From: Ophelia neglecta
Lineage: Eukaryota
Reading direction: 5' to 3'
Assembly: GCA_965285935.1 (NCBI GenBank)
Contig: OZ260661.1
Coordinates: 47,740,001-47,804,000, forward strand
DNA: 64,000 bases
In this document: piece after piece, positions 1-64,000 of the stretch
Layout of the letters: each line of letters begins with the position of its first letter
Numbering within the stretch: the first letter of the stretch is position 1
The notes under the pieces: model-generated
Told to the model about the DNA's origin: nothing
The model's database searches: none
Seen by the model: only the letters and a program-made list of their open reading frames with translations
Translations under genes and position numbers: made by a program

Positions 1-1076
1 TGTTGATGTGGTGTAACAGTTATGAAAAGCAACAGTCCTGCAGCCAGATTCTGTGGCCACATCCTTGGTTTAGTGTGTTAATCATCAGATCAGAAGTAAT
101 GCAATATACTCTAGTATTCCTTAATGAATGTATAGTTGGTATTTATATATTACATATTTTAATAGCTTGGGATTATTTTTGTGTAGTAATCGTTTGTGAT
201 CGACTGTAACGCTTTCTAAGGATTTTTTAAACTGTAGTTTCCATTTTTGTTGAAATTAAAGTTTTCAACCATTTGACAGTTTAATACGTTTTTAAATCTA
301 ACCACACTGACTATTTGTATGAGAGTCTTACCTTGTTTATATTCTAGTACAGTTGCTTGATATTTTGTTCAGTCTTTTCAGCCTGATTTTCTTGATGTAA
401 GAAGCAATATTGTATTTAATATATTTGTAGGGTTTTAATATAATATTCTGTGACAACTCCTTGCCATATTTTTCTAATGATCTACTGTTGTTGAGGTGTA
501 CTGCCATAATTATAAAATGAAATAAAATGTTACAATGAAATAGGAATTTACTTAATGTGAATCATTTTATATGTATATATTTGCAGTTTTTATCATGCTG
601 GTCAACTTTCAGTAATATTTTATTTTTAATCCGATTCTTCTATGTATTAGAAACACCTATTTGCAAATTTCATTGTCAAGTTCTCTTAAGATACATGTCA
701 ACTAGTTAAACCTTCAAATTATGACAACATTTAATTAAAGGATATCAGACTTTTATGCTCCTAACAACAGGTAGATCTAGTTATCAGGTTATCAGTGAAT
801 GATGAACACAATTGTGACAAAATGCTCTGGTACACAACATATCAAATAAACAAAAGATCTTTGATAAAAAAATAATATCATGACTCCTCATATACCAGCT
901 ATTTTTTCTTTTTTTTTAATAGTAGAAGGTATGTGTATATGGACTTTGTTATATATGCACAATTGTACTATATACAATTATATGATAAGCAAGTGTACTT
1001 TTACAACCAGTTGATTGACATTTATCCAAATAATTTGTAATAGGCCTAATTGCCATTTTATGCCGTTCAAACTTTG

Positions 1077-1082
1077 AATAAA
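1077..1082 (+). terminator. Candidate poly(A) signal ending a plus-strand 3' UTR of an upstream gene
   Basis: AATAAA followed about 25-40 nt later by a T-rich tract; 1-1080 is T-rich with many TGTA elements and no credible ORF. Confidence 0.45.
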
Positions 1083-1929
1083 GTTTGTTATGAATCAATA
1101 GTCTAATCGTTTTTCATTTTTAATACAACTTGTAGGTCATATCATAGGTATTTAACCATTATGACTTCTGTCTATCCTGTGTGTGCATTGGCCTGTATCC
1201 ATTCTAAGCAAGGGGATTTACTGATATTTATTATATAATTTATTGGCCTTGCAGGTACAAATTAGCAAATGAATATTTATTAAGATATTTCTATAAAAAT
1301 GACAAATCTATAGAAAAATATAGAGTTATCTATATACAAAAAATGTTAGATTTATCCATAATGGAATAAAACAATGAATCTATTTCTTTAGTATAGATAT
1401 TTCAACAAAATTGATTAAAAAATATAGTTAACCTTCCCATAAACTAGATTTCCCTACAAAACTATTGTTTTAGATTGAAATATATAAGTTTCCAATATTA
1501 TTGATTAATAAACTAATCAAACCATTCATGTTTTGTGGAATATTTCTTCTTTGTAAATGAATCAATAGAAAACTAAAAATTTCTAATATTTACTTCATTG
1601 ATTACTTAGAAAAGTATTTCTGTAAATTTATGAATAAGATAACCAAACAGAAAAGTGTGTTACAGAGTTTATCTAAATGTATTCTATATATAGATTTAAA
1701 TAAATAAACTAAAAAATTGTATTTTCATTAATAATTTAGTCCTATATACTTTCACATACAATTATAGAAAATTGTATACTATTGTTTCTGTCATGAAGCC
1801 AATAATTCTGATATTTTCTGTGGAATTCTTTAGATTAATTGCTCTAATGCCTATGGATTAGTTGCGAACATAATCACAAACTGACGTATTTAGTTCCTGC
1901 ACCTTGTTTCAAAGTGAAATTGGTGACAT

Positions 1930-3449
1930 ATGTGTAGTGGGCCTAAAGGCACACTGGTAGTTTTGCCACTGCTGCAGGATATTTTTGTGTGGCTGCAACT
2001 AAGCGATTTCTTGACAAACAGAAACCATTTGCTCATTATTGATGTGCCTGGGCATATGGTAATACTTTTTATACCACCACTGTTATAGTTAAGAAATTTT
2101 TATATCATGCTGATTATTAAGATATGGTAATAATTTGGAAAGTATGTACAGCACAGTATTTGACAGGTACAAATTGCATATGCTTGGCCTAGAACTAAAG
2201 CCTCAAACAACAACAACAACATTGAACTGATTGCATTGGGGAGATATTATAGGAAATTTTGTTGCCATGGCAAAGCAAATAAGAAAATGACTAAAGTTTT
2301 AATGCACTCTAACTTGTCCTAAAAAATGGCAGTTAGGATTTAAATTACAGTGAACCTGACAATTAGGGACAGCCAAGGGACTGGGAAATCTGTCCTCTTT
2401 TCTTAGATATCCTTATATCACAGGTACAGTATTACAACTGTACTAAAAACAATGTCTTTAATTAATAGTCAGTGTGTCCCTAATTGTCAGGTGTCCTTTA
2501 GGCCAGGTTTTACTGTACTTATATTATCAAGATCAAATCAGCAAAAATTACAAAAACAGCAAAATGGCTGTAGCTGAACATGGCCTTAACACAGTCTCTG
2601 CTTTTTTGTTGTATGTTTTTTGTTTTTTTGGGTGATTTCTTTAGTTATAAATAGTTATAGTTATAAATAAAATTACTGTACTTCTTAAATTTTTAAAAAT
2701 TTAAGCCTATTTGAAAAAATTGCCATGAAAATTGCCATCATCTGCACATCTTGTGATCATATTACTAAAAAATTTAGATAATTGAAGCATTTATTATTAT
2801 ATCTTTCTTTTAATTATTACATATATCTCAAGTTCAAATATCTTCTTTTTATTCCTATTTATACCTAGGGGGAACTAAGACTGAGACAGAAATTATAATA
2901 TATAATATAGGCTACTTTGAAATATCATTTTCATCCTTCAGGTAGAAATTGTCCTCGTTTGTGTTTTACTTTACGAGGAGGGCTTACCAGCATGTGGTAT
3001 ATTTATATTGCGACAATGTCATTTCCACTAAGTTAACCTACACGGTTGTCTATCCCAGGGTCTTCACAAAATTACATTTACTCAAATAGATAAGCATGGC
3101 CAGTACTCTCTTGATTTGAGGATATATACCTCCAACCTACAATATATACCCTGTCTAAGAGTCATATGAACATCTCATTTCCTTTTTTTCTGATCCCTAA
3201 TAGAGGATATGGATGACCATAGTTGATATGACTAAATAATACCTTATGAGAATAACTGGTGCTGGTAGTCATCAATATTTTCAGACCATGTACTATTCAT
3301 ATAATGGTGTCCCCATGTATTGGGTACTTGGGACAAGAAATATCATGATCTACTTTCATGGTAATATAAAACGTGAAGGCTTTTGGCATTTAGTCACATA
3401 CACAAATGGTGCAGGAAGGGTGAACAAACGAAGAAACTTCTTTATATAA
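1930..3449 (+). pseudogene. Probable decayed alpha/beta-hydrolase (ABHD6-like fold) relic
   Basis: 1930-2058 reads MCSGPKGTLVVLPLLQDIFVWLQLSDFLTNRNHLLIIDVPGHM (cf. ABHD6 FLPKNLHLVCVDMPGH). After the acceptor at about 2941 a frameshifted VEIVLVC..GGLTSMWY resembles the nucleophile-elbow region. ORF 3246-3449 has VPMYWVLGTRNIMI (cf. VPTQIIWGKQDQVL). Confidence 0.45.
2348..2515. mobile_element. Tc1/mariner (pogo/Tigger-like) MITE
   Basis: TA|CAGTGAACCTG ... CAGGTTTTACTG|TA. Confidence 0.7.
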
Positions 3450-4130
3450 ATATATATGTATTAATAATTTATTCCATAGATATACACTTGCAGTTTTTAA
3501 CATTAATATGTACATATTTGGAACAATTTCCTATCATATTTTATTATATCTTCACTCATATCATTCAGTAAGATTGTTTTAAGTAACTTCTGATAGGGTG
3601 ATAACTTTACCACTTGTAATACAATGAGACAATGCTGCCTATCAAATCACCTGATATTCAACAGGAAAACTTAGGTAACGATGCCATGCTAGGCCTAAGG
3701 AACTTTAGCAGCACCAGCAATAGAAGTTAGCACATTTCAGGACACATTTACAAGTATACTGAAATTAATGAATCCAATGTAAGGATGAGTTCAGATGTAT
3801 TATAATAAGATGTACATGTAGAGATAAGGAGATGTGCATACTTATCCTATTATTATCATGATTATTTTGACAGTGTCACAATCATTGCTAATTTAAATCC
3901 TACTGTTTTATAGTGGATATAGATTTATTAGTGGATCAATAAGGTACTTGAACATTTGAGGATGTATACTGGTGGTGATAAGTAGACCTGGTGTAAAGGG
4001 CGAGTCTTGAATTTCCTGTGACCACTAAAGACTCAATTTGACCTCCCTACTGAAGGTAGAGCCACCGTCTGGTGATATTGGATGTGTGTGATCCTAACTG
4101 AGACTGCAGTCTTTCTAGAACATGTGCTTA

Positions 4131-4574
4131 TTAGTCCTCCTGTGAGCCACTCCTAGCCTCACTCCCACTTTGATACCCTGACCTGGGGGTGGAGCCACCT
4201 TCTGGTGACCTTGGTGTGACTTGAGGTGACCGTGGTGAGACCCTCTGTGACCCCGCAGTCTCCCTGACTTCTGACACTATCACCTCCCTTGTCTTCTGGG
4301 TCTCCACCAGGTCCATGTACTCCATCCTCATCTCCCATTCCTCCTTCTTCCGCCTCTCCTGTGGCAGACTCAGCAGCTCTTCCCGCCGTTTCAGACTCTC
4401 CTGTTTGACGTCTGCCAGGACATCATCCACAAGGACCTTGTGGGAGGAGTAGAGCCTCTCTTCACCGTGCTCTCGATCTCCGCTCCGTAGCTGCTGACGG
4501 AGAAACTCCACTTCACGTGCCAACAACTGTCTTTCCCGACACATGCTGCTTTCTTTGGCTAACAACTCTATAAC
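4131..4574 (-). CDS. SDCCAG8: SDCCAG8 terminal exon 15 (VIELLAKE...GSQED*)
   Basis: Acceptor ttctcag; TAA at 4133-4131. Confidence 0.9.
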   Translation of the reverse strand, partial: VIELLAKESSMCRERQLLAREVEFLRQQLRSGDREHGEERLYSSHKVLVDDVLADVKQESLKRREELLSLPQERRKKEEWEMRMEYMDLVETQKTREVIVSEVRETAGSQRVSPRSPQVTPRSPEGGSTPRSGYQSGSEARSGSQED

Positions 4575-7500
4575 CTGAGAAAAGACATAACTCTGTTGAA
4601 TTTATACTTCTCAATTTCCTTTTCTACGAAAATACTAAACACACAAAAAATTATACACTGATGTGGCAAATCTGGGTTTGTGAGGTTTCAAAATGTAAAT
4701 TTATGACCATTAAACTTTGTTGCTTTATAGTTAACAAATTTTAGAAGTAGTGCTATAAAGTAGTTACCTGGGATGAGCTGTGAGCTGAGTGGGTGTCCAT
4801 CTGCTTGAGTCTGTCTCTCATCTTCTCCTGTAGCGCCCCCTGTTGTGTATGCTGTTCCTCCAGCTCACTTAGTCGGTAAACGGTCTTTTCCAGACGCAGC
4901 CTCAATTGTTCATTGTTAGCCTTCAACTTCCTGTTGTCTTTTCTACCAATGACAAAAAGGTTTCTGTTACAATGACAGGGTAAGTATTAATGGTACTGCA
5001 GAGTAATATTTGCAGTTTTTTTAACATTTTTACAATTTTATCCTGAAATTGTTGTTTGATTCCTAGGGGTGCTTTTCTAAAGTCCATGTCTGCACAAAGA
5101 TTAAGGTAATTAAATTGGGTGAGCATGAAGTGTCCCAATTTGAAACTAAATTTATAATTTTATAAGGTTTACATACAAGATTGAAGTCAAAAATTGGGTA
5201 ATCAATGGAATTGAAAGATTTTATGTTCTAACACAAAACTCTCCTGTTTAATCATTAGGCCTGACATCTGACCAGACCCTTATTGGCCTTGAGGTGTTTG
5301 TGATTCTGTAGACAAACCTGTATCTGGCAACATTGTCTTCTAGTTGATGTGTGAGCTTGCGACACTCCCCCCTCAATCTCTGAACTAAACTCGCCTGACT
5401 ATTTACAATATCCTCCAACTCGGCACTAGTCTGGGCTACAATGGCATAAAAATTAGTAAAATTATAAAACTGCAAACAGTCTGAAGACATTTCAATTTTA
5501 TTGATGTACAGTTCATCATCAGCAATTTATTTCATGATCCCAGAAGCCAGTGCATGCTGGGGCCATGCATGTTAGCCATATTATTCTAAATATTTGTAGA
5601 ATAATGCAAGCTTATTTTATATTTTTAATAATTCAACATTGGAGAATTAATGAAGATTCAACTTTTTCAATATTACAAATGAGGACAACTTTTGGTCAGC
5701 CCCTATCTGTAAGTAGTTTATCGCATGGTACTACTTACAATGTTTTGTTTCCAGGTTGTCTAGTAGCATGTTCAGTTCCATTTCCCGTTGTTCTGCTCTC
5801 TGTCTTGTGGCTTTCACATCATCATTTCTAGTCCTTTCTATGCTTTCCTTCCCCAGCTTAGCCAAGTGAGTCTGAAAAAGAAGCACATTACATCATTTTT
5901 TGGAATACTTTTAATTAAACACCATGGAGGCATTAATTAAAAGGAGTTAATACTGATGACTGCGTTATTATGAACAATAATACCGAACTCTACAGCCCCT
6001 CCACTTAAAGTGCATGGGGATGCTATTGTGGCATGCCAAGCAAAATATTGCCAATTGCTGGAAAGATGAAAACCCCGGATTCCAATAGAAGAAATGATTC
6101 TACACACCATATCAATTTTCTTTTTTCAATTCCTTATCTTACTCATAAGGACTTTTTAGTTTGTTGACTGGTCATTTTCACCAGAAAAATCTAATTAATT
6201 TCATTTCAAGTTTAGAAAAACTAACAATGGTGCAATGAGTGCAAACATTTCATCTGTGTTCCTGTACTTTTCATGGCAATTCCCCCTCCGTCTCGGGGCT
6301 AACTATGCAACAATGACACTCTTGAAACAACTGGTCAGCATAAACGAAGCAGGCTAATCACCTGGGTCCAGTTTCTGGAAGCGGTCTTAACTCTTAATCA
6401 GATTTAGTACAGGATTAAAGTGCTTAATCAGTCTTAACTTGCTAATCTGGGTTTCTGGAAGCTGGATTTGGTCTTACACTTAATCCTGGTCAATGGAAAC
6501 ACAGATTAACGCGGTCTCAGCCAATCGGTAATAGGCTAATCTAATCCCAAAACCTAATACCGCTTCTAGAAACTGGGCCCTGCTCATTGTTAAAACACAA
6601 TGGGGGAATAACAAAATAACAACTTATTACTGACAGAGGACATGTAATGTTCATGTATCAGGGGACAGTCTCATACCTCTCTCTCCAGTGACTGGACTGT
6701 ATTAGTCAGGTGTATACATTCTTCTTTTGTCTCCACCAGATCTTTCTCGGCCATGTTGAGACGACCCCTCAGGTTTTCTAACTCGGTTTTCAGCCTGGAC
6801 TTTTCCTGGTCTCTGTCCTTTTCTAAGTTGTTAAATTCCTTTTTTAGTTTCTGCATATGACCCACTGCTGTGTTTCTCTCCAGAACGGCTTGGGTCATCG
6901 ACATCTTCATGCTATCTGTTGCCTGAGGAGATTGAGGTGCAGAGTTTAAGCAGAGCACATACTTATAGCAACAATAAATCATAGACACAATATGTGTTAC
7001 ACCCCAGATTTCCTGCTTATCTTCTTTTGCAGTGAACTTAACCAAATCTATGTTTATATTTTGCATATATGTAATTGGCTACATTGTCTAAGCATATTAG
7101 ATAGTATTATTTTTTACTGCTGTTTCTACTTAAATTATATTCCCACCATTCCATGTAATAGGTTTTAATAGTATGACAGGGTTGCTAATAGCAACCACCT
7201 ATGGTCTAAGTAGTGTCTCCCTGGTCCCTGATTGTTTTTTTTTCTGTTACATTTTTTATCTAATGAATGTACTTTGTTCACTGTTATTATTTCCCAAGAT
7301 ACTACATGTATGTTTTGGACAGATGCTGATCAAATCTTACTTTCTACAGTAACACTATTTACCTTTCCATAGTCCAGGTCAAAGGAGTTGAGATTCCCCT
7401 TGGTGGCTTCCAGATCAGTCAACAGAGTCATTTTGTCTCTAGTGGTCTTCTCCAGAGAATTCTGTGTCTCCACCAAGCTCTCCTGTAAGTCTTTGATCTA

Positions 7501-10500
7501 AAGAAAAAGGGGGAAATCTACCTGGATATTATAATCAACAAAACAAAATAAAACAAAATGAATACAAAGTTTAATCAATGAGTACCGGTAAACAAATACA
7601 TGAACATGTAATTTAAGATGGAATATTAAATATTTACAATTTCAAAACAATCCAATAAGGTGTTATTTATCTGATTCAAAACAGCAATATTATAATAGTA
7701 GATTATAATAAAAACTTAAATGCATGAATATCTCTTTTTCCTCTCCAACTGCTGAAGGTTTGTTTTTTGTATCTATGATCTGTTTAAGCCCAATTTAGAA
7801 AATGAGCCTTGCAGGTAGTTAAAGCATACAGTCTTGCCTCAAAGCTGTACCTTAGAATTGAGTTCCTCCCTCTCTGACTTGCTCTCCAGTCTGGCCAGCT
7901 CCCTCTCCTCCTGCATCTTCCTGGTCATCTCCTCAACGTGCTCCTCCATCCTCCTCCTCATGTTTACTAACTCCTCCTTCAACTGCTCTCTCTGTACCAT
8001 GGCCTACACCGATAAACATATACTAGTCACAGCTTTGGAAAAAATATAAAACTAGGCACAACATATTCTCTTGGTTCAAGTTCCATATCAGTTCACTTGG
8101 TGATGAATGAATTCACCTCAATCCAATGTCAAGTTTCTGTTTCATCCTATTTTAAAAAGCAAAATTCCAGTGTACAATTTATTTACACAAGTTTTGCTTT
8201 TTAACAAGTATTTGGGAAATGAAGTTCCACAAAAAAATCATTTACCATTAGCATCTAGTGTTGCCTTAAAGTGATAGAAAAAATGTATGCGGAGAAAATT
8301 TTATACATACACTTTTAGGAAAAAATTATATTTATAGTTCCAATAATGGTTTGTAGTCTTATATAATTTTACTCAAGAATGCATAGTGTAATTGCAACAT
8401 AAATGTTTTTGGGCAATATTTTCTCTAAAGGTAAACTCCATAAAAAATGAACATCTGTCATTTATCAAGGTTCCGTCCTCTAAAGTAGGCTACCTTCTGT
8501 TAGAATTAAAGCTCAGGCACAGGTTGGGTGCTATTGCCATGAAAATAAAATATCAACAACCAAAAACATTAAATAATGATTTCACAGTATGGAATAGTTG
8601 TGTAATTAAAATGATCAAAGTGCCAACCTGAGTCATTTCTAGCTGTGCTTGCTCCACCATCTGACATGAGTTCTTGACCTGCTGGTAGGCGCTTTCTTCG
8701 TGATGTTTGAGTCGCTCATACTGAGTTTTTAGTTGGGTCAATTGGTCCATCAGCTCATCTCTGTCTCTAAAAGAAAAAGGCAATCATGTAATGCAAATTT
8801 ACATTCAAAAAATAAAACCCCAAAGAGAAAAGCTGGCATGGAAAGATGCATTCAAAAATTACTAAATAATAACATGGGGAAATAACTGATACACCAATCA
8901 TTATCATTTAACTTTGATCTAATGACACCAAATCATTGACTTTTCTCTGACTCTAAAATTCAATCATTATGTGGTTTTTAAATCCACCTATTCTCTGGCA
9001 TTGAATCAATTCATATTCTAACACTTAAATCCACAGGCACTGGAGTTTCCTTCGGTGGTGTCTGCTTACCGCTACTTTTCACATATTTCACACTAAATAC
9101 ATTAATACATGAAGGAACATGATGATAATTATTGTATTATATGAATTTGACACAGACATTTCGGGGGGGGGGGGGGGGGGGGAGGGGATTCTAGTCACAG
9201 AGCCTAAATTCTCCCATAATCTGACCCCTGAATGCACTCCCACCCTCCAAAACTGAATTCCCCAATTATATGGCCAGTAAAATCTATCACTGGAGTACAT
9301 CAATTTACATATGACTGGATGATCAAGTATAACAGGTGTGGATTTAACTCTGTCACCCTAAATATATGTACTATCATCCCTAGTCTGATGGAATTTGTCT
9401 AACCCATCTATGACTGTTAAAAGTCATGGAAATATAATGTGTCATGGTTGGTGAGCTGCCTGATAAATGACAATAATAGGATCTACTATAAACTAACTAC
9501 CCAGTAATAATCATTTGTACCCCCACTGTATCCCCCCCTGGCCTGCATGAATGTTGTTTGGTATTTTTTACATTCTTTGCAAGGTGCCAACTTCAGGCCA
9601 TTATTTTATTTCTAGCAATAAAATGATATCACTTCAAGGTAAATGTTGGAAAAGAATGCAAAATTCTGAAGGAGACATGCTACTATGTCTCCTTAAACTT
9701 AAGGGCAAAAGGCAAGAATGTGTTATTATGATGTTTAATGCTTCAACTGTCATGCAAACTGATGATTAAAAAATCAGGGAGAATGTAAAATGTGTGTTTG
9801 GGAGTGATATCCATTGAAAGAAAGAAGACAGATGACTAAGTTATGAATGTATCTGTGTACTGTCCTGACAACATCACTGTAGTCTGAGAGTTTTTAATTA
9901 AATTTCCATAGCCTCTCAAAGAACTCCACAAATTGAATACTAATTATCTAGTAATTATTTGAAAGACATAATTCTGGAGACTACATATATGTGTACATGT
10001 AATGTGTTAGATGGCCTTTTAAAGTGTAGCTTAGCAGGATGCATGAGTTTCAAAACAGCCTGTTTTACAGAGAGTTTCAAATGTCCTAGTTAACCCACAT
10101 GTAGTCATTACAAGTTAATTGATATAATGCATGATACTTCACATTGCCTAGTGTATGGTTTAGTATAGTAAACACCCACATCCCTCATGTACAAGTCCTT
10201 TTTTCAATTAAGCTTCCTTGATTTCTGTGCTGACTATCAGACTATATACAATGAGGTATTTTTTTCCAGTAATTCAGGCACATACAGCTGAGCATCCAAG
10301 TTCATCGCCACCTACTGTATCACTGCAGGTAAGAAAACCTCTCCTGATATATCTCAGCTACCCAAACATATAAAGTAAGCTTTGTATAATTGGTCAAGCT
10401 TTACATTATAACCCAGCATACATGAAATTGTAGGACAGACAACTATAGGTTCACATAAAACCACCAATGCCTGGAATAGCTACATCATAATTGCACAGCT

Positions 10501-13500
10501 CGAACAGAGATGAATATGCTTCCGTTTGGAGTGAGTTCATATTTGCCCATTGAGGAGTTTTTTTCCATGTCTTACTTGGTGAGCTTATCAATAGACTGTT
10601 TCTGAGTAGCTCCCAGAGAGGGGGGTAGCACAGCCTCGTTCTGACCGCAGCGGACACACAGGCCTGCAGCTAGGCCGGCCACCTCAGGGTCGACAGAACG
10701 CAACGACTCCTGCATGCGCACTTTGGAATGAAGCTGATCCACCTCCTTCTCATACTGTTGTAACTCCTCTCTAAAAAAAAAACACAATAATGTTCAGAAA
10801 TTAGTAATAATTTTTTTATTTAGCATTAAGTAGGTCCACATCAGCTCAGGAAAATATTGTGACACAGATAAGAAAGAGAAAGATTTTACTTTCAAATACA
10901 GGACAGGAAGGGTTAAAACTCCTGGGAAAACTGTGCAGAAATAATGGTAAAGTTAGATTGCCCAGAGCAATAGATACACAAGGGCTTCAAGGAATGACAC
11001 TTTGGTATGATCATGGGAATATATACAGTAATGGAGGTAATCTGAAATCTGATTTTTTCTAATGGGTGATTGCACATCCCTTTAACAAGGCAAAATATCA
11101 GATCACCAATCTTAGAATGATAATAGGCCTACAAATGAAACTTTCTGAGGCGTGGGAAATGTAGTTTTAACCTGAAAGTCATGTACTTTGTCTTTACAAG
11201 CACAAGATGCCTGGGTTAACATTCATATTGGAGGGGAGCTTTCATAATGTAATGTAATGCACAAGTGCTGGATACCAGTCTGCTGACTTCAGGGAGTCTC
11301 AGAGCAAACATACGGAAGATTTCATTTCCCTTACACAGCAATGAGGTGAGTAGTGACCACATACTCCCAAATATAACAGTTAAACTGCGTATATATGAAT
11401 TTTAAATTTGGATTGGAAACAATTATATATATTTATATATAATTATATATAAATTATATGGATGGCCCTCAGACATTTACAGTCCAAACCCATCATGCAA
11501 ACTCTATTGAAAGCTTGCAAGCTTAATAAATACTCGGTTAAACTTATATTTAAAACTATGAAACAAGAATATATATACATGGAGATTTATACGCTGGTTA
11601 ATAATCATTACTGGTTGTATAGTCATGTAAACAGGACTTGTTATTGAATTAAGGTAGCAAATACCAATACAACAGTAGCAGTGTTTAATAACAGTAAAAA
11701 TACACCTGCACAAACTGGTGTAAACGTATCTGTGTATTAAAGGGGAATGCAAGAGCAGTGGATTGCATTAAACACTGCTCATCAAATCATTGATTCATCA
11801 TTTGGTGCATTACATGTTTCACACTAAGAACTGTTAGTGCTGTGAGTTTTTCTTCAGACTTCTAGTAAAGCTTACTCAGACTGAATTGCACCCTAACCTC
11901 CTGGGTTTCCTGCTACCACATTTTGTGGCTGTAAAATTTGGTCTTAATTTAACACTAAAGAGTCTATCATTTTGCACCCATGTGCCTGATATATAGAATA
12001 GCAATATAATAATGTATTTCCCAGAGATCACATAAGGCACCATCTTTTAGTTCTGGATGGCATTTCTTAAATCAAGTTCTGGATGGCATTTCTTAAATCA
12101 AAGCTCAATATTCACTTAATTCAGTTTTCAAAGTTCATCTTGGGATCAGGGTGCATCTCATGCATACATACATGTATGTTTGAAGGCTCCATAGCTCAGT
12201 ACTGGGTTCATCCATTTGCTTTCATGGTCCACGTGTTAATAAATCATTATGTACCCTTAAACTTGTGTCATAAAACATAAACATGTAGTTTTGTACATAG
12301 TGAAGTTTTAAATACATCAATTTGCAGCCTTCATTTGCATGATTCTACCATCTTCTACCTTTTAAATGATATTACAGTGAAACCTGTGTTTGTGGTCACC
12401 TGTGTAATAAGGTCACCTGCCTACTAAGGTCAATAAATAATGGTCTGATCTCCATAAATGCCTGTGTTAACTGACCTGCCTATTAAGGTCACATGTGAAA
12501 TGTGGTCGGTATTTTCCAGACCCTTGACTGACCTGATTAGATAGGTTTCACTGTATTACTGACAAGTTACAAACCTGGTATGTGTGAGTTGAGCCTCCAA
12601 TCTGCTGACTTTGGCTGTGTGTAAAACCTGGATCCTTTCCTGAAATTACATACATGAATTAAAAAATCATTTTACCAGTGTAGTTCTGAATCTTTTAAGA
12701 TTAAAAGTATGTTTCACCTAACAATAATGTAGCAATGACTGAAAAGGTGATTTAATAGGAGGCAGTCATTCATGATATTGGCTCCTTTATTCATATCAAA
12801 ACATATACATTATAGTCTTGTCTCTTGGAAGTCCTTTGCAATGTGCTGTTTCATTTCTTGTTATTTCATTTATCCATATTTTCAACCAACATAAGTGGAT
12901 GGTTTAATAAACAGGCATGAACTATATATGCTGATAGATTATTGTTGTAAAACCTGTTGATGAAAAAAACATTCTTGTTCTTCTCCCGTTTTTAAGTTGT
13001 ACACTTGATTTTCCTCTGGTAGATTAGATATGGTTTAATATGGTTTATTGAAGCTTGCAGATATTAAACTGTGACTCCATACATGCAGGAGTGTTTTGTT
13101 TGGGAGTTGTGCTAGACTGTGCCCATCCAGAATCCAACTATACTGCCTAGAAGCCATGTGCTCCTCCAACACAATGAATATTTACATCCTTCTCACTCAC
13201 AAACTAATCTATACAGAAACGCCTCCCTGAAAAATCATAATTAGCCAAAAGCAACTCAGGCAGAACTGTTCAATACTGACTCAATAGAATTCTGCTACCA
13301 AATCTACAAATCTCCATCACAGTCATTTGGCTGGGAAATGAGGCACTAGGAGGAAGGAGGTTTCTGGCTAAATGTTAAGAGGCTAGGTAAATACCAGGTC
13401 CAAGAAGTTGGCAGCTTGCGTGTTGAATAATATAACAGTCAAAAGGTTGGTGCTTGACTAGTGATTGCCCTGGGAGAAGAAGTAATCACTTTCTCATGCA

Positions 13501-16500
13501 ACAGTGTCATGAAATATTTCAAAATATCAGTGTTTGGGAGCAATTCTAATATATAAACCAGTGATTCTGGGCCCACTTGGGGAAGCTTTGTCACATAATT
13601 GCAGATAAAGCTTTACCAGAAAGAATGTTCAAATATGGCAATAATAGGTAACTCTATCATGAAAGTTTACTGAATCACACATATAGGACTAGCATTTTTA
13701 TTAGGTCTGAAGGATGGAAATTTAGAAATATCTACAAGTCTCTGATTCTACTTGAGATTAAGACACACTCATAATACAGAAAGGCATTATAAGATCCTGA
13801 CTTGCCTTTTATGACCCCAATGCACCCTCACCCCCAGCCCACCCCCAATCCCACCCAGATCTGCACACCCTCATCCCCTCCCCTTAACCTCGGGCCAGGG
13901 GCTGAAATTATTAGTGAACAGTAGATAGGAGCCAGGTATCCATGTACCCATAGGATACTCCTGGCAGCTGTTGCTTTTCCAGAGGCAGGCATGCATGTTC
14001 CATTCATGATTGTACCATGAATCCAATGGTGCCTTCAACCATGAAGACAATGACAAATTCCATGAATCATTGGAGGAGAACTTGATCAAGGAAATGCATG
14101 AAAATATGCACATGTAACAACTTAGTCTTAAATGTTCATAAGAAGGGAATTGGATAAAAAAAAACTGTACTTAGGAAATCATACAAGGGTTATAATGCCT
14201 AGACCCCCATCCACCCCCCAGTAGATTTATATTGGATAGCTTCTTCAATTCAAACAAAAAACACAATGAGTTTTATCCTGGTGTTTAATGAGTCTCACAA
14301 TAGGCTCCTCCTCTCTGAATAATCATAATGAGCTTCAGCAACTGGCCTGGAACTGTCAATAACACCAGAGTCCCATAACCCACATACCACTTACAGCACG
14401 GAGGGCAAGCCTCCAGCAAACAACCTACTGATCTGGGCTAAACCACACTCACTGTCTAAACATGGATCATGTTGATTGTTTAAGATTAAAATACTAGCCA
14501 ATTACAGAACAGTGGATAAATCAACCATCTAATATCAATAGAAAAACGAAGAAAAAGTTTCAGCTTTAATTAAATGTACTAGTAATTCTGTTCTTAAAAG
14601 AGATGTTCCAAAATGTTTCTGCATCATAAAAAAATATGTAAAATATTATAATTTTAAAATCACAGACATCGCAAGATCTGCTTAACAATGGAATCAATAA
14701 AATTCAAATGGTTTCACCGTGGTTAAACATCAAAATTAAACAACAGGCCCAAGCAGCTAGACTGCCAGAAAATACAGAAGAGAGTGTTTATGTGTATCAT
14801 GTGCATCTTGAGAAGGAAACACATTGTCAACTGACCATATCAACTTATAATTCCGATTAATTTTCGGATATATTTAATAATTGTCTGATAAATTAATTAA
14901 AATTATTCTTCACATAATTTGCTTTTGTGTTCAGCAACAATATGATGTGATCTGACAGCCTGGCTTGAAAATTCATAATGAGGAGAGCAGGACCATGTGG
15001 AACAGATCGCAACACTGGCAGAGCATGAAGACAACGGAATGAGGCCGAGTCAAGTTAGGACTGTAGCTGAGGAAATATTGAGACTTTTAATGATATAAGG
15101 GAGGCAAAAACAAGCAATGTTTTAGTCACTTTTATATTGACAATTAAATTCACATCTATTTGATGCTGATTTTCTTTTGAAATTTCAAAGGTAATTAAGT
15201 CAGCTAATTCACATGTACTGTTCAGTGATAGAGAACTAACTAATGTATACAGTTTTTCTTCACCAATTAGGTTTTATTTTTTTTCTTATATTTGTAGCCT
15301 ACACTTTTGAAAGTATTTAGGATGATCAAAAACATTCCTGTTCTGACCAAAAACAAAGATATTATAAATCTCTATAACATAGGGGATTATAAAATTTAAA
15401 ATAATTATTACATTGTTCTAAAAAAACACCACACCAGGGTTATTAAATTGTAATTATTATTACATCAATGAACACTAGCCCTGATCATGGCTAGGGGCGG
15501 ACACTGATCTGTGTACTATGTGACAAATGCCTCTACTAAGGTGTGACCAGCTGCTCACAACCAAAACTAACGGGACTTGGCATTCCTCGAAAGATCATAA
15601 TGAGATGGTTCTGTGGGAGCTGATTGGTCAGAATGTTAGAATACAGGAATGACATCTGCTGATTGGATCGTTATAAGGCCAGGTGACTAATAGAATGGGA
15701 TTTCAATTTCTTGAAATATCATAATGAGCCACTGGGGCACATGAATCATCTATTAAGGGTTGTCATGGAGACAATAAGAGATGGGTGCTGTACTGATTTC
15801 ACAACTAGTTCATAATGAGCCATTCACTGGTCATCTGGAACTTTTGAGAGATTGTGATTGGTCAGTGAATCGTAAAACAGGTGTTGACGATCTGGACTAT
15901 TTCTAACCAAACCACTGCTTTTGGTCTGACCACTCAGTGCCTCATAATGAGATGTTACAGTGTGAAAGAAAATTCTGGTGCCATGTTGGCACCGGCTATA
16001 GAACCAAACAGAGAGGTCCACCTACGTCAGTCACAGCACTGGTTTTACTGGTACCTCCCCCCCCCCCACTACATGTACTGACCACTCATCTATAAGACTG
16101 ACAAAGATAATTTACAGTGAAACCCCTGATTAAAGACCACCCAAAAATGGCCAAAACAGCTCTTTTAGCAAAACAGTTTGCTATACCTGCCATGTATTTC
16201 AACCCCTGATGAGAGACCACCCCTCATATAAGACCACTTATTTAGGGGTCTCGCATGAGGGGTTCCAATGTGCCATGTTCAATCACTATTGATTCTGTCA
16301 GGTGCAATATGCATAAGGACCAAGAAGGCTTAGATTTTTCTCAAAAATTCATAATGAGGTTGTAGACTTGAGGCAGGACCAGTGGCGTTATTTATGTAAG
16401 GATAATACAGTTAAGGAAGTGTTGAGATTAAGTTGAAGTGTCCAAGGAGAGAAAAATGTCAATAGAGTCTGGAGCTTTTTCCACCGGGATGTGGAATGGA

Positions 16501-19500
16501 ACCATTGAAAGAAAACATGGAGGGTAACCTGAAGATATGAGGGTTCTTAAAAAACTTAACATCTCATTGCTTTGCAAATATACAAAGCCATAATATTCAT
16601 TTAAGAATACTAAGTGCATGGCAAACTCTTTCAATGGGGGAAAGGGTGACATTCACAGATTTCTAAATCTATAATACAGAAGAATCCCTCATGACCACCA
16701 TATTGGTGGTCTTAAAAAAGGGATGGTCCCTCTTCAGGTTTCGAAATTCATAGCCGATATAGCAAACTGTTTCACAAAAAAGACAATTTTTGGATGATTT
16801 TTCATAAGGGCTTCCAGTGTGCTTCAATTTTATGTTGACCATATTCACAGGTACATTTTGCAATCATGAATTTTCCTGTTGCAATCATTCCATATTCACA
16901 GGTACATTTTGCAATCATGAATTTTCCTGTTGCAATCACTCCAGATAATACAGTTCATAAAAAAACATGATACCATCTGACAGTAACAAGACTTGGCATT
17001 CCCTGAAATATCATAATGAGGCAGGAAACTGGACAGTGATTGGTCAGAGTTTGATACTCCCAGAATAAAACTTGCTAATTGGTCCATTGACTAGGAAGGT
17101 GGGTCAAGTAACAGAACTGCAATATTCCTTGAAAATTCAGCCCTCTGGCGGTTTAAATCAGTTCCCATTGAGAGGAACCGTCTGCCACTAATACCAGTCA
17201 AGGGGAAAGGCAGGTGTTCAAATTCTAGCTCAATGAACAACAAAAGTTTTTCCCTTTTATTGCCGATTTTAGATACTGGTAAGTTTTCTGTCACATCTGA
17301 AAATAACTTGTACATTAATTTAGCCCAGGAACAAGTTTCTAGACGACCTGTGTGCATTGCTTTATATAATTTTGAAGAAATAGCTTCTTTTCAATAAACC
17401 ATTACATATCCTATCTCAGCATATTTACTCTTTCCTTCCTCTGCGATCAATGCAAGAGCAGTGAGTTACACTTCTTTTGTTGACAATTGACTGGTAGATA
17501 AAGTGAGATTATGCATTTTCTGGAATTTAGTAATTACATGCAATGGATTCAATATGTCTACAGGGGTCTCCAGGTGTTTAAGGGTTAAAGGAGTGATATG
17601 CAGTCAGATATAACTGTGGAGGGCATTAAGGTGGTCAGCAGGGGTAACAAGTGTCACACTCAGTGCCCTGAAGACTAGGCTTCACCAGTCAACCACTGTT
17701 GTTCACTCATCTATAACAATGACAAAACTACATTGATTAAATACATATGTATATACATTGTTCACAGCAAACAAGGTTTTGATTGTGCCATTGTAAATTC
17801 ACAATGAGATTGTGCCAATAGGGTGGTACTTTAAACAATTCCCTCATTGGAACAAACAATATCAGGAGATTCATAGGATGGGTTTATCATCAGACCCAGA
17901 AAAGATGCAGGCACAGTTTGATGCCAAAAAGACAGAGACAACAAATTGGATGACAACAGAAACTTATAAAATGTATACTAATACAATTTTGAATGTCAAA
18001 GAAATGAACAGTTTGAATTTTTTTTAAATAATCCACATTTTTTCCTGGATGAAATTAAGGTAAATTCACAATTGTGAATTCTTACTGCTGCAAACAGATC
18101 AGATTTACAGCACATAATATTAAAAAAACTGACGATAGCAGAAAGTAAGGTACTTGGCACTCCTTGAAAGATCATAATGAGGAAGCAAAATGTGCCTTGA
18201 TTGGTCAGGTTTGATAATCCAGTAATAGGAGTTGCTGATTGGTCCATTGACCAGGCAGGTGTTTCAAGAAATGGGACTGAAAGATTCCTTGAAAAATCAT
18301 AATGAGGCTGGCTAGTGTGTTCCCATTGAGAGGAACCTCGTGGCACGCGCCAACAGCTAGTGACTAGTCATGAGAAAGAACAGATGTTCAGACTTCCAGC
18401 TCAAGGCATTAAATGGTGTTAGTGGGCTACAATCTAGGATCAGGCAGGGTGATATGCATTGAACAAAGTTAGTATACAATGAGGACTTTATAATTGATAC
18501 ACTGGGACTACTGATGAATCCATCAGACCATGACCATGACCATGTCTAAAAGAACATGTGTCTATTGCTAGGACTTATTGGTCTCAGGATCAACCAACTT
18601 ATGGCCTGCACACCAAGACAAGATTCTCCCAAGAAACACCAGAAAGAGGCCACAATGTACATTTCTTCTCAGCACCTTTATTGTTAATTAATCGATTAAA
18701 AGGCAGTTGTCTTAAATAACAATTTGAAATTGTACTACACAATTATGATTACAGAAATTATGAGACTTCTACTGATATTTCTGTATGAGATAATTCTAAT
18801 TGGACACCATAGGTAATACCATACCTACAATTATAACAATGACAAACGAATAGATCCTTTGTAGTGTCCCTCATTATTGTCCCTGCACAATCAAATCAGC
18901 CATGTTGTATTTCCCAGTCATAAGAGTATTGTGATATTGACAATCTGGATGTGTCAACAGGGGGTGTCACATGGCACTCTTGGGACAACCGCTCTTTGTC
19001 TTTTGGTCTGCCGCCAAGAATGAGGGCTCCAATGAGGAATACTTTACCATTACAAGCTATTAAAACAAGCTACTATATAGCTACATCAAAATACATATCT
19101 AGGCAGTAAAAGGTGAGGTTTTTGATATTTTAAATCCTACCTGACATCTTCGTTTTGAATAGAATAGGAACATTTTTTAACAAACCTAACAGTACCTGGG
19201 TACATGTATTCATAAATTTGCATTGTACATGTATAACCAAATTTGCCTCCCCTTTAAGAGTGCAAATGTCACTGCTGCACAAATTGATCATCACATCACT
19301 CAACAGACACCAGCTGCTAGTTTGAATTTGTTTTTATGTGGGAGAAAGTTGCTTAAAAACAATTTAAGCTGTTCAAGAAAAATGGTTAAGATGAAAAAAA
19401 AGTATTTTTTGGCAAAAAAAGCCATGTTGATTTTTGTGACAATAAGCACTCACTAGTTCCTGGTGCCACTTTCCATAGTCCTGTTTGGACATGGGTTTGT

Positions 19501-22500
19501 GAGGGTCTGGAGGGCTGGATCCTGGGAACAGAGGCTCTCCACCAGGCAGGGTCTTCGGTATCTGTAAATAAAAAACAACCTTGTCACATACTGATCATAA
19601 AAGAATTGATTTAGCTCTAAAGCCGATGAAACATGAATGCTTTAAAAGATGGAGTATCATGTGTGCATGTTCATTATTTGTTCAATTACACAGTAATGAT
19701 GAAATTTAGCATAACCAGGAGGATGTTCATCTCTATTACTTCTGTTGACATATAGGTACTGTAGCTACAAAATTAGATTTGTTTTTCAAATTAATATTGG
19801 CTCTCTTAAAATATCAAACATTAGGGCTAATATTGTCAGCCATAAATTATAAATTTAATATAATTATATCTTAAATCTGCTTTATTATAATTCACTGTAT
19901 TCAGTAACAAACAAGTCACCATAACTACTAGAATATCAGGTAGTCTGCCATCATCAGTAACGTCTGCACTATGATCATGCAGTTTTAACCTTAAATCTTT
20001 GGTCTATATGCAGAAGCACGTAGCAAGTCATAGACTGTGGTTCTGTAAATAAATGTGTACCACTTGACAGAATTCCTTTTACATATACAGATTTCATACC
20101 TGTCTATCTTTATAGAAATGCTTGCTAGAAGCATAGCATATTGATATTTCATTTTTTGATTGCTCAGAAAGGACAGATATCTAGTGGAGCTTGTGTGACA
20201 GTTATCATTTAATACTTACACACACACATATATAAGTACATATATGTACATGCATTTGTCAACTACCTGTACCTTATATGAACAATTTATCTAGTTTCCT
20301 ATCAATATGAATATAGAGTTTGTAACATACAACACACTTAATTCACTGCTGATTTATGTGATGGCCCTCAGCTCAGGGTGGAGTGTTCCATCCTAACAAA
20401 AAACTATTTTTGAATGATCAGCTAGACTTTAAAAAAAGGAAAAGTGTCATCTGGAAGGTGTGCATGTTGTTTGGTGTGAACAGAATTTACCCTGTTAAGG
20501 CTTTAGTGTATCTAGGAGGTATAATAGTACTTTTAATATCATGGAATGAAGTTTTATTAATGTTTATCATTACTTTTAGGATATGACCGTGTCGGCTGCT
20601 TCGTCTTGGAGCAGGGGGGCACGCTGAAGAAGATATGGTGTTAGAGAGATGTGGTGAGGGGAGTGATGGTGACAGCAGTGATTCTGAAGGGACTACCACA
20701 ATACAGAGATGTTATAAGACACTAGCCGCCAAACTGATAGCACTATCACAACAGGTAGGGCAAAATGGCAACCGCATTGCAAAGAATTAACCTGTAATTT
20801 GCCTGTATACTGGTACATTTCGGAAGAGAGTTCGCCTTTTGCCTGCAGCCACATAGGCACAGACAGGGCTAAACTACTTCCTGATATGTGTTAACAAGAT
20901 ATAAATGACTAATTTGTAAATTGCGGAGTTTTCCCACATGTTAAGATGTCTCAGCTCCATTATATTACAACTCATATAAATGTATAAGGCTTACATGTAT
21001 AATGAACAATTGTCACACTTAAATTGGTCAATATAGGCCTACTGGTATTTATTATATGTATGGTCCCTTGCCTTCTTGGTATATTCAGTATGAAACAGGC
21101 CTTGGAGCCCCCAACCCCATCCCCCAACCCCCACCCCACTCCACCCTCCAATCCAGCATTTTGTTATCCTATATTCAACCTCTTAATTCAAAATCTATGA
21201 GTAGTTATTAACAAAGCATTCTCAAAGTAACATATATGATATGCAGATCCTTATAAATAAAACTCATAAAAGTAGGCTCATTCATTTCATTATCAATCCC
21301 ATGCATTCCCGTCACACCTAATAGTAAGCTTTCCTCACTACTGAAATTACCAATTATGTCCTAATCTCCATTATAAGCAGAGTTTTTGTCACAATCGGGC
21401 TGCTGTGTGGCAGAGGGCAGAGAATCTTCTAGAGGGTGTGGCTGGAGTGGGGAAAAGCCACTGAAACAACAGCTTAAATTATCGTGTGATACATGGCTGT
21501 TCTCTCCTACAAAAAAGTCAGCAACCATTTCTGGCATAGCCAAAATATTGCTCTTCCAAATCCCCACGGTCTGCTTGGGGAGACTCGTAGTCCTAACCCA
21601 CATCTGTCAACTCTCCTTGGGCTCCCAGCTCATTTTCTTGATAATCGCCATGGAACCTCAAAAACAATTTCCATATATGACATATTGTCTGCATTTCCTT
21701 CTGGCTCACTTGAAATTGGTGAGAAACTGCCACTGTCACTATTCTTTTCTCTGATTTTAACCATTTTGATACTAATAAATCTGGACAACTAAATGTATGC
21801 CATGAATATACTTGCATAGCAGACTACATGCCAGTCTTTTATACTGGGCACTCATACATGTTATACATGAGATTTGTTATGAATGATGGCAAAATGTACC
21901 TGTATACATAAATGTATGTTGAACCTTTATCCCTACATACTGTAAGACTGGTAGTATACCATCTAAAGAGACCTTATATACTCCAAGCCACTGTGTATAT
22001 ACACTACATTCCAGGTATTACCAATTAATTTGAAGTTTGAGGCGTTCATGTATAACAACAGTCACATAATATGGGTTTTAGGTATATCAGAGACTTCAGA
22101 CAAATCTTTGAAGATCATCCATCAATTGGCACAGACATTAAACCGATCTGGAGTTTTCCAGTACCCCTAGTACATGGTCACTAAAAATAACATACATGTA
22201 TGTCAACTTACCAAAAACATTACTGGCCAGTCGTAAATCCTCTTACGATTAGATAATAAACACAAATCAAGAGTCCGGCCTCCACTTTAGTACCCTTAAA
22301 ATGAGATCTAAGATTGATTGGTTTCCCTCCAACTATGTCACAAGCAAAAGTTCTATGATGCAATTTATGTTATATACATGTACCTTATACCTGCAATAAT
22401 AATATCAACTTCAGCCAAAGTGTAGAATGCATGCTTGAACAAAGTTGCCCACATTACAACTTAATGTACTTGGATGTTCATCTTGGCTATACATGTCAAT

Positions 22501-25500
22501 AAAGTTATTTAAAGTTTGTCAAGAAGATTTCTCTTGATAATTCTACTTGTATTGGTCTTCCTCATATGTTTGTTAGTTTTGTTTTCACTTCTGTCCTTGT
22601 GCTATTCACTCTGTATAGTCTGGTTTGTTTACATACTAGTCTTGTGTTAATCTGGCTTTAATAGACACAAACTAACCAAACATTCAAACAAGCAAACACC
22701 AGAGGCACATTCTGTCTACTGATACGGTGAGAGAAAGCCCCACTGACTTTAAATCTTCCCACATATTATTCTCTAAATACACAATCTTATTAATTCATTT
22801 CATACTTTTTTAGTGCCATGTATTCAAACTTTTAATTGCATGCATCTATGGGTGGCCATTCATGGCTAAATTATATGAAATTAAATCTGGGAATTAATAT
22901 ATTTTTAACTTTTGATAATTTTTTTGCTTTAACAATTTGTACATTCTGTTAAGAGCATATACAGGTAGAGGCGGTTGAGTAATATGGCCTTAAATCTTGG
23001 GGAATATCAAGGAATCAGTAAAGCCTTTAGAACAAACCGTGTACTTATACCAGTAGTACAAATGTACAAATGTATATGTATATGTTCATGTATCATGGTA
23101 TAATGATCAAATTCTAAAATCTTTTTACCTTTAATTAAACAGTTACTTTTAAAAACATATATATTATAGAAGTCATTCATAGAGAGAACTAGCCCTTAAA
23201 AAATAGGAAGTGCCACATACATGCCCTGAATAATTTCAGACATAAACAGACAGGTACTTCTGAAGGGAATTTTGCATGCTTAACTAAAGAATTGGTCCAT
23301 TTTTTTGACAGTATTGTATTCATATAGATGACACGTTTATGAAATGACTGAACTTTGTTCATCACCCGCCTTGTTGATTTTGGAGCTTGAGTGAGCAATT
23401 TATTCTCAATTTGACACACTTTGTCAAGCAAATGTCACAGTTATTCAAAAAGATCAATTTCACCAGAGGTCTTATGATATTATAACAAAAGCCAGATTTT
23501 TTTCATTTTTTTTTGGTTTGTAATTTCTTATGAAAATAATTATACAACCTTTCATATATTTTAATTCTATAGGCTAAGAAAAGGTAATGTATGATTGGAT
23601 TGAATCAATGGGTTAAATGAAAGAAAGACAGAATGAACTCACATTAAATCATTTATCGGTACCCGCACCTTTCATTTGGAAGCTCAACAAAGATTATACT
23701 TAAAGAAGGCAAAAAATTATACTATGATTTGAAGTGGGCCCCATTGTCATTATTCTTTTGCTACCTCATATCGCATTTCCTTATAACTGTATGGTTTGTT
23801 GGTATTTTAACCAGACAACCAAAAAGTCAAGGAGCGTGTCATATGTGGCTCTAATAATATAACAGGCTGACTTGTGGAGGCATCGAGCCATGGGTTTTCA
23901 TTGACTGAAGATGTCAGCAGAGATGATTGAACACAATACGCTGAACTTCTACGTCCCTCACAGGTTGTGGATGGTGAATGGGGGATGGAACCAACAGTGT
24001 ACATAATATTATTCGGCCACAATTTATTTGGGTTTAGTGCATAGTGTGGCACATGGCTACTAGTGTTATGTTGGTAATGTGGAATCCCCGTGTGAAATTA
24101 TTGGACTTTAGTCAATCTCCATTATGAAAGCAAAATCAGCAAGCCTACATGCTTTGTAAACCTACTGGCTGTGAAAACTTGACCATTTGATGAAATAGTT
24201 TAATTTGCAGGCAAATCTCATGGTGGGAATTACATTCTTCTTATAGGACCAAAATATCAATTTCCTTTTGGCTGGACATCAGTAACCATGTCGATGATTG
24301 TGCGTTAATGTACAGGATTTTCTCCGGAATTAATTCACTTAATAAGAACTGCTTGTTATGCCAATTAAAACATGGATACCAGACAAATATCCATTGATGT
24401 CTCTTTGGTGGAAGCCATCACTGTTAAGCTGGATAAAAAGGTATTTGTTTTATACTGTACTACTTACAAACATATAGTTTAATCATAAGATGATTATAGA
24501 GAGTACAGCTAGTTAAGAGGACCAGTTATCTGGGCCACCATACCCAATGGGTCTCACATTAATTATTTCACTCTCCGCACATTTCAACACAGTTTTGCTC
24601 TTGTCTTATATGGATTCAATGGCTATACCTGGGGTTAACTAAGATTCTGGTGGCATCCAGCAGGCAAAGGGTTAAAGTGGTATAATGTTAGGGTTAATTG
24701 CCGGTGACCTGAACTAGTGTAGCATGTTAATACACACCCTGATAATAGGTTCACTCTCCGCTTTGTCATTTATAAATACAAGCATCCTCTTTTTTATTTG
24801 CAAGGTAAAATAATCAACTTTCCATTTGTGTTTTCTATATAGCAGAAAACATTAAAATTGGTATCTATATAATGAGGCTGGGAAACTTTATTTAAATTTG
24901 CTAATAATGATTGCAGATATGTATCTTGGTCCTGTTGACAGAGTTGGGCTTTCAATGGATGATTTTAATTATATGAATGAGTTATTTAGTACCAAATAGT
25001 TGAAGTTTTTAAATGGTTAACTCTTCACTACCTTATACTGGGTCTTTCACAAAAAGTTTGCATTGGAAACATTACAAGTCTTAAGTTTTTGTGCTTGTAT
25101 ACTGGAACATAATAAACTGCATCTGTACCTGCCACAATGTCTTTTATCACACAATGTAGTCTAGTGTAAATTGAACCGCCCACATCCTAACTACCACATA
25201 CCACTTGATACAATATAAATATTGCTTTATAGCCAAAATAAATATAACAAAATCAATCTTATTTATAAAAAATGACAAAACATTTTCCTATTCCAAGTAG
25301 AGGTCTTATAGGCATGGAAGTTTTCAGTTGCTGAAAGTAAGCATTACAGTTACAATGTACTCGGAAAAATAACGTTATTAATCTATGAAGGAGAATAATA
25401 TCAATTCTATGAAATAAAATTCACTAAGTCTTAGTGGTTAGGGATTCATGGAATTAGTGTTGGTTGTTGTTTTAACAAAATAGGTTGTGCCTTTAGACAT

Positions 25501-28500
25501 GTATATATAACTTGAAAGGATGAGAAGGTAATTTAATATTGCTTTCGAGAAGACAACGCCCCTGTGTATTCCACCCACGACCAGGTTTTTACCCGAGACT
25601 TACAAGAGAGTGAAAACTACAAGTTTTTATCTTTTCTACTTGACTTGCAATCTTTGCAATCTTCAGTACCAAGGAACAAGGGATGTTAGAAAACAACTTA
25701 ACAAAACCTAGTTACAATACTGTGACCCAAAAGTAAAATGATAAGATTGTACTTCACTGGGAAAGATTGATTTTTTATTTTTTGTTTCATGTCTGCCAAG
25801 TTTGTGGGATAAAACTCAACACAACCTACCTTTCTCTATTCTTAACATACAAAGTGTCTTATTCAATTTGGAGAAAAAACCAACTCAGATAGAAATATAT
25901 CAATCCTACAGCCATAAAGAAGCTAAGAGCAGTTAACAGAGTAGGGCCCCACAGTTTAATTATTTTAGACTTAAAACGATCTGACACCACTCCCTCTATA
26001 GACTGAGACAGATTTTCATTTTAAGTTTTAAAAGCAATGCTTGCACTATGGGCTGAAAATGATGTTCTCATACAAGTGCAAAGCCCCCTCAGCTTAGTCA
26101 TTTAATCACAACACTTGAGATATATCTAAACCTCTCTGTATTCTTCACACTTTATATTTATGATGAACTAGTATAATGAAATAGTATAATGTTTATATCA
26201 ACTTTAACCCAGTGTGTGATGTTATTTAGTCAATGTCTACAAATTTGTCATATACTTGTGAGACTGTCTGTCTCTGCTGGACTGCCATGCTTTTGAATCT
26301 TTCAAGCATTTGCAACTTTACTTCATTCGGAGGCCACATAATACCACTACATTTAGTGGTGTTTAATTTATTTGTGTCATATTCCAGATATATTTTGTAT
26401 GTACATGCTAATATTGGCACAAGCTATAACATGAAATGATCATTTTTATCTGATAGCAAGATGGCCTCTAGCCCTCTACTCAGATTGCCTCTGATCAGTG
26501 GCCTCAGCTAAGGCTACATGAACTGGACAAGCTTACCCCAGGCACTTCTAGCCCCTCCTGAACAATCTCCTGGATCACACCTCTCTTGATCTCCTCGTGT
26601 AGCAGACGGTTTTCCTCTATCACCTCTCTCAGCTTCATCTTCAGCACCTGCAGTTCATCCTGAAATAAATGTTACTGTACATGATTAACTCTTTTTTTTA
26701 CTTTGATTAATTTAAACAAGTAGGCTGTCATGTCTGGTTTGAATTGTTTCTGTACAATTAGGTCTGACATTCAGGTTGGTACTTTTAATCCTCAAAATGG
26801 AATTGCTGACAGAGGGGTGGGTTGGGGTGTGCCACACAGCACCACATCACTGGCAGCACAGCACCTTTCACAGGAAGCCAACATTGACAACAACCATTTT
26901 TACCATACCATAACGGAGAACTTTTTCAATGCACTTCATAGAGTGCAGTTATCACATGATTAATAACTTAGGGGAACATTAGTCTGAGAGGGTACCGTCA
27001 TGATAAAGTACGTTCTGCAAACTGAACTGCCGTAAAGAAAGACATCATATCATCATAGCATATCATGTTTCTAATTTCAATGCAAGTTTACGCCTTGAAC
27101 ATGGCATTCATACATCATTTAAAAAGGAATTGAGATTTTTTCACAATCAATGGATAGACTGGAAAACCATCCATAGTAACTCATCATTCAAACACAATAC
27201 ATTGTCTGAATAGCTTGTCATAATTTCTATGATTAAATAAGGTCAATCTTTGAAAGGGATTCTCAAGTTATCCAAGGTGTTTTGTGCACCCTTGGTGGTG
27301 TTCTGAACAGTTGAAGAAATAGTTGAGAAATATTTATCACCCTTGATGTTATTGTTGTGTGGATATATTTAGTAACAGAGTATATCTGTGTGTGTTTTGT
27401 CATGTTGTGAGAACAACAAAGTTCTACCATTTCAAAACATTTACAGCATATGCAAATATACAGAAGATAGACTTGGGGTCTCCATTATGGACCCAACAAG
27501 CAAATCATAGAGGTGTTTAATATGTATTTTCACACTGCTGGTTTGCAGCCCTAATGACAGCATTGTCTATTACCATTTGAAAGGAATGATTGATGAAATA
27601 AACCTTAAAAATAAATTTTGCAGGAGCCTTCCCCCTTAATCAAATTCTACTGCTATTTAAATGTACGTCGTATTTGGAACATCTTTTTTGACTCCCTACC
27701 ATTCAACTTTATAAACATCACATTGTATACATTTCATACAAGCATATAATACTGTAGAGCACAACATTTCACCTAGAATTTAATGTTTCCATTTCATAAG
27801 AGACACTACATGTATATCGTAAAAATAACTTTCCACAAATGAAATGTTTACAACTAAATATCTCCTTGTTAAATATTTGTTCATAAAAACCAATTCCATT
27901 ATTGTAAAATTTTCACAAAGTTTGTATATATATATGGCTCATACAGCAATGAGATTAATGAAATGCCTGATTTTTACATTCATGAGAACTTTACTTCAAC
28001 ATTAAAATCACACAACCAACTCACCCTGCAGAATTTATTCTCAGCCTCGACTTGGGTGAGCTGCCCAGCCTGGTTCTGTAGTAAAGGGACAGTTTCCTCA
28101 GGGGTGGGGATCTCACCCCGTGGCACGGGTGGATATCTTTGTGGGCTACTGCCAGACATGTACACATTGTAGTCTTCATTCTGGACTCTACCAGGCTGAA
28201 AGATACAAAACTATGATGCATAACAAGAGAAATGTTCAAAATTAATCACTTGCACATGCATGTTTGAAAGCTGACAAACCCATATTATTGAGGATCTTCA
28301 AACAACTTACATGTTAACTATAGTTTTGTCAATACATGTACAATTTTACTTGCAAATGTTATGATAAGGAAAGTCTTCTCATAAGGTTTCATGTGAATGA
28401 AATACTAATTATACATTTAGTGTTACCACATTACATGTTAACCCATGGCCTAATAATTAGAAGTGGATATATTTACATGGAATAAAGTAGTTAATTTCAC

Positions 28501-31500
28501 TACTTTTTATATTTGCAAAACTATATTCCCACAAATATTAAGTCCCTAATTATCTTAATATACATGTATGAATCATTCTACTAGCAAAATTTAACTCCTA
28601 CAAAATATAAAAATTTGCAATATTGCAAAAATATCTTCCTGCAAAAATTTACACTTCTACAGTTTGTAAACAACAATAGTTCAACAATTTATGATAAAAA
28701 ACTTGGTACCATATATATGGTGATGTTCCCTAAACGAAAGCACCTTAACCAATTAAATACAAGTGTTATTTTTTACTAGTGAATCTATTTTGCTAAAAAA
28801 AAAACACATTATATATTATTACATGTACTCCACTTTTAATGGAGAGAATTTTGCTATCAAAAATTACTGGTTAACATGTACATATATATGATACTAAAGG
28901 GTAACAAAATGAAATGTTAAACTGTCCACATTTGCCACATAAAATGTTGTACCTGCCTGTAACTTTTATGGCATGTATTTAGTTAGGGTAGCTAATTTTA
29001 GCTACGGGGGAATCTTGTCTTGACAACAACAACAAAATGTCTTGTTTACATACACCTACACTTAAATGAACAGTGAACCCCTGGAATTTAGAATGCAATT
29101 TTAGTAAAGTTAAATTATAAAAATATTTTATTCTAAATTTGAAATTTAAGATGAAGGTTGAGTACATGACAATTGTATACTAGTAAAAAAAAATCCAACT
29201 TAAGTATGTGTGCATAAGACAATTAACAAGCAATGAAAAAATGATAGCATTGGTATGAAAGCAATTCTTGCCCTTGGAAATTTAAGCGTTTTTCAGTAAT
29301 TCTATGTACATGTATGTGCTCAAGTATATAATGTAAGGCACTGCATCTACCTGTAGATCTCAAAGTACATATGCCATGCATTCATTTTCATGCTGGCTTT
29401 ATATTTGCCTTTGTGTATAGTTTTCAGGTGAGGGGTTCTATTATACAAGGATTGTATACAAACATCACAAAATATCAATGACGATGGCACATGATTTTAA
29501 CATTCAAAGCACTTTGTTCAGAGTTCCCACGAACCTCCCCTAGGATGGCTAGGCTTTCAGCCTCTTGTCATTAGTGTCATATTATAAGCTTTGCTAGGAT
29601 GACAAGTTAATATTAGTAGAACTATAAGGAAGTATCTAATGAAGACATCCAGACAGTAGAGTGACCACAAAATAGTTAAATCTACCATGAAGATGTGATC
29701 CTCCTATTGTGACTAACAGACATGCATCATTTCAAAGACTGAATGCCTATCACATTACGTTTAAGATGCTCAATTTTTGTGAGTTAAACACTTCAAGATT
29801 AAGGAAATATCCTAGTGTCTTACATGTTGTACAATAGAAACATGTTCTGGATCAAGAATATATATTGTGTCAGTGTTCACTGTAATCTTTGATCAAGGCA
29901 GTGACACTCATGCATGTGCATACAGACACCAACTTCATAACTTCTAGAAACTTTGACCTTTTTCATTTGGATATCTGGCTTAGTCAAAATTCAACATGTG
30001 GTTGAAATTTTGGAAAAAGAATTCCAACATTGTCTGGAAGGTTAGTTGTTCTCCTTAGGCCAATGAGATTTATGACTTTAATATTAGTATAAAGCCTTCC
30101 CAGATTAATAATACAAGTATTCTATTATTTTGTTTGTACTTTTATATAGATAAATTCTGAAGTCCTGACCTTCTAATGATTTTTATAGAGCTAACTTGCT
30201 TTAGAATCTTTTCCTATACATGTCTATACATGTATACTAAAACTATTTGATTAAAAATGATGTTCACTGCTTCTTAAATCTTAGCCTGACTACCACCTTG
30301 GCATAAGTGTCATACTTACTCTTGGGCTAAACTGAACTGTTTTAGGACCTTGATGCTTGGGTTCATGCTGCCTCATCATGGTCCGTAGCCTCCCCACAGC
30401 ACTGCCATATGTGTAGTCGCTGTGCTCTATGTTGCGAGATTGTTCCCATGCTTGTGACGAGCCTGGGCTTCGTGACCGATAACGCCTTTTCTCACTGAGA
30501 GAAATGGACGGTCGATTGTGTAATGACTGCCGCAACTCATGTATACTGTCTGTTGCTCTATCTAAAATAAAAATCATGGTTTGATATTGATAATAATTAT
30601 ATGCTGTGCTAAATTACTTCATAAGAGACGCAAATGGGAGAAAAAACAATTGTATTCAGTTGCAATTCAATTTAATTCAATTTGTATTACCATTATATCA
30701 TTAACATTACAAAAAATACCACATAATCTGATGATGACAAAAGTTGTATGTGTATCTGTAAGGTGGAAGCCATTTTTATTCACTCCTTTTAAAATTGGCA
30801 CCAGGCTGTAATTACAATGCATTCAAACTAAAAATGCATTATAAACACAGATATGTTTACTACTAAATGTACTTGGAAAGTCATCACATTTGCTGCACTG
30901 ATTTCATTTTTGTATTATAATAAAGTGGGCTAAGGTAGGCTTAAGCAGAAAAAAAAAGTGTACAACTTCATTTGATATATACAAAAACTGAATTTGATAT
31001 CAGTAGAACCAAAACTAATTCCTATCTGTAGCAAGCATGAATATTTGACTACCTTAAAGGTTAAAGGTATACATATATACATGTATATCCTTTCACAAAA
31101 TTAAACGGGCAGATCTACTGACACAATGATAAATATTCTGTCCTGAACAAAAGGATATAAAACAATTACAAATGTAAGTAGTTTACTTTTAAGTTTCACA
31201 TAAATTTAAAATTTGATACTGTTTATAAGAGGAAAAAGGTAAATATTGTGCAGCTGCCAGCTTATGACTGTTATAATGGACAGTTCTTTACCACACCAAA
31301 GTGTGTGGGGCAATGAAATTTACCAGACCCATAGGATTTTTACTGGCCTAAATAGCTAAACCATGCCATATTCTCATGATCTTGCTCAAGCTATTGGGCA
31401 TGTAAAAACTTCTCTTTCTCAGACATTCAGATTTTTTCGATCAGGAAAATAATCCAAATTGGTTGCTTCTTCAAATCAGTCCTACTCCTTGTTTGCTCTC

Positions 31501-32719
31501 TTTCTAATCGATTACCATTGGAAAGTGGAAATTTTTGTGCTTTCTTTTGATGTACTGCAAATTAATAAGAGCTGCCAAAAAGCCCTTCACATGGGCCACA
31601 ATAAATTTCATTGCGGAATCTATGTAAACTTTATTGATGGCAGTGCCTCTCCTTAAATACTGCATAATTATTTTTTCACTCACAATACGGTGGAAGTAAA
31701 GTCAAATAGGCAATCTAGGTGGAAAGCATTAATCTCCATCAATAACCATAGAATATATGTTTTGTACCCTAATGTTCCAAACACTCAGCATTCACAATGA
31801 TGCCAAGTTCTGTCATACATCCTTGCTCTTCATCTGGAGTACAAAGTGTGACTTTGTGTCAGTTTAATAATCTGGCTATAGAATCTTGCCCTCCGTTACA
31901 GCTGCCTAGTGGAAAGTTTCTTAATCCATCTGCCTGACCATTTATTTGTAACTAAAGACCTAGAATACATGGCAGGTTCTGTGCACATCTGCTAACAAAT
32001 AGAATGTCCTTTTTATTTCACATGATCCTGAAAAAGGGCCCATTAGTAACCACAGGCGCTCGTGTCTGGTCAATAATAAGGGGAGGGAGTGATGGTGGGA
32101 ATCTCTATATCACTACCCATATCTCTATCACTACCCATGGGTAGTGATATAGAGATTCCCACCATCACTCCCTCCCCTTATTATTGACCAGACACGAGCG
32201 CCTGTGTTAGTAACCATGAAATTAGATGATGCACCACACATCTAACCCCCCCCCCCCCGGAACATCCACCTAGTTTATTTTTGAGGCAGGAGATATTTTT
32301 GGTTATTTTTGACTATAAATTAATAATAGTGCATAAACCAGTTAACTGGTATCAATGTACATTACAAGTGCTTTCAAGGTACCACCCTGATCTCAGTGCA
32401 TGTTGTGCAAGACTACATGCAGTTCTGACAAGCATAATGTAGACTAGGAGCAGAGAGACAGAATACAGATAATTTTTTAACATAATTATGCAGTAAATGA
32501 AAACCAATTTGACGATGTTAGACAATTTCTACCAACTGAATAAAATAGAATAATTTTAATGATAATGTACAAATCCGCCAATAAATGTTCTCACGGAAAA
32601 CAAGCCACAACATGAACTGTCAAAGCTGCCAAAAGCATGTACTCAAGATTTCTACCTCGGATTGATCGTTGATACTCTACATATGAGTCGTTTAAATCTT
32701 CCTCTTGGTAGAAGCTCAT
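4131..32719 (-). CDS. SDCCAG8: SDCCAG8 (CCCAP/NPHP10/BBS16) centrosomal/ciliary coiled-coil protein; 15 coding exons, 2511 nt, 836 aa
   Basis: Join of 32719-32656, 30561-30320, 28195-28025, 26659-26537, 19561-19454, 12639-12575, 10770-10576, 8766-8628, 8003-7851, 7497-7363, 6922-6677, 5871-5739, 5435-5318, 4942-4768, 4574-4131. All introns are GT-AG with matching phases and there is no internal stop. Peptides match recalled human SDCCAG8: YQRSIRDRATDSIHEL~YQRSLREHASRSIHQL, QVEAENKFCR~HLEAEVKFCK, GLCVRCGQNEAVL, EESAYQQVK, ERQLLAREVEFLRQQL. Confidence 0.93.
4768..4942 (-). CDS. SDCCAG8: SDCCAG8 exon 14 (KDNRKLKANNEQL...HSSSQ)
   Basis: Acceptor tggtag, donor gtaact; phase 2 to 0. Confidence 0.9.
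5318..5435 (-). CDS. SDCCAG8: SDCCAG8 exon 13 (QTSAELED...LRGECRKL...ARY)
   Basis: Acceptor ttgtag, donor gtttgt; phase 1 to 2. Confidence 0.9.
5739..5871 (-). CDS. SDCCAG8: SDCCAG8 exon 12 (THLAKLGK...ETKH)
   Basis: Acceptor tttcag, donor gtaagt; phase 0 to 1. Confidence 0.9.
6365..6579. mobile_element. PIF/Harbinger-like MITE
   Basis: About 25-bp imperfect terminal inverted repeats (TIRs) GGTCCAGTTTCTGGAAGCGGTCTTA / TAATACCGCTTCTAGAAACTGGGCC; CTG flanks on both sides. Confidence 0.7.
6677..6922 (-). CDS. SDCCAG8: SDCCAG8 exon 11 (ATDSMKMS...SLERE)
   Basis: 82 codons within ORF 6671-7066; acceptor cctcag, donor gtatga. Confidence 0.9.
7363..7497 (-). CDS. SDCCAG8: SDCCAG8 exon 10 (IKDLQESL...DYGK)
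   Basis: 45 codons; acceptor ctttag, donor gtaaat. Confidence 0.9.
7851..8003 (-). CDS. SDCCAG8: SDCCAG8 exon 9 (AMVQREQLKEE...ELNSK)
   Basis: 51 codons, coiled coil; acceptor gtgtag, donor gtacag. Confidence 0.88.
8628..8766 (-). CDS. SDCCAG8: SDCCAG8 exon 8 (DRDELMDQL...QLEMTQ)
   Basis: Acceptor ttttag, donor gttggc. Confidence 0.92.
10576..10770 (-). CDS. SDCCAG8: SDCCAG8 exon 7 (EELQQYEKE...GLCVRCGQNEAVL...)
   Basis: Poly-T acceptor, donor gtaag; conserved CxxC motif. Confidence 0.92.
12049..12100. repeat. 26-bp perfect tandem duplication
   Basis: AGTTCTGGATGGCATTTCTTAAATCA x2. Confidence 0.9.
12375..12553. mobile_element. Tc1/mariner (pogo/Tigger-like) MITE
   Basis: TA|CAGTGAAACCT ... 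AGGTTTCACTG|TA; ends about 20 bp from the exon 6 donor. Confidence 0.75.
12575..12639 (-). CDS. SDCCAG8: SDCCAG8 exon 6 (ERIQVLHTAKVSRLEAQLTHT)
   Basis: Acceptor tttcag, donor gtttgt; phase 0 to 2. Confidence 0.85.
16115..16270. mobile_element. pogo/Tigger-like MITE, same subfamily as 34892-35051
   Basis: TA|CAGTGAAACCCCTGAT...; the internal AAAAATGGCC.AAACAGCTCTTTT.GC is shared with the 34.9-kb copy. Confidence 0.7.
16839..16940. repeat. 51-bp direct tandem duplication
   Basis: 16839-16889 and 16890-16940 differ at one position. Confidence 0.9.
19454..19561 (-). CDS. SDCCAG8: SDCCAG8 exon 5 (IPKTLPGG...YGKWHQEL)
   Basis: Acceptor tttacag, donor gtgagt; 36 codons; KWHQEL resembles the human KW..EL segment. 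Confidence 0.85.
20580..26000 (+). pseudogene. Decayed NACHT-LRR (NLR-like) gene nested antisense in SDCCAG8 intron 4 (limits approximate)
   Basis: Collinear broken motifs: Walker A LLEGVAGVGKS 21426-21458, QLIFLI and SIYDIL about 21627-21690, Walker B-like FMYNNSHIIWVLGISE 22045-22092, T/SR about 22262-22272, LIGF 22314-22325, ELCSSPALL 23350-23376, YRYPHLSF 23654-23677, LRR-like LETLQVLSFCACIL about 25063 and SLIILDLK about 25953. Many stops and frameshifts; residual splice sites. Confidence 0.7.
26537..26659 (-). CDS. SDCCAG8: SDCCAG8 exon 4 (DELQVLKMKLREVIEEN...EVPG)
   Basis: Acceptor tttcag, donor gtaagc; 41 codons; not in ORF track. Confidence 0.9.
28025..28195 (-). CDS. SDCCAG8: SDCCAG8 exon 3 (PGRVQNEDY...EAENKFCR)
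   Basis: Acceptor ttcag, donor gtgagt; 57 codons. Confidence 0.9.
30320..30561 (-). CDS. SDCCAG8: SDCCAG8 exon 2 (DRATDSIHEL...VQFSPR)
   Basis: Acceptor ttttag, donor gtaagt; lies within ORF 30290-30577. Confidence 0.9.
32051..32206. mobile_element. Palindromic MITE with perfect 70-bp arms and 8-bp TSD (hAT- or P-type)
   Basis: 32051-32120 is the exact reverse complement of 32137-32206; TTAGTAAC flanks both sides (32043-32050, 32207-32214). Confidence 0.9.
32656..32719 (-). CDS. SDCCAG8: SDCCAG8 coding exon 1 (MSFYQEEDLNDSYVEYQRSIR)
   Basis: ATG at 32719; donor G|gtaga, phase 1. Confidence 0.85.
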
Positions 32720-32995
32720 CACGTCGTTTCATGTATCATAACAGTTTAACAGGATTGACCCGAAACCCGTAGATTTTTCCTGTATTTCCTAATATTTTTA
32801 AAAAGTGCCTCCAGAATACTTCAAAACGGAAGTTTACATCTGGTAATTCAACGCGCTTGCGCAGTACATTTAGACCAATAGGATTAGTACAACATTTTGC
32901 TGCGGATCTAGTGAGGGATATCTTGTTGGGGAGCGAAAACTGCCGGAAAAACAAGACTTTTGACCCACAATCTGGGTGTGTTTACAAATAACATC
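32720..32995. promoter_or_regulatory. Bidirectional promoter of SDCCAG8 and CEP170
   Basis: Locally CpG-enriched between divergent first exons. ETS core ACGGAAGT 32826-32833, NRF1-like GCGCTTGCGCA 32853-32863, CCAAT 32875-32879, GCCGGAAA 32942-32949, forkhead TGTTTAC 32979-32985. Confidence 0.75.
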
Positions 32996-33097
32996 ATGAC
33001 ATTACATTCAACGTTGGGTATTGCAATGTGAAGATATTGTCATTATTACCGAATTGCGGGAGATGGATTGTTATTTGAGTTAGAATTGGTCGAAGAG
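32950..33097 (+). other. CEP170: Putative non-coding exon 1 of CEP170 (start approximate)
   Basis: Strong donor GAG|gtgagg at 33097/33098 just downstream of the CpG-enriched promoter; contains only short uORFs. Confidence 0.55.
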
Positions 33098-33233
33098 GTG
33101 AGGATATTATGTTTACTTTAATATAAGCAGACGATGCAAGTGGAAGTCTGTGAAATGGGTATATCTCACGAGCTCTTGACTGGGGGAAAACAATATGATA
33201 ACCATGCTTCTTTATGATGTATGTTTGTATATA

Positions 33234-33411
33234 CAGTGAAACCTGCCTTAAAGACCACCTCTTTATTCAGACCACCTGTCAATTAAGACCACTAAAATGA
33301 AGATCATTATGTACACTTTCAATGGAAAAAAACCTGTTTAAACGTACCACCTCCATAATAAGACCAGTATATTCCAGCCCCTAAGGTGGTCTCAATTCAC
33401 AGGTGCCACTG
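33234..33411. mobile_element. pogo/Tigger-like MITE
   Basis: TA|CAGTGAAACCTG ... CAGGTGCCACTG|TA, with internal AGACCAC repeats. Confidence 0.75.
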
Positions 33412-33470
33412 TACATATATACACAATACATACAGTATGGTTACAAGTTTCATAAAGTTTTCCATAAGGG

Positions 33471-34160
33471 TACTATGGAATGGGGGGGGGGGGCGCAAAT
33501 CCTTGCCCCAGTATCGGTGAAAAATTTTATGACTCCCCTCCGGGCCCTCCCCCCACCAAGACCGTGCCAATAATGTGACCCCTGCCCCCCCCCTATCAGA
33601 GACCCTGCTGACTCTGACCCCTCCCCCCTCCCCATCCACTTTATTAGGTCAAATTCAAATTGCCTCGTGTAAGCCTGGATTTTTATTTGTGCACCTTCTG
33701 AATATGGCTTTAAACACTGTAGATGTGTTGCTAGCTACAAGCTGCTGCACCAATGGCAAACAATAAATAAATACAGTAAGATTTGCGTGTTACTTACCTT
33801 CTGTACTATACACCCAATGGGTTCTAGTACATGGGTATCTCCCATGTACTAGAAGTCCAATCCAGCGATAGGGGGTTGCTAGGAAGGGCAAAAAATATTG
33901 GTACTTTTCATCATAAAGAATGGAATGGGCATTTTCACAAAGCACAAAACTATTTGTTACTTTCCTTTATATCACTTTTCATGTGTGCCTTGGTTTATAG
34001 GAACCCCTCCCCCCCTCCCCCTCCCCAATAGGAGGGTGACACAACTTTGTGACCCCCCATCAGATGGTGTCACAATTCTTTGACCCCCTCCCCCCCCAAG
34101 TTTTTATTGCACACACCTTCCACCCACCCACCCCCACCCCCTGCCCCCCTCACCATAGTA
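33471..34160. mobile_element. Probable non-autonomous DNA element with G/C-run subtermini
   Basis: TACTATGG+G-run at the left end, C-run+CCATAGTA at the right end; internal repeated TGACCCCCC motifs. Confidence 0.4.
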
Positions 34161-34601
34161 TGGGTGTGTTTGGGCACTCCATTTACTTAATACATGTGTA
34201 TATATATATATATACAAGCAAGGTCCTCTGTGTTGACTCCATGGCAAAAAATTTGCCATCCTCTTGCATAATACAAAAATTCAGCTAAGAGCTGCTATAG
34301 TTCTTAGATAAAAATTAAATGATAGACAACATATTATGTTCGACATCACTAATAATGATTTACATACAGATTATTGAGGGATACCTGTACTCTTTCATAT
34401 ACACTGTATGTAGATCTAATCTATTGACGTTGGCTTTTATCAAATCTTGATTTTGACCCTTTTTATTAACAGAACTGCAGTAGCAAAAATCTACTCATAC
34501 AATGACACAGTTTCTTGCATGCAGTTTCAAGCAGCATGTTGTTTTCTAGTTTGAATGCATTTGTACTACTCATATGGTACTGTTACTTACATTGTACACT
34601 A

Positions 34602-34779
34602 CAGTGAAACCTTTGAATTAAGACCACCCAAGGGACTGCAAGATGTTGGTCTGATTATGCAGGTGGTCTCTTTAAACAGGTTATTATACATTGAAATCAC
34701 ACAGAAGGGTCTTCATATGAGTGTTCTGAATTTGGAGATGGTCTGAATATAGAGGTGGTCTCTAAGGCAGGTTTCTCTG
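34602..34779. mobile_element. pogo/Tigger-like MITE, similar to the 33234 copy in opposite orientation
   Basis: TA|CAGTGAAACCT ... AGGTTTCTCTG|TA, with internal GGTGGTCT repeats. Confidence 0.75.
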
Positions 34780-34891
34780 TATATTATTGATTACAGACAG
34801 TTGATATGGATTATAAATAAATGCATATTGAAGAAAGAGCCCTATACTTATACATCATGTACATGTATATGTACATGTGTATATAGATATA

Positions 34892-35051
34892 CAATGGAAC
34901 CCCTGATGAAAGACCAACCAAAAATGGCCGAAACAGCTCTTTTTGCTAAACTGTTGGCTACTAGTATACCTGCCCTGTATTTCAACCTCTGATGAGAGAC
35001 CGACCCTCTCATAAGACCACTTATTTGGTGGTCTCATGATAGGTTCCACAG
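34892..35051. mobile_element. pogo/Tigger-like MITE, same subfamily as 16115-16270
   Basis: Alignable by eye over about 150 bp with 16115-16270. Confidence 0.7.
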
Positions 35052-38000
35052 AGGCTTTAAGCCCAGTAGTTCATTAATCTGAATCTACTGGATGCACATG
35101 TACATGAAGATCTATGTCCCTTGTGTCATCAGTTGATTTCAGAGAGAAAAAGTATCTCTACCTCACATGTGAAATAAGTTTCATGCTTCATTTGAATGAT
35201 TTTAACACTCAAATTTCAAGGAGAAAATAATTGACTTCTAAGGAAGGCCCTTGTAATTTCTCAATTTGAAGGGAATTGCACTTCTCTGTGAATTGTGCAT
35301 AAACCTTACTACCCTTGTACATGTGTATATTAACCTTACAGTCATTCATGTAGAAATTTGGAGGCAAGAGTCCTGGGACTCGATAATGAAAAGAAATGTT
35401 AGTCCTTATGACAAATTACTGAGTCCTCAATGTAGTTTAAAGCCATCATGTTTAAATTTAGTTAGTGATCGGGCTTGCTTCAGTGCACAAGTGCACGTCC
35501 ATTTGGGAAATTGCAAGTTAAAGCTGGGACCAATAAGCTGGGATCCAATTTTCGTCTCAGGTTAAAGGCTTCTTCTTCCATGAGTAAATCATGATTTTTA
35601 ACTTATGATTATAACTTAGTGGCAATTAATACTCAGCTGCAATTATCATTGTTTCAACACATGCTTATCATTTTGTGGGATGTTTATTAATGTTTTTGGC
35701 CAGGGGTAGAGGTATTTCCAGGACCCCCAACCCCCACTTCATATAATAGGCACATGTAGTACTCATATACATGTATATGTAGTTTCCTTTGCGATTTTAA
35801 TATTTTGCATTTAAAGATGACAGAGGTATGTGTAGCTGTATGTATAAAATTAGACCAGCAGCCTGTCCAGTTATGGGCAATATTCTGATATGTTGTTTTT
35901 ACATTGTCTCTGGATATACCCTCTCATACCTAAGACATATAGGCTTAATCAGGTCTAGGGTAACATTGTTGGCCACATGTTGTTTCTAAGAGTTTAGTGC
36001 AACAGAGTATAAGCAGTCATTGCTGCTTTGCTGAACTGGCTACTACTCACCAGCAGTGATCATTGATATGCCAGCCAGACAGACTGCTTTCAACTGATGC
36101 CATCACAGTAAAAGCCAAGGCTATGCTAACTCAGTGAAAATGACTGTACACATAAGTTGTATCCACATGGAAACCTGCTGCGCTGCTCCTACAGTGTACA
36201 CCTGACAATATAGAATGATCCATATTTAGATAATCTGCTGGATTTCAGCCAATCACACCTGTACTTAAACAGGTCAACTCAGCACCAGCCGTACATTGAG
36301 CCATTGGATGCCATTGCATCAAGGACAACAGACAGGAATTATAATATGATAATGTTAATGAATTCAGCTGTCTTAAAGCTGTATTTAAACATGACTCATG
36401 TGCCAGACTCCCTGTGCCATGTGGCCAATAATGACATCACTGCTGAATGCTTACATTCCTGGAAATTCCTGACTGCGACTTAAAAGCTCACTTCTGGGCT
36501 GAACTATTGTGTGATACAAAGCGGCGTGTGGCTTGAGGGCATCCATTGTGTCTTCAATGCACAACCTTAAACTGGAATACCATTACAGGTTGCAATTATT
36601 GGAAATTCTTAAAGATGGCAGGCTCTGGTGGGGATGATAATTATCGGGTGAAGTTTGTGAAGGCCAATATGAAGCTGACATTTCAGGTGGAGATGGAGAC
36701 AGAGTGGTCAGTGGTGGAGGAGGGGGGCTGTATGGTCAGCCCCAGTTTACTGGTAGGCTTCCAATCTTTGTCAAGTTTACATATGTTGTCTGCATAAAAC
36801 CTACAGTTTTAGAAACTGTGCATGCATTTGTTCAATCATTATGTATTTTAGTCAGGATTAATGTGCCACACCCTCCTACAGAAAATACCCTGAGCTAATG
36901 TTTGTATTTTGACTTTGGTATTGGTGGGTGTTCATGTGACCATGTGGACAGTTGATATCAAACTGGACAACTTGTGACATGTTGACATCTCATGTCAGCT
37001 TGATTGCACTAAGTTTGGTCCAATAATTAATAATCGACAGTTTAAATGGTAGAGCTCCTGAATATTTGATACATACATGTATGATATAAGCTACATGTAC
37101 TCCATGTATAGCAGTCTGATGCAGCTTTAAGCCATACCTGGCACTCACATCACATTTCTTTCCCATTGCTTTGGGTTGTTTTGTTTTCCATGGCTTGCCT
37201 ACTGCTACGCACAAGTGAATCATTGATTTTTTCATAAATCATTATTTCCCAATGGAATAATTTCTTGATTTCAGCCATTGTCTGTTGATGGTGGGAGTTG
37301 TGCAGGTACATAAACACAAAAATACTTGCACACAAAAATACACTTCTACCAACTGAAGCAGAGTGGTGCACTTATTTCTATCTTATTGCTATGGATGGGG
37401 ATGTATAAATGTAAATATGTCACTCCTGTACATATATTTATATATATTTTCTATTTTGGAGTAGCTGCATTGAGGAAAGCAGCTCAATGCATGTAATCCT
37501 TAAAACATTAAATATTTGGCGGATATTTTTTTATACAGCTGTTGTTTGTTTTTGAGCTGGTTATTCAGATTTGTTCTCAAAATCACAGTCAGTTGTATTG
37601 GATGCCATAAACACGAAAAACATGTACAAAAACAGTGTAAAACTGTATTGTTACATATGTTTCTAGGAAGGAAAACTGTATTTTATATGAAACTAGAACT
37701 TTGCATTTTAAGGTTAATCTACCACATGTCTATAAAAATGAATAATGCTATGTCAATTAATGTCTACTCCATGCATTATTGGGTTACTTGGTCACTGTCT
37801 TACAGATATATACCTTTGACTAGCTGGAAACCTGGCAACACAGGTTATCTGTAAAGTGGATGACAAATAACCTTGCCCCCCCCCCCCCCCCTCTTGACTA
37901 ATCATGCAAGTTCCTTTAGAGCATGTTTGAGGATATAGGTTATATTGTGATATGCTAGTAAGGGATAGAGTTCATGTCATGTTAATCTCTCCATCACAAA

Positions 38001-39266
38001 TCCGTCCCCCCTCGGCAGTAAATAATGCTACCTTAACCAGTAATGTAACCAATTCTGCCTGCTCCCTCCCTCCCACTCGTGCCCTCCCCTCCTTCCTCCT
38101 TCTGCTGCCCCCCTCCCCCTTTCTTCATCCCACCCCTACAATAATGAAGCAAGCAAGTTCATGTTAATCCAAATCCTTCTAGTATACCCAGTATATGAAG
38201 ATACAGTATGTATAAACACTGTATCTAGCATGGCCAGGTGCCAATAAAAAATCAATTTATTGAATTGTCCATGAATATAGATGAGGCAGAAATACTTCCC
38301 TCATATAAACAAAGTCAGTTGGATTAAGGTTGCTGGTAATTGAAGTTAATTAAAACTAATTACATCTTATTGATCTATGCTAACATGACCAGGGTCAAAT
38401 AATTGAATTAACATGACGGCAGACATTTCTTTCACCTTAAAGTTTGTAAATTTAACTTTTCCTGTGGTGGTCCTTGGTGAAATATGTAATACATGTACTT
38501 GTTTTTTACATAAGGTTCTGTTGTCTGAGGCACAGACATTTGGGGCACTTCCTGGTAGGTGTCTTTACTGCACATGAAAACATCATTATGTTTCCAGCCT
38601 TGCAGGCCGTCAATAAAATTTATAAAAATGTACCAGATGACCACATGTAATGTGTATTTTGTTACCAGAATAGTATGACTGTTAAGAATGTTAAATGTTT
38701 GGTGTGGTCCCCCTTAAAGTAGACATCCTTATCATAACAAAAAAATAATTGCAAGGTAGGCTTGCATTCAAAAGCAACAATTTGCTGTTTGATATGGATT
38801 CCCCAGCATGTCTGTCTATTGACCCTGCAGTCCCAGCCGGTCACTGGTCCATAAGATCAACATCTTATATCTTTGATTGACCTGGCCTGATTGATCAGAG
38901 TTAACAGGTTCACTGTATGGTATGTTATTCTATATAAATAGGGTTAAGTTCTGAAGAGAATGTAGCTAGAAAGGGTTGTTTTTGAAGGTTAATATGTCAC
39001 CTAAACAAGGGTAAGTTTTACCAAATCTCCCAAACCACGGGTCTTATAATAATCATTTGCAGTGTAATAACAGAAGCACAATGTGTTATCTTTTGGACAT
39101 ATATTGTTATTTTGGGCAAGGAGTCCAAAATGTTTTGTTTATTTGAAAGACCTTTCCTACCAAGGTACTTTTTGTCATATTTCCCTTAGCAGACATAAAC
39201 ACTCACCCCCCCCCCACCCCCCCCAGAGTCAGACCTTTAGTCTAATGTCTTAATTCCTGGAAGCTC

Positions 39267-42200
39267 TTATCTTAGAAACCATAAACCACCACCCTTTGAT
39301 AAACATATACCTGCTGTTCCTGTCTTTATCACAGCTCCAGTCAATTTACCATGTAGTTCCTTGTACACTTTTCTTGGTCTGTATGTGGCAACCAGTTTCC
39401 CTGATACCAGTGACTTGTGTGCTTTCCATTTGGTAGCCAAGTCTCTCGTTGAAACATTCTTATTTGAAATGGAATCAGTTTTAATTTGTAATCTTTCATG
39501 TTGCTTTCTGTGATGATAACAATTATCCCTTATTCTGGGCAGAGCATCAGATGGCTTTGTCGTACTTTTTCTAAAATATCCATATTTTGTGTTTTCATAT
39601 GGACTTGTTTCATGCCCTGCTTGCTCAGTTTTACCAGCATCCCTGGTTGGCACTTCAGATGGGTTTAATGCTTGCTCTTGTATGTCCTCATTTGGACTGG
39701 GATGATCTTGTTTACATGCTGAGCAGACGACAGATATACAACAGCAAACACCTGAAGTTGTGTGATCTGATGGCACTGAACCTCCACTAGCCATATGGGC
39801 AGAATCTGATGCTGTTTCTATAAGTGTTGACACTATAACACTCCGCTAAAATGGAACATTACCGGTAACACAACAGTGGTTAATTAATGGAAACTACAGA
39901 AATTTGTTGTGGGTGATTTTCGTCCGTGGAATATACATGTAATGTGCCTGTAGTTAAAAACCAAACCTATTTATGCATACTGGTGACTAGTAATCCATTT
40001 CACCACAGGCATCACCGCAATCCATTTTTGTTTTTCATCATCATATTCCACTGTCTTATTAACTGTCAAATATGTACTCCTATTATTCAGTTACATGGAC
40101 ATGTACATGTATGTCGGTCACACCCCTTTTGTTCTGTTGTTCCTCATATGATGTCTAATTTGTACCTAGGTGCTGGTGCAGTAAGTGCTGGGTTTGACCA
40201 CCTGATATATACAGTTTCCTAGTTTTAATATCATAACTCACATGCACAACACACCCCTAAGGCTACTTGGAGGTGCACATCTCAATCAGTTAACTATACT
40301 TGATAAAACTGCAGTCACCAGATGCTGTGCGATGTGTCCTGTGGTTGATAACAATTATTATCATATGATACTTTTTTAAGTAGGCAGCCAGAAGGCCTTA
40401 CACACAATGTGGTCAACATTGACTGTGCCGAGTTCACTGTACATGTACAAGTATAATTTGAAGACATTCTCTATGTAAAATTCACACCTAAATAATACAT
40501 GTTTATTATTTGCTTTTCATGTTTATTCTCAGGTAGATCCTTGTGCCTGAAATTTTCATTTACTTACTGGTTCTGCCTCTTTTGTTTGTATGTGAAAATT
40601 CCCTAGTTAGGATTTAATATTGACCCTTTACACGTTTATAAGTTAATTTGTAGTTGTCAGACCGAATGATATAAAGTTAAACAGATTCCTACTTCAGCTA
40701 CTTTAAAAGGGTTCCTCACAACCAAGCTCTAATAGTAATAGACAAACTGAGTAGTAATAATAAAAATGAAAATAGATTATATAAAACCCAACATACATTG
40801 GCAACAAGAAAAAAGATACTTTGATATCATGTAATACAAAATAAGGTACCTGACAATAAAACTTTTAATGTTTGCAATGATATTGATAAAAAAAATTTTT
40901 TTTAGCCAGATTCAAGCTACTGAAGTGTGAGGAGTAGATACTTTGGATTCTTGTCATATACTCAAAGTTTTAAATATTTTAGCATCTAACATTAATTATG
41001 CCAGATACTCATTGATTTAATAGTAAAGTGTAGCATTTTTAATTTTTGAAGGCTAGCAAATAATTTCAGCTTCAACGAAAGTTTTGTGTGCATGAGAAGA
41101 AAAAATTCTGTGCAGTTTAAAATGATTACAATGTTTGTATAATGTATACATGTACCGTTAGGATATATATCAATTGTGAAAATATCTTATACCATTTATT
41201 TAACACTATGTTGAAATTTTGCTAACAAATTCACAAATCAGACCAGCATTTTGATGTACATGTCCTCTCTACCTTTAGGCACTGTGTTTTTTACAGGTCA
41301 AGTTTTTGTAATGGCCTGGTCCTTGGCGTCATTATGCTAAACTAGCCGCTTGATACCTTACAAGGGCACTGACTGTCGCTGTAATGGCTCTTGACAAATG
41401 TAACCATTTGTTGTCCTAATAGTTGGTGGCATTGAATTGTTTGTCTGCATGAAGGAGGTCCTTGAGGGTTTCCAATACTTAGAACCACGCACTGCTGGAA
41501 TAGAGTTGGAAACTTCCAAACCAAAATGCACATTCAGTATAAACATATTTTTATGGTATCTTTTGTGTATGTTGTTGATAGAGTTTAATAAACTACTATA
41601 CCAGGTCCCGATCAATCTCTATAAGTTCTGAAGGAAATACATCTACTTGACTATGTGTACTTTTGGCAACAAAGTTGATAGTCATTTGAGAAGTAAAATA
41701 AAACTTCATGACCATTTATAACAGTCAATATTAAGTCTGGAATAAACTGAATGCAGATTAAGAATTCAATATTCTACGATTAGTTGAACAAACTCTTTCA
41801 TGAAAATACTTAACATTTTCCCTGTATACAGGTCGTGCCAGGCACCATTTTTCATGTCAGACAGATTTCAATATGAATTGTTAAAAGTCATGTTGGTTTT
41901 AACCAAAGTATTCAACTTACTTAATACCTAATGTTTTACAGTATCTTACTTTTGGTTAATTGCCTGGAATTTCACTCAATTTCAACCTGCCAATTTCATC
42001 AGTAAAAACAATGTGACAATGATCATTGTATTTTAACCAGCGAAGATTTGTCATTCGGGAACATACTGGGTAATATGTATTTACCAGCTACCATCACGTA
42101 ATTGGCATTTTTTGGCACTCAGCCGATAAGTTTTCACTTGCCTGTCAGATATACATGGTATTTGCCGGTAGGAAGATACCTCAATGAATGGCTTTGTCTT

Positions 42201-43100
42201 GGTGCAAGGTATCTGGCTTCATTCTGACTCACACTGCTTAACACCATAGGATAAAGGTTTGATCCCTAACTTCTGTGGATACTGTGTACTTTTTTCTCGG
42301 ATTTTCTGACTCTGTTTTTCTGGGAGGATGTTTCCTGCATATGTCTCTATCATTCAGCTTTTATACAAATGGATGGTAAGTTTCTTGTTCTTTGTCAGCA
42401 ATTTGTTCACTAATTTGTTGCCTGGAGTCACACTCTAAATATTGTCTTTCAAAAGTTTCAAATTCAAATTCATGTACCATTTTAAATGAGCTAGAATAAG
42501 TGCTTTGAATGTGAAAATGTTGCAAAGCATGTCGAAGCAAGATAGATGCCTGTAGATGAAAATTTTCTACGCCCAATATGTGTAAGTTTGAAGGAAAAGC
42601 TTCTAAAAATCTTTGGTAAATGTTTGCAATTATTTTGTTTCATTTTTTATGAGGTTTCAATAAATATTTTCACTCTTTTTCACAGATCTGAAAGTTCAGC
42701 GTGTCCCCCCAAAAGTTCTAAGCATATGCAGCTGATATGCCATCATCTTGGCATTGCTTTAAACTGATATTGGAGTCTTCATATTTAACTATGTTCCTTG
42801 TTCATAATCATAGCTTGGATTTGTAATAGGTTATTTTTGTTATTACCAGGGTATTTTGTGCTATGAAAACCCCTGGCTTGTTGCCATTTAGCAGGATAAT
42901 AATTAAGGTCTATTTTTGCTTAGGTGTAGATAATATTTTAAGAGGATCATTACTTAACAACAATTACAACAAAAGTTGCTATTCCCTCAGGAAATAACAA
43001 AATCAGACCCCATGTGCTCAGGAAATCTTTGCTTATTAAGTTTTGTACCATGAAACAATATTTACTTGCTCATCCTTGAAGAAAGTAGGCAAGCTATTGT
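39267..43100 (-). pseudogene. Decayed BTB-BACK-Kelch (KLHL-like) gene nested antisense in the CEP170 5' intron
   Basis: BTB-like LNKQRFPEHMGSDFVIS*GNSNFCCNCC from 43040; BACK-like ISCICLELLGGHAELSDL*KRVKIFIETS from 42736, ILAHLKWYM 42497-42471, ILPEKQSQ 42329-42306; Kelch KLYISGG 40217-40197 spliced across the GT-AG intron 40165-40063 to VNKTVEYDDEKQKWIAVMP. Confidence 0.65.
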
Positions 43101-44942
43101 TGGTATTCATGTATAAACTTCTCCAAGTTATTTCCAACACACAGGCTCCAGAACCTTACTGGTCTGTCTGTTAAAGCTTATAATCTCCTATCTAGAGATT
43201 TTGATGTATTGATCAAGGTTTTTATACTAGTAACTTACACTATTTATGACTTGAATTGTAAGCGGGCAATTTGCATGGCCATAGGGCCACCGCTAAAATG
43301 TGCTCAAGAGACCTAACCTGAATGATTAGCCCATAGAATTGCTACAATCTGCACCAACTTGTACAATTAGATGTATTTGGAATGTACATTTCCATGCACT
43401 TGCTTCAAGGAACTTGAAATAATTTTTTCTAAACTAGATCATTCATAATATTTGATTATATATTGAGATATACTCTGATCATGAACTCATGGCTACATTG
43501 TAGATGCCTGTAGGCATAGCTAGATATTTATGAGTTCTAGCTTGGCAGTCAAATATTGGTAATAGAAGTGTCTAAAACTCTTAGTAAATCATGATTTTAG
43601 GGTACACTCTGTATGTAATTATACCTGAGCCAAGATTATATATCTTATAGAGGTTTTATTGGCAGATTGGCTTTGTCTTGATTTGGACTAATCTTTGGTC
43701 TCCACCTGTGCATATCACACGGTATCAGGTACACCTGACTTCTTGACAACAGCCAGCCATATGCTGTTTTTGTGTCTTACATACTCATATGTTCATATAT
43801 ACCAGTTCCTTGTGACAAAATATTATTGCAACAGCTGGGATTTTTGCTATTTTGCTAAACGTTTCACTGCGCACCATCCAACATTTGACTTGTGCATTTT
43901 GCCGTATCCGGCCTGCATGATATTTTCTCTGTGTGAATAATGAAGAGATAAAGACAAAATTATCTTGGATTCATTTACATTTACAGTTAATTTGCATTAT
44001 TGTAATCACTGGCATTTGATATACATGTACTGTAATGATTTGTTCAGCGGAAGGAATGGCTATTGTGCTCTTGGCCATTATGTGCTAGTACTGTGGTAGT
44101 GAAACAATGACGCAAGTGGGGCCAAACCTCAGCAGAAAAGTTAGTAGAAATGTCCGGAATCTACATACATGAGCTGTTAACATCTAAGCTCTTACAAACT
44201 GGAATATATTTACGGACCAAGTCTCAGCTCAGATTCAGGTGTTAACCCATGACATGCATGGTCAATGCTGTACGTCATACACATATCTTTAGTCTCGTGA
44301 ATTCTTAAGGATTTGAAATGGGCCAAACCACCTGGGGATCTGTATAATGAAGATACCAGATGAACTAAAATACACCACCCAGCTATTCTGTAATTTGCAT
44401 CACTGTTGGCCACCAATTGATTGATGCTTTGGGATAAACTGTGGAAAATAAGTCTAAATTGTGAAGAACTAGACCAAATTTATTGAGGAAATTGTGTAGT
44501 GTGATAAAGCTCTCTGTGGAAAAGGATAGACTTTCTTCTGATTTGTCATTTACTTAGATTCCTGATGTGTCATGCCCCAACTAGTATCTAGTCTGTGGTA
44601 CAAACATAAAGCTTTATTTAATACAGTAGGCATGTGTCAGCCAATATTATGTGATGTGGTACGTCAGCAGACACACCAGACACTAATGACTGTGGAATTT
44701 GTTCTATTTAATAACAGACACTTAGAACTTCACCAAGTGAAGTGACTTCCTCTATGTTGATGATGTTGTGATAGAAAGGTTAAAGTCTTAACACTGATTA
44801 TCTTGATGTTGTTTGGATTAGGATTTCTATATTCCTGGATATACTGTTTGGAATAATGGTTAAACATTATTTAAAGCTTGTTTTGTTGAAGATGCTGTAA
44901 CACTGGAATTGAATGCAAAGATTGTAGAAAAAACTTGATAAA

Positions 44943-45332
44943 ATGACTGGTAAACATTTCTTCAAGAAGTGGCTGACACCCAAAGGTCGTAAGAAGGAGC
45001 ATGCAGCAGCCGCGGGAGTTCATATTCCTCCCACCCTAAAGGACGATGATGATGGAGGCTTCCTGAACAGGGTTCATGGTGGACATCATACATCAGGGCA
45101 GGGAGGGATCTTGAGAAGGAATGGCAGGGGAAACGGGAGCCCTCAACATAGAACCTCCTGGCCTAACAGAGGGGCCCGCAATGGGTTTGTTCCCTATGAG
45201 GACCCCTGTGTTGATTATTACCCTCCTCCCCCTGTCAGTGATACATGTAGTATTTTCTCAGAGGACAGTCTGATGATAACTCCCTCTCATAGTATGTCAA
45301 GTGTGGACCAGATCTCCTTCTACCAGGAACAG
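44943..45332 (+). CDS. CEP170: Candidate alternative first coding exon of CEP170 (130-aa N-terminal extension)
   Basis: AAA-ATG start, GC-richer coding-like sequence, 130 codons ending CAG|gtagga in phase 0; joins in frame to the phase-0 exon at 52829. Confidence 0.65.
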
Positions 45333-46771
45333 GTAGGACCTACATGTATTACAGTCATCTACATGATCACAGTCATTCCTGTAAGAAAGCTAGAGATTGA
45401 ACCGGTCATGGTTGTACCAAATATTAATTGAAAGTATTTGTAAGCTGCTTAAAATCTGGCCATTGGGCTGTATTTTAAACTTCTTACATTTCTTATAATA
45501 TATAATTGCATGCATTTATGGATATACAATATATGCAAACATGTACAAATACTTCCTGATCCAGACCTGTTTTAGGCAATTCTAAGAATGTATTACCTAA
45601 CATTGGGAAAATAAGCATCATCTCTGCTTTTACTTTACACATCTAGCTCTGGGCCTCTCTCTGCTGTCAAATACAGCAGCTGAATTGATAGCCTTACCCA
45701 TCATGCCTCTTTTAAAAAGTAGGGTCACATATAACATTTGGTTTTATCCTGTTCTGTTCTGTCTTATACAGTCCTGTCCAGTCCAGGCTGTACAACTTAC
45801 TCTCTAATTTTATCGTTTCTCCACTTATTCACTTGATGGCTGTTCTTAATGCATTATAGTATTGCCCAGTAGTAACTTGCAATAGGCTTACTGTTTTTGA
45901 CACTGCTGTGAACAACAAATAATTCATTTATTAACAGAGATGTGACAGTTAATACTTCACACTTTTATGGCTGCTAATGGTAATTGGAGATACCATAACC
46001 TTCATAGTGGGGCTCACCTTATGAAGAAATAGTTCTCTTAATATTTTGCTATTGCCAGAATACTCCTGTTTTGGAATCTTGATCATGTGTAGCAAACTAA
46101 TAAATGTTGTAATTGTGTCCAGTTTTCTGAAGGGAGATGAGTCTTAAAAACAATATGTCAGATTTGACCTAAGGAACAATATTTCGTCTTGTCAATAACT
46201 GTGTCCTTTGCAGTTACCATGCTCAGTGGTGTTGGAGTGTACTTGGGATCACTAGTTACAACTATTATGTGCACATTAGTTTCCACCCATGCAAATAACA
46301 TATTTTTAGCATTTCAGATTTTCTAAATATTAGTAAGACCTACATGTAGGTTACAAATTTCCAAATATGTGATAACCTAGATATGTTGTAGTTAAAATTA
46401 ATCAACTGTTCCAAGAGGGCAAAGAACCAAGACCAAACATCAATGAAGTCTGTTCACAAACAACTGAGAAATAAGCATTTTCAATTGATAAAATGGAACC
46501 TTGACATATAAAAAAATCAGAGTAAAAAAATAAAAGGATTTCCAGGGAATTGTTTTATAAATGGCAGAGATATATGTGTTGCAATGGAATTGTCAAAGGG
46601 CCAAGTTAAGGTCTGGTTCAGCTCAAATACTAAAAGAGGTAGATTTTTCATGAATTTATACTTGGCATTTGAAACATATACATGTATAAGGGTCACGCCC
46701 ATCGAGGTGGATTTTGTTTTTTTAAATGGCATGCCAAGTGGATGCTGTTTTCATGTGTTACCTTGCTTCAA

Positions 46772-47051
46772 CTCTTTCACGGCCACTATTGACTTTTTCA
46801 ACATTATCCAATTACTGCCAATGTTGTCTTTTGTCAACAATATGTTTCTTTGTCATTTTCGATGTCACACCAAGTAGCGGAACAAGTACAGTTACTATGG
46901 CAACTGCTGGAATATTACATACCCGGTATGTAGCTAAACGCATTACCTATGGAAGTTTGAAGTTTAATACCAATAAAATGTGATACATATAAATGGAAAT
47001 AAATTGGCACACACTGGTATGAAGCTGGGATAACCTTTGGCAGTGAAAGAG
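46772..47051. mobile_element. piggyBac-like MITE carrying an RFX X-box
   Basis: TIRs CTCTTTCACGGCCA / TGGCAGTGAAAGAG (13/14 match) flanked by TCAA and TTAA; GTTACTATGGCAAC at 46891-46904. Confidence 0.65.
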
Positions 47052-50000
47052 TTAACCATATCAATGGCAGATGAAATTAATTAATTTGTATAGACATGTG
47101 GTGCCATTTAACCTACTGCCATTGCACACCTTAACACGTAACATACCTTGTGGGTTTTCTCTTGGAGGCGGAGGTCTCTTTGTAGTTTAATTTGATGTCG
47201 GTTGTGAATTATGATTCCAAACCATGTCCTTTAGAATCATGTGAATGTTAGCATGGTTCAAACGGCCCTGTCACCATTAAATGTATCTTTCCTATAACAA
47301 TTGGCACATGTACACGAATATGTACTGTATGCTGATGTAACAGGATAAATGCATTATCAGACATGCAAATCACAGAATCATAAAAAACCATCTCTAAACG
47401 GAATCATAAGATTTCTGAAAGTCACATACTAAAACAAAAATAAAATATGGAAATATAGTTCTAGCTTCAGAACACAAGTAGTCACTACGACCATAAACTG
47501 AGAATTTCTTGTTCATCCCTATCGGTAATCATTTATAACCTCACTCACCTTCCCAAAATCATAATACACCGAGAACTACATGTACATGTACGTAGGACAT
47601 TTGGAATTATGACAGAATGTGCTACTCTTCTGTGAATTTTTCGAGTTTTGTTGTAAAAACAATGTCATGATTCACAGATAGAATTACTTGCGCATTATGG
47701 GATTCTTATGTCTAAAGGTGGAGGATGTTATGATTCTGCTCAAGGCTATCAAGATTCTTCGGCATGTGTATCTATCGAGAAAAAATCATCACAGGTGGCC
47801 CTTTATTGGAGGGGCCCTACATCACAGGGACCACTGTACATAGTAGTTACAAAGTAATGTATAGAAGTAAGACTAGTAGTTTGCTATAGCCATATTCTAT
47901 TAACTTCCCTGATATTTAATAATCCTACACTCTTTGTGACCCTGGTTAATGATTAACAAACCCCATAGAAGGGTATTATGTATAGTGGAATCCGATTCAA
48001 AAACCTGAGGTGGTAAACTTTTACATATTTTACATTACATGTCCATATTGAGGATGCATTGTTTCCTTCAACTTTAACTGGCCTTCAGGGACATTTATAG
48101 CTAAGAAGTTGCACTGCTTTACCTCAAGGTAAACATAAGTATTCCGCCAAACATATTGGTTCAGTATTAAATTAAAGTTTAACTCGATGGCGTATGAAAT
48201 TCTTCATGGTTGAACTCTTTGAAGAAAACCTTGCAGTTCATTGTATTTCAGCTTTTAGACATTCCTATATTGCTTGTAAATTTATCTTTCCATAACAGAT
48301 AAGTGGTCCTCCCTCTACTAAGGTTTCTGTTGTTCCTAGTGCTAATAGACTGATTTTCCTCAGACTGTTCATGTTTGCTTGTGCATAGGCCATTTAAAAC
48401 TGTGATTATACAGATTCAGGGCATTCTCAAATGACTGTGACACTCTTCAAACCCCGGCTGCTGTAATCAAGTTTCACATTCATTTGAACATTTCATGTGA
48501 AATGACTTTTCACTTATTATAATGAATTGACTATCATTGTACCATTGTATTTGATTACATTATGTGTGGTTTCATTGGTCCTTTATTGTTAGATTGTTCA
48601 TGTCACCCTGTTTTGCTTGTTGGCAACATTCATTTGGTTTGTCCCAGACAGCAAAAAAAAAATACTATCATTAATTTGACTTTTCAACAATGTTAACATA
48701 AAAATGGTGACAAGCATCATATATTGTTTGGCTGCTTAAATTTAATGATACCCCAACAGGGCCATATTGAAAATAATTATATTTGTATTAATAATTAAAA
48801 ACCTGACCTATCATGCTGAAATGTTGGGTTCCCACATATTTATAAAAAATGTTTAGGTTCTGTAACGATCACAAAACTCTGTTTTTAAAGAATGAAACTC
48901 TGCAGTGAAAAACAAAATTTGTAATATAAGTGCTTACTAAAAAAAACATAACATGTTTATACATTTATATACATGTAAATATATTGTAGACATGTATTTA
49001 GAACTGTTTATCAATATTCTATCTTTCTGAGTTTGCCACATTCAAGCCACAGGAATTGTTGCAAGAAATTAAAATAACCACATTTGATTTGTGCAGACAA
49101 AAATGGATAGAGAAATTAAAATGCCCCAAATAATGACAAGAAATTAAATTAGGATTGTTGATTTATATGTAAAGAATACGGGCATGAAACAGTTATGTTA
49201 TTAATAATAAATTAAACTAAGAATTCAGTGCATATTAGGGGCAAAAAGAACAGAAGTCTTTGAAGTTTATGTAGAATTGTAGAACAAAATAACCTAAATG
49301 AAATGAAAAACAATTAAGTTCTTTGTAAAATTTCTATGGTTTAGTTTAGTTTTTGATATGTACGTTCTTTCAAGTTTTACTACCAGTTCATTAAAAAAAA
49401 TGTGCTTAATCCATGCAATTTGAATACAGGAAAGCACAAAACAGTACGGTCACTTGCATTTGTGTTTCAGTAAATTAACATTATAATTACTGCAAAAACT
49501 GTATAATGGACATTATCCCTTATAATAGTTTCACTCAAGAGGTTAAAATACTGCGGAAAAAATACTAAAATCAAGTTTTGCATACAATCATATGAAAAAA
49601 TATTGGGCTGTAGATTATCCAACTTAATGAATGAGTGACACCTACACACATTGGTAACACATGTATATGGAGGTCTATTGGCCCTAAAGGTCAATTTATG
49701 CAATTTTTCTTTCATCGGTTATTAAACCTGCTTAGCATTGACATAGTCTTTAACCAACAGCTCCTACTTTAATTCTGTGCTGGGCAATTATGAAATCAAC
49801 TATTAAAGCCACTTCACTGAAAAGGATAAACTCTTAACAGAAAGGCTGTTTATATTTGGCGAATGGAGTATATATGGTAAATGGACTATAGCTTGAAGTT
49901 TGAATGATTTATTTAATAGTATAAATATACTGCAGATGTTTATGTACATGTATATATAGTACAGTTTCTGACTTGACTGTTTATAAATCCATTTATTATC

Positions 50001-52248
50001 AAATTTACATGTACAAGGACAGGACAGGAACTTCCAAAACTTCTAACAATGTTAGAAGTGCTTGAAAGGCAATTTATCATTTGACACTGTTTCTGACTGC
50101 AATAATTATATTAGGTGTTTGCTTATGTCAACTTATTTACATTTTATGGCAATAAACAGAATTCTTTATTTTTTTCATCTCAGTTTTAATCAAATTGATA
50201 TCCACCAGTTTATGACCCACATAGGTCCGATTAAGGCTGACCAGTCTAACTACATAATACTGTCCAGTACTTTTGTTTGACTTTCAACACTTAATGGCAC
50301 TTGATGAATGGTTTTTATCTTCCTTCCACCAATCATTGACACCTTCACCATATTCTATACATCTGGAGGCTACCTCGCCTGTACAGTGCTGTTTAAACAT
50401 TGTTTTTTAACCCATTCTTTGGAGGCTCTTTCAACCCATTGCCGACTATGAGACTTCGGTCAACTGTATGAAAGTACAGTCATGTAGGAGTTTCTTCTTA
50501 CCTACCTGATATTCATCCAGTGTTCATACTGAATGATACTAGGATGAGAGGTGGTGGATTAACAATCATAGTATGTGGTCTTGCTGGTGTGCTGTAAGCT
50601 GGAAACCGTCCCGCTTTACTGTGACCAAGGAAGCGTGCAAACCCGTCTGTTGTGGCGGGAGTGTTTCGGGTACTTCACATTGTCCCATCCCACAATGCAT
50701 GGAGTATTGGCATCAGGCACGAAATAAACCTAGTTGAGGTTCACTTGTAAACAGGCTGCTAAGCCAGCTAAACGACAGATGACTCACTAAGAGTCGTGAA
50801 TGTCTTGGAAACTTTACCAGTGGCTAAAATCCACAACACAACCTCATACACTCAGAACAAGTGACAGTCATCAGATATGTTAGGCTGGCGGTTGCTGTCA
50901 GAACCAACTACTGATTTCATTGACAGGTATCTTGTGGATTAATTTGTACCAAACCATGAAGACTTTGATGTCTACCCAGCCAGAGAAGGCTGGAGTTTGC
51001 AGTTTATTTAAGGAGGTGAGATAGAGGTCCTATTTGTAGTTTGACCTATGCTGCTCTAAATTGATGATATACTGTTTCACGCTGACTAGATAAAATGACA
51101 GTCAGATCATTGTAATCAGCTTGATTAATAATGATATGAGTTGTATTTTAATTTGTAATTTTCATAGTATACTATGAAAGCTGCAGTTGACAGTCAATGG
51201 TACATTTTAATATCTAATTGTTATGGATGACAGTATGTACATTATCAATATATACATGTACATTGTGACAGTCACTTACTTTACCATATAGATTCTTCAT
51301 ATTGTAGCAAGGCCATGTAGATGTAAGGAGATAACGTGTTTAACCAGAGTAAATGTATGTAAAGGTGTATATTGACTGACAGGTCAGTGTTATTCACCGT
51401 GATGGCTTTGTTATTGAAGCCATAGTGGTGGCAACAGGTGATTATTCGCTGACTGTGTATAGTGATTTTTTTAGGGGCGCATCAGGGAGGATACCAACTT
51501 CCTTCTCATTGGATCATTCATTGATTTGTTAACTACAGGGCCTTTATGTACATGTAGTTCGAACAATATTTTTCATGTTTTAGTTCTAGCTGAAGCAGAA
51601 GTTTTGTTCACCTTGTGTTATTTGCATTGAACAATTGGCATATATTTATTGGTTTAAATTCGGTCAGAGCTGTTTCATTCAATCCTCTATTGTCTAATTC
51701 TTCCTGTTGGCTGTTGACCTAGCTAGTTAGACTGCTGGACAATTCAAGAGGTGATTGTGTCCAATGTCAATATGGCCCACTTGTTTAATGCACCATTCTG
51801 TCACCTGTCAAAAATACAAGTTTACAACTGGGAAACCCTGCCAGTTACATCCTATAAGGTGGCTGGATTTGTTTCTGAACAACATCTGAATTTGTTTTGT
51901 GCTTTGTGGGTCTTCCGCCAGCACAGACCAGGTTTCTTTATAAACTCAGTAGTATTTGTCACCATAAACCTACTGGTGTAGAACCATCTTCCCGATAAGC
52001 ACAGATCCAATCCCAACAGCATGTCTAACAAACGACATGGAGCATTTTATTATAAATTAACAAGCCTCTTTAGTAAGTATAGTCCAATCATGGCTTTTGG
52101 CATTGTGGTGTAAGCAGTAGAAAGACAAGTTTCAGGCTTTTCAGTGATCAAGTTTTGGGCCATTCCATTTCAAGTTGCGCAGAAAGGGCAGAAATTTTAA
52201 CTATGGTATAAGGCTGGGGTTGAAAAGTTCACAAGGGTGGAGTTGAGG

Positions 52249-52278
52249 TGTGTGGGTGTGTGTGTGTGTGTGTGTGTG
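52249..52278. repeat. (TG)n microsatellite
   Basis: Read directly from the sequence. Confidence 0.9.
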
Positions 52279-52493
52279 GGGGGGTTATAATTTTGTTATG
52301 GGAAGGGTAGATCAGTATAAGGGGTAAGAGGGGTAAACAGGTTTCACATTACGATGGTAACACAAAAACACAAATCAGTTCCTCTCTCTCACCATTTTTC
52401 CATGGAGTGGACTTTGAGACTGATAACTTTGTCAGATACTAGAATATATTATATTTAGTACATGTAGTCATGTATAAAAGTGCTTGTACAGTC

Positions 52494-52576
52494 TACATGT
52501 ATATCAGTGTACATGTGTGTACATGAATATCAGTGTACATGTCTATACATGAATATCAGTGTACATGAGTATGAAT
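52494..52576. repeat. About 26-bp minisatellite (ATATCAGTGTACATG core) x3
   Basis: Core starts at 52501, 52527 and 52553. Confidence 0.8.
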
Positions 52577-52828
52577 TGATTTATGGTTATATTTGATGAG
52601 TGCAATAGAAGACATACAAGTTCAAATATTATGTTAACTAAAAGAAAAGATGTAGTCAAGCCTAGTTATTTCACTAGTTTCTTCACGCCGTCCAGCTGCA
52701 AATAATCATTATTCTTTCAGAATCTGCCGAACCTCACATTAAACTAAGAAGTAGACTTTCTGCCTATTAGTGAGCCATGTTATGTAATTGAGAGGAGTTT
52801 TAACCCTTTGTTGTCATTGTTTTTCCAG

Positions 52829-52945
52829 GACAAGATGACCCATGCCAGTACTCAATGGCACTTGGTGGACAGGGCTGGCAAGAAGATCCAGCTCCCACAG
52901 ACCATGATCTTCCTGGGTCGAGAGGAGTGTGACATTAAAATACAG
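52829..52945 (+). CDS. CEP170: CEP170 exon encoding the start of the FHA domain (DK-MTHASTQWHLVDRAGKKIQLPQTMIFLGREECDIKIQ)
   Basis: Acceptor ttttccag, ATG at 52835, donor CAG|gtaaag. Matches the recalled human CEP170 N-terminus ([30 protein letters not shown]). I found no next FHA exon before 64000. Confidence 0.88.
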
Positions 52946-55900
52946 GTAAAGACGTCCCCTATTGTACCATAATTTAAATGGTAAAACACACATATAGAGG
53001 AGAATTGCTCACTAAAAAGTCTGGACACAGTGTGAATTCATTGGGCTTGTTATCATAATATCAGCCTCAATGGAATCCTTGTTGGTGAAGAAGCGTTCAT
53101 ATGAGATGTGGGCTCAAAAACTGTTTTGTATCTAAGGCTGAGACTGATGGTAGGAAATTGGTTGCACTGAATACCCTCTGATGCCTGACAACACAATGAA
53201 GTCTTCAGTCCTCCATTTAGTGTATGTTGTGATTGTAAACTTTCTTTAAAAATAATATTTTATATGCTGATGGTAGTTCATTATTGATGCTGTCAGGTTT
53301 CTAACATTTTGAGATGTTTATAATTATTATAAAAATTAACTTTCTTGTCAAAATTGCCACTTCATCATGTATGCAAAAGTTTTCAAGTCCAAAGAAGCCT
53401 GAAATGGTGAAAGGATTATGCCAAAACTGATAAATCATCAAGATAGACAAAATGTTGAAGTACATACATCTTCATTATTCGTGTAACGCTGACACCTGTG
53501 TGACAAGTCATGCCTAGTAGGAGCAGAATGGTTGAGGAACAAATAAAATCTTTTTAATGGGATCTATCTATAAAAGTTTGTAGTTTTTTGGTCTGACTTG
53601 GGTTTCTACGTATCGCTTAGACAAAACTGGTTTATGCACTCTTTAACACATAGACCATGTGATGGGAAGCAAATACTGTGTGGGCTTATTGTCTGAAAGG
53701 TTAGCAGTTTAATCACGCCATGTGTAGGTACACCCAGTAAAGAAGTGGTCTGAAATATCAACCAACCTTCTGTCTAGTTGGTAATTAGCCTGAACTTGAG
53801 ACAACTTAATCTACCTTTATCCCATACTTAAAGTGAGTCTATGAATGAAGTAGTCATATTGTATGTGAACAATGATGAATATTTAACATTCTTAATGTAT
53901 TTAAAGATACATTGTTTAGTGTGAAGTGGCCCCTTTGTTACTAGGTGTCTAGTCGTAGTAGTAAAGTACACTGTTTGTGGCTCAAGGTTTGTGTCAAGAT
54001 CATCCCAACTTGGCATTAAATACTACCCCAATAAAAGGCACATCAGCAGATAAAGATATGCAAACAATTATGTCGTACACTGTATAAGTGATGATCCAGG
54101 ATTAAAGTCAAGGATCTATTGGATTGAAAGTGCTAGCAGTCAAAGTTAAAAGTGGCAGGTTTGGCCCACAGGGCAATAGATAATCTTGATAACCTCCCAC
54201 TAAAATTCTGAATTCAAGTGTGTGTTGGTTGACTGTTGGCATGTATGGGCTAGCATAAATCAATGAGTATTTATTTATTTGTTTGAATATTGAACTTGGC
54301 ACTTACATGTACTCAGAAGAACTGAATAACAATTTGTAGGTTTTAGCAACCACAATTCATATATTTCATAACATGCAATACAATAGAAATACAATTTCAC
54401 AATGAATTATTTGTCATCGACTTGACCTTTATTTGGTTGACTTAGTTTGAGATTAAGCTCCAACTTTCCCACCATGTAGCCATTTTAAGTAACCATGCAC
54501 ACCATGACTGTCACTTGAACACCAAGGCTTTAATCTGTCTGAGACATATATTTTTTGGCATATGTACAGTACATGTACATGTACATGCATATGTACTACC
54601 AGTTAAAAACGTCTACGAATTCTCACAAGCTTTGACTGCATGGTCTTTATTGAGTTTAAATATATTTAAAAATACTGTTGACTGATCATGTGTTAATGTT
54701 AAAAACATATGTATAAATCAGAATCAAATTTTCTGTACCAACAATTTATACCTTAGTGCGTCATACAACGAGTGTGTCAGACAAATGTCACCGTCATAGC
54801 CCCTGATCTCTTTATAAACAAACAGTATTACCATAAACTAACTGAACTGCACACACTTTGAGGTTAAAATTGCCCTTTACAAGTACGTTATGAGAAAAGT
54901 CTTGTTGATGACAGGACTTGGTTTGTTAATTTATTAGTTTCTGTGCTGATAGCATGGTACAGTCTGGGTGTGTGCCGCTCTACCTGACTATTCATTAAGG
55001 TTATTGTCCTCAAGGTATCAATTATCAGCAGCTAAGTAAGCCCTGTATTTTAAGCAACTTTCTATAAGTTTCAAAAAAGGTTTTATGGTAAGGTTATCAT
55101 TCTGCACCCAAAGCATTCCCTTGTAATTATCGACAATTGTATAAAATGTAAAGCCAAGAATTTGTTGATTAATTAAAAACCAAATAAGGCAGGACATGAT
55201 ATCCATGTTGCCCAATGTGCTGCATATGTTGTAGTTAAAGTCCCCCCCCCCCCAACCCCGCCAGCATCTACAAATAACAAAACCTTCAGCTGGATGGAGG
55301 ATAATTTAGGGGTTGGGCATTAATGGGTCCCTACCCCAGAAAGGGTGCCTGGAATGAGCTGTTTACCTTGTTCAGGTCATGTTTTCAGTCAGTTTGTCTG
55401 TTGATTGAATGTACTTGATTTCTATTCTGTAAAACTATCAGAAGATGTATCACTAGTTACAGTTACCAAGCCCTAAATCTATATACAAATGTATGACTGT
55501 TTTCTTTTTAGGAAAGTGATTTTGCTGAAACTGGTTTGCGTGGGCAGGTTTTGTTTTTATGGTTTCTTTTTATTAGTTAGTCACATGACGGTATGGCGTT
55601 GGATACACTTGACTTTAATAGAAAAAAGGCAGTATCCAGACCAAACTTTTGCTTCCGATACAGTATGTGCCATCTACATGGAAATATTGATGATATAAAT
55701 ACATTTAATCTGCTTATATCATACTAGTTACAAGTCTGCTAATTTGTTCCCTCTTGGTCACAGTATAGGAGCATACACTGTACGGGCAATAAAGAAAAAA
55801 CTAGACACCATTGAAAACAATTAGGTGTGTGGGTAATTTTGAGTCACATGACTAGGTGATTGCTGGGTAATTGCTCAACATGCATTTTGGCTGACTGTAT

Positions 55901-58900
55901 GCCATTGTACATCCGCTCTTGTACTGTGTTGGTGATATACTTACTACTGAGGGCTTTAATTCAGTGTACTATTTTCAATGTACATCCTGGTGTGGACAAT
56001 ACTATTCAATGTTGTATTAGGAGTTCATAAATGCATGAGTCCCATGCGGGTGGAAAAGATAATGCTGTGGGGGGTTCCAGAAAGATGTAGGCACTGATGA
56101 GAAACTTTTTTAAAGTCCTACTATTAAAAGATAAAAACCAAGACAAGTATTCCCTGCAAGTACATGTATATAACAATATACACTGCTTCTTTTACCATAC
56201 AACAAGACCCATCTTGTGAAAAACTACCAGTCTTGGCATAAAACATGGACAAGGTGTGTCATTTGACAATAAATATCTCACAAGCACATTGTGTAGCTCC
56301 ACGATTATCTGTCAGAACATCTTAACAGCTTGGGAAATTGATATAAAATAACCATCAGGGACCAGAAATATAGGTACATAAGTCTCTATAGCAATGGTGG
56401 GAGTTGTCACCAGTCTCATTTGGCACTCTTCACCTGTAAGCTAATGGCCTGAACAAGAATAAAAGAATGTCCCATGGCCTTGACCACACATAGAGGCTCT
56501 TAGAAAGTTAAGAATGTACCTAGTTTGATGACCATCCAGATCACATTGTCCAGTCTTCGTGTACAAAAATCTGATTCTTCAAATCTTCTCTGGTGAAAAA
56601 TAAGCACATCAGATTTTTATTGGCACACCTGCACTTTTAATGCTGAGATACAAGACTTTGATTATTCTATTGCTCAATAGCAACCACTTTTATTGCCATA
56701 ACTACCACCCTGGCTTTACAATAGCTGTAATAGCTGATGATTACAATAATCATTATCTCTGATGTGGCATATTAAAGCACTATAAGTGATCATTTAGGCC
56801 TGTTTAAAGTTTTTTGTGAACTCTTCAGACATAAAGATTTACACTCTATCAGGCTGGGTTCTATCACAGTCTGAATAGGTTGGTGTAAAAAGCCATTTGA
56901 TTTGTTACTCTATGGTATGTGGGCATTAAAAATACATGCAGGTGAGGGCCAGAATGTTTCTCCAGAAACAGATGCATGTATTGTTGGTGTACCTGCACCA
57001 TCCATAAGCCATATAAGTCACAATCAGACACCAGACAGTCATCCATTTTTGACTTGGCAGTATCAATATATTTATATTTAAATTTCTTTTTCATGGAAAG
57101 GTCAATTGAACAGTAAAATACTGCAAGTGACATTTTGTCATCTTGCACAAATATTTTGTTTGACATAAATGTTAATCTTGTGTAACTAACTCAGAATAAA
57201 TGAGAGGTTAATGTAGGAATTTTGTGGCATCGGCCTCATAACCTGGGCCTAAAGTGGCTTTAATACATGGATAAATATTGTTCTGCTTTAAGTAGAGGAC
57301 AAGTGTCTGGGGGAAGATTACCTGAATAGGAAAATCTGAGCTCCCTCTCAACCTGGCCATGGATGGCCTAGAGAGCCTCCCGAGGAGAAACTGAGGTGAC
57401 AGACATGTAGGGCGTAAAACCCTGCTCTCTAATAAGTGTTGGTTTATGATTCAATGAAAAAGTTCATGTAAGTTCTCCTGTAATATGCCAATAGAAATAT
57501 GAATAATAAGTGACAGGGTAAGATCGCCATGCATTGAAACACTATTAGTTTTAAATCAGAGAGTGGCTGATTCAATTGATGATAAAGTGTGGATTTTCTT
57601 ATGATTATCTTATCCCTGAAAAATAAAATTATGACCTTAGATGGTCTTATTTTAAGTATAATGGCTGCAAAATTCCTTTACAGAATGAATGTTCTCACAT
57701 TTGGTGACAACCTAATTTAAAAATAGAACTATGGTTGTTACTGTCCTTTGGGGACATCCTCTAATTGGCCTTTTGTGAAGCATCTTTACATGTTAGGAAT
57801 ATCTGATTGTGATGTATGAATTATTTGATTGGACATCCTACAGTATGAACACTGAGTGTTAGGCCATAAGAGTACAGATGTACCATGCTTGGTGCCCATC
57901 TTGAGAGGCCCTTATATCTAGAGGTACCCCGCTAGCTCCATATCACTAAAATAGTCTTTATAATTTGACAACTTTTTCTTTTGACGACATTGTTTGGTTG
58001 TCATGCATACTATACATTGAGAAGTTGCCCTTGGTTTGCCATCCAATGAATGTTTGCTAAAGGGATCGCCTTTGATACATTAAGCTAGGTACCTACATCT
58101 GTAGCAGCCAATATACTACTTGGCGTTTGCTTGCTATACAGTGTATGTGAAATATACTATGTGTATTACGAATATACTATGTATGTAAGTTGCCACTCAT
58201 TGAATCATCAATATCCCTTCTCTGCGGTACAGTGTATGTCTGCAGGTTTGGTTTTTTTGTTGCTTTTTCATAAATGACATTATTAAGTTTACTTTGAAAA
58301 CTAGAACCAGAATATGTAGAAACAGGTTCTAGTAATACTGTACGGATAGAAAAGTTGTGTGAAAATTAAAAGAGACTATAAAAAATTAATAAAGTGTTTC
58401 TCAGACACTTTTTACTTGAAAGTGGTGAGGGGGTTGTTCTGGAGGTTCTTGTGAGCTTTATAGAAAATATGGGTTTTTTGATGGGTATATATGAGTTCTG
58501 TCGGACAAAGTCCAAGACTACAAATAGATTCAGTCTAAATTCTTGCAGTTTCAATATGCAAAATTTAGTTCTTATGACTAATTCAGTGCTGTGGTAAGAG
58601 GGTCTAATATGTGTCCTTGTTCCTTAACAAGATTGTTATAACCCTATTTTAATATTTGCATGGCATAGACTGTAGACTAGAAGGATTGTTTCCATTGGTA
58701 TCTCTGTGTCCTCCAGTGATTACAGGTCAATCACTTCTCTTTGTAGAGATGACATTGTTTGTGGATGATGATAAATACTTTGACCTGTGCCAATATATGA
58801 GTCAATGATTTTGCAAAAAAAGCATGAACATTTTGGCACAGTTATGTAATAGTTTTTATTTTGATCTCCTGTAGTAGTATCAACACAGGAATGGTAATGT

Positions 58901-60135
58901 AACATTTCATCATGCTGGCTCTTGATCAGTATTATACCATACATGAATACCACCAAGCTAAATAAGCAATAAGCTGAATAGCAAGCTGAATAATATCTAG
59001 AATGATAATAAGGAAATGTGAAACCTCTACATGACATATGATATATATGTAGTGGTAGATTTATGTATTTTGTCTTTGATTTATTACACTGTGAGTGATG
59101 GGGAGTCCACCTGGCCAGCACCCAACTCTTCGTGTTGAATGCTCATCGACGACCAAACTGTCATTGCCCTTTTCAAGTCACTGTCCAACCTGACACTTTT
59201 ATTTTGTTTGTTGTTCACCTATACATTGCAGTAACCTATCTCAAAGTGGGACAAGTTTTTCAGTCAGACGGCCACTGGGCATTTCCGGCATCGGACTTGA
59301 ACCATTGAGAAGGAACGTAATAAGGAGAGTGTAAAGAAATCAGTGACTTTTTGACACCAATTTATGGTGTTTGTTTGTTTCATCTTTAATAGCAGTCCTT
59401 TAACAAAGGTGCTGGTTTTGTTGGGAATGTCCCAGGAAGCTTTACATTGCCTCCCACCAGGCTCTCACTGACAGATAGGTAAGTGAAGACATCTACTGGT
59501 ACTTCAACTAGTGGAAGGTATACACTTGAGTTTGACATAACATGATCGCTCTGATTTAATTTACTGACATTACTTATTGATCATATGCACTGATTACTAT
59601 GTGAAACAACACTGTTTATTCATGATAAAAAGTTGATGGTAAAGGCTTGATACTGAATAAAGTGTATTGTCTCTCAAAGGGTTCATAAAGTGAACAAATA
59701 TGAAGTGGGATAGTCCCTTTGGGATAATTACACATTCATGTCATCTACCATGCTGTACATATAGTTTTTGCTAGTTAGAATTGTGTAACAAATGCCTGTT
59801 CTTACCTGGCATCTGTTGGAAGCCTAGGAACTGTGTGAATGTTCCTGTGTTGAATTCATGAACTGTTTTAAGGTATGATATGCAATGTCATACACTTGCC
59901 AAAGTACAGACTACATATACCAAAAGGTAAGATAATGTTCTGTCTTTGGTATACAAGTTATAAAGTTTTATGTTTAATAGTATAGTACATTTACAGTATA
60001 TTACTATCTTTTAAGACATGGCCAATCAATTTTATGTACAATGTTCATATACATGCAAATTCTTTAAGATTAAAACACTGCGCCACTTGGATGGATTTGA
60101 ACATCATTGGTGGTGTCTGTCAAAACTAGTCTATT

Positions 60136-60239
60136 CCCTCTCTCTCTCTCCCTCCCTCTGTCTGCCTGTTTCAGTTTTTTTTTTATCTGTCTATCCCTGT
60201 CTCTCTCTCTCTATCTCTCTGTCTCTCTCTTTCTCTCTG
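60136..60239. repeat. Degenerate (CT)n tract
   Basis: Read directly; explains the spurious S/L-rich ORF 60018-60311. Confidence 0.85.
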
Positions 60240-63200
60240 TTAGACTGCTTTAAGCATCCAAGCCAAGAAAGTGAATCATACACAATGCTATGTTTGTCAT
60301 TCCCGAGGTAATCATTGGCCCGGCCTGGTCAATGCGAAGTCAAGTTTGTTATTGTGAGGTAGTTCAAACTACAGCACTTATTTTCTGCTTGCCAACATTT
60401 TATCTCGCCCATAATGATAAAGCAACCTTAATGGTCAAGTAATATGAAGGTGAAAGGTTTGTAATTTAGCTACCCTCCATATGTATTGAAAACCTGGTTC
60501 TTGTGAACCCTAAGTGAAAGCCATTAGCTTTATCCTCAGGGAAATATTCTTGCAGTAAACTTTTGATAAATTTGTTTCAGGAGAGATGTTAATAATTTGA
60601 AATATGCTCTTATTCAGTTTGCAACTTTCAGTAAAATTTCTTTTTCCATAATACATGTAGTTGAGTTTGGAATAGCTAGCTTCTAGAGTGTCTGTCATTA
60701 ATTAAACATGGTTATCTTTAGATAGACTTGGGGTTGTGTCCTGGTAATGATGAACGCTTGCCAAGAGAACGTGTTTCTGTTGGATGATACATGTACGTAC
60801 ATTTCTACCAGGATTTCCAAGTTCAAATTTCCTCTACTGTAATATCAATGTCAATTGTCCTTCACTCAATCATATGTGTTTTTTGCGCAATTAAGAGTGA
60901 AAGTGACAAAGAATACTCATTAAGAGACAAAAAAAGTTCTTTCAACTCCAGACAATATGCTTTGTATCTACGTAGCACTTAGAGAACAAATGGCTTCAGC
61001 TACTTCAATAATATATCAGAAAGAAGTGTTTTTGTTCTATTTTGATAATTTATTTGTCGACTAGGAAATCCAAACTTATTCTTTAAAAAATTCTTTAAAT
61101 AGTGTACTTCGAGATAATTGGTAATTATTTCAAATCCCCCCCCCTCCCCTTTTACAGTAGCTATCCATCCTAATTACATTCTGTGAACACCTCAGTCACT
61201 CTGGTGATGCCTCCTGTCTGTTGTCATATATGTTCTGATAACACATCTGATCTGATAACACCAATAACACAGACAAAGCATGTTACCTATCTGATTACCC
61301 AGTTCCTGTATGATATGCTGTTAGGAGCCCTTTACACCCACAGGTACATAGTGTTGTAGTCTATACTGGTTGATAGCAAGCCTAAGTGGTGCCAGAGGAG
61401 CCCTGTTTATTTGTGTCTGTCATGCATTATAAATCTTACAGGGATGTACAAGCCCCAGGTAAACATGCCATATTCCTTTGGGAAAATAATGTAGCCTTCT
61501 TATTTGTTGTCAGAAGCTCCTGGATGCTGAGAGGGGGGGGGGGCACGGTAGGGTGTGAGGGGTTAATCTTCACATAAGGCTAGAGATTACCTCCATTACT
61601 TTGCTTCAATTGTGTGTGGTAATTTGCTCTTTATTATTAACATACATATATTAATATCAAACAGAAATTTCCAAATCCACTACAAGTCAATTCCTTATTT
61701 CTTAATCTGTGATTTGGTTCATTTCATTGATATATTGTATGCAAATCCTAGCAGTGGCTGGTTAGTTGTCGACATGGGTGCATTCTGTGATAAAGATAGC
61801 AATCCTTTTTTTTTGACAGATGAGTGAAGTGGGGAGCTTGCAGGAGAACTTGTCCCCTGCAAATGTTATCTCACCATCAACATGATCAACATGATCTGCA
61901 TGCTCACTTGGCAGCTTCCTGCTGCGTGTAATGGGGCAACTGTCAGAGGGATAACTAACTGTCTGTATCACCCTCAGGGTGAAGGGTTTTAGAAACTAGA
62001 AGGGGAGGGGTGGGGTTGATGTTCATGCCATGAGCAGGCCGTAAAAAAGAAAAATCAAAAAGTTATTAATGAGTAAAGTGTGTGTAGATACACATGTATA
62101 CTGGAATCAGTTACCATTGGAAGGCTTTATTTCTTCAAACTTTCTACTTATTTTTATAGAAATAATGTATTAACCATCCATCCATTACAAATTAGTGTCG
62201 GAAATATTACTGTTTGGTAGAAGTAGGTACCTTAAATATAAAATCTAATAATTGTGCAAAGAGTACTTGTTTTTCTGAGATAAACAGGGAATAGCTGGAT
62301 GTGTAATTTCATATCAAGTTCACCTATAGCTGGTGATAGGCTCGTTTCTTTATTATTTAGTTTGTATCCAGGAAATAGTCATCCCATTTATTAGCCTTTT
62401 TTGCAGTCTAGACAATTCATGAATCTGCCTAGAGTTTTATCTTAATGACCTGTACACATATTGAGAAAAGTCTAGCTATCTGGAAGGAAAGACACATATA
62501 AAAAAGATATTGATATGTGTTATAATCTGTTCACTGCACATGAAGGCAGCTAATTGCTATGTTTAGTAAACTCTGAATCATTGACAGGCACAAGTTTTGG
62601 TCCTACCAATCGCTCTAGCTCTGGCACAGGCGATTGAGTTTCCCCCTCCTGAGTCACTCCCAGTGATCATATACCCTGCCACTGTGCTCGGGACCTGCTG
62701 GGAAGTGGCCGTCAAACTTTCTGTCTCAAATTCTGCCAGGGGAGAAAGTTCAACTTTAAACAGTTTCGGTGTTAGCTGGAAAACATGAGCTAATGTGTTT
62801 GATTATTGAAGATGACCTTGTTGTTTCGAATGGTTGCTATACTACATGTAGCTTATTATAAAATTGGCCAATCAGTGGATATATAACAGATTCAACTGTG
62901 ACTAGGATAGTAAATTGGTACTGCATTTTCTACAAATGCTAGGAGTTGATGTTGCTCATCATAATGGTAAGGCACGAGTCTTGTATCATGTCCGTTAACC
63001 TCTTTATCTGAAATTATTTTAAATATATATTTTTTGGTTGGAATAGGAATTCTTTTGGGGTATTGAATGTACCCACTGCAAATAGTTGGGATGAGAATGG
63101 CTCTTTACAATTCTATTAATGGTTATTAAAATGTTCTTTGTTCAATTTAGAGCTTCTTAGATGCCTCAAATGAAAATGCATACATTTATGAGTACCAGGT

Positions 63201-64000
63201 TTAATAATATTCCAGCTTGATCATGGGATATAAACTTGACTTGTTTGGGAGTGTGGACTCATTGTCACCTACTGGCTCATATCTTAAGCATATATCCTTC
63301 AAAGGAGCCTTTGGTCTGGCACAATACTCTAGTAATCTGTGTAGAACATGTATATGGTTCTGTCCAGATTACCAGCCCCCTGTCATTTAATGTGTTTACA
63401 GTCCCAGCGGGCTCCCTGATTGAATCTGATGTTGTCTGGTGATTATCAGTTAATTACTCAGTGCTATATGGTTAGAGTCCCTGAGTCACTGGGTGTGAAG
63501 ACCACTAATAAAATTATTAGTATCACTGTCCCCCAAGGACATGATACAGGTACCCCCCAGGACAGGGGATGTCTGTCTCTGACTGCTAACAGGAACTGTC
63601 ATCTCAGGAAAAATGTGCCACACGCCACATCCTTAATCACAGCAGTGATACTGTACATGGGATGTGTTAGGTAGGAGCTACTACACAAACGTGGAAGATT
63701 TCAGAACACAACAATACAGGATGGCATAGGGTTTGTACAGGTTGTGTATTTTATGTTGGAATCACTTATTGTACATGGACACAGTCTGATTAAAATCTGA
63801 ACAAAAATATAGTTGAAGAGCATCTAAGCAAAATTGGAATAGTAAACGGAAGTAACATTTTCTGTTTATGGATGAGGACAAGAGTACATATACAGAGTGT
63901 ACATCATTTACATGGATATGTACAGCATTTTGATTGATTTCTAAGGTATTTACTCATGAATAGACTTTTTTTACAATGTACATTGTAAAGAATTGAGCAT

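Follow-up and report, generated by a model that had tools for sequence, protein, structure and literature searches.

A 6.8-kb intron of SDCCAG8 is filled by an array of one ten-nucleotide word, TCATAATGAG, set antisense to the gene, and the orthologous intron of an anciently diverged species keeps the same number of exact copies. In the window, by which we mean the whole 64-kb stretch of DNA analysed, all ten exact copies lie on the plus strand between 14323 and 18306. The rest of the window holds none, and shuffles of the window contained the word 0.24 times on average and once at most. A preliminary description of this DNA had noted ten same-strand words within 4 kb where fewer than one was expected by chance, and that count is borne out. 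The next most frequent 10-mer in the region occurs four times and all others three times or fewer. The array spans ∼5 kb, with irregular word-to-word spacing (91–1161 nt).

The exons of SDCCAG8, a centrosome gene, were mapped exon by exon by tblastn with the invertebrate SDCCAG8 proteins P0022, P0013 and P0034, and PF15964 matches fall on them. The sense strand of the gene is certainly transcribed, the array intron included. The intron also holds a dispersed element, an older inverted copy of which lies at ∼16672–16820.

12574–12639, minus strand: SDCCAG8 exon downstream of the array intron; acceptor before 12639; orthologue at L005:9155–9220
12640–19453, minus strand: array-bearing SDCCAG8 intron, GT..AG, phase 0; junctions read, exon-by-exon tblastn
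19454–19522, minus strand: SDCCAG8 exon upstream of the array intron; donor follows 19454
16108–16272, plus strand: inserted high-copy SINE/MITE of ∼160 bp, outside the array proper; hundreds of copies at ∼90% identity, depth ∼32,000

The near-variants mentioned in the preliminary description were located at 13235, 17799 and 14262, and are listed here with the other copies in the window.

13235–13244, plus strand: one-mismatch copy TCATAATTAG; its ∼90-nt unit is ∼70% alignable to L005 ∼7981 and to the 14323 copy
14262: near-variant copy CACAATGAG
14323–14332, plus strand: exact word, GGAAC at +26
14973–14982, plus strand: exact word, TGAAA before, GGAAC at +26 after
15595–15604, plus strand: exact word, first copy (A) of module 1
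15719–15728, plus strand: exact word, second copy (A') of module 1
15810–15819, plus strand: exact word in an ancestral-type unit (word, N17, GGAAC, N13, TGATTGGTCAG); architecture matches the L005 copy at 8867
15942–15951, plus strand: exact word, flanks unlike those of any other copy
16349–16358, plus strand: exact word, the sole window copy with GT after it
17011–17020, plus strand: exact word, first copy (A) of module 2
17125–17138, plus strand: decayed A' copy of module 2; upstream half retained, word lost after TCA
17799–17808, plus strand: one-mismatch copy TCACAATGAG; polymorphic at 17803 among the sample's contigs
18172–18181, plus strand: exact word, first copy (A) of module 3
18297–18306, plus strand: exact word, second copy (A') of module 3

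These copies are what remains of a unit of roughly 65–130 bp that was duplicated locally and whose invariant core is TGAAA-NN-TCATAATGAG. In some copies GGAAC stands at +26/27 and an NF-Y-type CCAAT box, TGATTGGTC, at ∼+45 or, in three younger modules, at +26.

15564–15728, plus strand: module 1 (word, 18 nt, CCAAT box, 39 nt, CCAAT box, ∼45 nt, word)
16912–17245, plus strand: module 2, 73% identical to module 3 across 277 nt
18069–18410, plus strand: module 3
15621–15631, plus strand: NF-Y-type inverted CCAAT box TGATTGGTCAG; identical 11-mer at 15855, 17037 and 18198
16083–16105, plus strand: shared 'tail' word of larger 1.2–1.4 kb units; also at 17704–17726, partial at 14047 and 18836

Within the three modules the geometry described earlier was recovered exactly: ATTGG lies 28 nt past the word start, at 15623, 17039 and 18200, and a second ATTGG follows 39, 39 and 38 nt further on, at 15662, 17078 and 18238. 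The boxes are 87–100% identical among the modules against 19–42% for the spacers, which supports the proposal that words and spacing are conserved between free spacers and that this implies function. The shared tail was likewise found, with 91% identity between 16083–16105 and 17704–17726, and with ACAATGACAAA also at 14047 and 18836. Two generalizations in the preliminary description did not hold. Fixed-spacing CCAAT pairs are confined to the three younger local duplicates, and the GAS-like half said to precede most copies is present, as strict TTCN3GAA, before only three of the ten exact words and the decayed 17125 copy; in L005 the figures, by our own reading, are about three of ten exact words and 4/12 copies. 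The common upstream element is instead (Y)TGAAA, TGAAA being the sole conserved part of the GAS-like word. A STAT GAS element was accordingly rejected as a component of the unit, since TTCN3GAA is missing from most copies in both species.

All five intron matches to the extended NF-Y consensus, RRCCAATSR, fall within 15.6–18.3 kb. This consensus is found within −45 to +120 of 4/10 words in the window (P 0.012, the paralogues being non-independent) and of 3/10 in L005 (P 0.06). Association of CCAAT, E-box and MYB-like sites with the word is significant in the window only, where it comes from non-independent paralogues, and not in L005. Extended-consensus CCAAT boxes are found in either orientation: those of the window modules are inverted, those at L005 4894 and 4674 forward.

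The preliminary description had proposed alignment to the orthologous intron of a related species. At the orthologous locus L005 the intron holds ten exact words, all antisense to SDCCAG8, with none in the other 10.5 kb. The SDCCAG8 exons of the window and L005 share 72–79% identity in protein and 69–76% in DNA (coding exons ∼72% nucleotide identity), and only 12/44 fourfold-degenerate sites (27%) are identical, which amounts to saturation. The two introns can be aligned around the word only, and an unbiased scan for shared k-mers returned this word family alone (10 copies against 0.01 expected and 10 against 0.02 expected, reverse complements 0). The ∼25 word copies of both species share a single orientation. 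Ten copies in the window and ten in L005 have a letter-perfect core, among spacers that have been free to drift. Some of the unit architecture has also been kept: the order word, N16/17, RGAAC, N13–14, TGATTGGTC is common to the copies at 15810 and L005 8867, and RGAAC lies at +26/27 in nine copies, both species together, by our own count. The immediate flanks differ between the species, the word being mostly bordered by A (5') and G/C (3') in the window and by T (5') and GT (3') in L005, which indicates lineage-specific amplification or homogenization. That each of two species keeps ten perfect copies, although neutral sites between them are saturated and the spacers have been replaced, shows that selection has acted on the individual copies or on their number. 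In two more distant species the intron is short and without the word; the array was found in two species only.

Within the 762-Mb genome the 22-nt composite occurs at this locus only. GAAANNTCATAATGAG has 19 genome matches, six of them at the array, against five for the reversed control, and genome-wide counts of the bare word show no enrichment over a control (2108 copies versus 1863). An 801-bp unit searched against the genome matched itself and module 3 and nothing elsewhere. The possibility raised earlier that the unit is a common dispersed repeat thus proved negative, the composite being essentially confined to the locus. A transposable element or dispersed repeat was rejected after a 5.95-kb search, in which only 16108–16272 and its inverted copy were dispersed. 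A satellite or tandem repeat was also rejected, because TRF reported no array over the words and their spacings are irregular. Genuine satellites elsewhere in the genome that hold the word are quite different in appearance.

Our leading, though tentative, reading of the sequence is that the array may be a selectively maintained, single-locus docking platform for one factor, acting at the DNA level in the manner of an enhancer and built on a POU/homeodomain-type core. About a dozen words inside the SDCCAG8 intron would be putative docking sites for one sequence-specific factor, a POU/homeodomain-type protein being the candidate. Together with the NF-Y-type and E-box sites of some units they may constitute a homotypic intronic enhancer or architectural element. 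We infer the target, which may be SDCCAG8 or a neighbouring gene, just as we infer the factor and action on DNA rather than RNA. Consistent with such a core, TCATAATGAG includes the TAATGAG core of a literature Brn-3 probe, TTAATGAG, and shares the half-site TCAT with the Pit-1 probe, TTCCTGAATATGAATAAG (PMC2425483). The presence of CCAAT boxes in either orientation also fits DNA recognition. The word shows no enrichment in the rest of the genome, so that a regulon of the putative factor cannot be seen there, and a search of the array's chromosome returned no POU gene, and hence no autoregulatory link. Invariance over 10 nt in 20 copies is stricter than is usual for transcription factor sites; base-pairing, or a multi-module RNA- or DNA-binding protein, fits it at least equally well.

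Many enhancers hold homotypic clusters of transcription factor sites, and the autoregulatory enhancers of POU4 (Brn-3), with their multiple sites, are one instance. Like these, the array has many copies of a short site in a few kb of non-coding DNA, with free spacers and accessory sites nearby. Unlike homotypic clusters in general, it is letter-perfect over 10 nt, in one orientation, derived from a single duplicated unit and confined to a single locus without genome-wide enrichment; unlike the POU4 enhancers, it has no POU gene near it, and its POU site is putative. The NF-Y-type CCAAT box at a fixed distance from a POU-like word recalls the POU (Oct-1) plus NF-Y promoters of histone H2B and cell-cycle genes. 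Late cell-cycle promoters combine CCAAT boxes with the CHR, an element reading TTTGAA, TTCGAA, TTTAAA or published variants near the transcription start (PMC4176359). CTTGAA, a published functional CHR variant (PMC4176359), stands just before the word in 6/22 copies by our own count, the other copies having CCTGAA, CTCGAA, CATGAA and similar at this position; this variant and the centrosomal host gene are points of likeness to the CHR/CCAAT promoters (PMC4176359). In contrast to both promoter types, the array lies deep in an intron, away from a known transcription start, has neither an octamer nor a canonical CHR (TTTGAA, TTCGAA, TTTAAA), and shows the CCAAT pair in three paralogues only. The insulator of gypsy has 12 Su(Hw) sites over ∼350 bp as part of a transposon. 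The array resembles it in having a dozen same-orientation copies of one long (∼18–26 bp) site among AT-rich variable spacers, and differs in spanning 5 kb, in being single-copy in the genome and in being conserved in a host intron.

A serious rival, though less likely than not, is that the words act in RNA instead, where they would bind an RNA-binding protein or a small RNA multivalently, carried either by the SDCCAG8 pre-mRNA intron (CUCAUUAUGA-NN-UUUCA) or by an unannotated antisense transcript (UGAAA-NN-UCAUAAUGAG). Analogues among repeat-unit RNAs are the Pumilio-site units of NORAD, the Xist A-repeat, the miR-7 sites of CDR1as and a type of microRNA sponge in which a 2-nt bulge would separate seed from 3'-supplementary pairing. 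The array shares with NORAD, Xist and CDR1as about ten invariant short cores in one orientation, drifting spacers, an origin by local duplication, and conservation of core and copy number between species; it differs from them in being known from DNA alone, in its irregular spacing (91–1161 nt) and in lying inside an intron of a protein-coding gene. Action in RNA would suit the pattern of conservation (10 invariant, 2 free and 5 conserved nucleotides), the single orientation throughout both species (reverse complements 0), an invariance beyond that usual for transcription factor sites, the lack of genome-wide enrichment and the certain transcription of the sense strand within SDCCAG8. GT(G/A) after 8/10 words in L005, resembling an antisense-strand 5' splice site or U1 site, points the same way, but GT follows 1/10 copies in the window, and the AG needed for a sense-strand 3' splice-site reading is lost in several L005 copies. 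Furthermore, no Rfam family was matched, folding gave no recurrent hairpin near the words for either strand, 13 places in the rest of the genome carry the extended motif in complement but none folds as a microRNA precursor, and the CCAAT-type boxes in both orientations fit recognition of DNA.

More specific forms of RNA function fared worse. A cluster of microRNAs or structured small RNAs was rejected, since 20 copies folded on either strand gave no hairpin consistently; Rfam at E≤1 gave two chance-level matches only, and a tRNA search gave none. Decoy or alternative 3' splice sites of SDCCAG8 were rejected because the AG is shifted or missing, as at L005 4894, 5992, 4460 and 765; the sense reading of the word and the real acceptor of the exon at 12639 are alike at 19/22 positions (P ∼0.05). 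Plus-strand 5' splice sites or leader-exon ends were discarded on the same 8/10 versus 1/10 discrepancy in GT, and protein-coding exon repeats because the words fall in all three frames and the ORFs are short and unrelated.

We give about the same probability as to action in RNA to a dedicated, lineage-specific multivalent platform, of RNA or DNA, that would titrate or concentrate one factor inside SDCCAG8. By analogy, its roughly ten perfect copies, which would predate the split of two lineages with saturated synonymous sites, might be an invertebrate counterpart of NORAD- or Xist-repeat-type elements, and such a platform might be linked either with the expression of SDCCAG8 or with an antisense RNA not yet annotated.

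An improbable alternative is that the array is a series of alternative promoters or first exons of an antisense, plus-strand transcript, in which each module would be a small promoter with MYB-like, CCAAT and E-box sites and the word would lie at or near the end of a short leader exon. Words in L005 stand directly before GT(A/G), two of them before GTAAG, the window modules have promoter-like boxes, and all three units share an aligned GT ∼140–160 nt past the second word (GGTAAGT at 17277; ∼18446; ∼15879). Nevertheless, the word-adjacent donor is missing from 9/10 window copies in which the word is perfect, ORFs from the ATG of the word are 3–44 codons long and mutually unrelated, and tblastx between the two introns returned the word itself and no conserved coding segment. 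A downstream plus-strand gene was not confirmed, the NLR relic proposed there being marginal.

Still less probable is that the array is a decaying local repeat without function, in which the word has survived through chance, biased gene conversion or a duplication mechanism that copies it. In its favour, the copies are clearly products of local duplication and their flanks are species-specific. Neutral decay, however, predicts equal survival of the 10-mers of the unit, and only TCATAATGAG reaches ten; neutral sites are saturated, yet each species has ten exact copies, and the blind k-mer scan found no second shared word. We know of no process that makes conversion tracts of 10–18 nt within unalignable flanks.

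The original proposal, that a composite of STAT/GAS, POU and paired NF-Y sites forms an immune-responsive control region for a downstream plus-strand NLR, is largely refuted and very improbable: TTCN3GAA does stand 3 nt before the word in three exact and one decayed copy, and 44 residues at 20587–20718 weakly resemble the start of the genome's NACHT exons, but the GAS word is missing from most copies in both species, the CCAAT pair spacing is restricted to three paralogues, and the supposed NLR relic comes down to that one marginal match (E 0.017), with nothing NACHT-like. Pfam searches of 10 open frames gave no match, the 20.5–26 kb region shows no NACHT-domain signal with the genome's own NACHT exons as queries, and the word is absent from the 1.5-kb flanks of six intact NACHT loci of the genome.

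Conserved non-coding elements are usually single blocks, whereas here the conserved object is a repeated word. With a single locus and a single 18-nt probe, the array offers a small, clean target for finding the putative factor. Should the words act in RNA, this would be a rare repeat-unit regulatory RNA outside vertebrates; if they act at the DNA level, it would be an unusually strict homotypic enhancer that can be dissected copy by copy.

The repeated 10-nt word lies within SDCCAG8. Matches to PF15964 (SDCCAG8/CCCAP) marked exons on the minus strand between 4.7 and 10.8 kb, and a search of the representative library with a single exon peptide returned invertebrate SDCCAG8 fragments. The exons were placed one by one by tblastn with three such library proteins (P0022, P0013 and P0034), and the splice junctions were then read.

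SDCCAG8 exons placed by tblastn (window positions)
30598-30311, minus strand, SDCCAG8 exon
28132-28025, minus strand, SDCCAG8 exon
26662-26522, minus strand, SDCCAG8 exon
19522-19454, minus strand, SDCCAG8 exon
12639-12574, minus strand, SDCCAG8 exon
10778-10575, minus strand, SDCCAG8 exon
8768-8628, minus strand, SDCCAG8 exon
8003-7845, minus strand, SDCCAG8 exon
7497-7363, minus strand, SDCCAG8 exon
6967-6677, minus strand, SDCCAG8 exon
5859-5740, minus strand, SDCCAG8 exon
5430-5317, minus strand, SDCCAG8 exon
4944-4760, minus strand, SDCCAG8 exon
4577-4491, minus strand, SDCCAG8 exon

Exon placement and junctions together indicate that the array fills the 6.8-kb intron 12640-19453, with the words antisense to SDCCAG8. 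Exact TCATAATGAG occurs 10 times, always on the plus strand, between 14323 and 18306, and is absent from the rest of the 64-kb window; dinucleotide-preserving shuffles gave a mean of 0.24 copies and a maximum of one. The commonest other 10-mer in the whole 6.2-kb region reaches at most four copies, which speaks against a repeat decaying neutrally and uniformly. Self-comparison bore out the three alignable units of the preliminary description, with ATTGG at exactly +28, a second ATTGG 39, 39 and 38 nt further on, and the shared tail of larger units.

Modules and imperfect word copies (window positions)
15564-15728, module 1
16912-17245, module 2
18069-18410, module 3
13235 and 17799, copies of the word with one mismatch
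17125, decayed copy of the word

The modules are 70–77% identical and share one layout: word, 18 nt, TGATTGGTCAG, 28 nt, TGCTRATTGG, about 45 nt and a second word; words outside them are solitary. When the three are aligned, 87% of positions in the word block are the same in all, as are 100% in the first CCAAT box, 90% in the second and 19–42% in the spacers. A short inverted repeat (GTTCC, 9 nt, GGAAC) is conserved after the second word of modules 2 and 3 (17163-17181 and 18322-18340).

A second array was found through P0001, a further library protein, which led to L005, a 19.7-kb piece of a contig (42.8 kb) belonging to a different assembly; an exon-peptide search for further species with the word returned P0001 alone. 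The SDCCAG8 exons of L005 are 72–79% identical to those of the window in protein and 69–76% in DNA, third codon positions are 46% identical, and fourfold-degenerate sites match at 12 of 44 (27%), that is, at saturation. The introns cannot be aligned save for patches of 15–50 nt centred on the word. The L005 intron that precedes the exon-12639 orthologue, more than 9.1 kb long (it ends with the contig), carries 10 exact words, all antisense to SDCCAG8, together with variants, and the word is absent from the other 10.5 kb of L005. When k-mers occurring three or more times in each of the two introns were sought blindly, the word family alone emerged (observed 10, expected 0.01; observed 10, expected 0.02), and never as a reverse complement. 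In two more distant species, L006 (64% protein identity, intron of about 0.7 kb, weak exon match) and L009 (57%, intron of 1.8 kb), the flanking exons are present and the word, sought in its own orientation, is absent even with two mismatches allowed.

Other introns of the L005 gene measure 0–310 nt, and the word-bearing intron, at more than 9 kb, is the only long one in the 3' half. At L005:9933-10229 the orthologues of exons 8768-8628 and 8003-7845 are fused, an intron having been lost. On the minus strand of the word-bearing intron, L005:6452-7396 holds a 314-codon ORF which, on our own reading, we take to resemble the C-terminal end of LINE ORF2, zinc knuckle included; it looks like a transposon insertion and not a nested host gene.

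Common to the sequence logos of both species is TGAAA-NN-TCATAATGAG, often followed by G. RGAAC stands at +26/27 in nine copies from the two species together, and one complete arrangement (word, N16/17, RGAAC, N13-14, TGATTGGTC) stands at both window 15810 and L005 8867; window 13235 and 14323 can also be aligned with L005 at about 7981 over some 90 nt at about 70% identity. The STAT/GAS site and the paired CCAAT boxes at fixed spacing, both proposed earlier as parts of a composite motif, fared less well: only 3 of the 10 exact words have a strict TTCN3GAA in front of them and the TTC half of that site is not conserved between species, nor is the CCAAT spacing conserved in L005. The extended NF-Y consensus and CAGGTG show a nominally significant association with the word in the window (P 0.012 and P 0.006), one that depends on paralogues, and neither association is significant in L005. 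Positions flanking the word differ by species, implying that amplification or homogenisation was partly separate in each lineage.

DNA contigs of a single sequenced sample, compared over 5,951 letters, support the assembly. Variants 17794 and 17803 adjoin or fall in a degenerate word copy; among the variants listed (108 more are unlisted) none lies inside an exact word, which is no test of constraint. Just 5' of module 2, a perfect 51-bp tandem duplication (16839-16943, 2.1 copies, 98% identical) is probably polymorphic, 49 nt here being skipped in one form among the sample contigs. Between modules 2 and 3, the contigs differ from the assembly by deletions of 15 nt and 35 nt (17406 and 17662-17698), which are spacer indel polymorphisms.

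Everything beyond purifying selection we infer. We tentatively favour the view that the array may serve as a docking array at the DNA level, because its units bear promoter- or enhancer-type boxes, because box spacing is fixed while spacers drift, and because the word has a TAATGAG core and a TCAT half-site. TAATGAG is the core of a Brn-3 probe and the TCAT half-site is as in Pit-1 sites (PMC2425483). The CCAAT boxes, forward or inverted, fit the extended NF-Y consensus, and CAGGTG is also there. CTTGAA, upstream of the word, has been published as a functional CHR variant, and YAACKG as the MYB site (PMC4176359); each is confined to a minority of copies. The putative POU, NF-Y, CHR and MYB sites are sequence matches only.

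A platform acting at the RNA level is a serious, if less probable, rival. It would suit the 10+2+5 pattern of conservation, the single orientation throughout, the unusual invariance of the word and the absence of a genome-wide regulon. Several other readings were discarded. Clusters of microRNA- or snoRNA-type genes are rejected (no hairpins, Rfam matches or tRNAs), as is a microRNA gene elsewhere complementary to the extended motif, the 13 other genomic sites not folding like precursors. As for decoy 3' splice sites duplicated from the exon 12639 acceptor, the resemblance is marginal and the sense-strand AG is not conserved. Ends of the 5' splice-site, leader-exon or spliced-leader type apply to L005 only, GT directly following 8 of 10 copies there versus 1 of 10 in the window; no Sm-like site was seen in the word contexts inspected. 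No coding repeats or nested gene were found in the array intron, and in the literature the word was found only within primers and siRNAs.

Repeat origins fail in the 762-Mb genome (G000). The 22-nt composite was found at this locus only; GAAANATCATAATGAG has 10 genomic matches, five of them here, GAAANNTCATAATGAG has 19, six of them here (reversed control, five), and word-N14-24-TGATTGG has five, three of them here. An 801-bp unit matches itself and its local paralogue only. With the composite confined, or nearly so, to the locus and the unit not dispersed, a transposon origin is excluded. The bare word is at background (2108 matches versus 1863 for the control). TRF reports no tandem array over the words, and word pairs spaced 100–130 nt elsewhere lie inside true satellites only, excluding a satellite origin. 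The satellites holding the same 10-mer, at C1:149068698-149069463 (period about 126 nt) and at C5:91782217-91782448 and C12:14031244-14031364 (about 37 nt), are unrelated to the SDCCAG8 array. The sole dispersed piece in a 5.95-kb query is a SINE/MITE-like element of about 160 bp on the plus strand (16108-16272; at least hundreds of candidate copies, about 90% identical; contig depth about 32,000). Together with an older copy in inverted orientation, 440 nt away at about 16672-16820 and about 70% identical, it forms an 88-nt inverted repeat within the intron.

A copied promoter region of SDCCAG8 and its putative neighbour CEP170 is dismissed, nothing similar to the module existing elsewhere in the window, as is POU autoregulation, the POU genes lying on C7 and C2 and none on the array chromosome. 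The supposed control of a downstream plus-strand NLR found no backing: one marginal match was all that came from Pfam, tblastn and an in-house NACHT profile. No Pfam family was present in 10 open plus-strand frames at 20.4–25.9 kb, six NACHT exons of the same genome (about 585 codons) gave no match at E<=0.01, and at E<=10 they gave only 20587-20718 on the plus strand (44 residues, 36% identical, E 0.017), corresponding to part of those exons preceding the NACHT domain. A profile built from the six scored nothing, 19.5–26.6 kb held no NACHT or LRR signal, and the word is absent from the six NACHT loci. The NACHT family of this genome is very large (at least 94 scored exons with uninterrupted frames of about 570–660 codons, e.g. 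at C5:101811437, C1:9180458 and C2:380274), and many of its exons cluster at the beginning of C1 and of C5.

At this one locus, purifying selection maintains each of about 10 copies of the 18-nt word in two lineages. The array is known in two species only, which, judged by sequence, are anciently separated, and its presence in these and absence from L006 and L009 mark it as a lineage-specific innovation that both have kept.

Follow-up and report, generated by a model that had tools for sequence, protein, structure and literature searches.

A putative NACHT-type gene remnant antisense within an SDCCAG8 intron of Ophelia neglecta

NACHT genes closest to the remnant

Among described systems, the NLRC4/NLRC3-like invertebrate NLRs come closest to the sequence reported here. 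In these genes, the NACHT domain lies within a single long open frame (962 codons in L089, at G000:C2:31.66 Mb, with relatives named from Capitella teleta, Branchiostoma, Glandiceps, Ptychodera and corals), and TSRP, PL, HxSFQE and LRR elements are clear. The remnant has the same type of Walker A, hhEGxxGxGKS, and shows an N-x-x-hhhh-G-x-x-E stretch at the place of their Walker B. Unlike these NLRs, it is not contained in one open frame, and none of their later elements is detectable in it. No pairwise similarity between the remnant and L089-type NLRs was found.

The genome contains at least 150 NACHT copies, and the remnant, if correctly read, is one dead fragment beside them. The expanded single-exon NACHT families belong to the same domain family but differ from the remnant in having no introns in NACHT and a Walker A of the form GGAGxGK; all 94 scored matches are without stops, in open frames of 483–857 codons. 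Since NLR copies have often been born in this lineage, dead copies would be expected.

One intact CARD-NACHT gene (L087/L189/L190; G000:C5:23.12–23.15 Mb, minus strand) has introns inside NACHT, so such introns are not unique to the remnant. As in the remnant, one phase 0 intron is found shortly before Walker B, at a position about 6 codons off that of the remnant's intron. Unlike the remnant, this gene has no stops in 306 matched columns, and an intron interrupts its Walker A. Comparison of the two gave no similarity, as 70/100 and 23/100 shuffles scored as high. This intron-rich gene is the better object for the study of introns inside NACHT.

Host intron and exon-like segments

The window is the whole stretch of 64,000 nucleotides that was analyzed. 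We propose, at a probability of about one half, that an intron of SDCCAG8 in it carries, in antisense orientation, the dead 5′ portion of an ancient NACHT-type (NLR-like) NTPase gene that had introns. The remnant is probably an ordinary pseudogene fragment from the 5′ end of such a gene. The coordinates are collected in Table 1.

Table 1. Features of the remnant and its host intron (window coordinates)
Feature	Position	Strand	Remarks
SDCCAG8 host intron	19562..26536	-	6975 bp, GC 0.349; flanking exons and CCCAP matches elsewhere
Exon-like segment 1	20580..20754	+	exact borders from exon finder, 24.8 bits; GC 0.497
Exon-like segment 2	21381..21718	+	8/3/0 stops per frame in 112 codons; GC 0.453
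Walker A (P-loop), NACHT type, LLEGVAGVGKS	21426..21458	+	hhalign P 1.6e-6, probability 90%
Apparent frameshift right behind Walker A	21459..21464	+	TGA 21462-21464 in Walker A frame
LKLSCDTW motif	21473	+	present in sequence
QLIFLI motif	21626	+	present in sequence
SIYDIL motif	21670	+	present in sequence
Exon-like segment 3	22015..22197	+	acceptor ccag before 22015; 8.9 bits, GC 0.35, weak exon
Walker-B-like stretch	22051-22134	+	without conserved Asp; includes IIWVLGISE 22066
LIGF motif	22314	+	present in sequence; scores like background
Proposed helical/winged-helix and LRR part	23328..24500	+	unsupported; 22-24 stops per frame in 391 codons, GC 0.35
ELCSSPALL motif	23350	+	present in sequence
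MSQLF motif	23432	+	present in sequence
IGL motif	23594	+	present in sequence
YRYPHLSF motif	23654	+	present in sequence

The host was identified through Pfam CCCAP/SDCCAG8, matched by 5 of the 12 minus-strand pieces scanned (3 above cut-off). The preliminary description had placed the feature antisense within SDCCAG8, between error-free host exons. The strands and the CCCAP matches agree with this placement, and the flanking exons, 26537–26659 and 19454–19561, are both open and in phase 0; the statement of intactness is restricted to these two exons, as the full gene model is missing an exon between 10771 and 19453. All of the motifs and splice borders quoted there are found at their positions.

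Segment 1 is bordered by ttttag and gtaggg. An independent exon finder returned it with identical borders and above chance, as the top plus-strand candidate across the SDCCAG8 span when host-exon overlaps were left out; about five further non-genic candidates in the window score at least 22.8 bits. The segment encodes an acidic stretch followed by a likely helix and carries one TGA, at 20584–20586. Its donor GTAGGG at 20755 (6.6) is in phase 0 with the Walker A frame, and a second donor, GTGAGG at 20654, is the strongest in the segment (8.2 bits). Homologue searches with segment 1 gave none. A 44-residue tblastn match between segment 1 and a single-exon NACHT subfamily (E about 0.02) was unsupported by DNA, and derivation of the segment from the Walker A region of the genome's main NACHT family was rejected, as 60/100 shuffles scored as high on DNA.

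Segment 2, bordered by cag and gtgaga, has the Walker A frame at its start, while a different frame runs without stops throughout and ends in phase 0. This frame joins segment 3 in phase, so the separate frame previously assigned to SIYDIL is unneeded. Segment 3, the acceptor of which was picked by Viterbi unaided, is open for 51 codons up to a TAG at 22168–22170 and ends at a candidate donor at 22198. The two junctions agree in phase, and the joined segments make up about 219 codons, with one frameshift, placed after Walker A. As to the exon-like borders claimed to survive, the ends of segment 1 are exact, the phases fit and the two donors are good (1.3–1.6 equal sites per kb); none of the three acceptors stands out, with about 8 equal sites per kb. 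The longest spliceable open chains on the plus strand of the intron were compared with 3-mer shuffles; 3/60 were as long without a frameshift and 0/60 with one. These chains take in segments 1 and 2, never 3.

Extent of the NACHT signal

Scores were judged against column shuffles, a mixed null and 3-mer shuffles; raw-score and mononucleotide nulls were inflated and hence replaced. For example, 54–100 of 100 mononucleotide shuffles exceed the region in coding score, a null inflated by composition or real exons.

Walker A stands out. It fits the P-loop pattern of NACHT (PF05729), hhhxGxxGxGK[ST]; GxxGxGK[ST] arises 0.1 times per shuffled window. The 14-column block scores 22.9 bits, and 19.4 bits once the following helix is included; none of 100 natural 5-kb segments reaches the latter value, and a genuine P-loop of a small GTPase in the flank reaches 17.5. 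Frameshift-aware alignment places the frameshift at 21460. Past Walker A, the segment 2 motifs are at chance level (50/300 shuffles as high), and the N-terminal profile minus Walker A is non-significant (48/300). A single-sequence fold of the segment 2 frame was uninformative (pLDDT 46).

The Walker-B-like stretch has modest support, with 2/300 column shuffles and 67/3290 natural segments as high. Against the NACHT profile, it gives an hhalign P of 0.023 at the Walker B columns, although the invariant Asp (hhhhDGxDE) is missing. From Walker B through GF, 5/300 shuffles and 147/1526 natural segments score as high; the TSR (sensor-1) and GF blocks at their proposed sites, at 2.8 and 2.6 bits, are under the null medians. 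Together, the first four motifs past Walker A, a split made post hoc, score 25.0 (11/566 natural segments and 2/300 shuffles as high), which is within the range of simulated relics at 20–30% decay.

Farther on, the signal is at background. The last six motifs, LIGF, ELCSSP and YRYPHLSF among them, are matched by 256/300 shuffles, and their score of 29.4 is under both the null mean (33.4) and all 220 simulated relics, with decay of up to 40%. All of the remaining motifs, anchored past Walker A, give a log2 LR of -12.4, with 258/300 shuffles and 370/438 natural anchors as high; no simulated relic with up to 30% substitutions is as low (0/44 per level). For the region 23328–24500, 68/300 shuffles and 662/1112 natural segments are as high, and for the LRR part, 92–93/100 shuffles. 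One 150-codon piece with an LRR placement has an hhalign P of 0.0069, yet a probability of 5.5%. Motif scores did not reveal the NLR helical domain and winged helix (PL, LY, GLL, FxHxSFQE), and NOD2_WH gave 78 matches among 92 candidates, the window being in none. In 19600–26500, Pfam gave no N-terminal death-fold or other effector domain. Exons farther upstream, in other host introns, were sought by the exon finder only; a 19.7-bit HxQFQE-like match 120 kb upstream is isolated and was taken as chance. Statistical support is confined to the front third of the claimed 20580–26000 feature. The preliminary reading of a NACHT-LRR gene across that whole span is therefore not upheld: significant collinear profile agreement is limited to the part from Walker A to Walker B, and it is only for 20580–22200 that a nested, antisense remnant with introns and a NACHT-type Walker A offers the best interpretation.

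Searches for relatives identified no parent or orthologue in the genome itself or in protein databases. Pfam, run on six frames (stops as X) and 107 stop-free pieces, matched neither NACHT nor LRR. A query of one of three frames, 21490–24600, had no match at E<=0.001 among 1.84 billion proteins, and further protein-database searches gave 0/34 candidates (proteins of 570–1815 residues only) and 0/35 candidates. Nothing similar was found in PDB and ESM Atlas. Searching the genome by DNA, protein and pattern returned the sequence itself, a 51-bp repeat at 24635–24686 and one match on C8 (E 0.08), which is not a NACHT. No copies of the segments were found in the genome or in 0.9 Mb of DNA examined. 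Comparisons with 30 and 26 NACHT frames of the genome and with 74 database relatives of L089, by tblastn and by frameshift-aware pairwise and profile methods, stayed within control range.

Weighing the readings

The absence of a homologue from these searches, the ordinary acceptors, the other exon candidates in the window, the N-terminal profile that loses significance without Walker A and the full-profile models, which place the region 16th–23rd of 100 (non-significant with frameshift-aware alignment), count against a NACHT remnant. The lack of homologues also suits the view that GC-rich intron debris, from old mobile elements or other remnants, holds one P-loop-like word by chance and that the other motifs were picked from three frames. 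Nine of the ten motifs downstream of Walker A score 2.6–8.2 bits, no better than what a random 5-kb segment typically reaches at its best site (median 7–9 bits); the free-spacing motif chain scores 54.4 against 52.0 +/- 5.9 (64/210 as high); and a generic coding model gives forward scores of 5.2 for the plus strand and 6.6 for the minus. Under chance, however, a Walker A of 23 bits, an exon of 25 bits that lies 670 bp upstream in the same orientation, the two phase matches and the Walker-B-like stretch would all have to coincide, and debris of mobile elements sits poorly with the lack of copies noted above. We regard chance as a minority view, unlikely but to be taken seriously. A full-length NACHT-LRR pseudogene spanning 20580–26000, of a lineage that has diverged beyond the reach of the profiles used, is unlikely. 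The best hhalign placements do follow the expected order (columns 75–87, 150–177, 246–252, 357–369 and 757 onward), and ELCSSP and YRYPHLSF are 98 codons apart, where L089 has 107 residues, but the pieces had been selected for likeness to those motifs, and both the last six motifs and the LRR test speak against it. Descent from a P-loop gene outside NACHT (a different STAND, AAA or GTPase family) is the most improbable of the readings. The NACHT score gains nothing from the residues past GKS, and a small GTPase does come near it on the Walker A block; against this, the Walker-B-like stretch fits the NACHT profile in the correct place and order, and the other P-loop profiles, from Pfam only, gave no match.

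Under the preferred reading, the front end of a NACHT-type gene, segments 1–3 would once have formed one transcript encoding an acidic linker, a helix, Walker A and the Walker-B-like strand. The frameshift after Walker A and the stops at 20584 and 22168 would have ended function, and the helical, winged-helix and repeat parts may have been deleted or have drifted past recognition. One point against this reading is that so few stops indicate light decay, yet the motif scores indicate 20–30% decay, so that an already divergent ancestor is needed. Today the remnant most likely has no function and is removed by splicing along with the host intron. It would be the trace of a vanished NLR lineage that had introns and has no living paralogue, of minor value for the history of the NLR family.

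Donor 20654 permits another arrangement, in which it joins the stop-free frame of segment 2 and then segment 3. A small intact orphan gene would then run from the ATG at 20635 to the TAG at 22168 (170 codons), with Walker A, in another frame, a leftover or chance. In its favor, 186 codons from 20587 are free of stops and frameshifts by this route, the donor is the best in segment 1, and an AATAAA lies at 22255; but the frames of segments 2 and 3 have no homologue, AATAAA is common (5 times in 4.3 kb), and the first coding piece has just 19 bases. Such a gene is quite improbable. Very improbable is a combination of the two histories: a dead NLR fragment may have been recycled, donor 20654 bypassing the frameshift so that the Walker A exon is read in the other frame of a predicted 170-codon protein antisense to SDCCAG8. 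If this splice form is real, it would represent gene birth from an immune pseudogene, and only then would the remnant matter more.

Exon-like segments and reading frames of the candidate

On the plus strand, antisense within a single SDCCAG8 intron, three exon-like segments had been described as part of the relic of a NACHT-LRR (NLR) immune-receptor gene spanning bp 20580–26000. All the motifs quoted in that preliminary description, and its three sets of splice borders, are found where it placed them. The host exons on either side of the intron, said to be undamaged, are indeed both open and in phase 0.

Segment 1 was returned with its exact borders (24.8 bits) by a family-blind exon finder that also recovers SDCCAG8 exons, and is the top plus-strand candidate in the host gene without host-exon overlap. 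About five further non-genic candidates in the window have similar scores; thus, this exon is unexceptional on its own. GC content is exon-like in segments 1 (0.497) and 2 (0.453), compared with 0.349 for the intron, but not in segment 3 (0.364) or the 3′ region (0.35).

Spliced at the proposed borders, the open frame of segment 1 enters the Walker A motif in phase. Past the single frameshift directly after that motif, the stop-free frame of segment 2 joins segment 3 (51 open codons) in phase. That is, the three spliced segments give about 219 codons with one break only. For the longest open chains that splicing allows on this strand, 3 of 60 3-mer shuffles were as long without a frameshift and 0 of 60 with one. 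None of the 8 exon-free control strands has chains as long, though the margin is narrow when no frameshift is allowed (217 vs. up to 215). A generic coding model is less clear, with forward scores of 5.2 on the plus and 6.6 on the minus strand. An alternative donor at bp 20654 gives an unbroken 186-codon frame bypassing the Walker A frame; from ATG to TAG, this splice reads 170 codons. Readings of the locus as an orphan gene or as a new gene are based on this frame.

Coordinates of the candidate and of neighboring and comparison features
Feature	Position	Strand	Remark
Segment 1	20580–20754	+	
Segment 2	21381–21718	+	
Walker A, LLEGVAGVGKS	21426–21458	+	segment 2
Segment 3	22015–22197	+	
Walker-B-like stretch	22051–22134	+	segment 3
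Frame via donor 20654	ATG 20635 to TAG 22168	+	AATAAA at 22255
3′ region	23328–24500		
SDCCAG8 intron	19562–26536	−	contains the entire candidate
SDCCAG8 start ATG	32719	−	
Inverted repeat	32063–32113 / 32146–32208		first SDCCAG8 intron
Open frame, 192 codons	39267–39845	−	
Open frame, 167 codons	44928–45431	+	
CEP170-like exon	52829–52928	+	
CARD-NACHT gene (L189/L087/L190)	G000:C5:23,118,000–23,148,000	−	intact-looking
Walker A fragment copies	G000:C9:822,357–823,641	−	three, tandem
L088, NACHT copy	G000:C1:19.88 Mb	−	one frameshift break

Profile tests and competing readings

The NACHT core profile comprised 79 sequences, built from 74 relatives of L089 and frames from the same genome. L089, an NLRC4-like gene of 962 codons in a single frame, has a motif order like that of the preliminary description. 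From this profile, and not from the window, eleven motif blocks were defined. The Walker A at bp 21428 and the acceptor at 22015 were both picked unaided by a decayed-gene profile HMM, which also chose ELCSSP and the Walker-B-like stretch; its score, however, ranked only 16th–23rd among 100 natural segments.

The eleven-block chain outscores every one of 300 column shuffles and all but one of 100 natural segments. Its signal is the Walker A, which at 19.4 bits exceeds all 100 natural segments, the remaining ten blocks lying near null medians. The bare pattern GxxGxGK[ST] occurs 0.1 times per shuffled window and twice in 264 kb, the second occurrence being a small GTPase; by chance, far fewer than one Walker A this good should turn up per window. 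Anchored behind it, the other blocks give a log2 LR of −12.4, a value reached in 258 of 300 shuffles and at 370 of 438 natural anchors. The anchored test has power, because relics simulated from eleven held-out NACHT proteins (three introns, 10–30% substitutions plus indels) were never as low (0 of 44 per level). With free spacing, the chain (54.4) is equalled or beaten by 64 of 210 natural segments, and controls as low numbered 0, 0, 1, and 3 of 55 at 10, 20, 30, and 40%. When the blocks behind Walker A were split post hoc, the first four proved modestly high (11/566 and 2/300 as high), whereas the last six are not (256/300 and 237/300) and score under all 220 simulated relics. The Walker-B-like stretch alone is matched in 2 of 300 shuffles and 67 of 3290 natural segments (hhalign P 0.023). 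For bp 23700–26400, 92 and 93 of 100 shuffles scored as high with LRR profiles, and hhalign gave a single placement on the LRR part (P 0.0069, probability 5.5%).

Our best reading, at about even odds (0.5), is a fragment from the 5′ part of a divergent gene of NACHT type. A chance assembly is less likely, since the Walker A is accompanied by both an in-phase upstream exon and an in-phase downstream Walker-B-like stretch. The full NACHT-LRR gene is unlikely: helical-domain, winged-helix, and LRR signals are all missing, although the test detects them in heavily decayed controls. Of that proposal, the Walker A exceeds chance, as does, modestly, the Walker-B-like stretch; the last six blocks and the LRRs are at background. 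The favored 5′ fragment carries a tension, as its few stops suggest light decay but its weak motifs heavy decay; a hypothetical ancestor that was divergent to begin with would account for the two together.

Searches for relatives and the NLRs of O. neglecta

No relative of the candidate was found in any database search. Pfam gave no NACHT or LRR match in six frames read through stops, or in any of the 107 stop-free pieces (107/107). phmmer with one frame (21490–24600) found 0 matches at E ≤ 0.001 among 1.84 billion proteins, of the candidates from word-based searches, none of 34 scored for segment 3 and none of 35 for segment 1, and nothing in PDB or the ESM Atlas matched. In the source genome (223 contigs), the candidate's own locus was all that DNA and protein searches brought up, apart from a 51-bp repeat and one match at E 0.08 that is not NACHT. 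A degenerate Walker A pattern occurs once in 762 Mb, at the candidate; the pattern having been derived from the window, all that follows is that it is retained in no intact paralogue. Literature searches on SDCCAG8 turned up no paper on a nested NLR. Antisense nested genes are common, as are NLR pseudogenes within expanded families.

Of 247 candidates in the genome itself, 94 scored with PF05729, every one of them stop-free in a long open frame, and a second query gave 150 of 177. None of 30 such NACHT frames and 26 representatives aligns to the candidate region above control level. The closest named relative of one NLR is a Capitella teleta protein. The expansion is large (e.g., C1:0.5–19 Mb, C2, C5, C7, C9, C12), with many copies clustered near contig ends. 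Some subfamilies (L038, L102) carry long acidic low-complexity inserts behind the winged helix. The C9 copies, spaced ~555 bp apart, are of a short Walker A piece from NACHT and lie in frames of 100 codons, and L088 is likely a young NLR pseudogene.

Introns inside the NACHT domain were part of the preliminary description. The segment borders exist as quoted; such introns are not peculiar to the candidate, however, because the intact C5 CARD-NACHT gene has at least six (five by aligner, plus one splitting Walker A). This gene shows no similarity to the candidate. Its NACHT is followed by a run of LRR-looking 84–143-bp exons, one of which was scanned and had no Pfam match, and it appears to be single copy in a genome whose NACHT copies, at least 150 in number, mostly lack introns. 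PMC3879445 gives 55 NLRs for Capitella and NACHT plus LRR on a single exon for one sponge clade, and PMC4852459 places NACHT on the largest exon in the zebrafish family and NLRC3. Supplementary gene models in PMC3879445 may include other intron-split NACHTs.

The host gene and its surroundings

Pfam CCCAP was matched by 5 of 12 pieces scanned, 3 above cut-off. To keep frame, the gene model requires at least one further minus-strand exon in bp 10771–19453; a candidate tried at 13281–13345 contains stops. The long inverted repeat (arms ~60 bp), spotted by eye, is probably a non-autonomous element of small size. An exon without a Pfam match, lying head to head with SDCCAG8, resembles the start of a CEP170-type FHA protein; SDCCAG8 and CEP170 are likewise arranged in vertebrates. 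Between the two lies the 167-codon open frame, with an exon-like score of 27 bits and no Pfam match. The 192-codon frame, also without a Pfam match, is possibly a mobile-element remnant.
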